A DNA stretch of 44,616 nucleotides from a virus (lineage: Duplodnaviria > Caudoviricetes): positions 1 to 44,616 of IMG/VR virus record IMGVR_UViG_3300043220_000052. One strand, given 5' to 3'. Under the pieces are notes generated by a model that was not told the origin of the DNA, ran no database searches, and saw only the letters and a program-made list of their open reading frames with translations. Made by a program: the position numbers and the translations under genes. Below are positions 1-44,616 of this stretch, in pieces (the first letter of the stretch is position 1; every line of letters begins with the position of its first letter).

Positions 1-127
1 GAACAGGTCTATATGACCGCCACGGGCTTCCTGATTATCCGTATGTCAAGTTTGGCGAAGATTCCCGTGACGGACGGGCGCTACTTCGAGGTGGACGACA
101 AGACGACGGACGACTTCTTCTTCGCTG
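1..127. repeat. 127-bp terminal direct repeat (copy of 44490-44616); circular assembly overlap
   Basis: Bases 1-127 are identical to 44490-44616, and the repeat lies inside a CDS that reads through the junction. Confidence 0.95.
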
Positions 128-306
128 ACTGGTGCAAGGCGACAAAGCTGAAATGGTACGCGGCGGGCAACGTCGTCTGCGATCAGATAGACCTTGACGG
201 GAGGCTACACAGGATTGAGGAGGCCGTCCCAGAGATAGTGCCAGGGGAGTATCCAGACGGCATCCCCATAGAAAAGCTATTCCCTACTTCGGACGCAACT
301 GGATGA
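1..306 (+). CDS. 3' part of GT-A (GT2-like) glycosyltransferase spanning the origin (starts at 43935)
   Basis: In frame with the ORF from ATG 43935; TATGFLIIR and DDFFFADWCK...WYA motifs typical of the C-terminal half of phage GT-A enzymes. Confidence 0.8.
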   Translation, partial: EQVYMTATGFLIIRMSSLAKIPVTDGRYFEVDDKTTDDFFFADWCKATKLKWYAAGNVVCDQIDLDGRLHRIEEAVPEIVPGEYPDGIPIEKLFPTSDATG

Positions 307-983
307 AGGCTAAGCTCACCGAAGAGGTAGCCACCACCATCATCAATAACTTCTACGCCCTGTTGTATAGCGGCGGCGTATGGCAGCGGACGTACTGGCG
401 GGGCCATCCAGCTACCAAGCTGCCGAGTGATCTATTCGTCTACCAGGAACTTATCCACGCTGTAAGGCCGGATTACATCGTGGAGACAGGCACAGCTCAT
501 GGTGGCTCGGCCCTGTTCTTCGCGGATATGCTGGAGCTGGAGGGGCAAGGCGAGGTGATTACAATTGATCTCAACTTCCGCCCCGACCGCCCCGACCATC
601 ACAGGATTAAGTACATCAATGCCGATTCGCTCGACGCCTTCGCCGAGATCGAGAGCGTGGTCAGGGGTAAGAAGGTGATCGTCAGCCTCGACTCAGACCA
701 CCAGAAGGATCACGTCTTGGCAGAGATGGAACTGTACGCACCGTTGGCGACTGAATATCTGGTGGTGGAGGACACAAGTATCAACCACCCAATAGCGGTT
801 GAGGGGATTGACGAAGGCCCGATGGAGGCGGTGACGGAGTTCCTTGAAACCCACAAGGAGTTCGAGATCGACCGTACAGCGCACAAGTTCCTCGTCACGA
901 CTAACCCTAATGGCTGGCTAAGAAGGAGAATTCATGGCAGAGAAACCCCCAAAGGTCAAGCGGATTGGGTTCCGCGCCTGTAG
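303..983 (+). CDS. CmcI-family / rhamnosyl O-methyltransferase-like SAM-dependent methyltransferase
   Basis: K.PSDL..YQELI...RPD.IVETGTAHGGSALF, LDSDH..DHVLAE, VVEDT, GPMEAV.EFL and T.NPNGWL motifs. Confidence 0.88.
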   Translation: MKAKLTEEVATTIINNFYALLYSGGVWQRTYWRGHPATKLPSDLFVYQELIHAVRPDYIVETGTAHGGSALFFADMLELEGQGEVITIDLNFRPDRPDHHRIKYINADSLDAFAEIESVVRGKKVIVSLDSDHQKDHVLAEMELYAPLATEYLVVEDTSINHPIAVEGIDEGPMEAVTEFLETHKEFEIDRTAHKFLVTTNPNGWLRRRIHGRETPKGQADWVPRL

Positions 984-1038
984 CGGTTGCGGAGACCTAT
1001 TACCTGCTGGGGCATCCTGTCCCAACTGCAAGGCATAA
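934..1038 (+). CDS. 34-aa Zn-ribbon micro-protein (MAEKPPKVKRIGFRACSGCGDLLPAGASCPNCKA)
   Basis: AAGGAG RBS, CxxC...CxxC; below the ORF-track cutoff, translated by hand. Confidence 0.6.
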   Translation: MAEKPPKVKRIGFRACSGCGDLLPAGASCPNCKA

Positions 1039-1043
1039 GCCCG

Positions 1044-1343
1044 ATGGCTTCGTGGCTATCTGAGAACTTGAACGAGCGCGAAATAATCACCGCTGGCCCC
1101 ACCCGCCTGAACGGTTGGTCATTGACCAACACTGGTACTCAAGATCGCTTCGTTGCTTTCAAGAATGAAGAGATCACGAAACCCATGATTGTCGTTCCGG
1201 CTGGCGAGGAGCGGAGCATCACGGGCCTAGACGAGCCCTTCCCTAGTGGGTTGGCGATAGAAAGCCTTACTGGGGATGGAACGTTGATTGCCAATGTCTT
1301 CTTTGAGGAACGCGAGCCGCTCCTCAGTCCGGAGGAAGAGTAG
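1044..1343 (+). CDS. small beta-sandwich virion (decoration-type) protein
   Basis: ~100 aa beta-rich; pattern shared with 4329-4616, 4616-4900 and the C-terminus of 10185-11627. Confidence 0.55.
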   Translation: MASWLSENLNEREIITAGPTRLNGWSLTNTGTQDRFVAFKNEEITKPMIVVPAGEERSITGLDEPFPSGLAIESLTGDGTLIANVFFEEREPLLSPEEE

Positions 1344-1660
1344 TGGCCCGCACCGACACCTCACATGAGAATGTAACCCGCTTCTTCGGGCTGTCCACGG
1401 ACACGAAGCCGACCAACGCCATGGTCGGCGCGACCTTCACTGAGACCGACACACAAGAGGAGTTCGTCTACGACGGCGTTAACTGGACTCGTGACAAGAC
1501 GGTGGTGGTGGAACAGGTCGGTGCTGTTGAGGTGAAAGACACGGCCACAACTAACGATCTATTGAGCGAGATATTAACTCAGCAGAAGCTCACCAATGCT
1601 TATCTGGCGATAGTGACCGACGTAATTCTGGACAACGACTGCATACCAGAGGAGGAGTGA
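1343..1660 (+). CDS. putative virion protein (GLSTDTKPT...G.TF.ETDT..EFVYDG..W fibre-type motif)
   Basis: Motif common in phage fibre and decoration proteins; coupled start/stop. Confidence 0.6.
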   Translation: MARTDTSHENVTRFFGLSTDTKPTNAMVGATFTETDTQEEFVYDGVNWTRDKTVVVEQVGAVEVKDTATTNDLLSEILTQQKLTNAYLAIVTDVILDNDCIPEEE

Positions 1661-2220
1661 TGGCACAGAAGATAGGATACCTGACTAAGAAGGGCGTGAA
1701 TGAGGAGGTTCACGGTTCCGACACTCGGTTTAACACCTCCTCACGGTCATCTCAGCGCATCCACTACATCTCCCGCGATGACGGGCAGGCATACACCATC
1801 GTCAGTCACGACGGTTCGGCGGCTGCTACAACCTACCCTATCTATCTGCAAAACACATCCTCGTCTGGGCTGTTGCTCTACGTGGACACCATCAATGTGG
1901 GAGGTGTAGAGTCGGCGCTGTGGAAGGTGTGGTTTGTAACAGGAACGGCGTCAGCCGGATCGCCTTTGACGGCGGTCAATATGAACAAGGCGTCAAGCAA
2001 CGCAGCCGCCATAACGGCCAGAGGTGATGATGCCATCGCAAACCTGACGACAGATGGTGAGATTACCTCAATAAGGACAGCGGCAACGGATCACGATGAT
2101 CTGAGGTTCGACGACGCTATCATTCTCGGGCAGAACGACGCTATTGCGGTAGAGTATGCCACGGGAACGACCGGGATCGCTGAAATTGCAATCGCCTTCT
2201 ACCTGGAGACCTCGGAATAA
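1657..2220 (+). CDS. putative virion structural protein (beta-rich)
   Basis: ORF in structural operon with GGAGGAG RBS; T/S/A/G-rich. Confidence 0.6.
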   Translation: MMAQKIGYLTKKGVNEEVHGSDTRFNTSSRSSQRIHYISRDDGQAYTIVSHDGSAAATTYPIYLQNTSSSGLLLYVDTINVGGVESALWKVWFVTGTASAGSPLTAVNMNKASSNAAAITARGDDAIANLTTDGEITSIRTAATDHDDLRFDDAIILGQNDAIAVEYATGTTGIAEIAIAFYLETSE

Positions 2221-3312
2221 ATGCCAGTTAATGTCAGGGTAACGGGGATAGGCCACGAGTCCGGGCACCGCAGGCTCGAACAGGCCATGCACCAGAAGTC
2301 CGGAGCGATGGCTGGTGCTGTTGTGTATGTGGAGCGATTACTCGACTTCGATCCGGAGTTCCATCCTTTTCTGAACGACACTTTCGGGGCAGCGATGAAC
2401 CAGAACGTCACGTTTAGTGGCGTCCCTGAGAAAATCCATAATGGAGGAAGCTCTGTTGAGTGGGACGCCACAGCCATCTCAGGAACCTGGAACTTTGCAG
2501 ACTCAGGCAAGATAACCCTCACGTCAGGCGCTGACACCGATGCGGCGCTGTTCGAGGAAGAGGGCGCGTCAACCGTTGACTGGGCTAGCTTCACAGCCCT
2601 CACGGGGAAGGTAGACCTCGATACCTACAGCGGCATCACCCACGATTTCTCAATACAGTTCGACCTTGCCGGGGTGGCCGTGGGAGATTCTCTGTTGCTC
2701 AACAGCTACATCGACACTGGGGATTTCGCAGAGCAGACCTTTGTGATCCCAAAAGCAGACTTCAACTTCGCTACGACGGTCGTTGATGGGCTCACTCTTG
2801 CGTTGGTTCGCGCTGGGGGGCCAAAGCCAACGGTAAAGTTCGATGACATCCAGATGGAGGCGGCAGGAGACCCGCTCATCTTCAAGGCAACTACGCCCAA
2901 AGGCACAAAGTTTCACATCACTGAGCTGCGAATCGCCATTGCCGACAACATCACAGGGATTACTTCGGTGGCGGACGCGTCGGAAAACGCCACAGTGCCC
3001 AATCTTGCCTATGACGACTTCATGGGGATTACGTCCCCGCTAACAAATGGTGTGTTGTTCTCCAGAGTGAAGGGTGGCAAGACGATTTTTAACGTGAGCA
3101 TCAAGCAATTGGGGGACTTCCTCGCCACGGGTGCAAATATCGCCAATCACATTTCGGATGGCACTAACACGTTCATCACGATGGTAATTGAGTTCCCAGA
3201 GCCGATCATCCTGAACGGCACCAACGATGACTTTCTGTCATACACGATCAACGACAATCTCTCAGGACTATTGCAGTTCACCGCAGCGGCCAGAGGGGCG
3301 TTGGAGGTATAG
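2221..3312 (+). CDS. putative virion structural protein with carbohydrate-binding-like beta domain
   Basis: 363-aa acidic beta-rich ORF in the structural operon. Confidence 0.6.
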   Translation: MPVNVRVTGIGHESGHRRLEQAMHQKSGAMAGAVVYVERLLDFDPEFHPFLNDTFGAAMNQNVTFSGVPEKIHNGGSSVEWDATAISGTWNFADSGKITLTSGADTDAALFEEEGASTVDWASFTALTGKVDLDTYSGITHDFSIQFDLAGVAVGDSLLLNSYIDTGDFAEQTFVIPKADFNFATTVVDGLTLALVRAGGPKPTVKFDDIQMEAAGDPLIFKATTPKGTKFHITELRIAIADNITGITSVADASENATVPNLAYDDFMGITSPLTNGVLFSRVKGGKTIFNVSIKQLGDFLATGANIANHISDGTNTFITMVIEFPEPIILNGTNDDFLSYTINDNLSGLLQFTAAARGALEV

Positions 3313-3747
3313 ATGCACATAATCGCAACGCACGTTATGAAGGACGAACCCTGCTACGGACTGTGGGAAGGCCCGAAGGGCGGAAGGTGGATTCAGCGCG
3401 TATTTATTGTGCGGGGTGACGCTATCGCCAAGTTCGAGACGGACTACGGCCCCGTGGCGGACTGGCCTGACGCCACGGAGACCATCTACCCCTCTTTCGG
3501 GGAGAACTCCGTCGCCCAACTTCAGGAGATGGCCGAGCGAGACAGACACAGCGATAAGTGGGCTAAACGGCGAAGGGAGATGCAGGCCGAGAGTACCCTC
3601 ATCTCCGACATTCTAAAACAGGAGGAGATATTACTTGATGTAGTTGCCAACCGCAGCAATTTCGGCCCCGGCGTGAGAGTCCAAAGAAACGACTTCCCCC
3701 GCGAGGCCGTGCAAAGTCAATATAAGGAGAAGAAGAATGGCAGATAA
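3313..3747 (+). CDS. hypothetical protein
   Basis: GGAGGT RBS, contiguous operon. Confidence 0.7.
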   Translation: MHIIATHVMKDEPCYGLWEGPKGGRWIQRVFIVRGDAIAKFETDYGPVADWPDATETIYPSFGENSVAQLQEMAERDRHSDKWAKRRREMQAESTLISDILKQEEILLDVVANRSNFGPGVRVQRNDFPREAVQSQYKEKKNGR

Positions 3748-4348
3748 GGCTGCACAAGCTGAGAGGCTGCGCGATCTGCGCGGCCAAGTTACAGAACTAG
3801 GATCGTCTGATGTGCCGGAAATCCTCTTCCAACATATTTCCCCAGGCCGTGAACCCGTCACGGTCTACTCCACGAAAGACGGCTGCCCTACCCCGATTCC
3901 TGCTTACATGCTGGGGGCGGCGATGGAACTACGGAATGAGGACGGGACTTTCCGGTTCGTAGCTAAAGCCGAGGACGCGCCAGAGTACAAGCTAGGAACC
4001 ATCAAGTGCTTTCTGCACCCCGACAGTCCTGAGCGACCAGTCTTAGAGTTAGTCGGCTTGGGTTCCGCGACTTGCCCAAAGGCCACCCTCGCCAGTGTGC
4101 AGTCTAAGCGGCTGCATGGCCTTCACCGCCACAAGCAGGAGTGGGAAGCGTGGCAGGAACATGTAGAGGGCAAGAAGGAAGAGAGACGCGAGGAGCGACT
4201 GAACCAGCAGCTAGAGGCGACTCTAGCGCTCGCGGGGAACGGGCAGCGGCCACCTCCGAAGGGCGAGTGCGACATCTGCGGCAAGACAGGGTTCAAGAAC
4301 GTAGGAGCGCACAAGAGAGGGGCTCATAATGGCGATTCGGCCCAGTAA
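3737..4348 (+). CDS. hypothetical protein with Zn-binding motifs (C-terminal C2H2 finger)
   Basis: CFLH...CPK...H..HRH and CDIC...HKRGAH; AAGGAG RBS. Confidence 0.7.
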   Translation: MADKAAQAERLRDLRGQVTELGSSDVPEILFQHISPGREPVTVYSTKDGCPTPIPAYMLGAAMELRNEDGTFRFVAKAEDAPEYKLGTIKCFLHPDSPERPVLELVGLGSATCPKATLASVQSKRLHGLHRHKQEWEAWQEHVEGKKEERREERLNQQLEATLALAGNGQRPPPKGECDICGKTGFKNVGAHKRGAHNGDSAQ

Positions 4349-4616
4349 GGTAGACACCACATCAATCTTAACGTCTGACGCGGCGGTGAAGGCGGGGCCT
4401 GGTCTAGTGTTCTGGATTGCCGCCTCAGCGGGCGCTACAGGTGGAGCGTTTCAGATTTCCGACGCGCTGGACGATAGCAACGACGTCTTCAGTGCGGTAA
4501 TGCCTGCCACCTCAGTCGTCTTCTTTGGCCCGTTCGACCCGCCGATTGTGTGCGCTACAGGGATTTACGCCGACATCCCCGGCACAAACGTAACCCTCAC
4601 TGTTGGCTATCAGTAA
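4329..4616 (+). CDS. small beta-sandwich virion protein, paralog 1
   Basis: MAIRPSK..T...K..PG.VFWIA...F.PPI....I.......TVGYQ aligns end to end with the next gene. Confidence 0.7.
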   Translation: MAIRPSKVDTTSILTSDAAVKAGPGLVFWIAASAGATGGAFQISDALDDSNDVFSAVMPATSVVFFGPFDPPIVCATGIYADIPGTNVTLTVGYQ

Positions 4617-4900
4617 TGGCTGTCCGGGCGTCGAAAACAGCGACGACTGCGATAACCACAAGCAACACCACGATCAAGTCTACTTCAGGGAGGGTCTTCT
4701 GGGTTGCCATTTCCGAGACAGGCGGTGCAGCGCAGGAGGCCATTATCTTTACGGACGATTCACTCGACCGTTGGCGAGGAGATTCAGCTCCAGATAGCGT
4801 ATCCTTTCACAGGTTCAACCCACCTCTGGAGATGGTTGGGTCTATCGGCATCACCCACATAGGGGCCGGAGCTGCGACGGTAACGACGGGATACGAATGA
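4616..4900 (+). CDS. small beta-sandwich virion protein, paralog 2
   Basis: Start reassigned to ATG 4616 (TAATG overlap); MAVRASK..T...K..SG.VFWVA...FNPPL...TTGYE. Confidence 0.7.
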   Translation: MAVRASKTATTAITTSNTTIKSTSGRVFWVAISETGGAAQEAIIFTDDSLDRWRGDSAPDSVSFHRFNPPLEMVGSIGITHIGAGAATVTTGYE

Positions 4901-4919
4901 TTCTCTACATAAGGAGGTA

Positions 4920-4988
4920 ATGTCAATGTCTCCAAGGCACGGCCCGAAAGGAAACCCACACAAGCGACGCAAGCCGCCGAAGAAGTAA
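4920..4988 (+). CDS. 22-aa basic peptide (MSMSPRHGPKGNPHKRRKPPKK)
   Basis: Perfect TAAGGAGGT RBS; stop overlaps the next start. Confidence 0.55.
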   Translation: MSMSPRHGPKGNPHKRRKPPKK

Positions 4989-5110
4989 TGGTCACAAAGG
5001 CTAAGGCAAAGAAAATCCTCAAGCACGGCTCCGTCCAGGGGAAGCGCCTGACGAAGAAACAGCGCGGCTTCTTTGGGGCTAGGGCGGGCGGCAAGCGCCG
5101 CAAGAAGTAG
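4988..5110 (+). CDS. 40-aa highly basic peptide (MVTKAKAKKILKHGSVQGKRLTKKQRGFFGARAGGKRRKK)
   Basis: Translationally coupled (TAATG); K/R-rich, no acidic residues. Confidence 0.7.
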   Translation: MVTKAKAKKILKHGSVQGKRLTKKQRGFFGARAGGKRRKK

Positions 5111-5119
5111 GAGTAGCGC

Positions 5120-6352
5120 ATGGCAACCCTCATAATTATGGCTCGTGACCTAGCGCAGCGTCTCTACCGTGAGTCCCATTGGCCGGTCACGGGCTCGGCT
5201 ACAGGCGGGGATACTACCTCGCTCATAGACACTACCGAACTGCTGTATTCCAGCGGAGACGCTAATGCCTGGGATAGAAAGTGGGTCTATCGGGAGACTA
5301 GCCCCAGCGACACCGTAACCTCCTCACGGGTGACAGAAGGTGGCCTTAATGCAGGCGCGGGTGACTTGACACTCTCCCCCGCGCTCTCTAGTTCGTTTGC
5401 CAGCGGCAACAACTACATCATTACCGATCAGCACATCGACGTGTTGAAGAACGCCATTAACCGCGTCCAGCGGAATCTCTTTCTTGAGACGTTTTATCCC
5501 CTCTCTCTTCACGTCATGGGGAACGACGCGAACGACATGGAGCCGTCCACGATAGCGACGGACTACTCTTCCACCAACGCGACTTTGGCGACGGAATCCA
5601 CCATCGTCTTTAACGGGGCACAGTCACTTAAAATAACGGCGACCTCTGCGGCGGGCTACGCGAACACGGGCAATATCGGTGTCAGCGACAGCCAGAATCT
5701 CTACGCTGCCATGATGATGTACGTCACGTCAGGCGACTCGGCCACTTTCCGTGTTATCGACGTAACCGACTCCAATGCCACCATCGAGGACGCCACCACG
5801 GACGAACCCTCATGGGTGGAGTTAGTCTACCCCTTCTCTGTGCCGACTGATTGCGAGCAGATAGATTTCCGCTTCATCGCGGACGCCAGCGGCGACATTA
5901 TCTTCGGTGAGGACTTCCAGGTTTGGCGCAACGGCAGGCAAGTCTACTCCCTCCCGTCATGGATCACCCGCCCCGAACAGCTATTGGACGTGCGAGCTTT
6001 CCCTCAAGGTGTCGGAGGCCCCGCCTCAGACAACGACTACATCGCCAACGAGCGCCGTTCCCAACCCCTGTCCTACGGCTTTGAGAGCGTCGACAGACGG
6101 GGGAACCTCCCTTTGCATATATGGGTGGACGCTGGGAGCGCACGGCCCTTCATTTACGCTCTGAGGCCGTTAGTCGAGCTTTCCGCCGACACGTCTAACT
6201 CCGTTGCCGAACAAGACTTTGTTGTGAGATGGGCGGAAAAACTCGTGAGAGAGCCGGACAATGCTTCCGAGACGATGGCTTTACTTAGAGCGATTCACTT
6301 CCAGAGAGTCACGACGGAGCTGCCGACTAGGACAGGGGTGTCCATGCGCTAG
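5120..6352 (+). CDS. putative head-tail adaptor (tail tubular A-like) with inserted beta domains
   Basis: MATL..MARDLAQRL N-terminus, LKNAINR helix and position upstream of the nozzle candidate; inference from synteny. Confidence 0.55.
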   Translation: MATLIIMARDLAQRLYRESHWPVTGSATGGDTTSLIDTTELLYSSGDANAWDRKWVYRETSPSDTVTSSRVTEGGLNAGAGDLTLSPALSSSFASGNNYIITDQHIDVLKNAINRVQRNLFLETFYPLSLHVMGNDANDMEPSTIATDYSSTNATLATESTIVFNGAQSLKITATSAAGYANTGNIGVSDSQNLYAAMMMYVTSGDSATFRVIDVTDSNATIEDATTDEPSWVELVYPFSVPTDCEQIDFRFIADASGDIIFGEDFQVWRNGRQVYSLPSWITRPEQLLDVRAFPQGVGGPASDNDYIANERRSQPLSYGFESVDRRGNLPLHIWVDAGSARPFIYALRPLVELSADTSNSVAEQDFVVRWAEKLVREPDNASETMALLRAIHFQRVTTELPTRTGVSMR

Positions 6353-6759
6353 TAGGCGCAGACCTGCTGAAATTGCCTGACGATGCTCAGCCTACGGTCA
6401 TACGCCGCTACTTTAGAGAACTGTTCATCGGCGCTGCCCACAGCGTTCTCAATCAAGCCTGCGTCCGTTGCTAGTGGATTGTCGAATAGGTAATCGGCCC
6501 ACGCTTGGTGCATGGCGCGAGCATCCTCCAAGCTCCAAATGAGCCAGTCAACCTCCGGGGCTGGGGGGCAATCGAGCGGAGCGACGGGCACTTCGACAAC
6601 CACCTCAACGGGCACTTCGACAAGGACTTCTCTGACTACCTCGACGGAGACTTCGGTGACGACAGGAACTTCAATAGGCACACGGATAATCTCCGGTTCA
6701 GCCTGAGAACAAGCCAAGAGCAGGATAGCCAACGATATTGCGAGGGCTTTGACTAGCAT
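6349..6759 (-). CDS. lipoprotein with V/E/P-rich repeat linker; possible superinfection-exclusion moron
   Basis: Signal peptide with lipobox LLLA-C; EVPVEVVVEVPV repeats; opposite strand to its neighbours. Confidence 0.7.
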   Translation of the reverse strand: MLVKALAISLAILLLACSQAEPEIIRVPIEVPVVTEVSVEVVREVLVEVPVEVVVEVPVAPLDCPPAPEVDWLIWSLEDARAMHQAWADYLFDNPLATDAGLIENAVGSADEQFSKVAAYDRRLSIVRQFQQVCAY

Positions 6760-6771
6760 TATGAGGCAATC

Positions 6772-6783
6772 ATTTTATCACAT
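6772..6783 (-). promoter_or_regulatory. extended -10 promoter (TGTG-A-TAAAAT) for the lipoprotein gene
   Basis: Minus strand reads ATGTGATAAAAT, 12 nt upstream of ATG 6759. Confidence 0.55.
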
Positions 6784-6794
6784 GGAGAACACAG

Positions 6795-8963
6795 ATGCCA
6801 CGTGGCCCATCCGAAATCGGTGACGAACTTGGCATCTCGGCGGTAAACGATTCGGGGAAGAAGTCGTACCCCCTTGCCCGAATCCCCAACAACGTCTCCT
6901 ATGAGACGGTATCAGAACAACCAGAGGCGGAGCCGAACCAGCGCTTGGCGTGGCCGCTTAGCTTTCACGGGGGCATTGGACACCACAAATACACCCCAGA
7001 AACGGCTGGATATGCCCAAAGCACGGGCATGTTGGTTTCCACTCCCAGGGTAATCCGTCCAGCGGCAAAGCTAGGCGGCGCTGCTCTTACAGGTGCCGTT
7101 AATCCGCCAAACTATTTCTTCGAGGCCACTGTAAACGATGCCGGGGTTGATGATGGCAAGCCGCGCCTTTTTGTCATCGCCGTAGAGTCAGATGAGGTCA
7201 ATGTCTACAAAGTCTCGTTAGCCCACGGCGATAGTGGAACGGCAAACGCAGCCGTAACCACAACGAACACTACATTAACTGACACGCGAGAGGCTTGGAC
7301 AACCGATGAGTGGATCGGTGAGACCGTCACCTGTAACAGCAAGACGATGACCGTTACAGGCAACACGGCTACCGTGCTGACTGGAACATCATGGAGCGGC
7401 GGTGGCAATCCCGGCGATGGCAACGAATGGATAATCGGCGTTGGCCCTGCTGGGACTCTCCTCAACACCAAGACGTTCACCGTCACTACGACCCAGCCGA
7501 TGGGGCATCCCGCTGAGTGGAACGATGGCTCGAACACTCGCTGGCTTGTGCCCCTGGGCGATGGCGGCTTCATTCAGCGGCTAGATTCAGTCGTGTCCGG
7601 CACCTCTGCCGACACATGGACAAGCGACGACGCGGACGCACGGCACCTGAAAGTCGTTGGTAACCAATTGGTGCGCTCTACGGATGAGAACCAAGTCTCC
7701 ATTCTGTCACGCGGGGTATCCGCCATTGCCGAAAGTGGCTGGGGTGGTGACTTCTTCGCTGGCGACGTCAGTTCCAAAATCACGGAATTGGGCGAGGCGA
7801 GCGGATTAGGGTACATCGCCAAAGAGGACGGATTCTACGAGTGGGATTTGGAGGGGGAAGCCGCCAACGTCTTCCCCGAAATCGGCAGGGCTCCTCGCAA
7901 CGGGCAGGGAATGGTGTATTGGCATGGAGGATTCCTAATCCCCGCAGCTTCGGGTCTCTGGTGGACGCGAACTGGTAAGCCGATTGGGCCCGACAGCAAT
8001 CCGAACAATTCCCAAAATCACCCCGTACTCTCATCAATATATTCGTCAAAAGGGGGACACTGGATGGGCCTCTATCCTTTTGGGGAATATATCTTCGGGA
8101 TTTACATAACCCCAAATATACCTGTTAGTACAACGGCCCTACTGCTTTTGGGCCGTGAACGGGAGAGCGCTGACCCCCCAGGCTGGGGGCCTATAATATG
8201 GCATGTTCTCGATTTCCTCACCGCAGACCTTGACGACTTCCACGGGTGCTTTGTATCTGAGACATCAGAAATATCGCTGGCCGAAACTAGACCTTCGATC
8301 TGGTACGCATCGGGGACTGGCCTTCTTGAAAAGCCGCTGGACAGGGATGGCGCACCACGGAACACCCGTGGCGACATCTCAGTACTAGACGCATTCGTTT
8401 ATTCCGGCGAGATAGACTTCGGCATTCCGCGTGTTCTCAAGCAGTTATGGATGATAGATGGCTGGGCTGAGGACATGACTGTTGATCACGTCTTCTATTT
8501 CAGTATTGCGGTGGATGGTGGCGCGACTATCCAATTAGGTGCCAATATCACTGAGGATGGGTACTTCCAACGGTTCTGGACACAAGATAGCAACGATACG
8601 GCCCGAGCGTTTCTTGTCTTTTGCAAGTTTGAGGCGGGAAGCAACCGCACGGGCCTGAATGGGCCGCATCTCCGCGATGCCGCTGTACGTGCTATTGCCC
8701 TTCCCGCCACGACCCGCGAGTGGACATTCTTGTTCGGTGTAGAGGATGAGCAGTCCAAGACCGCGAAGAAGATACGCTCCGAACTCGAGGCTTACGTGGG
8801 CGACCTGAAGAAGTTTACTCTCCCGGACAGAGATTTCTTCAACGGTGTCATGGGGAAACCCAGGATGCTTAGGGCCGACGAGATCAACAGACTGACTCCG
8901 CGCAATCAGGAGCCGCCCCATTACGTGATAGCGGCCACAGTCAGGGAGATGTCAGGATCGTGA
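6795..8963 (+). CDS. putative tail nozzle / tail tubular B-like beta-propeller protein
   Basis: 722 aa beta-rich with a C-terminal SG.IDFG.P.VLK.L motif typical of P22 gp10/T7 gp12-like proteins; follows the adaptor candidate. Confidence 0.65.
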   Translation: MPRGPSEIGDELGISAVNDSGKKSYPLARIPNNVSYETVSEQPEAEPNQRLAWPLSFHGGIGHHKYTPETAGYAQSTGMLVSTPRVIRPAAKLGGAALTGAVNPPNYFFEATVNDAGVDDGKPRLFVIAVESDEVNVYKVSLAHGDSGTANAAVTTTNTTLTDTREAWTTDEWIGETVTCNSKTMTVTGNTATVLTGTSWSGGGNPGDGNEWIIGVGPAGTLLNTKTFTVTTTQPMGHPAEWNDGSNTRWLVPLGDGGFIQRLDSVVSGTSADTWTSDDADARHLKVVGNQLVRSTDENQVSILSRGVSAIAESGWGGDFFAGDVSSKITELGEASGLGYIAKEDGFYEWDLEGEAANVFPEIGRAPRNGQGMVYWHGGFLIPAASGLWWTRTGKPIGPDSNPNNSQNHPVLSSIYSSKGGHWMGLYPFGEYIFGIYITPNIPVSTTALLLLGRERESADPPGWGPIIWHVLDFLTADLDDFHGCFVSETSEISLAETRPSIWYASGTGLLEKPLDRDGAPRNTRGDISVLDAFVYSGEIDFGIPRVLKQLWMIDGWAEDMTVDHVFYFSIAVDGGATIQLGANITEDGYFQRFWTQDSNDTARAFLVFCKFEAGSNRTGLNGPHLRDAAVRAIALPATTREWTFLFGVEDEQSKTAKKIRSELEAYVGDLKKFTLPDRDFFNGVMGKPRMLRADEINRLTPRNQEPPHYVIAATVREMSGS

Positions 8964-9133
8964 TAGTAACCAAAATCATCACCGTCCACCCCGTTAACCA
9001 GCCTGACGATGTGAAGTACATCTTTGTCGGCGAGGGTGAACGATTGGGCGAGGCGGGGCGGACTCTCAAAAAGGGCACTTACTACGAGGGAAGGGCGGGT
9101 AGGGCATTGAGGGTTTTCCTAGAGAAGCTGTAA
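8960..9133 (+). CDS. 57-aa hypothetical protein
   Basis: GTGA and TAATG overlaps couple it to both neighbours; hand-translated. Confidence 0.55.
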   Translation: MIVTKIITVHPVNQPDDVKYIFVGEGERLGEAGRTLKKGTYYEGRAGRALRVFLEKL

Positions 9134-9597
9134 TGCCGGAACGCGAATACGACCCCACGCTCCAATCTCCGTCCGAGCGGCGGAGTCTACTGAGCCAGGG
9201 CATACTGCGGCTGAGACGGCTGTTCGTCCAGGTAGCGAATATCACAACCCTCCGCACCGACACCATCACTGAGCGGACGCCAGCGGCGGGGGTGACGGCG
9301 GGTGGCGTACTCCTGCAGGACTCCGAGGTTACAACGGATGTCATCCACGAGAAGACTCCCGCGACAGGCGTGATTATTGATGGCCTGCTTATAATGGATA
9401 ACTTTATAGAGTACGAGGAGATTTCCACACCGGCTAACCCAGCGCTGAACTTCTTGCGGCTGTTTGCCCGTGCTAGCGGGACCAACATACAACTCATAGC
9501 CTTATCGAGCCAGGGTGCCGAGTGTGTGATCTGCACTCTGGACGACACGGCAGTAGCCCACACGAACACCCTGACTCTCAACTGGATTGAAGATTAG
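9133..9597 (+). CDS. putative tail fibre/needle-associated protein with TD.I.E.TPA.GV...G.L repeats
   Basis: Two copies of the TDTITERTPAAGV / TDVIHEKTPATGV motif. Confidence 0.6.
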   Translation: MPEREYDPTLQSPSERRSLLSQGILRLRRLFVQVANITTLRTDTITERTPAAGVTAGGVLLQDSEVTTDVIHEKTPATGVIIDGLLIMDNFIEYEEISTPANPALNFLRLFARASGTNIQLIALSSQGAECVICTLDDTAVAHTNTLTLNWIED

Positions 9598-9956
9598 TGA
9601 AGAGTCTTGTGGCATTGAGCACATGCCCAGATAACCTCAAGCGGCTTAGACCAATCTGGGTGATGCCCGTGAAGAACGCGGCGCTCAACTTCCTTATGAC
9701 ACATTGAGCATTGGGATGGCTTCTCGATACGGCCTTCGTAGACGGCAGTTTTTAGGGTGACGCGAGCCCGCTCTCGCTCAGGATGCTGGGCGATGTTGCG
9801 GTCTATCGCAGCCTGAAACCGCCCTGGGTCTTCCTTGCGCTTCTGTCCATAGTATTCGCGGCCATGTTTGGCATACCACTTGCGGTAGCGTTGCCGGTAC
9901 ACCTCTTTGTGTTGCTGGTAGTAACGCTGGGAATATTCTTTCGATTTCGATTGCAT
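9594..9956 (-). CDS. HNH-like endonuclease (free-standing, antisense in tail module)
   Basis: C..C...HGHHPDWSKPLEVIWAC..CH...H motif after a basic Y/R/K-rich N-terminus. Confidence 0.8.
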   Translation of the reverse strand: MQSKSKEYSQRYYQQHKEVYRQRYRKWYAKHGREYYGQKRKEDPGRFQAAIDRNIAQHPERERARVTLKTAVYEGRIEKPSQCSMCHKEVERRVLHGHHPDWSKPLEVIWACAQCHKTLH

Positions 9957-9997
9957 CGTCCAGTTAAGTTTACCCGCACCGTCCAGTTAAGTCAATA
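9957..9997 (-). promoter_or_regulatory. sigma70-type promoter TTGACT-N17-TAAACT with two 13-bp direct repeats
   Basis: -35 at 9995-9990 and -10 at 9972-9967; CGTCCAGTTAAGT at 9957-9969 and 9980-9992. Confidence 0.7.
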
Positions 9998-10006
9998 GGA
10001 GGCACC

Positions 10007-10183
10007 ATGCCGAAGCCGAAGAAGAAAAAGGATGAGTCGAAGAACCGCGAACCATCTATTCCCGTATCGGCAGTACCTCACCTGTTCAACGAGAAGATGC
10101 TCCAATGGCAGAGCGCTCAGTTCGATGCACTCAAGAGCATCTACGAAAAGCTAGAGGAAATCCTAGCTGAACTGAAGGAGTGA
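10007..10183 (+). CDS. 58-aa hypothetical protein (basic N-terminus, coiled-coil C-terminus)
   Basis: AGGAGG RBS; hand-translated MPKPKKKKDESK...LEEILAELKE. Confidence 0.65.
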   Translation: MPKPKKKKDESKNREPSIPVSAVPHLFNEKMLQWQSAQFDALKSIYEKLEEILAELKE

Positions 10184-10184
10184 T

Positions 10185-11627
10185 ATGGCGTTTCCAGCAG
10201 CACCAACGGAATCCGGCGGGGCAAAACTACACTTCCTGACCACTGACGGTAACGCAGCCGCCGGTTGGTTTGGCGTCACGGAAGGAAGCACAGGAACAGG
10301 GTCGAATACAGTCGGCTTCGCGGCTATCGCTACCCACGTTGAGGGGGATGCCGTCGCTGCTCCTGGTGGCCTGAACACCACAGCTACCGATGTTCCCGTC
10401 GTCTTGGTTGCAGGGGATGACGGCACCAACGCTGTGCCGATTCAGGTAGACGCCAGCGGCGACCTGAAGGTTGTCCTCACGGCTGGAACCGCTGAAATTG
10501 GCAAGCTGGCCGCAGGTACAGCCGCCATCGGTAAATTGGCAGCCAACTCCGGCGTGGACATTGGAGATGTGGACGTTACCTCTCTCATTCCAGGCACGGC
10601 AGCTACCAACCTAGGTAAGGCGGAGGACGTCGCTCATAGCTCCGGCGATGTAGGTGTGATGAGTCTCGCTGTGCGGAAGGCAACCCCTGCCGACCTGAGC
10701 GGCGCGGACGGTGACTACGAGCCTCTCCAGCTTGATAACGGGCGGCTCTGGGCAAGTACCCTCGTCACAGGGGATGCTCTTACGGCTCTCCAGCTTATTG
10801 ACGACCCCGTGGTGATACTGGGAACCGCCACATACACCGAGACCACCACCAGCGGCTCTGTCGTCGGCGTGGTCAGGAACGATACCTTGGCTGCCCTCGC
10901 GGGCACGGACAATGAGATAGCTCCGTTACAGGTGAATGCCAGCGGCGCTCTGTATGCTGTCCTATCAGCAGGCACGGCTGAAATCGGAAAGTTGGCCGCA
11001 GGTACAGCCGCCATCGGTAAGCTGGCGGCTAACTCAGGAGTGGACATCGGGGATGTAGACATCATTGGCGACGCCCTTACCGCCCTCCAGTTAATCGACG
11101 ACCCCGTGGCTGTGTTGGGAACAGCTACCTACTCAGAGACCACAACGTCCGGCATGATCGCGGGCGCAGTACGCAACGATGCATTAGCAACCCTCGCTGG
11201 AACAGACAACGAGATCGCGCCCCTTCAGGTCGATGAGGACGGTGGACTCTGGACACACCCTGCCGCTGCCCCCAAGGGCGGGTGTAAGGGTTTCTATTCC
11301 AACGACCTTGACCAGACTGAGGAGGACATCGCTGCCGCTGCCTGTACCGTTTATGGCTTGTACGCGTGGAATAGTACAGCGGCACCACTCTACCTAAAGA
11401 TTTTCAATACGAACACGGTGACGGTAGGGTCAACGACTGCTGACTTCGACCTTATCGTGCCTGCGAACGCCGACTCAGACGGTGCTGGAATCGTGTTTCC
11501 GATCCCCTCGGTAGGTTGGGCGTTCTCGACTGCCCTAACGATGGCGATGACTACTGGAGTCGGCGCTACAGATAGTGGAGCGCCTGGCGCTAACGCGGGC
11601 GGCGTTCTTGTGCTCTACCAGGACTAG
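10185..11627 (+). CDS. tail fibre/spike-like protein with internal duplicated modules
   Basis: A/G/T/D-rich; AGTAEIGKLAAGTAAIGKLAANSGVDIGDVD twice and GDALTALQLIDDPV...EIAPLQV twice; C-terminal beta-sandwich. Confidence 0.7.
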   Translation: MAFPAAPTESGGAKLHFLTTDGNAAAGWFGVTEGSTGTGSNTVGFAAIATHVEGDAVAAPGGLNTTATDVPVVLVAGDDGTNAVPIQVDASGDLKVVLTAGTAEIGKLAAGTAAIGKLAANSGVDIGDVDVTSLIPGTAATNLGKAEDVAHSSGDVGVMSLAVRKATPADLSGADGDYEPLQLDNGRLWASTLVTGDALTALQLIDDPVVILGTATYTETTTSGSVVGVVRNDTLAALAGTDNEIAPLQVNASGALYAVLSAGTAEIGKLAAGTAAIGKLAANSGVDIGDVDIIGDALTALQLIDDPVAVLGTATYSETTTSGMIAGAVRNDALATLAGTDNEIAPLQVDEDGGLWTHPAAAPKGGCKGFYSNDLDQTEEDIAAAACTVYGLYAWNSTAAPLYLKIFNTNTVTVGSTTADFDLIVPANADSDGAGIVFPIPSVGWAFSTALTMAMTTGVGATDSGAPGANAGGVLVLYQD

Positions 11628-11653
11628 AATGAATCCAGCAAAGGAGAAAACAC

Positions 11654-11809
11654 ATGACAAGCCCTGCGTTGGACGCGTTTAGAATCGAGATAGACAGCCT
11701 CGAGCTTTCTCAGAAAGCCAAGGCCGACCTGATCCGTACCTGGCTTGAGAAAGTCCGTCTCGATAATGCCAACCTAGCCCTCGTGATACATGAAGGTCTG
11801 GAAGCCTAA
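11654..11809 (+). CDS. 51-aa hypothetical protein
   Basis: AAGGAG RBS, TAATG coupling to the next gene. Confidence 0.6.
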   Translation: MTSPALDAFRIEIDSLELSQKAKADLIRTWLEKVRLDNANLALVIHEGLEA

Positions 11810-12999
11810 TGGCTGATACTACGGTCGACACCACCGTCGACCCCAATCTTAATATCCGAGTCCAAGAGTCGGGACCAGTTTGGACTGATGCGAGTACTGG
11901 TTACATTATCTATGAAGACGACGCGTTTGACGTTGTGTATCAGAAGACAGCCAATGGTGGGGCAACTTGGGGATCGCCAGTGACCGTCCATACAGGAACA
12001 GTCGCCAGATTAAGTATCTGGTTCGATAAGTGGACTACCGGGGACGCAGGTACGAAGATTCACATAGCTTATGTAGATGGAGGTTCGGAAGATGTGTTTT
12101 ACCGCGACCTCGATACTAGTGGTGATACCCTTGGAACGGCAAGAACAGTGTTCGCTGGTGTTTCTTTTGTGTTCGGCGGCTGGACATCTGGCACCGTAAG
12201 TATTACAAAATCTCGTGGTGGCTACCTGTATGTAGGGTTCTGGGGGGATGCTGGTGGGGAAAACGGCTTCTTCCGCTCCACTGATGCCGGAGTTAACTGG
12301 ACGAGCCGTGCTGCGCTCGCCGATGATGATTCGGTTGATGCCATCTTACTCAGGCCTAGTAACGAGGCAGACGATCAGGACATCTGGTGTATCTATTGGG
12401 ACAGAAGTGCTGATGAGATCAGCCTTAAAACCTACGACGACTCCGGTAATTCTTGGAGCGAGACGTCCGTTGAAACCAGTATGGCCGACGCTGTTAATTA
12501 CCACACGATGGCCGCTTCGATCCGTCAAAGTGATGGTCACCTTATATTAGCTGCTTGGAGCGAGCTAGATGCAACCACCGCTGACTTGATGGTCTGGGAC
12601 ATCAATGGCAGCGGAAGTATAACGGCCAAGACTGATGTTGTCACTAACCTCGCTGAATCTAGCCAGGTATCGGTGTTCATAAATCAACAGAACGACGACA
12701 TCTACATAGCCTACCTTAAAGGTGGAACCTGGGAGTCTACCGTGGACGTTATGTACAAGAAGTCCACAGATGGTGGTGCTAGCTGGGGGGCGGAGCAAGC
12801 CTATTCAGAGGCGGCCGCCGACGACCTTCGGTTAGTCACTTCAGGCTTGGGTGTCGGGGATGATGGTGGGATATTCCAACCCGTATGGTTCAACGATGAC
12901 CTTGATGACCTGTTTGTTAACCTTGTCAACGATGTGGTTATTTCGGCGGCTGGGGTCACCACACGCCGATACAGCCTCCCAATAACAGGAATAGGATAG
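11809..12999 (+). CDS. BNR/Asp-box (sialidase-like) beta-propeller, probable receptor-binding virion protein
   Basis: Asp-boxes KTANGGATW, RSTDAGVNW, YDDSGNSW and KSTDGGASW. Confidence 0.75.
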   Translation: MADTTVDTTVDPNLNIRVQESGPVWTDASTGYIIYEDDAFDVVYQKTANGGATWGSPVTVHTGTVARLSIWFDKWTTGDAGTKIHIAYVDGGSEDVFYRDLDTSGDTLGTARTVFAGVSFVFGGWTSGTVSITKSRGGYLYVGFWGDAGGENGFFRSTDAGVNWTSRAALADDDSVDAILLRPSNEADDQDIWCIYWDRSADEISLKTYDDSGNSWSETSVETSMADAVNYHTMAASIRQSDGHLILAAWSELDATTADLMVWDINGSGSITAKTDVVTNLAESSQVSVFINQQNDDIYIAYLKGGTWESTVDVMYKKSTDGGASWGAEQAYSEAAADDLRLVTSGLGVGDDGGIFQPVWFNDDLDDLFVNLVNDVVISAAGVTTRRYSLPITGIG

Positions 13000-13067
13000 T
13001 TGAGATGGACGCGGCCAAGCTCAGCATCGACGTGGGCGACTAATTCCAAATCTTCACGTCTAGGGTA

Positions 13068-13096
13068 TTGACTTTTATCGACGGTGCGCCTATGTT
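13068..13096 (+). promoter_or_regulatory. early promoter TTGACT-N17-TATGTT, leaderless start; GCCTA-tgt-TAGGC palindrome over the -10
   Basis: Exact 17-nt spacing; ATG 13103 lies 6 nt after the -10. Confidence 0.7.
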
Positions 13097-13102
13097 AGGC
13101 AC

Positions 13103-13225
13103 ATGGTTACAACGATAAAGGAAATGACCTGCCTCCGGTGCGGCAAGAAATGGTATCCTCGCCAGCCTGCGAAGCCGGTGATGTGCCCCAACTGCCGCTC
13201 ACGGAGATGGGATGAAGCACCATGA
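13103..13225 (+). CDS. 40-aa Zn-ribbon protein (TCLRCGKKWYPRQPAKPVMCPNCRSRRW)
   Basis: First gene after the promoter, ATGA-coupled to the next gene; paralog at 28280-28402. Confidence 0.75.
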   Translation: MVTTIKEMTCLRCGKKWYPRQPAKPVMCPNCRSRRWDEAP

Positions 13226-13512
13226 CACCCGTCCAGCTTGCTCTCACGGGCCTGGAGCTACGCGATCAGGGTATCGCCTCGGTTTCGCGCTATCCGTGGG
13301 TAGACCGGGCGCGTGTGGTGGCTCTACGGCTCTGCATGGAGTGGGGGACGATCACGACAGATGACGTGCATCACATCATGGAGGCCCCACCACACGACAA
13401 CTGCTACGGCGCAATCTTCAAGGGCAAGCGGTTCAAGTCTACCGGCGAGCGTGTCCGTTCCACCCGGCCAGAAGCGCACGGGCGCTGGATAGAAGTATGG
13501 AGGCTGGCATGA
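13222..13512 (+). CDS. hypothetical phage protein, possibly winged-helix DNA binding
   Basis: ITTDDV...NCYGAIF...RSTRPEAHGRWIEVW pattern. Confidence 0.7.
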   Translation: MTPVQLALTGLELRDQGIASVSRYPWVDRARVVALRLCMEWGTITTDDVHHIMEAPPHDNCYGAIFKGKRFKSTGERVRSTRPEAHGRWIEVWRLA

Positions 13513-13703
13513 CGAAAGAAGAGGACAAGCTGACTCAGCGAGCGTGGGAGCTACTCTGCCGTGACCTATCGCAGAGTTGGCGTTTAGAAGACGCCCTGCG
13601 CGAAGGTCGCATGAGGATACTTACGGACAAGGCCAGCATTCTTATACGAGAGCGGCAGTTGAAGATTGGCGATGCCGTTCTAACCAAGCTACGCAAGCCA
13701 TGA
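13509..13703 (+). CDS. hypothetical protein
   Basis: ATGA overlap, GGAGG RBS. Confidence 0.6.
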   Translation: MTKEEDKLTQRAWELLCRDLSQSWRLEDALREGRMRILTDKASILIRERQLKIGDAVLTKLRKP

Positions 13704-13819
13704 CTCACTTTCTCCCGCTGCCGCATCCCCCTTTAGGTGGCTCGTCTCTCTGGACACAAGGAGCGTCCAGGGCGGCGGAAGACGGTGAGCAAAGAGCCCG
13801 CCAGTTAGTCCTGACGGGC
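13704..13819 (+). ncRNA. putative structured intergenic RNA (nested helices plus downstream hairpin)
   Basis: CTCAC/GTGAG, CCGCTGCC/GGCGGCGG, CTGGAC/GTCCAG and GCCCGCCAG/CTGACGGGC pairings in a non-coding gap. Confidence 0.45.
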
Positions 13820-13832
13820 AAGGAGGACAACG

Positions 13833-14093
13833 ATGACAGAACCATCGCAGCCCGATACCGATAGTAGCACACCAGGCCGGATGATCCTGGGCGTTCAATG
13901 CGCCTGTCGAGTCATCCAGTGGAAGGATGGCGACCCCTCCATTGAGCCGTGCCAACTCCACGCGGTTGCCGATGATCTCCTGAAGGCGCTGGCGGAAATT
14001 CGTCTCGTAGCGGAGACTAGGCCCACGGTGGACGGAACGCTCATCGCAATCCAACGGTTGGCCCGCACCGTCATCGAAGAGGCGCAGTCGTGA
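13833..14093 (+). CDS. hypothetical protein (C.C...C.LH..A.DLL.AL family)
   Basis: AAGGAGG RBS. Confidence 0.7.
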   Translation: MTEPSQPDTDSSTPGRMILGVQCACRVIQWKDGDPSIEPCQLHAVADDLLKALAEIRLVAETRPTVDGTLIAIQRLARTVIEEAQS

Positions 14094-14311
14094 CACTAGA
14101 GCTAGCCAGAAAACGCCGTGACCAGGGTGACCTTATTGATGAGTTGGTGGAGGCGCTGGAAATGCTTTGGGACTATCACGGCCAGCGCCTAGATGACGCA
14201 ATCCCCTCCGCCCTCAATGCGGCAGAGTTCTCTAAGAAGTGGCCCCTAACAGACGCGCAGATGGATGCCAAAGTCCGCGCCGTCCTAGAGAAAGCCAAGG
14301 AACGACGGTGA
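14090..14311 (+). CDS. hypothetical protein
   Basis: GTGA coupling; ELVEALE...ARAVLEKAK-type pattern. Confidence 0.65.
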   Translation: MTLELARKRRDQGDLIDELVEALEMLWDYHGQRLDDAIPSALNAAEFSKKWPLTDAQMDAKVRAVLEKAKERR

Positions 14312-14493
14312 GCACGAAGTTGACAGAGGACGAAGAGGCGAAGTTAGCCCGCGTAGAACATGGGTCGATGGGGCACTTGAAGGGCGCGGATCGACAACGA
14401 TACGAGTTTAACCTCCTCTGCTGGCGCTTGGAGTATCAGCACCAGAATGACGGCTGTTGGGCCTGCACCTATGTATCAGGGCAGCGGACATGA
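14308..14493 (+). CDS. hypothetical protein
   Basis: GTGA overlap start. Confidence 0.55.
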   Translation: MSTKLTEDEEAKLARVEHGSMGHLKGADRQRYEFNLLCWRLEYQHQNDGCWACTYVSGQRT

Positions 14494-14660
14494 CTGACGA
14501 ACAACTGCTGCGCGAGGCAAACGAGGCGCTGAAGCTCGCAGATAACTGGCTGCCGCTAGTTCCCGAAAAGCGGCTTGGCAGCCTTTTGAGCCGCACGCAG
14601 GTCATCGTGATCGGGCGCACGGTCACCGCCAAACTCGAAGAGCGCCTACTGAATGAATGA
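14490..14660 (+). CDS. hypothetical protein
   Basis: ATGA overlap start. Confidence 0.55.
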   Translation: MTDEQLLREANEALKLADNWLPLVPEKRLGSLLSRTQVIVIGRTVTAKLEERLLNE

Positions 14661-14731
14661 GTGGATTCCAGCGGACACATCCGATTCGACTAGAGCGTCA
14701 ACCGTGGACGGGAAGAACAAGGAGGAAGCCA

Positions 14732-15256
14732 TTGAGTGAATGGACAGGGGTAGTCGTAGCCAAGAGCGAGAACGGAATCAAGGTTATCGATAAGGGCAAG
14801 TGGCTGAACTGGAGCCTACCGGACTATCGCGGCACACCGTTTGATTCCAACGTCAAGGCGGGGGACAGGGTGCGTATCGAGTATTCCGAGGTTGAGAAGA
14901 ACGGCGAGAAGAGGACGTACATCTCCGTTATCGAGAATCTGAGCCGTCCGCAAGCCGACGCGCCACAGGTGCCAGCCCAGCCGTTCCCGTCTGACGATCC
15001 GCCGTTCCCGCCAGATGATGAAATGCCGTTCCCGCCAGAGTCAAGCAGCTTCCCCCCAGACGCGCCAGGATTGCCGTCAGAGGCCCCTGGGCAGGACTTA
15101 TGGGCAAAGGATAGGTTAAGAGCGCGGACGGACTGTATCGCCTGTGCGACGGGGATATTCAAGTCCTGTTTGGAGGCGGGGATATACAAGGAGTTCCCGT
15201 CACCGGAAACAGTGGTAGATTACGCCGCCACGTTAGAGCTGTGGGCGAAAGAGTGA
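14732..15256 (+). CDS. putative single-stranded DNA-binding protein (OB-fold, Pro-rich linker, helical C-terminus)
   Basis: AGGAGG RBS before TTG 14732; OB-like VKAGDRVRIEY...YISVIE; PFP repeats. Confidence 0.55.
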   Translation: MSEWTGVVVAKSENGIKVIDKGKWLNWSLPDYRGTPFDSNVKAGDRVRIEYSEVEKNGEKRTYISVIENLSRPQADAPQVPAQPFPSDDPPFPPDDEMPFPPESSSFPPDAPGLPSEAPGQDLWAKDRLRARTDCIACATGIFKSCLEAGIYKEFPSPETVVDYAATLELWAKE

Positions 15257-15323
15257 CATCCCCTGAGCGCGGTAGAGAGTACGTTAGGACGGGACATCTT
15301 ACGAAGTGAGAAAGGAGGGCGAT

Positions 15324-15614
15324 ATGCCCAAGACAGAAGAGAAGGCTAACCCACTAGAGGCTATCATCGTGGACAGCAACGAAGCTCTGGTGCGCCGCGT
15401 TCAAGAGGCCGCAGAGGTTGCCGAGACGGCAAGCATGGGGGCCTCGGATAAATACAAAGAGATCGCTAAACGAGCCATCTTCGAGGAAGTCTTTAATGGC
15501 GACCACGAGCTGCTGGTGATGCGAATGCTCCACGAGAAGATGCAGCCGTTGTCTCCGAAGGCGCGCCAGCGTATCGTCAACTGGCTCGTCGATAGGTACG
15601 GTCTCCGGGGATAG
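15324..15614 (+). CDS. hypothetical protein
   Basis: AAGGAGG RBS. Confidence 0.7.
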   Translation: MPKTEEKANPLEAIIVDSNEALVRRVQEAAEVAETASMGASDKYKEIAKRAIFEEVFNGDHELLVMRMLHEKMQPLSPKARQRIVNWLVDRYGLRG

Positions 15615-15617
15615 CCG

Positions 15618-15779
15618 ATGGAAGAGGAAGCTGTGTTCCGGCAAATGTTTGTCGCGCTCGTGGCACTACGCAACCGCCTGCGGAATCAGTCGCCACGCTC
15701 CGCATCTCTTCTCATAGCGCAGGCGGACGAAGCTATTGAGGCCGCGAAACGGACATCGCTCGCGGAAAAAGCGACGTGA
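15618..15779 (+). CDS. 53-aa hypothetical protein
   Basis: Hand-translated helical ORF filling the gap. Confidence 0.5.
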   Translation: MEEEAVFRQMFVALVALRNRLRNQSPRSASLLIAQADEAIEAAKRTSLAEKAT

Positions 15780-15804
15780 CTCGTCACTCCCTCAAGGTGC
15801 TGCC

Positions 15805-16065
15805 GTGAGCGATACACGCCTCACAATCGAGAACGCCGAATACTACCTATTGAATAGGTCTCCTGGCGGCATCACAATCCATGACCCGCGCCAACTCACG
15901 CGGGCTTGTCTAGGCGGAAAGCAAATTAACCCACGGCATTGGTTCCGTGTTCCGCGTTCGTCTGTCAATGGTGAAAGTGAAGACGCATATCTCTACGGTT
16001 GTGGATTCTGTTGTCGCGGGCATGAAATGCTTTACTGGAACGGTGAGTTGATGCCCGATGGCTAG
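15805..16065 (+). CDS. hypothetical protein (H...C...C..C)
   Basis: GTG start 15805; overlaps the next gene. Confidence 0.55.
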   Translation: MSDTRLTIENAEYYLLNRSPGGITIHDPRQLTRACLGGKQINPRHWFRVPRSSVNGESEDAYLYGCGFCCRGHEMLYWNGELMPDG

Positions 16066-17374
16066 CGTCACCCGAACCCCCGCCTGCACCGTCAAGGGCT
16101 GCCCGGCGCCGCGTGATCCTGACTGGCACGTCCCCATCTGTGGCCACGGACTAGAGGGCCATCACCACCACGTCATCAAACGCTCTCAGGGCGGCAAGGA
16201 CGGGCCGCAGGTGTTCATCTGCCCCGACTGTCATCACAACATAGACAACGGCGAGTGGGGCAACGCAGCGAAACACGTCCCTGGTCGGGGGTTAGTCTAC
16301 TTCGCCTGGGACTTGCACGGGAACACGCTGATAGAGAAGGAGGTGATGCCCAATGCCGGACGAACACCCCATAACATTGACCAGCGGGAGGTAGGGCGGG
16401 AGTCTGGTCTAGTTCTGAGTGACGGTGCTGAGGCGGGAGGACGGACTCCCGATAGCATTGCTACAATTCATTCCGTTTACAACGAGGCGGATTCTTCGGC
16501 ACCGTCACCCAGCGCTGGAGTCCTGAGTGATGGTGCTGAGGGGGGCACGGCGGGCAGTACTGCTGAGCATTCGACCGCAAAGGGGCAGGGTAATGCGCCT
16601 GCTAGCCAGCAGCGACAAGGGAAAGGTTACGTGACGCACAATATCCTCGCGGACTTGCAGTACGTTCATGGGCAAGGCCGAGAAGACGAGGAGACCCCTT
16701 CGGCACCGTCACTGAGCACTAAGGAGGAAAGCGATGGAGAACATGATCTTTCCGAAGCCGAAGGCGAAACTGCCGCCGTGCTCAACGGAAAAGCGCCACA
16801 AGTGGGGCAGCACAATGGAGGCGACGAACGAGAACTACGGGGAGGAGACGACGGTGGTGTCGCGCTTGTGCAGAAGATGCCTCCTAATCCAGATTCATTA
16901 CGTGGTGGTGAGCTAACCCACGAGCAGCGCGTCGCCATCGCGCAGGAAATCCACGATACAGAGTGGAATCGTCAGTGGTTCGCCGGAGACACGGGCAATC
17001 TGTGGATAGAGCAGCTAGGCGAGAGCGCGGAGCAGTATCTGAGCGACTTCGGTTACGTCCACGAATCGTTAGCGAACATCCTGAGAGTCTGCGCGGCGAT
17101 ACCGCCAGCATATCGAAATGGGAATCTTCGGTTTTCCCATCACGTGGTCGTCTACGACGAGAACCTTGAGGACATGGAGATGCACCTGGCTGAGTGCGAA
17201 GAGAAACAGTGGAGCGTGGCCGAGTTTCGCCGTCAGCGGAAGGGGACGAAGAAGAAGGTGAAGCGGTGGAGCCGCGAGGAGCTAGTGGCCGAAGTAGGGC
17301 AGTTTCTAACCGGGCGGGACGTCTACACGGAAGCTCTCGACTCTTTCCTTGACTGGCTGGGGGAGCAAGCATGA
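16058..17374 (+). CDS. HNH endonuclease-like N-terminus, long overprinted linker, LmbU-like C-terminal domain
   Basis: HHHVIKRSQGG...ICPDCHHNID (HNH); QWFAGD...SLAN..RV...R..NLRFSHH...WSV.EFR resembles the LmbU family. Confidence 0.7.
   Translation: MASVTRTPACTVKGCPAPRDPDWHVPICGHGLEGHHHHVIKRSQGGKDGPQVFICPDCHHNIDNGEWGNAAKHVPGRGLVYFAWDLHGNTLIEKEVMPNAGRTPHNIDQREVGRESGLVLSDGAEAGGRTPDSIATIHSVYNEADSSAPSPSAGVLSDGAEGGTAGSTAEHSTAKGQGNAPASQQRQGKGYVTHNILADLQYVHGQGREDEETPSAPSLSTKEESDGEHDLSEAEGETAAVLNGKAPQVGQHNGGDERELRGGDDGGVALVQKMPPNPDSLRGGELTHEQRVAIAQEIHDTEWNRQWFAGDTGNLWIEQLGESAEQYLSDFGYVHESLANILRVCAAIPPAYRNGNLRFSHHVVVYDENLEDMEMHLAECEEKQWSVAEFRRQRKGTKKKVKRWSREELVAEVGQFLTGRDVYTEALDSFLDWLGEQA
16353..16394 (+). 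CDS. 13-aa peptide MPDEHPITLTSGR nested in an alternative frame
   Basis: Preceded by the full-length SD AAGGAGGTGAT (16337-16347). Confidence 0.35.
   Translation: MPDEHPITLTSGR
16411..16516 (+). ncRNA. structured RNA cassette 1 (23-bp closing helix around three hairpins)
   Basis: 16411-16433 pairs with 16494-16516 (21/23 pairs including 3 G-U); internal CGGGAG/CTCCCG, TAGC/GCTA and TCCGTTT/AGGCGGA hairpins. Confidence 0.6.
16519..16720 (+). ncRNA. structured RNA cassette 2 (same closing helix, ~150-nt nested cargo)
   Basis: 16519-16544 pairs with 16695-16720 (24/26); internal CGGC/GCCG, GTACTGC/GCAGTAC, CCGC/GCGG and GCAGG/CCTGC helices. Confidence 0.6.
16734..16916 (+). CDS. 60-aa C-H-W/CxxC micro-protein nested inside 16058-17374
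   Basis: TAAGGAGG RBS; C...HKW...CRRC Zn-type pattern seen in other micro-ORFs of this genome. Confidence 0.6.
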   Translation: MENMIFPKPKAKLPPCSTEKRHKWGSTMEATNENYGEETTVVSRLCRRCLLIQIHYVVVS

Positions 17375-17592
17375 ACGCTACTGCCGCAAAGATGCTTGCT
17401 GGGTTGGCTATGATGCTGGACGCGGTACACGTCGACGACGACATACAGGACGCGATAGAGGAGAGCATGGAAGGGCTGCGCGAATACTGCGATGGGCTTG
17501 ACCACGAACGAATGGCGGGGATACCAGAAGGCCCGACGCCGCGAGGTTGGTTCCCACGAGTGCTGACGCCGGAGGATTTCATTGCCTACTGA
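17371..17592 (+). CDS. hypothetical protein
   Basis: ATGA coupling. Confidence 0.6.
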   Translation: MNATAAKMLAGLAMMLDAVHVDDDIQDAIEESMEGLREYCDGLDHERMAGIPEGPTPRGWFPRVLTPEDFIAY

Positions 17593-17923
17593 CACCCATA
17601 TCCACTGCACCTCATGCCGCCGGAGAATCCCTACGGTGAGCCGCCGTTCACGACGCTATGCAGAACCACGGAGGTATGCCTTGACTGTCAGCCGCAAGCG
17701 CGAGGACGTACAGGCTCGGCACCAGGAGATACAGAGGCTACGACGCAAGCCCAGGTTCACGCTGAAGGCGATAGCGGCGGCGGTGGGGCTGACGGATCAC
17801 ACAACCGTCTGGTGGCACCTGAGCGGCAACTGTACGTGCCTGACACGGACGAATATCGAGTGGGTAAGAGGGGATGAGCAGCACACCCATGTCTGGAAAT
17901 GCAAATGTGGAGCGCGTGGGTAG
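17582..17923 (+). CDS. Zn/HTH-containing putative DNA-binding protein
   Basis: FTLKAIAAAVGLTDHTTVWWHL HTH; Cys pairs; GGAGG RBS. Confidence 0.6.
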   Translation: MPTDTHIHCTSCRRRIPTVSRRSRRYAEPRRYALTVSRKREDVQARHQEIQRLRRKPRFTLKAIAAAVGLTDHTTVWWHLSGNCTCLTRTNIEWVRGDEQHTHVWKCKCGARG

Positions 17924-18605
17924 CCTAGACGCCATCGTGGACGCCATCGGCAAGCCCTACTTCCGCGACGACGCGGTCGTGATCTACCACGCGGATTGCC
18001 GCGACATCCTGCCGCTCATCCCCACAGACAGCATCGACTTGGTACTGACTGACCCCGACTATAACGGGCGTGACATTGGGCCAAAAGGAAAGTCCTACGA
18101 ATCCGGAATGCCGCATCTCCCTGAAGAAGAATACGCTGCATGGTGCCGCAAGTGGTTCGACCTGTGCCGTCACATCACTGAACGGCTTGTGTTCTCAACA
18201 GGCACCATCAACGCCTGGAACTACCCAAAGCCACGATGGGTGATGGTTTGGCATAAGCCCGGGTCTCCTACGAACAACGGGACGGGCGGCTTCAGTCTAT
18301 GGGAACCAATCCTGGTTTACGGAAAGGGCACCCCGCGTATCTCACAAGACCTTTATACAGCTACACCACTGAACTTCACCAGGGAAGAGTGGGCAAAGCA
18401 TCCCTGCCCCAAGCACCCAGGTGTCTGGAAGTGGGTACTCAATAGCGTGTCGCGCCCGGGAGAGGTGGTGCTAGACCCCTTCCTCGGTTCAGGGACGACC
18501 GCCCGTGTTGCCAAAGACCTGGGCCGGTTCGCCATCGGCATCGAGATTGAGGAGAAGTATTGCGAGATCGCGGCCAAGAGGATGGCGCAGGGAGTGCTGC
18601 TCTAG
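17874..18605 (+). CDS. N4-cytosine/N6-adenine DNA methyltransferase (beta class); start may be GTG 17916
   Basis: DLVLTDPDY (motif IV), HPCPK, VLDPFLGSGTT and IGIEIEEKYCEIA. Confidence 0.9.
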   Translation: MSSTPMSGNANVERVGSLDAIVDAIGKPYFRDDAVVIYHADCRDILPLIPTDSIDLVLTDPDYNGRDIGPKGKSYESGMPHLPEEEYAAWCRKWFDLCRHITERLVFSTGTINAWNYPKPRWVMVWHKPGSPTNNGTGGFSLWEPILVYGKGTPRISQDLYTATPLNFTREEWAKHPCPKHPGVWKWVLNSVSRPGEVVLDPFLGSGTTARVAKDLGRFAIGIEIEEKYCEIAAKRMAQGVLL

Positions 18606-18943
18606 TGGCAACCTACACTGACCAGCTCTGCGTCTGCTGCGGCGAGACGGCGAAATGGCCGCTCAGGGGCTATAGGGGTATGGAGGTTAGGTGCGACGAG
18701 TGCCGCCGCGTGTGCTACAGGGGTAGGGATGGGCCATGTCTAAGAGACGGCAAAGTGTCGGAAGAAACAGACGGAATAGGGTGGCGACAGGAACGAATAG
18801 CGGCCCTACAACACGAAGAACGCGATGGGCTGTTCAAACTGCGCCAAGAAGGACTCACTTACGCAGCAATAGGTAAAAGGGCAGGCGTTTCCCGCCAAAG
18901 GATTCATCAACTCATCGGCAGCGTTCCGAGGGGGAAGAGTTGA
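18605..18943 (+). CDS. Zn-finger plus sigma-4-like HTH protein
   Basis: CVCC...CDEC; EGLTYAAIGKRAGVSRQRIHQLI. Start uncertain. Confidence 0.6.
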   Translation: MATYTDQLCVCCGETAKWPLRGYRGMEVRCDECRRVCYRGRDGPCLRDGKVSEETDGIGWRQERIAALQHEERDGLFKLRQEGLTYAAIGKRAGVSRQRIHQLIGSVPRGKS

Positions 18944-18972
18944 CCCCCGCCAAGAGCCGCAACGGCATTGAA

Positions 18973-19080
18973 TGTGATAGAATACTAGCGTGGGAGCGTA
19001 GCCTTAATCGCGTCAGCAAAACTGAAGAGAACCGCTCAGTCGCTACGTTCCCACGGAATGGCTGGGCGGTTTCTCTTTTC
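18973..19080 (+). promoter_or_regulatory. extended -10 promoter and attenuator-like leader upstream of the initiator
   Basis: TGTG-A-TAGAAT at 18973-18983; helix 18989-19002/19042-19055 competes or pseudoknots with terminator 19024-19041/19060-19078. Confidence 0.65.
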
Positions 19081-19092
19081 CAGGAGGGGCCG

Positions 19093-19404
19093 GTGAGTAT
19101 CCGAATAATGTCTGCGATTTGGGAAGAGGCCGATGTCAGCGGGGCTAAGTTACTCGTGCTGTTAGCCTTGGCCGATTATGCCAACGATAACGGCATCTGC
19201 TGGCCTGGCGTCGAGGCGCTGGCGAAGAAGGCCCGCGTGTCGGAAAGGTACGTACGAGAATTGCTTGGAGGATTAGAGAGCAACGGCTACATAATCCGCG
19301 AATTGAACACCGGCCCTTATGGGGTGAATACCTACAAAGTTCTAGTAGGGGGTGCTAAATTAGCAGGGTGCGAACCGATACCCCTGGGGGGGTACGACAA
19401 TTAG
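19093..19404 (+). CDS. phage replication initiator, N-terminal winged-HTH only (103 aa)
   Basis: MSIRIMSAIW...AKLLVLLALADYANDNG.CWPG...LAKK...SER.V...L..LE..GYI...N.Y motif; AGGAGG RBS before GTG 19093. Confidence 0.8.
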   Translation: MSIRIMSAIWEEADVSGAKLLVLLALADYANDNGICWPGVEALAKKARVSERYVRELLGGLESNGYIIRELNTGPYGVNTYKVLVGGAKLAGCEPIPLGGYDN

Positions 19405-19490
19405 CACCCTAACCGTCAACAAGAACCGTCAAGTGCTTTTGCATCCTCTTTATGACTTATAGGAACTATAACGGTTGGGGTGCGAAATGG
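19340..19490. other. putative replication origin (iteron-like repeats plus AT-rich tract)
   Basis: GGGTGC(T/G)AA at 19350, 19366 and 19478, inverted at 19401; AACCGTCAA at 19411 and 19424; AT-rich 19436-19471. Lambda-like placement in and after the initiator gene. Confidence 0.55.
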
Positions 19491-19512
19491 CGCATGTCGT
19501 GATAGGAGGCGA

Positions 19513-19713
19513 ATGATGAAGATACACCGTTGGCAACCTACAGGATTCACGCCCTGTGGCCGACCGCTCGAATCCGTTGTGTGGAACGAGGACGAGATGT
19601 TGCAGAAGGGCGTCACTTGCTTGGTTTGCAATTGTGCCAACACGCTCTCCTCGCTTTTCCCGCCACGCCCGCACCCCATCAAGGAAAAGCCCTCGGTACA
19701 AGCCGGGGGATGA
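19513..19713 (+). CDS. hypothetical Zn-binding protein (H..CG...VTC..C)
   Basis: AGGAGG RBS before ATG 19513. Confidence 0.6.
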   Translation: MMKIHRWQPTGFTPCGRPLESVVWNEDEMLQKGVTCLVCNCANTLSSLFPPRPHPIKEKPSVQAGG

Positions 19714-20458
19714 CGGAAGATTCTTAGTCCTGGCGGTTTTGGCCGTACTGATTGGAGGGACGAATGCACTACCTACTGCTTCACAAGAGGCATGGAACGG
19801 AGGAATGGCTGTTACTGAAGGAGGGTTCTGCGCAGACTATACAGAGCTTTCTCAAGAGGAATGGTTGCCGCAAGGAGGAGGATTGGCGAGTGATTGCATG
19901 GGAGGGCGAGTGCAAAGTCGAGAAGTCAGCGAAAGACGAGCTGCCGACGTTCTACACGTGCCGGTAGATGCGCGCCTTGTTCCGCTGGCTACACTTCCGT
20001 TGCCCCCATCAGGACGTGGACAGGTTGCCGCCGCCGGAGAGCTTGGCGATATATCTGGCAATAGGGCGCAGTTGGACGGAGGACTGGATTCGGGACTTCC
20101 GCAGGGGGCGACTGTCCGTTCGGGCGACGTTGGAGCAATACAGGCTGTCCTCCCCTACGTCACAGCCCCCACAGACACCTACACCCGATTCTTCGAGGGA
20201 TACCGCGACGCTGGCGGCCAGGACGAAGAGAGAATCGACGCGATGATATGGTGCGAGAGTTCATGGACTATCGACCCAGGCGGGTTCTTCTTAGGGCTCG
20301 CTCAGTTCGACCCTGGCACGTGGGCAACCGTGTCGGCCATCACTGGGTACACGGACTGGCGCGATCCGTTCAGTCAAGGATTCAACGTGGCTGTGTGGGC
20401 GTCGATGATTCGTCCGGGGACGAGCGCAGGCTGGCCGCATTGCTGGTGGGCGCGATGA
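19556..20458 (+). CDS. membrane-anchored Rpf/lysozyme-like lytic transglycosylase (start uncertain)
   Basis: TM segment FLVLAVLAVLIGG; C-terminal MIWCESS...GLAQF...TW...DP......GWPHC. Confidence 0.7.
   Translation: MADRSNPLCGTRTRCCRRASLAWFAIVPTRSPRFSRHARTPSRKSPRYKPGDDGRFLVLAVLAVLIGGTNALPTASQEAWNGGMAVTEGGFCADYTELSQEEWLPQGGGLASDCMGGRVQSREVSERRAADVLHVPVDARLVPLATLPLPPSGRGQVAAAGELGDISGNRAQLDGGLDSGLPQGATVRSGDVGAIQAVLPYVTAPTDTYTRFFEGYRDAGGQDEERIDAMIWCESSWTIDPGGFFLGLAQFDPGTWATVSAITGYTDWRDPFSQGFNVAVWASMIRPGTSAGWPHCWWAR
19764..19967 (+). CDS. hypothetical protein nested in the transglycosylase linker
   Basis: GGAGGG RBS; globular-looking composition. Confidence 0.5.
   Translation: MHYLLLHKRHGTEEWLLLKEGSAQTIQSFLKRNGCRKEEDWRVIAWEGECKVEKSAKDELPTFYTCR
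19968..20246 (+). CDS. hypothetical protein nested in the transglycosylase linker
   Basis: Starts immediately after the previous stop (TAG-ATG). Confidence 0.35.
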   Translation: MRALFRWLHFRCPHQDVDRLPPPESLAIYLAIGRSWTEDWIRDFRRGRLSVRATLEQYRLSSPTSQPPQTPTPDSSRDTATLAARTKRESTR

Positions 20459-20778
20459 AGGGCAGGCGCATCCTCAGAAACGTTATCGTGGAGGTTCCGT
20501 TTACTGACATAGCTCCAGGCAAATACCATGATGCTCCGTGTGCCTGGGACGGCGAGGACAGCTGTGAGGCTTGCAGCGAGGAGCTTGATGAGGCTTACGA
20601 TGCTGCCAGTGGTCAGGTAGAGACGGATTGGTGGGTCACGCTAGACTGGATGCTAACCAACAAGCCAAAGGATTTTGCTGGCGATAAGGATGGTCATGCA
20701 GATTCATTCTGGGCAGTTGAGGTTTCTCTTGGCCGCCGCCGAAAGGTCGACGGGCTACCATTCAGGTACAACTCATGA
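20455..20778 (+). CDS. hypothetical protein
   Basis: ATGA coupling at both ends. Confidence 0.6.
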   Translation: MKGRRILRNVIVEVPFTDIAPGKYHDAPCAWDGEDSCEACSEELDEAYDAASGQVETDWWVTLDWMLTNKPKDFAGDKDGHADSFWAVEVSLGRRRKVDGLPFRYNS

Positions 20779-20918
20779 CAGTCGCAGCCCCCTGCAAGCA
20801 TCGCTGGCAGATCGCGGAGCCGAAGGGGGAGAAGGCGCTTGGAATCTGCAAAATCTGTGGCATGACGAAATGGTTCGAGACGAGCTACGGCTACCAGTAC
20901 AGGCGGGAGGCGAGATGA
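20775..20918 (+). CDS. 47-aa C-x-H-x-W-x-I...G-x-C-K-x-C-G micro-protein
   Basis: MTVAAPCKHRWQIAEPKGEKALGICKICGMTKWFET; ATGA-coupled on both sides. Confidence 0.7.
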   Translation: MTVAAPCKHRWQIAEPKGEKALGICKICGMTKWFETSYGYQYRREAR

Positions 20919-21319
20919 TTAGGTACGAGTTCCCCTGGCCCCCGCGAGCGCTTTCTCCTAACGTGAGCGTACACTGGCGGACGCTGGCGAAGGCGAAGCG
21001 GGAGTACCTGGATGCCTGCGGGTGGATTATCCGTGCCTATCAAGACGCCCCTTGCACATCCGGGCCTAGTGCCGCGAAGCCGACCTGTCCAGCCTGTGCT
21101 GCGGAGCTGCTAATTCCCCCTGTGACGGCTCAGGTGACGTTCGTGTGCGACGGCCGTCGAAGAGACCCTGACAACCACATGGCGATGCTGAAACCTTTGT
21201 GGGACGCCCTCGTGGAGATGGGGGTGCTGGAAGACGACTCGCACGACAAGCTGAGAATCTTAGACCCGAAGTGGGAGCGCGGGGAGAAGAAGGTAATCGT
21301 AGAGCTGGAGGGCGAATGA
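20915..21319 (+). CDS. rusA: RusA-like Holliday junction resolvase
   Basis: FPWPP..LSPN...RRRDPDN....K..WDAL...GVL.DDS catalytic pattern. Confidence 0.8.
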   Translation: MIRYEFPWPPRALSPNVSVHWRTLAKAKREYLDACGWIIRAYQDAPCTSGPSAAKPTCPACAAELLIPPVTAQVTFVCDGRRRDPDNHMAMLKPLWDALVEMGVLEDDSHDKLRILDPKWERGEKKVIVELEGE

Positions 21320-21525
21320 TGGCCGATGAACTCCATCTCGTCATTGTGAAGTCGGGCTTGAGTGGTCTCGGTGTAGAGGCGAACGATCTGTATGAGTTAA
21401 GTACGTGTGAACGGGCGATTGACTTCGGCAATCACGAGGCGCGGATTATCGCAACGAAGGAGATCGCCGTTACGATTGCAGAGAGATTCCTTGAACGGTA
21501 CGTGAAGGAGGTTCGTGATGCCTAA
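21316..21525 (+). CDS. hypothetical protein
   Basis: GGAGG RBS, ATGA overlap. Confidence 0.6.
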   Translation: MMADELHLVIVKSGLSGLGVEANDLYELSTCERAIDFGNHEARIIATKEIAVTIAERFLERYVKEVRDA

Positions 21526-22000
21526 CATCCCAGAGATCAAGAAACAGGCGGCGGCGTCCATGTGCTACGGCGCGGATAGCGCTTTGAGTGACCCGTGCGG
21601 AGAGTGCGACGGATGCCTTTTCCGCATCAACGTCCCCGCGCTTGTCACGGCGCTAGAGGAGGCGCAGGGGCGGTTTGCCGACGGGACGGGTACGTGCTAC
21701 TGCGACACGGTAGGGGAGACGCCGTGTGCTTACTGCCAAATCGCTACCCTAGAGGGGAAGCTGGACGCGGTAGAGAAACAGGTGATGGGCCAGAAGGGGA
21801 CACTCCACAAGGTCAAGGGCAAGTGGGACACATCCAAGCGAGAGGGGGAGAGACTAGCAGCGGCCCTCGCTCATCTCCTTGCGTGGGTGCAGCCCTCAGC
21901 AAGCCAACAGGTCGAAGCGGAGATAGAAACGGCCATAGAGGAGCTAGAGCAGTACCGTAAGGCTCACCCTCGCCTTGCCCGCATCCTGAAGGGGGAATGA
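21515..22000 (+). CDS. hypothetical Cys-rich/coiled-coil protein
   Basis: AAGGAGG RBS. Confidence 0.65.
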   Translation: MMPNIPEIKKQAAASMCYGADSALSDPCGECDGCLFRINVPALVTALEEAQGRFADGTGTCYCDTVGETPCAYCQIATLEGKLDAVEKQVMGQKGTLHKVKGKWDTSKREGERLAAALAHLLAWVQPSASQQVEAEIETAIEELEQYRKAHPRLARILKGE

Positions 22001-22404
22001 TGAGCAAGCAAGGCGAGGTACACGTTGATCTGAACGAGGAACAGTGGGCTACAGTGAAGGCTGCGCTGGAAGGTGAGGTTACCGACCTCCGTGCCGAGAA
22101 CGCCCGCCTACAGGAGCGGGTGGAGGAGGCCGAGACACACGATTGTGGCTATGCGCTGACGAAGGCGTTAGAGATTGCGGAGAGGCAGATGGCGCTGGCA
22201 GAGCGGCGGAAGGAGGTGCTACCTGACCCTGACAAGCTACGCCTACTAGCCGATTGGTTTGATGGGGATGATGTGGCGAAGGGCCGGAGCGGCTCTACTC
22301 TCGCTACTCTTGGTGGTCAACCCTGGGACGAGGTGCAGCGAGAGCTACGGCGTTGGGCTGACGCTATTGCCCGTGCCGCCATCGAGGAGGGGGAGGCAAG
22401 ATGA
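21997..22404 (+). CDS. hypothetical coiled-coil protein
   Basis: Coupled ORF. Confidence 0.65.
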   Translation: MMSKQGEVHVDLNEEQWATVKAALEGEVTDLRAENARLQERVEEAETHDCGYALTKALEIAERQMALAERRKEVLPDPDKLRLLADWFDGDDVAKGRSGSTLATLGGQPWDEVQRELRRWADAIARAAIEEGEAR

Positions 22405-22541
22405 ACGACATATTGATTTGGCTGGTTGGGAACTGGCACATACCTCTAATTGCTGTGTGGTTCCTTGTATCTATCGGCGGCTCAATTTGGGTAACACGAA
22501 ACCTGACTGACGAGGAGAGGGCGCGTTTCCCTTACTTGTAA
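22401..22541 (+). CDS. 46-aa membrane peptide
   Basis: MNDILIWLVGNWHIPLIAVWFLVSIGGSIW...; GGAGG RBS, ATGA overlap. Confidence 0.55.
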   Translation: MNDILIWLVGNWHIPLIAVWFLVSIGGSIWVTRNLTDEERARFPYL

Positions 22542-22550
22542 GGAGGCCCC

Positions 22551-23006
22551 ATGACGACATACAGGGAGCTACTGGAACGGCTGATAGTGTTCGCTGACAA
22601 AAAGGTGGACGGGCTGAAAGTCACGAACTACCAAATCTACACTCCGGCAGGGCAGCAACTCGTGGATGATGTCCGCGCTTACTTGGCCCAGCCCATGACG
22701 ACATGCGAGGCGCGAGAGGCGATTCTGGTGAAGGCCATTGAATCTCTGCGCCAAGATGAAGAGCACTTCGATGAGTGGTGCCGAGAGGTCGGTGAATGTA
22801 GCCCCGGCTGTAAACGGCTGACTGCTGCCCTAGCTGACACCTCCCTGGCTGCTTGCTCGTCCCGTGAGGGGGAGCTGGTGGCGGCGCTGCGGGCCTACAC
22901 CGACGATACGGAGTGGCATATCCGCGAGATGGGGCCAGTTGGAACGACTCACGACAAGTTGCTAAGGAACGGTCTTGCTGCCCTAGCCCAGGGGAAGAAG
23001 GAATGA
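22551..23006 (+). CDS. hypothetical protein
   Basis: TAAGGAGG RBS. Confidence 0.7.
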   Translation: MTTYRELLERLIVFADKKVDGLKVTNYQIYTPAGQQLVDDVRAYLAQPMTTCEAREAILVKAIESLRQDEEHFDEWCREVGECSPGCKRLTAALADTSLAACSSREGELVAALRAYTDDTEWHIREMGPVGTTHDKLLRNGLAALAQGKKE

Positions 23007-23257
23007 GCGAATACGGTTACGTTGCAATCCATAGTTGCGGGCGCATCGTTGCGGCGACGGTAGACTCCCCGGAGAATAAGGCCAAGAGCCGCCACGTTGC
23101 GAGTTGGATACGTCGCGGCGAGGCCGTCGAACGGATGGCTGTTGACGACGTGCGGAAGGCTGACTGGTGTGAGTGCTACCAATCAAAGCCGAAGAAGAAA
23201 CGCGCTGCGAAGAAGGCCGTTGAGTCGCCGCAGATGCCTTTTGTGGAGAGCCCGTGA
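23003..23257 (+). CDS. hypothetical protein (CG...WCEC)
   Basis: ATGA overlap. Confidence 0.6.
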   Translation: MSEYGYVAIHSCGRIVAATVDSPENKAKSRHVASWIRRGEAVERMAVDDVRKADWCECYQSKPKKKRAAKKAVESPQMPFVESP

Positions 23258-23299
23258 CCCGTATGCTACAATGCTAAGCTGAGAGGGCGGCTTAGCCGT

Positions 23300-23512
23300 A
23301 TGTGCTGGATTCTTCTGGGAGTCATCATGGCATGGGCAGAGACGGTGTACAGTCAGTCGCAGTCAACTGCAACTGTCGCGCCTGATGCCCCCGACGCGCC
23401 GCTCCCTGAGCCACCTGACTTCTACAAGGCCGAGCCCGCCGTACTGGAAGCCGAGCCAATCTTCCGGGGCCGCAGCACCGCCCGCGCCATACCTGACGGC
23501 AGGGTGGTGTAA
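23300..23512 (+). CDS. hypothetical Pro-rich protein (start 23300 or 23327)
   Basis: ORF after an extended -10 TG-C-TACAAT (23264-23272) and a hairpin. Confidence 0.45.
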   Translation: MCWILLGVIMAWAETVYSQSQSTATVAPDAPDAPLPEPPDFYKAEPAVLEAEPIFRGRSTARAIPDGRVV

Positions 23513-23787
23513 TGAGCGGCGAGTCGTATACCAGGGCACTCAACTTTAACAGCGCAGACGACTTCTCGATATTCCCAGAGCCTAGTGGTGATTGCGCTAA
23601 TTGCCATCAACGTCCTGCTACCGAACGCTGGACAAGTGAAGGCGGTACTCTAGCCTTAGTCCACGGCGGTATTGAGTTCTGGTGCAAGCCCTGCTGTCTT
23701 CAGGCTCAGCTTGATTACGCTAGGGAACGGGCGGCGGCTATCCCTGAACTGGAACGCGAACTGGCTGCGTTTGGGGGTAAGCCGTGA
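23512..23787 (+). CDS. Zn-binding hypothetical protein
   Basis: CANC...WCKPC; TAATG coupling. Confidence 0.65.
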   Translation: MSGESYTRALNFNSADDFSIFPEPSGDCANCHQRPATERWTSEGGTLALVHGGIEFWCKPCCLQAQLDYARERAAAIPELERELAAFGGKP

Positions 23788-23954
23788 GCGGTCAAGGCTT
23801 GGAAACGGCGTACACAACGATCGCCGGCCTCCCTGATGGGGCGGAGGTGGTTGAGGTGATGAACTGGCATGAGGAGGAGCCGGCGCCAACGCTGCTGGCG
23901 ATGTACCGCAGGCAGGTGCGGGAGTGGAACAGGCCACCTGGGGGTAAGCCGTGA
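23784..23954 (+). CDS. 56-aa hypothetical protein flanked by 17-bp direct repeats
   Basis: GTGA-coupled on both sides; hand-translated. Confidence 0.5.
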   Translation: MSGQGLETAYTTIAGLPDGAEVVEVMNWHEEEPAPTLLAMYRRQVREWNRPPGGKP

Positions 23955-24706
23955 GGTATCCCGGCTCGATCTGGCAAGGGACGATCAAGCACGGCTATCC
24001 CACCACTGACACCCACCTTCAGAATGGCGTCGTGATCCACAGCGCGGAAGGCTCGTTAGCCGGGGCGCTGAGTGTCCTTGACGGCCCACGCCAAGCAAGC
24101 TGGCATTTCTTCATCACCAAGACTGGAAAGGTCTACCAGCACGTAGATACCGACAACATAGCCTGGACGAACGGGGGATTTGACGCTAACAGATTGTTCT
24201 GGGGTATCGAGTGCGAAGGTGGGGGACCAGGGCATGAGGGCGAACCTCTAACCGAGCCGCAATTCGAGGCGCTGATTGGCGTTGTGCGCTGGCTTTGGGA
24301 GACGCATGACGTCGGCGCTTTCGTCCGGCAGGAGACCGCATGGGAGCATCGGGAGATGACGCAGTTCGGGTCGGCGCCCACGGCCTGCCCCAGCGGGCGG
24401 ATACCGTGGGATCGGCTCATTTCATCATTGGAGGACCCGATAGAGGAGGACGATATGAAGCTCATCATCATCAAGACGCACAGCAGCAACACCCAATGGG
24501 TGACGGATGGGATGACGCGGTGGCCGTACACCACTGGGGACATCAAGACCGAGTTCGAGGCTCTAGGGCTGACCGAGCCCGGCGTGGAGATTGTTACGGA
24601 CGCGCTGATGGCGGCTATCCCGACGGTTCCCGGCTCGGCGAGTGGCACCACAACTGGCTCCCCCGAATACAACGTAACCCTAACGGGGACTGCTAAGGCG
24701 AAGTGA
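23951..24706 (+). CDS. endolysin, N-acetylmuramoyl-L-alanine amidase (Amidase_2 type)
   Basis: VVIHS, ASWHF, AW.NG..N...GIE and EH.E....TACPSG Zn-ligand pattern. Confidence 0.88.
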   Translation: MRYPGSIWQGTIKHGYPTTDTHLQNGVVIHSAEGSLAGALSVLDGPRQASWHFFITKTGKVYQHVDTDNIAWTNGGFDANRLFWGIECEGGGPGHEGEPLTEPQFEALIGVVRWLWETHDVGAFVRQETAWEHREMTQFGSAPTACPSGRIPWDRLISSLEDPIEEDDMKLIIIKTHSSNTQWVTDGMTRWPYTTGDIKTEFEALGLTEPGVEIVTDALMAAIPTVPGSASGTTTGSPEYNVTLTGTAKAK

Positions 24707-24841
24707 TGGGGTTATCCAGATTCTAGTCGTGCTCACCGCGTTAGGCGTATTCGTCATCTTCGCGGCGGGTATGTGGCTCATCATCGAGACTGAGCGTAAG
24801 GCAACGAAGCTGCGAGAGGAACAGGAGAGACGGAGGCGACG

Positions 24842-25030
24842 ATGAACCAAGACGATGGCGAAACGCGAGACCTGACCGACGCAGAGAAGGCGTTAGGGCG
24901 CGCTCAGTTGATGGCGCACCTTCAGAAGACTAATGAGGTGCCCATCTCCGAGGATGTCAAGGACATGGTGGATGTGGGGAGGGTGGTGCTGAACAGAGCG
25001 CAGCGGAGGCTTACACGGAGGCGACGATGA
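24842..25030 (+). CDS. hypothetical protein (C-terminal NRAQRR motif)
   Basis: GGAGG RBS. Confidence 0.6.
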   Translation: MNQDDGETRDLTDAEKALGRAQLMAHLQKTNEVPISEDVKDMVDVGRVVLNRAQRRLTRRRR

Positions 25031-25080
25031 GAGATTACGTAAGGGAATTGGCGCGAGATGGATAATCTATAGGGGGAACG

Positions 25081-25248
25081 TTGATACCTCAACCGCTTAC
25101 CGGCGTAACAGGGACGGAGTGGACTTGGCGATGCCTGAGCTGCGAGGGTGAGGTCATAGAGCATGGGGGTGGTGTTGCTGACCCTACTCTGCGCCGAGTG
25201 GCTTGCCTGTGCTGCGGGAGAATTACGCGACAGGAGAGGGTGCTGTGA
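25081..25248 (+). CDS. 55-aa Zn-ribbon protein
   Basis: AGGGGG RBS, TTG start, CLSC...CLCCG. Confidence 0.5.
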   Translation: MIPQPLTGVTGTEWTWRCLSCEGEVIEHGGGVADPTLRRVACLCCGRITRQERVL

Positions 25249-25421
25249 GCGAGGTGCTGGGGTTCGCATTGCTGGCATTGTCGGTGCTTCTAATGCTCAG
25301 TGGTGTTGTCATCCCTTTTCTTCCGAGGAGTAAGGTTGCGGTCGCCACGACAACGAATAGGGCGGAATTTGAGAGAGCTAAGAGAGAGGCCGAGGGGCGC
25401 TTTCAAGAGGAGACACCATGA
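25245..25421 (+). CDS. single-TM small membrane protein
   Basis: VLGFALLALSVLLMLSGVVIPFL. Confidence 0.55.
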   Translation: MSEVLGFALLALSVLLMLSGVVIPFLPRSKVAVATTTNRAEFERAKREAEGRFQEETP

Positions 25422-25642
25422 GCATGGATCACGTTACCGGCGTAACAGGCAACCCAATCCAAGACGGGCTAACCAGGGCGGGCTGGGTCGCGGCGGTACA
25501 GGCGTTCGTGGCGTTCTCAGTCATTCGTTGGGAGTGGCTGACAACTGAGGAGCTGGCGATCCTGACCATCCCCATCACGTTCGTCGCGGTGGCTGCGTGG
25601 GGTGTGTACGATGGGTTGAGGAAGGAAAGGAGCAGGGGGTGA
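25418..25642 (+). CDS. putative holin (2 TM, basic C-terminus)
   Basis: Two hydrophobic helices and an RKERSRG tail; dual MSM start; near the endolysin. Confidence 0.5.
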   Translation: MSMDHVTGVTGNPIQDGLTRAGWVAAVQAFVAFSVIRWEWLTTEELAILTIPITFVAVAAWGVYDGLRKERSRG

Positions 25643-25848
25643 GGGAATCCATCGTTATGGAAGGATCATTCTGTATCTCACAACCTCAAGGTTTCGATGG
25701 TCTAGATGAGTTGGCGGCAGAACTGGGCGTTGAGGAAGGCGGGGCTAACTCGCTTATCGTAGAGGGCCGCAGTGGTAAGCGGTACGACCTCGTAGCGCTT
25801 CTCTCGGCGCACCTGCGGGAAATGAGGGAGCGTTCCACCACGTCATGA
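25597..25848 (+). CDS. hypothetical protein (start probably downstream of 25639)
   Basis: Fills the gap, ATGA-coupled to the next gene. Confidence 0.5.
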   Translation: MGCVRWVEEGKEQGVRESIVMEGSFCISQPQGFDGLDELAAELGVEEGGANSLIVEGRSGKRYDLVALLSAHLREMRERSTTS

Positions 25849-26072
25849 CCTGCCAACGCTGCGGGGTAGAGGCGGAGCTGGGCGAGTGCCCATTCTGCCA
25901 CCGTCAGTTGTGCGTAGAATGCTACGATGCCGACCAGGACTATCCATGCCGGTTGGCTCCCATTGAACAGCGAGACGAGGCAATCAGGGCGTTACGTGGG
26001 AGTGTGCCGGTGCCGATTATAGCGAAGGCGTTTAACCTGAGCCGTCGCCGTGTTTACGCGATAGTAGCATGA
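25845..26072 (+). CDS. Zn-finger plus HTH (Mor-like C-terminus) protein
   Basis: CQRC..CPFC..LCVEC; RDEAIRAL...IAKAFNLSRRRVYAIV. Confidence 0.65.
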   Translation: MTCQRCGVEAELGECPFCHRQLCVECYDADQDYPCRLAPIEQRDEAIRALRGSVPVPIIAKAFNLSRRRVYAIVA

Positions 26073-26281
26073 CGAAACCATTGGCGGTCGCTGGCGTGAA
26101 TCGGTGCCACTATCGCCGCTGCCGTCGTTTTGCTAGGGGTTACTACTGTGCTGACCCGCGAGTTTGTTGGTGGATAGAGACAGACCTTCGAGACCTGGAC
26201 ACACTTGGCGAAAGGTTGGCCAGCGTGTTTGAGAAGCATGCCCCTGCCTTGGTAGGGAAGCTGCGGGCAGGTGTGGAATGA
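26069..26281 (+). CDS. hypothetical Cys-containing protein
   Basis: Coupled ORF. Confidence 0.5.
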   Translation: MTKPLAVAGVNRCHYRRCRRFARGYYCADPRVCWWIETDLRDLDTLGERLASVFEKHAPALVGKLRAGVE

Positions 26282-26511
26282 AGAATCATGGGGAGCGTCT
26301 GACGAAGGTAGAGGGGATGGTTGTCGCGCATATGGAATCGTGTTCGACTCAATGGAAGTCGGTTGACGAGCATCTAAGGAAGCTGAACAACCAGGTATCG
26401 AAGAACAGCGACTTCCGCCTTCAGCAGAGGACAGTCTACGGGGTGATAGCGTTCGCCTGGATATCAGTCTTGATTCCCTTGACGGCTATCGCTGTGGCGG
26501 TATTAGCATGA
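26278..26511 (+). CDS. coiled-coil plus C-terminal TM protein (XhlA/holin-like)
   Basis: ERLTKVE...HLRKLN.QV.KN followed by a TM helix. Confidence 0.55.
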   Translation: MKNHGERLTKVEGMVVAHMESCSTQWKSVDEHLRKLNNQVSKNSDFRLQQRTVYGVIAFAWISVLIPLTAIAVAVLA

Positions 26512-26735
26512 GCTGGATTCGTTGGCAGCTATACCGTCTCTGGATAGGGTGCTGCGAGGCGGACTGTACTCACTACTGGACGTGGCCCGACCACCAGACG
26601 ATAGCTACGTGGCATGCGCTTGTTCACTACAGCCTCTTGGAGGGCCGTGAGTGGCCCCATTACGGGATGGTGACGGAGGCTGGCAAGCGTTGGGCGAAGC
26701 GGCACGGAATCTACCAGTACGCGAGACGGGCATGA
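26508..26735 (+). CDS. hypothetical protein
   Basis: Coupled ORF. Confidence 0.5.
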   Translation: MSWIRWQLYRLWIGCCEADCTHYWTWPDHQTIATWHALVHYSLLEGREWPHYGMVTEAGKRWAKRHGIYQYARRA

Positions 26736-27124
26736 CGTACACAACTGGGATGGTGCGGGGCTACCTCTGCAACTACCAGGAACGCGCCATGCACGCCCGC
26801 CCGCCCCAGAGAGACGACAAGCTGGCCGTCAGGGTGCCCCCCTTGGAAGAAGCCCCGTATGCGGCGTCTAGCTGCGTCTGGTCGGACATTGAGCAAGCGA
26901 TGCGAAACTTGCCGTTCAACTGGGAGAAGATCACCTTCGCCGTGCTGTGTTTGGGTGGGGGGAAAGAGGGGACGAGCTGGCGCAACGGAATGTCAGTATA
27001 CAACTGGCGGGAGAAGGTCGGCGACTTCTGGGGACTCACGGCTGGGGACGTGAACAGGATAGTGAAAGACGCCATCCAGGAAATGACTGACTCACTGAAC
27101 GGCGTCGCGGTCACTAACGGTTAG
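26732..27124 (+). CDS. putative late-transcription regulator (sigma region-4/RinA-ArpU-like)
   Basis: DIEQAMRNLP...KVGDFWGLT...VNRIV..AI..M...LNG; last gene of the early operon. Confidence 0.55.
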   Translation: MTYTTGMVRGYLCNYQERAMHARPPQRDDKLAVRVPPLEEAPYAASSCVWSDIEQAMRNLPFNWEKITFAVLCLGGGKEGTSWRNGMSVYNWREKVGDFWGLTAGDVNRIVKDAIQEMTDSLNGVAVTNG

Positions 27125-27357
27125 GGTAGCCCAGCGACTTCGCGGAGAATCGCAACGAAACCACATCCGCAATCACGAACGCCAGGGGCATGATGTTCAA
27201 GGATACACGTCGAATGATGCTTGCCGTATTCCATGAACGCCTCTTGTATCTTGGTGTGGGCAATGCGGAGGCGGATAATTTCTTTACCTCGACTCATTTC
27301 ACGCTCGGTCATGCCCTCGTGCGCTAGGAGATTCGCCCTGGTTTCTTCAATATCCAT
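27121..27357 (-). CDS. hypothetical protein (H...C......C.CG)
   Basis: GGGAGGTG RBS. Confidence 0.65.
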   Translation of the reverse strand: MDIEETRANLLAHEGMTEREMSRGKEIIRLRIAHTKIQEAFMEYGKHHSTCILEHHAPGVRDCGCGFVAILREVAGLP

Positions 27358-27399
27358 TTGACACCTCCCGTTTCTGGTGATACGCTTCTATGGTACGAT

Positions 27400-27429
27400 G
27401 AGCGTCCTGTACGGGGCGCTCTATTTGTT
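27400..27429 (+). terminator. hairpin/terminator for the rightward transcript
   Basis: GAGCGTCCT-gtac-GGGGCGCTC (G-U pairs on the + strand), then TATTTGTT. Confidence 0.4.
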
Positions 27430-27513
27430 CCTCCCGAACAACCACCAGCACCACAGGACAAGTAGAAACACTGTGACGGGCCAAACAAGTACGGCAACGT
27501 ATTCTAGGATCAT
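27421..27513 (-). CDS. 30-aa hydrophobic membrane peptide (MILEYVAVLVWPVTVFLLVLWCWWLFGRNK)
   Basis: GGAGGG RBS; single TM helix with basic tail. Confidence 0.55.
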   Translation of the reverse strand: MILEYVAVLVWPVTVFLLVLWCWWLFGRNK

Positions 27514-27537
27514 TTTGATTCCCTCCATGACGAAATG

Positions 27538-27756
27538 CTAGGACTTTAGTCCGCAGGCTGTTAGGAAGTCGGTTCGGTTGAATCCTGAGCGGTATGTGCC
27601 ACAGCCGCCTGGGCATGGTCCACCTGGGTTGTCGGCGGCGAAGAGGTCAGCGAAAGCTCTGACTATATCATCTGTCACAACCATAGCCGTTGTGTAGCCT
27701 CCATGTTCCAACAGTATCTTGGCCACGTCCTCGTAATGCTCGCTCTGGTACTTCAT
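27538..27756 (-). CDS. hypothetical protein (FADLFAADNP...FNR..FL.AC family)
   Basis: AGGGAG RBS; motif recurrent among phage early genes. Confidence 0.7.
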   Translation of the reverse strand: MKYQSEHYEDVAKILLEHGGYTTAMVVTDDIVRAFADLFAADNPGGPCPGGCGTYRSGFNRTDFLTACGLKS

Positions 27757-27762
27757 CGCTCC

Positions 27763-27927
27763 CTACTTACTCAGCATCCACGCAGCGAGGGCTACGGTAG
27801 CGAACACCCAGATGGCCGTATGAATGGTCCGGCGCAGGTTCTCGCGCATCTGAGCGCGTCTCCTGACGTTCCTGGCCTGCTGTCGGCGGGCGCGGCCTAA
27901 GTCGCGGAGCATGTGTTCGATCTTCAT
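27763..27927 (-). CDS. 54-aa basic protein with C-terminal TM
   Basis: AAGGAG RBS; hand-translated. Confidence 0.55.
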   Translation of the reverse strand: MKIEHMLRDLGRARRQQARNVRRRAQMRENLRRTIHTAIWVFATVALAAWMLSK

Positions 27928-27963
27928 TAGTTCTCCTTCTGGGGCTAGCTGGCCCCTACTCGA

Positions 27964-28275
27964 TTAGGACTGCCACAAATCGCTTGGCGGGAACATGGGA
28001 TTTTCCACTGTATGTACTCGGCCACCGACACAAGCGCGGGGGTTCACGGGGCAGCCATAGGGGTCGCGGCTATTGATTTCTGTGTCTATCTGGCCTTCTT
28101 CAGTGGGGTGGCTGTTGTAGTTGAGTGGGCCTAACCTTAGCCCGTCTTGGTGGTGTACCCACAGGTAGCGGCCATCTGTTACGACTAAGGGCATCTGTGA
28201 ACGCTTATGGGCGCAGGGCGGGCCGATCTTCGAGGTGCAGCATTTCCATTCTTGTTGCGGGCCTGCATTTGCCAT
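27964..28275 (-). CDS. hypothetical protein
   Basis: AAAGGAG RBS before ATG 28275. Confidence 0.6.
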   Translation of the reverse strand: MANAGPQQEWKCCTSKIGPPCAHKRSQMPLVVTDGRYLWVHHQDGLRLGPLNYNSHPTEEGQIDTEINSRDPYGCPVNPRACVGGRVHTVENPMFPPSDLWQS

Positions 28276-28279
28276 TTGC

Positions 28280-28402
28280 TCAGTCTCCTTTCTTAGTCTG
28301 CCAGTAAGGACTTTGGCACCTGGGGCAGCATCTAGGCAGGGTTTCCTTACGGCGCACCCAGGATTTGTCACAGCGTAGGCAGGTTAGGGTAGGGAGCTTC
28401 AT
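28280..28402 (-). CDS. 40-aa Zn-ribbon protein (TCLRCDKSWVRRKETLPRCCPRCQSPYW), paralog of 13103-13225
   Basis: GAGGAGG RBS, ATGA overlap with the upstream gene. Confidence 0.75.
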   Translation of the reverse strand: MKLPTLTCLRCDKSWVRRKETLPRCCPRCQSPYWQTKKGD

Positions 28403-28692
28403 TTCGCCTCCTCAATAGCGATACGGGCCTGTTGCCGATCCTTTGGATGAAGGTTGCCCCAGTTGTTGACGATCTTCTTCAGCGCTTCTAGTAGGGCAGG
28501 GGCGGCGGCGATGAGGCGGGCGTTGGCCTCGCAACGTGCAGTGAAGTCATCATATTGTGCATCATGGTGCTGATTGACGGCTATTCGGATGGCGCAGACT
28601 TCGCCACCGGCACGGCTCCAAATTTGGTGGCCTATGAAACCATTCCCATCATCACCGAATTGGGCGATTTCCCACGGGCCAGGTGTATGCAT
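28399..28692 (-). CDS. hypothetical protein of the HTPGPW...ANARLIAAAP.LLEAL phage family
   Basis: Recognisable motif; GAGGAG RBS. Confidence 0.8.
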   Translation of the reverse strand: MHTPGPWEIAQFGDDGNGFIGHQIWSRAGGEVCAIRIAVNQHHDAQYDDFTARCEANARLIAAAPALLEALKKIVNNWGNLHPKDRQQARIAIEEAK

Positions 28693-28721
28693 TGCTCGTC
28701 TCCTCTCTATGATGAAATGGG

Positions 28722-28910
28722 CTAGGCGATGCCGAGTACGTTCTCCGCTGCGAGCAAGTCTTCTAGGAACAGGAGACGTTTCCGGCGTCGGCTTGACGTC
28801 CTCATTATGCGCTGCACAGACTGCATTTGCTCTGTTGTTCCGGCAAGGGCTGCTACCCGGATAGCCTCAATGCGTTCAACCTGGCTATCGGTTAATTCAA
28901 TCTCTGCCAT
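28722..28910 (-). CDS. hypothetical protein, first gene of the leftward operon
   Basis: TAAGGAG RBS before ATG 28910. Confidence 0.65.
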   Translation of the reverse strand: MAEIELTDSQVERIEAIRVAALAGTTEQMQSVQRIMRTSSRRRKRLLFLEDLLAAENVLGIA

Positions 28911-28935
28911 GTCCCTACTCCTTACTACTAACATC

Positions 28936-28975
28936 TACACCCCTATGTTATACACCCATGATTAGAGCTTGTCAA
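28936..28975 (-). promoter_or_regulatory. near-consensus sigma70 promoter TTGACA-N17-TATAAC with TACACCC direct repeats
   Basis: -35 at 28975-28970, -10 at 28952-28947; TACACCC at 28936 and 28951. Confidence 0.8.
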
Positions 28976-29028
28976 CCCCCAGGCTAGATAGAGAAGATTG
29001 CAATGTTTATCACAAAGGACATTTCGTA

Positions 29029-29433
29029 ATGGCAGCTAGCAGAGGCATGGAGCCGTATCCAGTGGACATCAAGGCGGAAGCGATAGCGCTTGTCTACGAG
29101 ACTGATAACTTTCATGAAGCCGCTAGACAGATGGCCGAACGCTACCCTGAGCGTAGCCCACGCTTCTCTAATATCATCCGCTGGTTTAAGAAGCTAGACC
29201 CGGAGAGGTGGGAGGAGATGGGTGAAGAGAGGGAAGAGGCGTTCAAGGCGGGGATTATGGAGATGGGGATGAAGGCCCAGGAACGGATGATGACGGTCTT
29301 AGATACCCTCCCCGACAGCCAAATACCCGTCACTGCTGGCATCTCTATGGACAAGCCTATAGAGCTGCTGAAGCTCCAGAAGGGTGGAGGCAACCAGATG
29401 AACGTGCAGTTTAACCTGGTGACCCGTGAATAG
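29029..29433 (+). CDS. putative terminase small subunit (N-terminal HTH)
   Basis: Y..DIKAEAIAL...EAARQ HTH, helical middle, GI.MDK..LL motif; upstream of TerL. Confidence 0.5.
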   Translation: MAASRGMEPYPVDIKAEAIALVYETDNFHEAARQMAERYPERSPRFSNIIRWFKKLDPERWEEMGEEREEAFKAGIMEMGMKAQERMMTVLDTLPDSQIPVTAGISMDKPIELLKLQKGGGNQMNVQFNLVTRE

Positions 29434-29828
29434 CTGGCATCAACTGCTCATGCTCAACCTAGTGGAGGCGCAACACCTGCACTTGTCCAAGCGCCCGCTC
29501 ACTTCGTACGACTGGATGGTGCTGTGCGCGCTGGCTGACAATGTTAACTCTCCTAGGCATGTAGAAACAAAAGGCACCGACACCCTCACGTCCACGTCAG
29601 TACCTTAGTTGCGTAGGTTCACACAGCCCATGACCCGTGCGAGTCTATGCATAACAAGTGTCAAGCATGTATTCGTATCTGGGGTTAGTTGACCTAAGAC
29701 ATATAGTGCGAACCAAGGGACGGGTTCCAATGTCGCTCGTTGTGGTATACCTCTAGGGTATCAACCCCCAGACGCGGCCCCGTATCTGGACTATTGACAT
29801 AATGCCTGTTTGTAGATAGGAGGACAAC

Positions 29829-30008
29829 ATGAAGGTAGAAGTGTATTACCTGGGCAGCTTAATAGACGTGGACACGTACGAGGGGGAGCACATCGACTGG
29901 ATGATGAATGATAAGCAGCTCACTATCTACGTGGGTACGAAAGAGGAGGTCGACAGGGTGGCGTCTTACCCAGAGAGTCGGGTAGTTAGAGTGAAGGTCG
30001 TTGAATGA
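29829..30008 (+). CDS. 59-aa hypothetical protein
   Basis: AGGAGG RBS, ATGA coupling. Confidence 0.6.
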   Translation: MKVEVYYLGSLIDVDTYEGEHIDWMMNDKQLTIYVGTKEEVDRVASYPESRVVRVKVVE

Positions 30009-30250
30009 ACCCACGCACACAGCTAGTCAGGCACCGAGAGCTAAAGGCTCAAGGGATGTCAGGACTGGAGGCTTCACGGGTGGTGCTTCAGGAGGCGGGG
30101 ACGTTGGGTGTTACACAAACCGTTACACAGCACGGTGTTACACCCGCTGAGAACGTGAAAGTGTGTAACGCCTGCGGAAAGAAGTTCTCAAGTCGTGGGG
30201 CGACCTGTAACGCGTGTCGCCAGCGGGCCTACAGGGGAAGGAGCAAATAG
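30005..30250 (+). CDS. Zn-finger protein (CNAC...CNACRQRAYR) containing GTTACAC DNA repeats
   Basis: Translation plus DNA repeats at 30107-30211. Confidence 0.65.
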   Translation: MNPRTQLVRHRELKAQGMSGLEASRVVLQEAGTLGVTQTVTQHGVTPAENVKVCNACGKKFSSRGATCNACRQRAYRGRSK

Positions 30251-30720
30251 ATGGATTCGGTAACAGTCGTGCTCGACCGCTGGATTAACTTGGAGGGGTC
30301 GTGGGCGCGAGCCTGGAAAGAGCATCAGTACGAGTTGGTGCGGATGTACCAAGAGCAGAAAATCCGTGACCAAGCGAGGAGCAGGGGATGAGCAGGTTGT
30401 TGTGTAAATTGGGGCTGCATAAATTTGACTCTAGTGAGCGCAGTTGGCCCGTGCCTAATCCTGGGCACATTATCTATTTCCACTGTGGACGCTGCCAGAA
30501 GACGATAGGGCACGACCACGGGAAGACGGGCTACGTCCAGAAGGTATACGGAGACAGCTAGTTTTAGGGAAGGGAGCAAGGGATGAAAATGCTACCGCTA
30601 CACAGGGTTCTCCATCTATTCGGTTGGAGCGATGCCTGGATGCCGATGGAGTGGGAAGGGAACGTCTTGACCGTATGCGGCAGGTGCGGGCATCGCCGCT
30701 AGGGAGCGTTCCATCACGAA

Positions 30721-31980
30721 ATGACGACTGAAGTAGAAATCTCCCTGAACAAGGGGGCGCAGGACGGGTTCGTGCGTTCCGAGGCCCCGTTTCCAGCTTT
30801 CATGGGGGGGCAGGGTTCGGGAAAAACAGCCGGGGGAGTGATCAAGTGCTGGATGTACACAATAGCAAACCCCGGCGCTCGCGGAGTCTGGACGGAGCCA
30901 GTCGCGGCGATGTTCCAAGAATCGTGTCTTCCGACTTTAAGAACCTTCTTCGGAGAGTATGAGGGGGCGTTCTGGCAGGAACAAGGTAAAGGTGGCCCCA
31001 ACCACCGGATTGAGTTCTCCAACGGCTGTGTGTGGATGCTCAAGGCCGCTGAGACGCCTGAGAGACTCGTCGGGTTCGAGTGCGCCTGGGTGTTGATGAA
31101 CGAGGCCGGTTCCACAGAACATGGAAGTCAGGAGCAGGCTTACCTCAATCTCATTGGACGATTGAGGCAAAAAGGGTTTCGACATTGGTTAGGGATCGCC
31201 ACGACCCCCTCCGGGAGAAACTGGCTATTTAGAGAATGGGTGGAGTCCGAGACGGCGAAGGAAACCGGGCACGTTTTGTTCAACGGCTCTACCTTCGAGA
31301 ACAAAGCGAACCTGCCCGATGAGTATATCGAGAGGATGTCCAAGGCTTACATCGAGGGGACTCCGATGTACCGGCAGCTTGTCCTGGGCGAGTTCGTCCA
31401 AATGGAGGGGTTAGTCCTCCCCAACTTCGACGTTGATAAGCACGTCTCACCCTGGCCGGATACTTTGTTCATACGAAAAATAGCGGGCGTGGACTTCGGG
31501 GTTCAGAGTCCGACCGCAATCGTGGAGTGCGCCGTCACCCAAAGTGGTCACAGGTGGATGCGGGAGTGGCTGTACAAACGTGACTGCGACGACGAGACGT
31601 TCGTGAAAGCCTGTAGAGACGCGATGGACGATGGGATTACTTTGTTCGTCTGTGACCCTTCGGGGAAAGACAGAATTAAGTGGATGAACGACAAAGGCAT
31701 CCCTTCAGTCAAGGCCCGATCAAACCGAATCGAGGCCAGGGTGAAGTCATGGATAACGCCATTGAGTCAAGGGATGTTGACCATCTGCAACGAGTCTCAG
31801 TTCCTCATAAGGGAGGTCTTAGGACTCTCCTGGGCGAAACGACGAGGACGAGAATTGGAGACAGACCGTTTCGATGTTAATACCCCAGATCATGCGTTCG
31901 ACGGAGGGGCCGATGCCCTTCAGGAGATAGAAGCTATGCCGATTGGTTGGAAAGTGCCCGAATTGGTGGAGTTGCTGTGA
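30721..31980 (+). CDS. terL: terminase large subunit
   Basis: Walker A GGQGSGKT, Walker B VLMNEA, coupling motif ATTP, nuclease GVDFG...DPS...DHAFDG. Confidence 0.95.
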   Translation: MTTEVEISLNKGAQDGFVRSEAPFPAFMGGQGSGKTAGGVIKCWMYTIANPGARGVWTEPVAAMFQESCLPTLRTFFGEYEGAFWQEQGKGGPNHRIEFSNGCVWMLKAAETPERLVGFECAWVLMNEAGSTEHGSQEQAYLNLIGRLRQKGFRHWLGIATTPSGRNWLFREWVESETAKETGHVLFNGSTFENKANLPDEYIERMSKAYIEGTPMYRQLVLGEFVQMEGLVLPNFDVDKHVSPWPDTLFIRKIAGVDFGVQSPTAIVECAVTQSGHRWMREWLYKRDCDDETFVKACRDAMDDGITLFVCDPSGKDRIKWMNDKGIPSVKARSNRIEARVKSWITPLSQGMLTICNESQFLIREVLGLSWAKRRGRELETDRFDVNTPDHAFDGGADALQEIEAMPIGWKVPELVELL

Positions 31981-33857
31981 GACGCGGGACGCCTAACGCG
32001 CAAGACATTGATAAGTGGGTGCGAGAGAAGGAAGTCTCGTCCAGTTCTCAGTGGAAGCTCGACAAGCAGATGATCTCGCAGTATCACCAGGATCACGTCA
32101 TTGACGCTTATCAACCCAAGAACGCGGGAAATAAGAAGATCGTCAAACCCGTGGGCATGGGGATCGTCGGCACCCAGATCGACCGCAACGTCCACGTTTT
32201 AAGGCCCCGACCAACCGCGAGGGTTAATGCCGTGGGCGGGCAAGAGGCGGAGAGACATGTATCGGGGAAGATTGAGCCCTGGCTGAATATCGCGGTGTGG
32301 CTCTCTCAGGGGGATTTCCCCGTCTGGGACACCGGACTTCTAGATCAGAATCTCATCGGGGAGTTCGCTTCCAAAGTCCTCCCCGCTCCCCAATTCTGGG
32401 CTGACGACGAAGTGGCGGACGAGGTTGAGAAATTAAACTCCCTAGTTTCCGAAGGTGCCCCCGAAGAAGAGATCAAGAAACAGAAGGCGAGATTACAAAG
32501 AGCCAAAGACGACAACTGGCCGATTGTCTGGCGGTACGTCGATCCGACCTCTACGTATGACGCTTGGGACGAGCGCGGCAGGGCGGAAGTTTTTGAGGTC
32601 AGGAAACTCACAAGAGAGACCATCGAGTCCCGATTCGGGGCGATAGACTTACCCGACGACCTGAAGAAGGAGACTGAATTAGAGGTCATCGAGTACGCGA
32701 ACCATGAGTTCGTCGCATCTATTTTGAGACAGGGAAAGGGAAGGGTCTTCAAACGCGACGCGATGTTCTTGAAGGAACCGTGGGAGCACGGGTTGGGGAT
32801 GTTGCCGTACACATTCATCCGTTTCGACCCCATGAGGCAGAACGATAGGGGCCACACCCGCAGGGGTGCGTCCTACCACGGCAGAGAAATGGTTCAGATG
32901 GTGGACGAGTCCATCACCGACCTGAGAACCGTCTCGCGCAAGGAGGTGGAGACGCCGCTCTGGGCGCGACTAATACCGCGACTGAGGGCAGCCCTGGGAC
33001 TAGAAGAGACAACCATCACAATTGAAGAAGGCGTGCCTGTCGTCCTCCTTCAGGGAGAAGAGGGGGCAGAGGAGATCGGGCGAGTCGCCACCCCAACTGT
33101 GAACCCCAACCTGTTCGCGCTAGTCCAGTTCGGAGCGGAATACCTTGATCGGTCAGGGGCGCACAGGCCGGAAACAATTGGCCAGGGGCCAGCAGGCCAG
33201 TCCGCCGTTCATCTGGACACCGCTCGCCAGGCTCAGATCACCGAACTCTCCGTGGCGCATTTCAACGCGCAGGACGGCTTCGCCAACATCTGCAAACTTC
33301 ATCTCAGGGCGCTCCCAGAGGATGACAAAGTAACGATTCGAGAAGCTGATGGAAAACACGGCTCCAGGGAGATTTCCCTTACCAGGGAGGACTCAGAGAA
33401 ATATGAACTTCTCATCCAGGGCGTGATTAAGCTAGCCCTACCTGTGAACCGTGGCGCTGCCGTGACCAACGCTCGCTTATTGACGGAAGCTCGTGGCCCA
33501 GGACAACGACCTCTTCTCTCGGACGTCGCCGTCCTTCAAGGAGAGTTGGACATCGAGAACCCGATGGAGATGGTCGATAGCGTCAACGAGCAGTTAGTCG
33601 TGAACGCCTTAGTAGACCAGTACATTGAGACGTTAAAGCGTCAGGCTCAGGTCGCCGCTGGTGAGTTGTCACCGGAGGAGATCGCTGCCATCGCGCAGGG
33701 GTTCGCCGACCTCCCCCAGCAGGCCCAGCAAGCGTTGTTGTCGAGATTCGCGGGCGGCATCCCGCCGGAGTTGGACGGAGCTGGTGGGCAACTGGCTCGC
33801 ACCCAAGCGAATACCGCTAGAGCAACACGCGGCCAGCAGTTATCGGAGATTCAATGA
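31947..33857 (+). CDS. portal protein (start may be ~31977)
   Basis: ~630 aa directly after TerL; VDP...Y and HGLG.LPY motifs; Q/A-rich C-terminal barrel as in podoviral portals. Confidence 0.8.
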   Translation: MESARIGGVAVRRGTPNAQDIDKWVREKEVSSSSQWKLDKQMISQYHQDHVIDAYQPKNAGNKKIVKPVGMGIVGTQIDRNVHVLRPRPTARVNAVGGQEAERHVSGKIEPWLNIAVWLSQGDFPVWDTGLLDQNLIGEFASKVLPAPQFWADDEVADEVEKLNSLVSEGAPEEEIKKQKARLQRAKDDNWPIVWRYVDPTSTYDAWDERGRAEVFEVRKLTRETIESRFGAIDLPDDLKKETELEVIEYANHEFVASILRQGKGRVFKRDAMFLKEPWEHGLGMLPYTFIRFDPMRQNDRGHTRRGASYHGREMVQMVDESITDLRTVSRKEVETPLWARLIPRLRAALGLEETTITIEEGVPVVLLQGEEGAEEIGRVATPTVNPNLFALVQFGAEYLDRSGAHRPETIGQGPAGQSAVHLDTARQAQITELSVAHFNAQDGFANICKLHLRALPEDDKVTIREADGKHGSREISLTREDSEKYELLIQGVIKLALPVNRGAAVTNARLLTEARGPGQRPLLSDVAVLQGELDIENPMEMVDSVNEQLVVNALVDQYIETLKRQAQVAAGELSPEEIAAIAQGFADLPQQAQQALLSRFAGGIPPELDGAGGQLARTQANTARATRGQQLSEIQ

Positions 33858-34147
33858 CCGATAACTTCGGCTCTCCTAAGTTGACTGACACCGCTGGGAG
33901 GTATGACCGTATCCTTGACAGCGCCCAGAAACGGGTTGAAGAGATTAAGGCGAATTTGGGCGTCGTCACCCCCAACCGGCCCGTGGGCTCAGTGAAGCTC
34001 TCACCGGAAGAAGAGAAACGAGACTACATGGCCGTCTCCTTCGATGCGGCGGCGCTGGATGATCGGTTGAGTCAATACATCGCCGAACTCGGCTTCGGCC
34101 CTGGGATGCTTGAGTTCAAGAAATGGGTGGAGAGAAATGGCGTATAG
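33854..34147 (+). CDS. hypothetical protein
   Basis: GGAG RBS, coupled. Confidence 0.7.
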   Translation: MTDNFGSPKLTDTAGRYDRILDSAQKRVEEIKANLGVVTPNRPVGSVKLSPEEEKRDYMAVSFDAAALDDRLSQYIAELGFGPGMLEFKKWVERNGV

Positions 34148-37100
34148 CCGCTTCGTCACCCCCGACCAACGCATGAGGCGTATCGAGTCCCAGACTCGCC
34201 GTGAGGTTGAACGCCAGCAAGAGTTGGCTCTGTTCGAGCAGCGCCGTACCCAGGAGATACAGGCCCAGATGGAACAGGAACAGGTAAGGGGCGCGGAGCT
34301 AGACCAAGCGCAGTCCATCAATGTCGAAATGGAGACCGAGCGGGCGCGGGGGCTAGAGCTGGATGAAAACAGGGCGCGGTTCCAACAGGTGGAGCGGCGG
34401 CAAATGGCCGAGCGACGGCAACGACAAGACATCCTTGACTTCAGAGAGGAGCAGCCGCTGGGGCTAGCAAACCTACTCAGCAACGTTATCCGCACGGGTG
34501 CACAGACAGCGGGCCTTGACCTTGTTGGCCAAGAGCTAGCCCTCCCTGAGAATCTGGGTGGAGTCACCCCGCCAACTGTTAATCTACCGCCCAGACAGCG
34601 CGACCCAGGATTCCTAGAAAAGGCGCTGGGTGTTGCAGGTACGGCAGGCCGGGTTGTTGATTTTATCACTGACCCTTCGCAGGTCATTGGGCGAGCCAGA
34701 GAGTCGCTCCAACGTCCGAGCGTTACAGGCCAACCTACACTAGAGCAGCAGAGGCGGCAGGCGCTATTCGCTACTACGACTGAGAGATTAGCCCCACCCT
34801 CTCTTGCTGAGTTACAGGAAGAGGGGGCGACGGTGAGCCGTCCCGTTGTTGATGTTGCGACAGACGTAGCCGCCGCTCCATTTAGGGGTGTCGAGTCGGC
34901 AGGGATTCCAGGCGTATCCCCCGCCGCTGGTGGGGTAGCCAATGTCATCCAGAGCCAGATTGTTGAGGATATTGGGACTGAGCTAATCAACCCCGTGAAC
35001 ATCGCCCTGGCTGCGCCGTTCGCCTTGCAAGGAACAGCGGGACTGACGGGTGGGCGGCTGGCGGCGCAGATAGCATCTAACCTGACAGCCACCGGCCTAG
35101 AGCCTGCCCTAGTGCGCGGCACCCTACGGGGCCTGACGGCCATCGGGGCACGGGGCGCTGCGGCGGCACGGGCTCTACCGAAGGCCGTCCGTGAGACGCC
35201 TATCATCCAACAGGCGCTCAAGGGCATCCGTGAAACGCCGGAGGCTGGCGGGCGGCTGGGCGATGTTCCCCCATTACGTGGCGGGGAGCCCGTCAATCCC
35301 CACATAGCGAAGGCTGACCCAGGCCCGCCGCCTCCGCCGAAGGAACCACCTCCTGCAAAGCCGCAGCCAACCCCAGATGACCCCAAGTTCGCCAGCATCC
35401 AGGAAGTAGCGATAAAGAATGAGCCCGTTGAGGAGACGTTACTCCGTCGTCACCAAGGAGCCATCGACACGTTCAAGCGCGATGCTCAAATAGAAGTCAC
35501 GGACGGGAACCAACTACTGCGTGAGGCGGAGATGGGGCAGGGCTTCCGGGGAACAATCGTACCCAGAGCGGGGCAGACAGACGAGTTTGACGAGTTGTAC
35601 CGCTTCCTCCACAACCCCAGCAAGGTGGACTCCGGCGATTTAACCGTCCCTGACAAGCTGCGTCCAATGTACGACAAATTGCGGGCTCAGACTAATTGGG
35701 AGCAGGCGGCGCGTCTGGACTTTGACCCCGAACAGGGGCTTGTGGAGGATTACTTCTTCCGTGGCTGGAAACCCCCAGAAGGGGCGTTTATTGGTGAAGC
35801 CAGGGGTCAGTTAGGGCGCAAGCCTGGGTTCAAGCTGCCGCGAGTCGATGCCACCTATGACGAAATGAGAGCGGCGGGGTTCGAGCCGTTGTTCTGGAAT
35901 CCGTTTGAGCAGCAGCGGTATTCAAGGCTGATGGGTGTCAAGTACCGGGAGCAGATGCTCCTTATCGAGGACATAAAGGTTTTGGAGTTGGCGCTGCCCC
36001 ATGACGGGGGGCCCATCCCTCAAGGCTGGCGTGTCCCCAAGGTTGGGGCTGCCTTCGAGGGTAAACCGTTCGCCATCGTGGATAACGCGGGTGACGCTCG
36101 CTCTCTGTTCACTCGTCGCTGGATTGTGCCTGAGTCGCTGGCGAACCGGCTAGAGAACGCCTATGGGGTGACACCCGACTTCGGGACGGTTAGCGCCTTC
36201 GGAATAACTGCCGACTTGAGGAAGGTGACAGACGCTCTGGTCTTCATCCCTAAGCGGGCGAAACTTATAGCCTCGGTGTTCCAGCACGTTGACTTCCTTA
36301 CCCGTTCGGGGGTTGGCTCTGTAGCAGCGTTCACCAATGCGTTAAGACACGGCCAGCCTGTCGAGGCGGTGGCCCATTTACTAAAGTGGCCTAAGAGCGC
36401 AGGAACGATCCTGCGAGCTACCGTCAGTCCCGGCTACCGCCAGAACCTCCGCCGTTTGGCTGTGGACTCCACAGACTTGTTTACAGACCGCCCTGGACTC
36501 TCAATGAGGTCTATTAGTGAGGCTGGGTTGAGCCTACAGGATGTGACTATCTTCCCCGACCTGGACAGCATTGCTAGAGAGGCGGCACGAGGTTCAAAGG
36601 TCAAAGCGGTCGTGTCACAGATTGCCGACCTAGAGAGGCTAAACCGGCAAGGGCTGTTCCAAGGAGTCTACCCCGCTGCCATTCTGACGGACGTAAAGAA
36701 CAACATCGCGCCCATGATAGTCCACAACTACCCCAACGAGACCGCCGCGCAATTATCGGGCCGGATCGCCAAGATTGCAAACATCAAATACTCCACTATC
36801 CCTGGCTCTCAGAGTGTTGTCCAGAACCGCTTTATGCGTAATCTCCTCACCCGATTCTTCTTCAGCATGGGCGAGCAAGAGGGTCTCTTGAGGGCGTTCA
36901 CGGGAGCGGTCAAGGGAGAGAACGCAGCCTTCTGGCGAGAGCATTGGGTAGGGGCTTACCTCGGCCTCATGGGGGTTGCGAACGTCATCCACTTCGCCTC
37001 GACCGGAGAGCCGTTGCCTATATCCAGGTACGCGCCTCTCTCAGCGAACAAGTGGGGGCCGCTACCGTTCGGTTACAACAGAGACTTCGCGGCACCTAAC

Positions 37101-38450
37101 ATCCCCTTAACGGGTCGGTCGGGCACGGAGGTAACGATGGACTTGGTGGGGCAGCTCGACACTGCCTTCCGATTGCTGGACCCAGCGAGTTTCCTGACTT
37201 CCCGTGTCAGCGTCCCCCTCCGAACGGGGTTAAATCAACTCAAGGAAGAGGACTTCTTTGGTGCTCCTATCGACAATGTAGGCCCAGCGGGGGTTATCTC
37301 CCGCACCTCCCAGCTCATCTTCGACACGTTTGCCCCCATCGGTTTTGGGCAGGCAGCGTTGCAGCTCGCCCGTGACAACATATCGGGCGCGGAGAAGGTC
37401 ATTCAGCCAGGAGAAGCTAGGCTCGGAACACAGGGGACGTTGGCGCAGGCTACGGGTATAAATCTACGAGCCGAAACTACCCCCCAACTCCTGCGGAGAA
37501 TCCGTGGCGAGGTGATGAGAGAGCTGAAAATCAAAGAGGCCTACGACAAGTTACCTAAGACGACGAAGGCAGACGTGGATGACGAGGTGGAGAAAAGGAT
37601 AGGCGAGGAGTTAGCGCTTCGAGGAGAGACGGCAGAACTAAGGGGGCAGGTCACTCCGCAGACTGAGTTCTTCAACGAAACAAAAGCCTCCCGTGCCCGC
37701 CAAGAACAAGAGCAACTAGAGGCCGATGCCCAGTTCACCTCTAACGCTTGGACGGCTGGAGTTTGGCGCAGCGACTTCACCGACCGGAATCGAGCCTTCT
37801 TCAACCAACGCGAGGGGATGAAGCAGTTTGCCGAGATTGAGTTCGAGGATCATCCAGCAGAGAACAAGATAGACGCCGCCATTGACGCCTACTTCGACGT
37901 GAATGTGGACGACTACAAACTAGGCGACGGCACCACGGATTGGAGTGGGTTCTTCGACGCCCAAGACGCCGCGCTCGCTCCGCTTTCCCCCTCCGAGAAG
38001 CGCGATGTTCTGGCGAAAGTCATCCACAAGTTCGACACCCCGACAGTCGTGGAGTTCCGCAGGGCGCAAAGCCTGTTGGATGATGCCCCGGAGAGATTCG
38101 TTGGTATTAGCCGAGATGAGGAGAGGGAGGCGTCTGACTTCCGCGAGTTAGTGGATCAATCACGAGACCGTCTTTCCGTCCGTGGCTTAGACCCTGGCGA
38201 CTCTACCATTGAACAATACCTGGCTGTCGCTCAGGATAACGGGGTTGCGCCAAGTATGGCTTATCGAGCTTTCGCGCTGCGGCCTAATAGTGAAGGGGCT
38301 GACAAACTCCGCAACGTCAGATACACCGAGTTCCTAGCTGATAACGCAAGGCTTCTAGTGACCTTCTTCCCTGAACTCTATGGCTCTCGCCGAATGTTGC
38401 CTTTGGTGCCCCCCGACCTTCAAGAGCGCGTGATAACGTCTGTGAGGTAG
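34137..38450 (+). CDS. large internal virion / DNA-ejection-type protein (~1437 aa)
   Basis: Coiled-coil N-terminus, A/G-rich hydrophobic stretch, helical body; no tape-measure context. Confidence 0.6.
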   Translation: MAYSRFVTPDQRMRRIESQTRREVERQQELALFEQRRTQEIQAQMEQEQVRGAELDQAQSINVEMETERARGLELDENRARFQQVERRQMAERRQRQDILDFREEQPLGLANLLSNVIRTGAQTAGLDLVGQELALPENLGGVTPPTVNLPPRQRDPGFLEKALGVAGTAGRVVDFITDPSQVIGRARESLQRPSVTGQPTLEQQRRQALFATTTERLAPPSLAELQEEGATVSRPVVDVATDVAAAPFRGVESAGIPGVSPAAGGVANVIQSQIVEDIGTELINPVNIALAAPFALQGTAGLTGGRLAAQIASNLTATGLEPALVRGTLRGLTAIGARGAAAARALPKAVRETPIIQQALKGIRETPEAGGRLGDVPPLRGGEPVNPHIAKADPGPPPPPKEPPPAKPQPTPDDPKFASIQEVAIKNEPVEETLLRRHQGAIDTFKRDAQIEVTDGNQLLREAEMGQGFRGTIVPRAGQTDEFDELYRFLHNPSKVDSGDLTVPDKLRPMYDKLRAQTNWEQAARLDFDPEQGLVEDYFFRGWKPPEGAFIGEARGQLGRKPGFKLPRVDATYDEMRAAGFEPLFWNPFEQQRYSRLMGVKYREQMLLIEDIKVLELALPHDGGPIPQGWRVPKVGAAFEGKPFAIVDNAGDARSLFTRRWIVPESLANRLENAYGVTPDFGTVSAFGITADLRKVTDALVFIPKRAKLIASVFQHVDFLTRSGVGSVAAFTNALRHGQPVEAVAHLLKWPKSAGTILRATVSPGYRQNLRRLAVDSTDLFTDRPGLSMRSISEAGLSLQDVTIFPDLDSIAREAARGSKVKAVVSQIADLERLNRQGLFQGVYPAAILTDVKNNIAPMIVHNYPNETAAQLSGRIAKIANIKYSTIPGSQSVVQNRFMRNLLTRFFFSMGEQEGLLRAFTGAVKGENAAFWREHWVGAYLGLMGVANVIHFASTGEPLPISRYAPLSANKWGPLPFGYNRDFAAPNIPLTGRSGTEVTMDLVGQLDTAFRLLDPASFLTSRVSVPLRTGLNQLKEEDFFGAPIDNVGPAGVISRTSQLIFDTFAPIGFGQAALQLARDNISGAEKVIQPGEARLGTQGTLAQATGINLRAETTPQLLRRIRGEVMRELKIKEAYDKLPKTTKADVDDEVEKRIGEELALRGETAELRGQVTPQTEFFNETKASRARQEQEQLEADAQFTSNAWTAGVWRSDFTDRNRAFFNQREGMKQFAEIEFEDHPAENKIDAAIDAYFDVNVDDYKLGDGTTDWSGFFDAQDAALAPLSPSEKRDVLAKVIHKFDTPTVVEFRRAQSLLDDAPERFVGISRDEEREASDFRELVDQSRDRLSVRGLDPGDSTIEQYLAVAQDNGVAPSMAYRAFALRPNSEGADKLRNVRYTEFLADNARLLVTFFPELYGSRRMLPLVPPDLQERVITSVR

Positions 38451-40304
38451 ATGATGGGACTGTATGAAGACTGTATAGCGTCGGGTGAGTCGCCCGCATT
38501 GTGCGCCGCCACCTTTGGCGGGCCTAGCGGCGGCGACACCAAGGCGACTCTTATTGGGGCCGAACTCTTTTCCCCTGACCGGCAGTTTGCTGGAGTGCTG
38601 GTTAAAGACCCACTCGCCCCTGTCCAAGCCAAGCCTGGTGAGACAATAGACCGCCTGCTCGCCCGCCGTCGGGCAAATCCAGGAGGTATAGTTCAGAAAG
38701 GGCTCTTTCTCCAGACGGACAAGGGACTCATCCCCTTTACAGGAGGGTCATTTCTGACCTCCTTCAACGAGGGAGTTACGCTGTCTGCCACGGGAAGTAT
38801 AACTACCAGTCGTGACCTTCCGCTCACCAGCGCCACTGGTGCTGCCCCATCCTTCACCTCCACACAGGCAGGGCTACAGCAGCAATTCCAGAACGATCAG
38901 GCCCTACTAACTCAGCGGCACGAGAACGATCTAGCGCAGCTCAATGCCCAGCTAGCCAGCGCCCAAGGAATAAACCGAGCCAACATCCAGGCAAACATCG
39001 ACCTGGAGAACCTACGCCACGAGAACGACCTCGCGGAGATGGCTCTACAGTTCGAGAACCAGCTAAAGCAGACCACCCTTGGCGAGATCGGGGCCACGAC
39101 CAGGACGCTCATTCAGGAGAGGGGCCAAGAGAGGGCAAGGCAGACAGAGTTGGCAGGCAGGGACATCTTCAAGTTCACGGCCAATCTCAGAGGACGTTCC
39201 GCTGGCACCGCTCCAACTCCTGTTGATGTGTTCAAGCAGCAAGGGGCTGAGTTCGTCAACCGACCCCTACCCCAGGTTGACCCGAACGCTCCTCTTTCAG
39301 AGTTGCAGGCCGGACTGAGCGCCCTACAGAAGCTAGAAGCCCCACAGGGACAGGGGATATTCGGGTTAGCGCACGGCGGGACTGTTACTGCTCCGGGGCA
39401 GATAGCTCCGCTCGAAATGCAGCGTGGTTCAGACGGAGCGTTTTCGCTCACGCCTGCCATCGTGGGAGACGATGGGCCTGAACTAGCGCTACTCCCTCCT
39501 GGGGCCAAGATTATCCCACTCTCCAAGCTGCAAGGAATGGATTTGAGCAGCATACCAAGAGCCCAGGGCGGGCTGGACATCCCCAACCTAAACCTCGGCG
39601 GCTTCCCTGACTTGCTAGACTTCCTGAGACGGAGTACGGGCTTAACAGCCCCATCCTTCTTCGACACGCCTGGCAACACCCGCATCGACGTACGTGCCCC
39701 ACTATTACGGCAGGATGCAGCGCGTCTAGGGGCCTTCCAGAGAGCGCCAGGGTCGCTACTTGTGGGCGCGGAGAACTTCGGCCAGCCAAGATCGGGGCCG
39801 GTGTTCGTGGTGGACGAAAGTGGGAGGATTAGGCCCTTCACCAACAACCCCATTTTCCAGCGATCCGGTTTCCGTGGCGAGGACGTGCAGACGATTCCCT
39901 TCCACCAGCTCTCTCGTTTCCAGAGGGGGCCTGCTATCTCGAATCAGCCGTTCAGCCTCCCAGAGCCTGGGCCTGGGCCGCTACCGGAGTTCCAGACGTT
40001 CGGTGAGCCGCTGAACACCCTACCAGGGCTTCTTGATCTTGCGCGGTTCAACCCCGACTTCTCGGAAGCGGACGCGTCGAGCATGGCGAATCGGATCGGG
40101 TTCCTCCCAGCACCGGCAAAGATAGCCCGTCAGATCGGGATAGGCGGGGCGAACCTGGACGATCAGGAGATTCAGGGGTTGCTGTCGCTGTACGGGCTGG
40201 CGAACATTGACCTAAATACATTCTTCCGACAGATAGAGGCCGCGACCCCAACGGGTCGCCTTGGCAGGCCACAACGCATCGGGTTTACGGGGGCGCGATT
40301 GTAG
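38451..40304 (+). CDS. putative internal virion/ejection protein
   Basis: Q-rich coiled coil, AHGG...IVGDDGPEL motif. Confidence 0.55.
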   Translation: MMGLYEDCIASGESPALCAATFGGPSGGDTKATLIGAELFSPDRQFAGVLVKDPLAPVQAKPGETIDRLLARRRANPGGIVQKGLFLQTDKGLIPFTGGSFLTSFNEGVTLSATGSITTSRDLPLTSATGAAPSFTSTQAGLQQQFQNDQALLTQRHENDLAQLNAQLASAQGINRANIQANIDLENLRHENDLAEMALQFENQLKQTTLGEIGATTRTLIQERGQERARQTELAGRDIFKFTANLRGRSAGTAPTPVDVFKQQGAEFVNRPLPQVDPNAPLSELQAGLSALQKLEAPQGQGIFGLAHGGTVTAPGQIAPLEMQRGSDGAFSLTPAIVGDDGPELALLPPGAKIIPLSKLQGMDLSSIPRAQGGLDIPNLNLGGFPDLLDFLRRSTGLTAPSFFDTPGNTRIDVRAPLLRQDAARLGAFQRAPGSLLVGAENFGQPRSGPVFVVDESGRIRPFTNNPIFQRSGFRGEDVQTIPFHQLSRFQRGPAISNQPFSLPEPGPGPLPEFQTFGEPLNTLPGLLDLARFNPDFSEADASSMANRIGFLPAPAKIARQIGIGGANLDDQEIQGLLSLYGLANIDLNTFFRQIEAATPTGRLGRPQRIGFTGARL

Positions 40305-40326
40305 TCCCATTCCAACATGGTGCGTA

Positions 40327-40391
40327 AACAGCAAAGCCGCCCCGAAGGGCGGCCTGCCTGTGTCGCCTGTGTACCCCTACAAAGGAACACT
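40327..40391 (-). ncRNA. putative ~65-nt small RNA with cUUCGg terminator
   Basis: Minus-strand TGTG-G-TATACT (40408-40398) upstream, and GCCGCCC-TTCG-GGGCGGC-TTTG at the 3' end. Confidence 0.5.
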
Positions 40392-40417
40392 GAGGACAGT
40401 ATACCACATCGAACGAT

Positions 40418-40441
40418 GCCGCCTGAGATGGCGGCTTTTTG
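40418..40441 (+). terminator. intrinsic terminator-like hairpin
   Basis: GCCGCC-tgagat-GGCGGC-TTTTTG. Confidence 0.65.
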
Positions 40442-40455
40442 TATAGGAGGACTAC

Positions 40456-41232
40456 ATGGACACGGAAACGACGCTACCGTCTCCGACTGAGGCCGTAGAA
40501 GCTCCGCCGACCGAAAAGGCCGAGGAGCCACAGACGACTGAGGCCGTAGAAGAAGCGCCAGCCGAAAAGACGCCTCCCGCGTGGGCAACGGTTGAAGACC
40601 CCTACGACGTGATTGAACTAGACGACTTTAAGCCCATCCTTGAGCGCCGCTCTGGACTGATAGAGGAGCGTTTGAGGGAGGACTACGAGGGCCGTTTAGT
40701 GGCAGCTACGAAGAACTGGGAGTCTACCAACACCCACAGCACCCTCTCAGGCATCGTGGGCAACCTGACGGAACAACTAGAGGCGAGCAATCTTGAAGGG
40801 GCAGAGAAAGCCATCACGCGGTTAGAGAAGTTCCGCGAGCCCTACATGGAGGCGCACGAAAGAGACCTCCAGGGCAAGGGGGCGACCGCGATGGCGAACC
40901 AGTCCCTCCGCGACATGCTCAACCTCTTGGACGTTCGCAGCCAGGAAACCCTATACGACCTGGCTAGGAAGACGAACGGAAGTTGGGAGCCCGTGTTCAA
41001 GAAGTTTCTCGAACTCGGCGGCAAGAAGGACTTCGAGCGTGGCCTCAAGGAGAACCGAGACGCCGCCGCTGAGAGAGAGAAGCTAGAAGCTCGCAAGGGC
41101 AAGGGGGCGAACCTGACCCCTGGCAGCCCGGCGGGCGGAACGAAAGACGACAACACACTTCTCCTTGACCCCGATACACCGATGGAGAAGGTCAGGGAGA
41201 TTAGGGCTCGCCAGAAATTGGCGGGCGGATAG
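40456..41232 (+). CDS. capsid scaffolding protein
   Basis: Acidic P/E/T-rich N-terminus, helical, directly upstream of the MCP. Confidence 0.7.
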   Translation: MDTETTLPSPTEAVEAPPTEKAEEPQTTEAVEEAPAEKTPPAWATVEDPYDVIELDDFKPILERRSGLIEERLREDYEGRLVAATKNWESTNTHSTLSGIVGNLTEQLEASNLEGAEKAITRLEKFREPYMEAHERDLQGKGATAMANQSLRDMLNLLDVRSQETLYDLARKTNGSWEPVFKKFLELGGKKDFERGLKENRDAAAEREKLEARKGKGANLTPGSPAGGTKDDNTLLLDPDTPMEKVREIRARQKLAGG

Positions 41233-41242
41233 GAGATAAATC

Positions 41243-42130
41243 ATGGCTTCAGGTGAAACGAGTACAGGGTCTCTAAGCGATGCCCTGCCGTCGATCATTG
41301 CTGATGCCCGCATCGTGAAGGAGTTTCAGGGCACCTGGATGCGGACGACTGATATTCGCAGGCAGAGGCCAGGCACCGGCCTGAGCTGGCAGGAGTTTGC
41401 GCTTAGTCAGGTCGCGGCACAGGACATCACGGAGACCGAGACCAACCGGAACTTCCAGCAGCTCCAGGGCACGTTGTTCAGCATCGAGCCCACGATGAGT
41501 CAGATCATCATTAAGATCACGGACAGAACCTTCCGTAAGATCGCTGCCGTGGTCACGGGCAAATTCGGGAGCTTGGCTGGTAACGCGATGGCCCGTAAGG
41601 ATGACGAGGACTACCTAGCCCTGTTCTCAACCTTCGCCACGACCGCTTCGCCAGGTGCGGGAAACCCCCTGTCTTTCGGCCACATCGCGGCAGCGAAGAG
41701 TAACGTCACGTCCAACACGACGGAGCCGAGCATGGCGGAGGTATTCGCCATCCTGCACGGCTTTGCCATAAAGGATATTCAGGATGAAGTGCTGGCTGGC
41801 GTCGGCACCTACACCATCCCCGAAGGGTTGACTCAGGATACCTTCAAGATGGGTTTTGCGGGCACAGTTGCTGGGGCCAATGTCTTCGAGGACGGGAATA
41901 TCACCATTGATGGTAGCTCCGATGCAAATGGTGCCTGTCACTCCCGCGAGGGTGTGGTGGCTGCTGTCGGTATGGAGATCAAGAAGGAGACGGATCGTGA
42001 CCTCCATTTCGGTGGTGGTGCAGACGTGATTTCAATGGTCAGCGAGATCGCCTTTGCGGAACGCAAGTCAGGTACTACTCAAGTCTGGGCGTACCTGCTA
42101 AAGTCAGACGCGACTGCTCCGACTTCGTAG
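41243..42130 (+). CDS. major capsid protein (HK97 fold)
   Basis: 295 aa after the scaffold; ITDR...AGNAMARK.D.D.L, ILH...DI and G.VAG.NVFED.NI patterns. Confidence 0.85.
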   Translation: MASGETSTGSLSDALPSIIADARIVKEFQGTWMRTTDIRRQRPGTGLSWQEFALSQVAAQDITETETNRNFQQLQGTLFSIEPTMSQIIIKITDRTFRKIAAVVTGKFGSLAGNAMARKDDEDYLALFSTFATTASPGAGNPLSFGHIAAAKSNVTSNTTEPSMAEVFAILHGFAIKDIQDEVLAGVGTYTIPEGLTQDTFKMGFAGTVAGANVFEDGNITIDGSSDANGACHSREGVVAAVGMEIKKETDRDLHFGGGADVISMVSEIAFAERKSGTTQVWAYLLKSDATAPTS

Positions 42131-42156
42131 ATGACGCGACTGCTCCGACCAACTAA
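42107..42156 (+). repeat. 17-bp tandem duplication of the MCP 3' end
   Basis: GACGCGACTGCTCCGAC at 42107-42123 and 42133-42149. Confidence 0.9.
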
Positions 42157-42175
42157 ATATCGCGTGGAACCCAGC

Positions 42176-42198
42176 AGCCCGCTTTAGGCGGGCTTTCT
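42176..42198 (+). terminator. terminator after the MCP
   Basis: AGCCCGC-tttag-GCGGGCT-TTCT. Confidence 0.6.
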
Positions 42199-42246
42199 AC
42201 ATATCCAGGGTAGTCACTGTAGCTCTGGGATGAATAAGGAGAAGAA

Positions 42247-42999
42247 ATGGCACAATCAGGCCCAGGAAAAATCAGGCTATTCGACGACTTCACCGGCCCA
42301 GAGTATCCAGTTGCCAACACTGGCGCTGTTGATGCTGATACCTTCGAGGGTCAGTCCATCGGCCCCTTCAAGATTCTAGGCGACTTGGCCGAGACTGACA
42401 CGGGTGTAGTGGCCTTGGGAGTTGTCAACGGGGCTGTGCGGATTAGTGGCAACGACGAGGATGGTAAAGGCGTAGCCCTCACGACCGACCTCATTTTCCA
42501 GCCTTCCCTCAACGCACCCATGATTATTGAGGCTAGGGTTAACATGCGGGCTCTCACCACGAGGAACATTTTCGTCGGCTTTTGCGGTACGCGGGCAGAT
42601 GACATAGCTCCACCTCTGACCTCGGCTACGACCACTCACACCCTTTCAGCGTCTGACCTAGCTGGGATTCACATGGACAGTGGGTTAGACGCAGGAACGA
42701 CGTGGCACTCGGTCTACAACGGTGGGACGCGGACGGGGCAGACTGACTCCACTGAGACTGTCACATCCCCGGCCATCCTCCCCGTTGCGGGCGAGTACGA
42801 CGTGTTGCGGGTTGAGGTGTTCGTCAATGGGACGGTGGAATACTTCATCAACGGTAACCGTGTTGACAAGATCACCAATGCCGTCTCCACGACCACGCTT
42901 CAGGCCGCTATGGTCGGCTGTTGGGGCACTACCGGCACCGTAGCGGACATCGACGCGGACTACATACTGGTCGAGGCAAACAGAGATTGGACTCGATAG
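42247..42999 (+). CDS. putative capsid decoration protein, concanavalin-A/lectin-like fold
   Basis: FDDF N-terminal motif; Y.VLRVEV..G.VEYFING and DIDADYI C-terminal motifs; follows the MCP. Confidence 0.65.
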   Translation: MAQSGPGKIRLFDDFTGPEYPVANTGAVDADTFEGQSIGPFKILGDLAETDTGVVALGVVNGAVRISGNDEDGKGVALTTDLIFQPSLNAPMIIEARVNMRALTTRNIFVGFCGTRADDIAPPLTSATTTHTLSASDLAGIHMDSGLDAGTTWHSVYNGGTRTGQTDSTETVTSPAILPVAGEYDVLRVEVFVNGTVEYFINGNRVDKITNAVSTTTLQAAMVGCWGTTGTVADIDADYILVEANRDWTR

Positions 43000-43075
43000 T
43001 CAGCTTCTGGGGGTCGGGCCGGAAATCGGCCCCCACCTTTATTAAGTGCTGACTTTCAGCTAAAGGAGGGAAGAA

Positions 43076-43687
43076 ATGGCACGAAGAGGAGCCTCAAGCA
43101 TACATAGAGGCTGGTTCTACAACTGGGGTAGGAAAATGGCATCCCAGGCCGCAGGTCAGGCCCGCCTGCAAGTATACAAGGATGGCACGGAGGTCATGTC
43201 GTTTGATGACGACGGGACGGACACCTCCGGTGACACCAATGGCCCCCAGACTAAGATCAACCAATCGGTAACGACCACGGGGGACGTGACTGGGCTTCTG
43301 ACCAGCCCGCGTGTTGCATCCAGCGTGGACGCCGCCAGCGTCACCGCCTTTAAGGCAGAGCCGATGATGAAGGGGACTAACTCACTGTCTGGCGACTACC
43401 GCGCCATTGAGATCAACCTGGACGACACCGGCACCAACACCATTGCTGGCGACGCGGTAGCGTTCCGTATATTCTCGCAGCTCAACGTCAACCCTAGTGG
43501 TGACTTTGCCGTGATGGAGGTTGAGGCACAGGGCGACACTGGCACGTGGGACTACTTCCTGAAGCTCCCCAACGATACATCTATGGCTTGGAGTGCGCTG
43601 ACTACCGCCACTCAGTCGGGGAATGTCAAGGTCAAGGTCGGCAGCGCTACCCGCTACATTGCGCTCTACACGAAGGCTCCCTCATAG
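43076..43687 (+). CDS. putative virion fibre/decoration protein
   Basis: AAAGGAGG RBS; ends G.VKVKVG..TRYIALY (fibre-tip-like). Confidence 0.6.
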   Translation: MARRGASSIHRGWFYNWGRKMASQAAGQARLQVYKDGTEVMSFDDDGTDTSGDTNGPQTKINQSVTTTGDVTGLLTSPRVASSVDAASVTAFKAEPMMKGTNSLSGDYRAIEINLDDTGTNTIAGDAVAFRIFSQLNVNPSGDFAVMEVEAQGDTGTWDYFLKLPNDTSMAWSALTTATQSGNVKVKVGSATRYIALYTKAPS

Positions 43688-43695
43688 GAGGCGAC

Positions 43696-43977
43696 ATGGA
43701 TACAAATGCTACAGGACACATCAAGGTTTCAGAGGGCCTGAAGACTAAGGGGGTTATCGCGAAAGATGCCCCGAAGATCGTCCAAGTTGTCTGCTTGGAG
43801 ACCTGTGTGATTCAGGACGCCCTGAATCCCATGAGCACTCTTGAGTTCGAGGAGGACTACAAATACTCTATGACCCCTCCCGAAGCGGAGACGCTGATCC
43901 AGACAGGCAAGTTTCACGCATGGAATGTAGGACGATGGCGGATACCAGGGAAAAGCAGAGACTCGAAGCGCGCCTAG
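43696..43977 (+). CDS. hypothetical protein
   Basis: AGGAGG RBS before ATG 43696. Confidence 0.6.
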   Translation: MDTNATGHIKVSEGLKTKGVIAKDAPKIVQVVCLETCVIQDALNPMSTLEFEEDYKYSMTPPEAETLIQTGKFHAWNVGRWRIPGKSRDSKRA

Positions 43978-44616
43978 CTGATCTGCGGAAGTCTCGGCAG
44001 GAACACGCCGACAAGGCCGACGAGCAAGGCGTCCAGGTCTGTCTCCACGAAGGCGCAATACAGGAAGTCGAGACGTGGCTGGCAGCTCTGGACGCCTCCG
44101 TGGCTCCGCCGACCAGTAGTGTCATCATAGCCACCTGTACGCTAGGGGTTGTACGGATTGAGCATGAGGTGGCCATGCTCGCTCAGACGTTGCCCCTGTG
44201 GCGGACGTTCAAGCGGAACATCATTGTGGGTAAAACGACTACGGACGCCCGCAACATGGCCGTGAAACAGGCTCAGGACGAGGGATTTGATTATCTCTTC
44301 TTCTGGGATGATGATGTTATTCCCCACGATAAACTGGCTACCCAACATCTCTTGGCCGTTCTAGACGCCGATGACAGTATTGACCTCGTGGGCGGGATTT
44401 ATCCCCGCAAGGTCACGATGGAGCCCATCGTGGCTAAGGACGACGAGGCTAAGAGCGGCGTCTGGTGGGGCTGGCGGGACGGGAAGGCCGAACAGGTCTA
44501 TATGACCGCCACGGGCTTCCTGATTATCCGTATGTCAAGTTTGGCGAAGATTCCCGTGACGGACGGGCGCTACTTCGAGGTGGACGACAAGACGACGGAC
44601 GACTTCTTCTTCGCTG
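43935..44616 (+). CDS. GT-A (GT2-like) glycosyltransferase, 5' part; continues across the origin to 306 (286 aa total)
   Basis: Hand translation: coiled-coil N-terminus, then VIIATC...DARNMAV..A...FDYLFFWDDDVIP...DLVGGIYPRK. Confidence 0.82.
   Translation, partial: MADTREKQRLEARLADLRKSRQEHADKADEQGVQVCLHEGAIQEVETWLAALDASVAPPTSSVIIATCTLGVVRIEHEVAMLAQTLPLWRTFKRNIIVGKTTTDARNMAVKQAQDEGFDYLFFWDDDVIPHDKLATQHLLAVLDADDSIDLVGGIYPRKVTMEPIVAKDDEAKSGVWWGWRDGKAEQVYMTATGFLIIRMSSLAKIPVTDGRYFEVDDKTTDDFFFA
44490..44616. repeat. terminal direct repeat (copy of 1-127)
   Basis: Exact match to the window start. Confidence 0.95.

Follow-up and report, generated by a model that had tools for sequence, protein, structure and literature searches.

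The window, by which we mean the whole stretch of 44,616 bases analyzed here, is a complete virus record and represents a phage genome, with genes for a terminase, an amidase, a DNA methylase, a replication initiator, and a RusA-like resolvase. One of its open reading frames (ORFs), here called the host ORF, contains the features collected in Table 1. In the AlphaFold model of the 438-amino-acid protein that it encodes, the N domain and the C domain are confidently modeled, and pLDDT is below 50 over most of residues 100 to 271. The host ORF has a PHROG HNH match with an E value of 0.0048, and HNH PF01844 was detected in 17 of 59 aligned family members. For the C domain, the best PDB matches are ParB DNA-binding domains at an E value of 0.005, with none at or below 0.001, and LmbU-like clusters are its structure-based neighbors. 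The protein has 116 database homologues (117 proteins including the query), and the named ones have marine sediment metagenomes as their source. From the HNH motif to the joint at the C domain, the distance varies by locus between 88 and 231 amino acids. At least three types of N domain occur in the family, and the C domain after the joint is exchangeable, with an MT-A70-like methyltransferase and other helical domains found there (L258:1195-1600, P0104, P0043, and P0107).

Table 1. Features of the cassette array and associated elements (positions are those of the window unless a locus is named)
Feature	Position	Strand	Description or evidence
Host ORF	16058-17374	+	438 aa; HNH-like N domain, disordered linker, helical ParB-HTH/LmbU-like C domain
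Possible upstream mini-cassette	16337-16394	+	Putative; Shine-Dalgarno-like site, 13-codon +1-frame ORF (16353-16394); motif recurs in some relatives
Linker with cassette array	16355-16870	+	About residues 100-271, predicted disordered
Clamp 1 left arm	16411-16433	+	Sequence, fold, covariation
Insert 1	16434-16493	+	60 nt; two firm hairpins, weak middle one; z -3.7 alone
Clamp 1 right arm	16494-16516	+	Sequence, fold, covariation
Clamp 2 left arm	16519-16541	+	Sequence, fold, covariation
Insert 2	16542-16697	+	156 nt; first 60 nt in family shared with L148
Clamp 2 right arm	16698-16720	+	Sequence, fold, covariation
Overprinted small-gene cassette	16722-16916	+	Shine-Dalgarno site about 16722-16728; 60-aa Cys-rich +1-frame ORF 16734-16916
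Conserved joint	16912-16924	+	+1 ORF stop codon, C-domain start; C-domain exchange at or just after
Weak homologue of second clamp-bearing gene	23300-23512	+	No clamp; tblastn E 0.019 over 19 aa, similar position
tRNA genes overprinted on linker	L148:780-957; L149:1628-1727		ARAGORN, RF00005

Several other features of the window were recorded. The Pro-rich tail of an SSB-like gene (14657-15256) contains an exact 15-nucleotide direct repeat with 24-nucleotide spacing (15001-15039). The replication-initiator-like ORF at 18940-19404 is short (154 amino acids) and has an N-terminal HTH only. After 19404-19556 comes the next ORF (19556-20458); a 2.7-kb contig of G329 encodes a relative with 66% identity to its product. 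Over 27000-30700, a stretch that has short ORFs on both strands and separates the lysis region from the terminase region, GC skew and AT skew flip sign or flatten.

Within the linker lie two tandem units, in each of which a left arm and a right arm pair around an insert; we call the paired arms a clamp. A first-pass annotation of this DNA had listed the four arm positions, a 2-nucleotide gap between the units, and arm offsets of 108 and 204, all of which we confirmed on the sequence. It had placed the units next to an HNH domain, but they are inside the HNH ORF (16058-17374). The helix that it had put at 23 to 26 bp is present and is 23 bp long, with two mismatches in its outer part. A 15-nucleotide arm pattern has four exact matches in the whole window, all at the array; with up to three mismatches allowed, there are 24 matches versus a shuffle mean of 8.65, and 0 of 100 shuffles reach 24. 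On the plus strand, the predicted fold consists of the two clamped units (-146.8 kcal/mol; z -4.6). The minus-strand fold is weaker (z -2.4), and DNA parameters give a z of -3.2. Alternative pairings can be drawn between the right arm of unit 1 and the left arm of unit 2 and between the two outer arms, but the minimum-energy fold favors two separate units. A contig from run X1, a possible source of the window, covers 16407-16745 with zero differences from it.

We found no promoter-like or terminator-like site on the plus strand within 16340-16760. An Rfam search of the window and L139 gave chance-level matches only, no Rfam family was found for clamps or inserts, and tRNA alone passes the gathering score, among the relatives. 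The view that the array is neither CRISPR nor a recognized tRNA or ribozyme held up: the arms are inverted and alternate, the inserts are 33 to 156 nucleotides long, no Cas family was matched, no tRNA gene was found in the window itself, and no Rfam ribozyme was matched. Hammerhead, HDV-like, SAM-II, fluoride, c-di-AMP, SRP, and tmRNA candidates were rejected on core motifs that did not fit and the lack of an Rfam match. Before the first clamp is an optional element (16337-16410) with a ribosome-binding site resembling the gene's own start region; in some relatives it has a G-rich stretch closed by a short stem, and its folding is not above shuffles.

The two inserts of the window differ in how well they fold. 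The four-way junction once proposed for insert 1 is weakly supported because its middle hairpin is the part that varies in other runs; variants there differ at 16457-16469 and 16480-16483, differences near contig ends being unlisted. By eye, its first loop could pair alternatively with 16472-16477. At the protein level, insert 1 has relatives in P0038 and P0107. Insert 2, for which nested helices had been noted, folds on its own no better than shuffles (z +0.5). Only its first 60 nucleotides have a relative, in L148, and compared with that relative the hairpin at 16584-16603 shows a G-C to U-A double change. A scan with the pattern of this hairpin gave nine matches, none with clamp or insert context.

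We retrieved the DNA of 33 loci (L138 to L170) by C-domain peptide patterns; L152, a duplicate of L139, was left out, and the sources examined were the window plus 32 loci (n = 33). Three loci from a separate retrieval were repeats of L141 to L143. The C-domain joint is present in 31 of the 33 sources. The N domain lies in the same open frame in 21 of these 31, the frame is open to the contig end in 8, and the N-domain pattern is unmatched in 2, where 102 and 177 codons are open upstream.

Among these sources we identified 26 distinct DNA clamps, all on the coding strand, and a detector blind to pairing recovers the same 26. The minus-strand rows of that detector are second readings of these elements, and one second reading stayed in the sets of 27 and 19 used with it. 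When they are aligned, 93.2% of 572 cells are paired, compared with 85.7% in shuffles and 31 to 60% in slid controls, and 8 of 22 pairs change on both sides, a level reached by 0 to 1 of 500 shuffles; because the copies share ancestry, independence is overstated by the shuffle controls, and what is being counted is a few arm types and not 26 separate events. The core 15 bp of the clamp (390 cells) comprises 330 Watson-Crick pairs, 51 G-U, 5 A-C, and 4 other. With all 23 positions included, the bias drops to 71 G-U against 25 A-C, since 16 of the 26 clamps retain an A-C mismatch at outer position 8. Compensated arm changes alter the encoded residues; selection is therefore on pairing and not on the protein. 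The earlier claim that the common stem is kept as plus-strand RNA thus finds its support in the covariation and in the excess of G-U over A-C in the core. G-U wobbles are tolerated in single-stranded DNA hairpins too, which is a point against our main model. Selection on an RNA helix is well supported, and we are highly confident that the helix exists at the RNA level.

The 26 inserts fall into 15 lengths between 33 and 156 nucleotides, all of them multiples of three and free of stop codons. The kept frame points to translation through the linker. Of the 117 proteins, 81 have the translated arm-pair motif once and 7 have it twice (one of these is false), and in the other 29 it was undetected; the count was made without a negative control, and some of the 29 show arms by eye. 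With the false match removed, tandem clamps with different inserts occur in 6 of the 117. These motif counts, together with the 26 clamps and the insert families, bear out the expectation that unit number and insert vary while the arms covary. At the protein level only, P0077 and P0085 have an HNH_3 (PF13392) homing-endonuclease-like domain in frame within the clamp region.

We sorted the inserts of 27 copies (the 26 plus L258) into 16 families, with more at the protein level. Matches between inserts were on the same strand in 20 of 20 cases (0 of 20 reversed). One family has five members, in whose alignment 98.5% of cells are paired. Of 19 conserved 5-bp pairings, a pseudoknot alone has double changes; there are two of these, both from one sequence, L159. 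In a second family, L258 has a U-A to G-C swap and L160 an exchanged hairpin, and at least three insert families have compensatory changes within the insert. Folding was better than shuffles (z < -1.64) for 5 of 25 inserts, with a mean z of -0.85 on the plus strand and -0.51 on the minus strand, and many short inserts may be filler.

Three complete tRNA genes lie in frame in the linker, tRNA-Ile(GAU) and tRNA-Ile(UAU) in L148 and tRNA-Leu(CAA) in L149 (ARAGORN and RF00005, 57.7 to 75.6 bits). The Ile(GAU) and Leu(CAA) genes have one common body with different anticodon arms and no encoded CCA. The Leu(CAA) gene is without a long variable arm, and the Ile(UAU) gene, which has a CCA, follows Ile(GAU). 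The GAU and CAA genes each sit on an extension helix of at least 8 bp, the 3' strand of which resembles the right arm. It follows from these in-frame tRNA genes that the array holds real RNA genes. A further five proteins (P0034, P0036, P0076, P0094, and P0109) appear to contain a tRNA-like stretch between full arms. A match to YrlA, a Y RNA (E value, 0.53), straddles two tRNAs and was rejected as a Y RNA.

The linker contains a second class of cassette, consisting of a strong Shine-Dalgarno site, a start codon, and a +1-frame ORF of 23 to 60 amino acids. These small genes have a ribosome-binding site in common, and the stop codon of all 25 falls in a copy of the joint (16912-16924). Hydrophobic products number 20 and Cys-rich ones 5, the latter including that of the window (16734-16916), among counts in which the L155 ORF repeats that of L139 and the L166 ORF repeats that of L164. 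The window ORF has a relative in L163. Two +1-frame ORFs stand in tandem in L149 and again in L159. Up to three +1-frame start motifs occur per protein (P0010 and P0082). The linker thus has three readings, namely a protein, overlapping small genes, and RNA. The first-pass annotation had recognized the RNA units of the linker and had missed both the +1-frame small genes and the probable role of the arms as exchange joints.

An unrelated small gene, located upstream of the amidase, also contains the clamp, again in frame (L142:16074-16352 and L143:15905-16204). Eight of 23 homologues of this gene are filled, and three of their inserts belong to families also seen in the HNH gene. In another homologue of the small gene, P0253, there is an in-frame tRNA-like stretch without a clamp. 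This second setting bears on the proposal that the RNAs partner the HNH/LmbU-like protein. We found no support for such a partnership, in that the clamp also occurs in the unrelated small gene, persists where the C domain has been replaced (L258), and is undetected in 29 of 117 family proteins.

Arms and inserts combine in several ways. One insert family is found with three arm types, and in L166 a left arm of one type and a right arm of another surround the insert that has matched arms in L164. In L258, the N domain, clamp, and joint are kept and the C domain is different. Contigs of three other runs cover the arms heavily and most of insert 2 not at all. Overall, contigs of other runs favor arms and joints far above insert 2, and several of them join an arm to different sequence, although their short sides of low likeness may be from other organisms. 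This mosaic pattern fits what is expected if the arms are short homologies for exchange. Shuffling of the inserts is well supported, and we are confident that it takes place at the arms.

We propose the following mechanism. Upon transcription, each clamp would fold into a two-turn helix, and host RNase III would cut unit 1 at about 16429/16430 and 16499/16500 and unit 2 at about 16537/16538 and 16703/16704. The predicted products are RNAs of ~70 and ~166 nucleotides with 2-nucleotide 3' overhangs, and the cut would leave a new 5' end ~18 nucleotides before the ribosome-binding site of the +1 gene. The full HNH protein would come from uncut transcripts, and the frame would stay open for that reason. 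The released RNAs, the tRNAs, and the small proteins would form an accessory kit, most likely directed against host defense or competing phages, which homologous recombination at the arms and joints would shuffle between related phages. By analogy, the payload could consist of decoy tRNAs, aptamers, and small membrane proteins acting against defense or superinfection.

The steps of this mechanism differ in strength. A two-turn helix with conserved letters in its outer part is an RNase III substrate. The invariant arm positions score 5.7/8 (left) and 5.0/8 (right) against the weak cleavage consensus of E. coli RNase III, as excerpted from PMC4357697; this is the best of 10 registers, with two arms that are not independent and no significance test. 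The fit is only suggestive. Cutting would also destroy the message of a protein whose frame is kept open, which counts against the main model. On balance, we lean slightly toward an RNase III-type cut at the clamp. The inserts would then presumably be released as small RNAs, and their action in trans seems to us evenly balanced. The full model, from RNase III-type cut through insert release to insert swapping via the arms, we regard as having as much for it as against it. A more ambitious version, possible but held only tentatively, is that one DNA stretch serves as a protein linker, as small membrane or Cys-rich +1 genes, and as a rack of RNase III clamps, a triple-coded exchangeable payload; the clamps would release tRNAs and structured RNAs, some of them pseudoknotted, and these would be decoys or ligand sponges against host defense, traded via the clamp arms.

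The clamp might instead be a cis-acting element for mRNA processing or stability that keeps down the amount of full-length HNH protein and releases the small gene downstream, its loop being mostly tolerated filler in which tRNAs and structured RNAs are occasional arrivals. RNase III sites are known in phage SP82 early mRNA, according to passages of PMC4838370. In many loci, the right arm closely precedes a ribosome-binding site, the inserts can be as short as 33 nucleotides, and 20 of 25 do not beat shuffles, all as this explanation would have it. However, the clamps of L153, L160, and L167 have no small gene after them, the tandem clamps with different inserts (6 of 117 proteins) would be redundant, and inserts of at least three families contain compensatory changes. 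We consider a cis-acting role with mostly neutral inserts rather unlikely.

A clamp that is never cut could be a folding insulator, or a handle to which a phage or host protein binds (the HNH/ParB-like protein is one candidate), and would present its insert within a long transcript. The strictly kept frame fits an uncut message, and the invariant arm positions could be a protein site. But helix length and arm pattern fit RNase III, the C domain resembles ParB domains that bind DNA, and the clamp is present in another gene too and alongside N and C domains of several types; we find an uncut scaffold improbable.

We also give little credence to the idea that the arms are DNA-level ends of a nonautonomous mobile element (MITE, Correia, or RPE-like), or sites for a site-specific recombinase on single-stranded hairpins, with the RNA fold as a by-product. 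Such an origin would account for the terminal inverted repeats, the in-frame insertion at two loci, the filled and empty alleles, and the folding of the region as DNA too (z -3.2), and passages of PMC10969869 describe in-frame insertion of RPEs and RNase III cleavage of Correia stems. Against it, a flanking duplication directly outside the 23-nucleotide arms measures at most 1 nucleotide in 27 of 27 copies, and six whole phage records have only one or two clamp sites per genome (a seventh has no clamp). The ends vary with compensation around an unrelated interior, insert matches are 20 of 20 on the same strand, and no integrase, transposase, recombinase, or Cas family was matched among the 52 ORFs of the window. 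The dispersal of arms in either orientation that the first-pass annotation had named as grounds for rejecting its RNA reading was not seen, all copies having one orientation. Finally, that the units are intron-like, excised from the mRNA with the flanks rejoined, is very improbable: a long terminal helix does surround a variable interior inside a coding sequence, but 26 of 26 inserts are stop-free multiples of three, which an excised intron would not need, the pair table contains no bulge-helix-bulge, and Rfam gave neither an intron nor a ribozyme match.

Relatives were also sought more widely. A single-protein locus search of viral contigs and an alignment search of GTDB genomes found none, and GenBank phages had no match for the C domain or the amidase and only chance-level DNA matches. 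Scans with single arms gave 137 loci, 4 of them with both arms within the set limits. The sole genome match of the two-arm pattern, L174, was a chance match in a chromosomal gene without a clamp and was discarded. Amidase relatives are present in 21 of 401 genomes of the class of G006 (Dehalococcoidia), with a best E value of 2e-42 in a comparison confined to that one class; G250, one of the 21, enters this tally only. Bacterium HR24, unclassified in NCBI, is the source of the top-ranked amidase homologue with an organism name. Three longer genome stretches around amidase relatives had no other window gene and no clamp. In the same class, the short matches inspected from a DNA search of 401 genomes included none that was spacer-like, and a covariance model of one insert family plus arms, run without a positive control, matched 0 of 151 genomes. 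There is a weak hint that the host belongs to the Dehalococcoidia; G006 carries an RNase III gene and is not established as the host.

If the preferred RNase III model is right in its cutting step, the clamp would be a natural, portable RNA expression scaffold. The exchange, as modules, of tRNA genes, structured RNAs, and small genes overprinted on a disordered linker is an uncommon means of carrying accessory functions. Gene callers would overlook the overprinted array, reporting a single hypothetical protein. Because the clamp shows where otherwise unrecognizable RNAs begin and end, it yields a catalogue of candidate phage small RNAs (16 DNA-level families), which can be tested as anti-defense decoys or aptamers. 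Searches of the accessible full-text literature found no description of the clamp element. We could not find the combination of features described, and the individual parts each have known analogues.

Among known systems, the Rickettsia palindromic and Correia elements, as treated in passages of PMC10969869, are palindromic units that lie in frame in unrelated genes and have terminal stems that RNase III can cut, with a conserved interior and many dispersed copies. The clamp shares the terminal inverted repeats of MITEs and of these elements, but its interior is variable, it has one or two sites per genome in one orientation, and it lacks target-site duplication. A shufflon has both orientations beside a recombinase gene; here, 0 of 20 insert matches are reversed, and the 52 ORFs include no recombinase. 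Phage tRNA clusters reportedly include tRNAs that counter defense nucleases. They resemble the array in being phage encoded, and two of the tRNAs in L148 and L149 have one body and a different anticodon arm; the tRNA genes here differ in being overprinted in frame on a protein linker, some with an extension helix. The dicBF operon of the Qin prophage is said to make a small RNA and small proteins from one phage transcript, with DicF processed by RNases. It has, in contrast, a single fixed sRNA, no repeated clamp, and no exchangeable array.

Two further systems were compared. In the PeSL cassettes of T4-type phages, according to PMC2839356, short repeated regulatory sequences serve as recombination joints that shuffle small accessory genes, each PeSL being a promoter plus terminator between genes. 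The clamp scored as neither promoter nor terminator, no sigma-70-like promoter or terminator stem-loop was seen on the plus strand within 16340-16760, and the clamp is intragenic with its RNAs in the loop; the mosaic pattern and the chimeric arm pair of L166 are what repeats acting as recombination joints would give. RNase III processing stems, such as those of phage early mRNA, resemble the clamp in being helices some two turns long that contain G-U pairs, have mismatches toward the outside, and close a larger interior; a ribosome-binding site often follows shortly downstream. The clamp differs from these stems in lying inside an open reading frame and in having at least 16 exchangeable insert families, and its cleavage is predicted. 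T7 R sites and rRNA precursor stems are further RNase III processing stems. A double-stranded RNA helix of ~20 bp or longer, typical of such stems, is present here at 23 bp and is kept by covariation. Taken together, these comparisons suggest that the nearest functional counterpart of the clamp array is an RNase III processing stem with a second role as a recombination joint.
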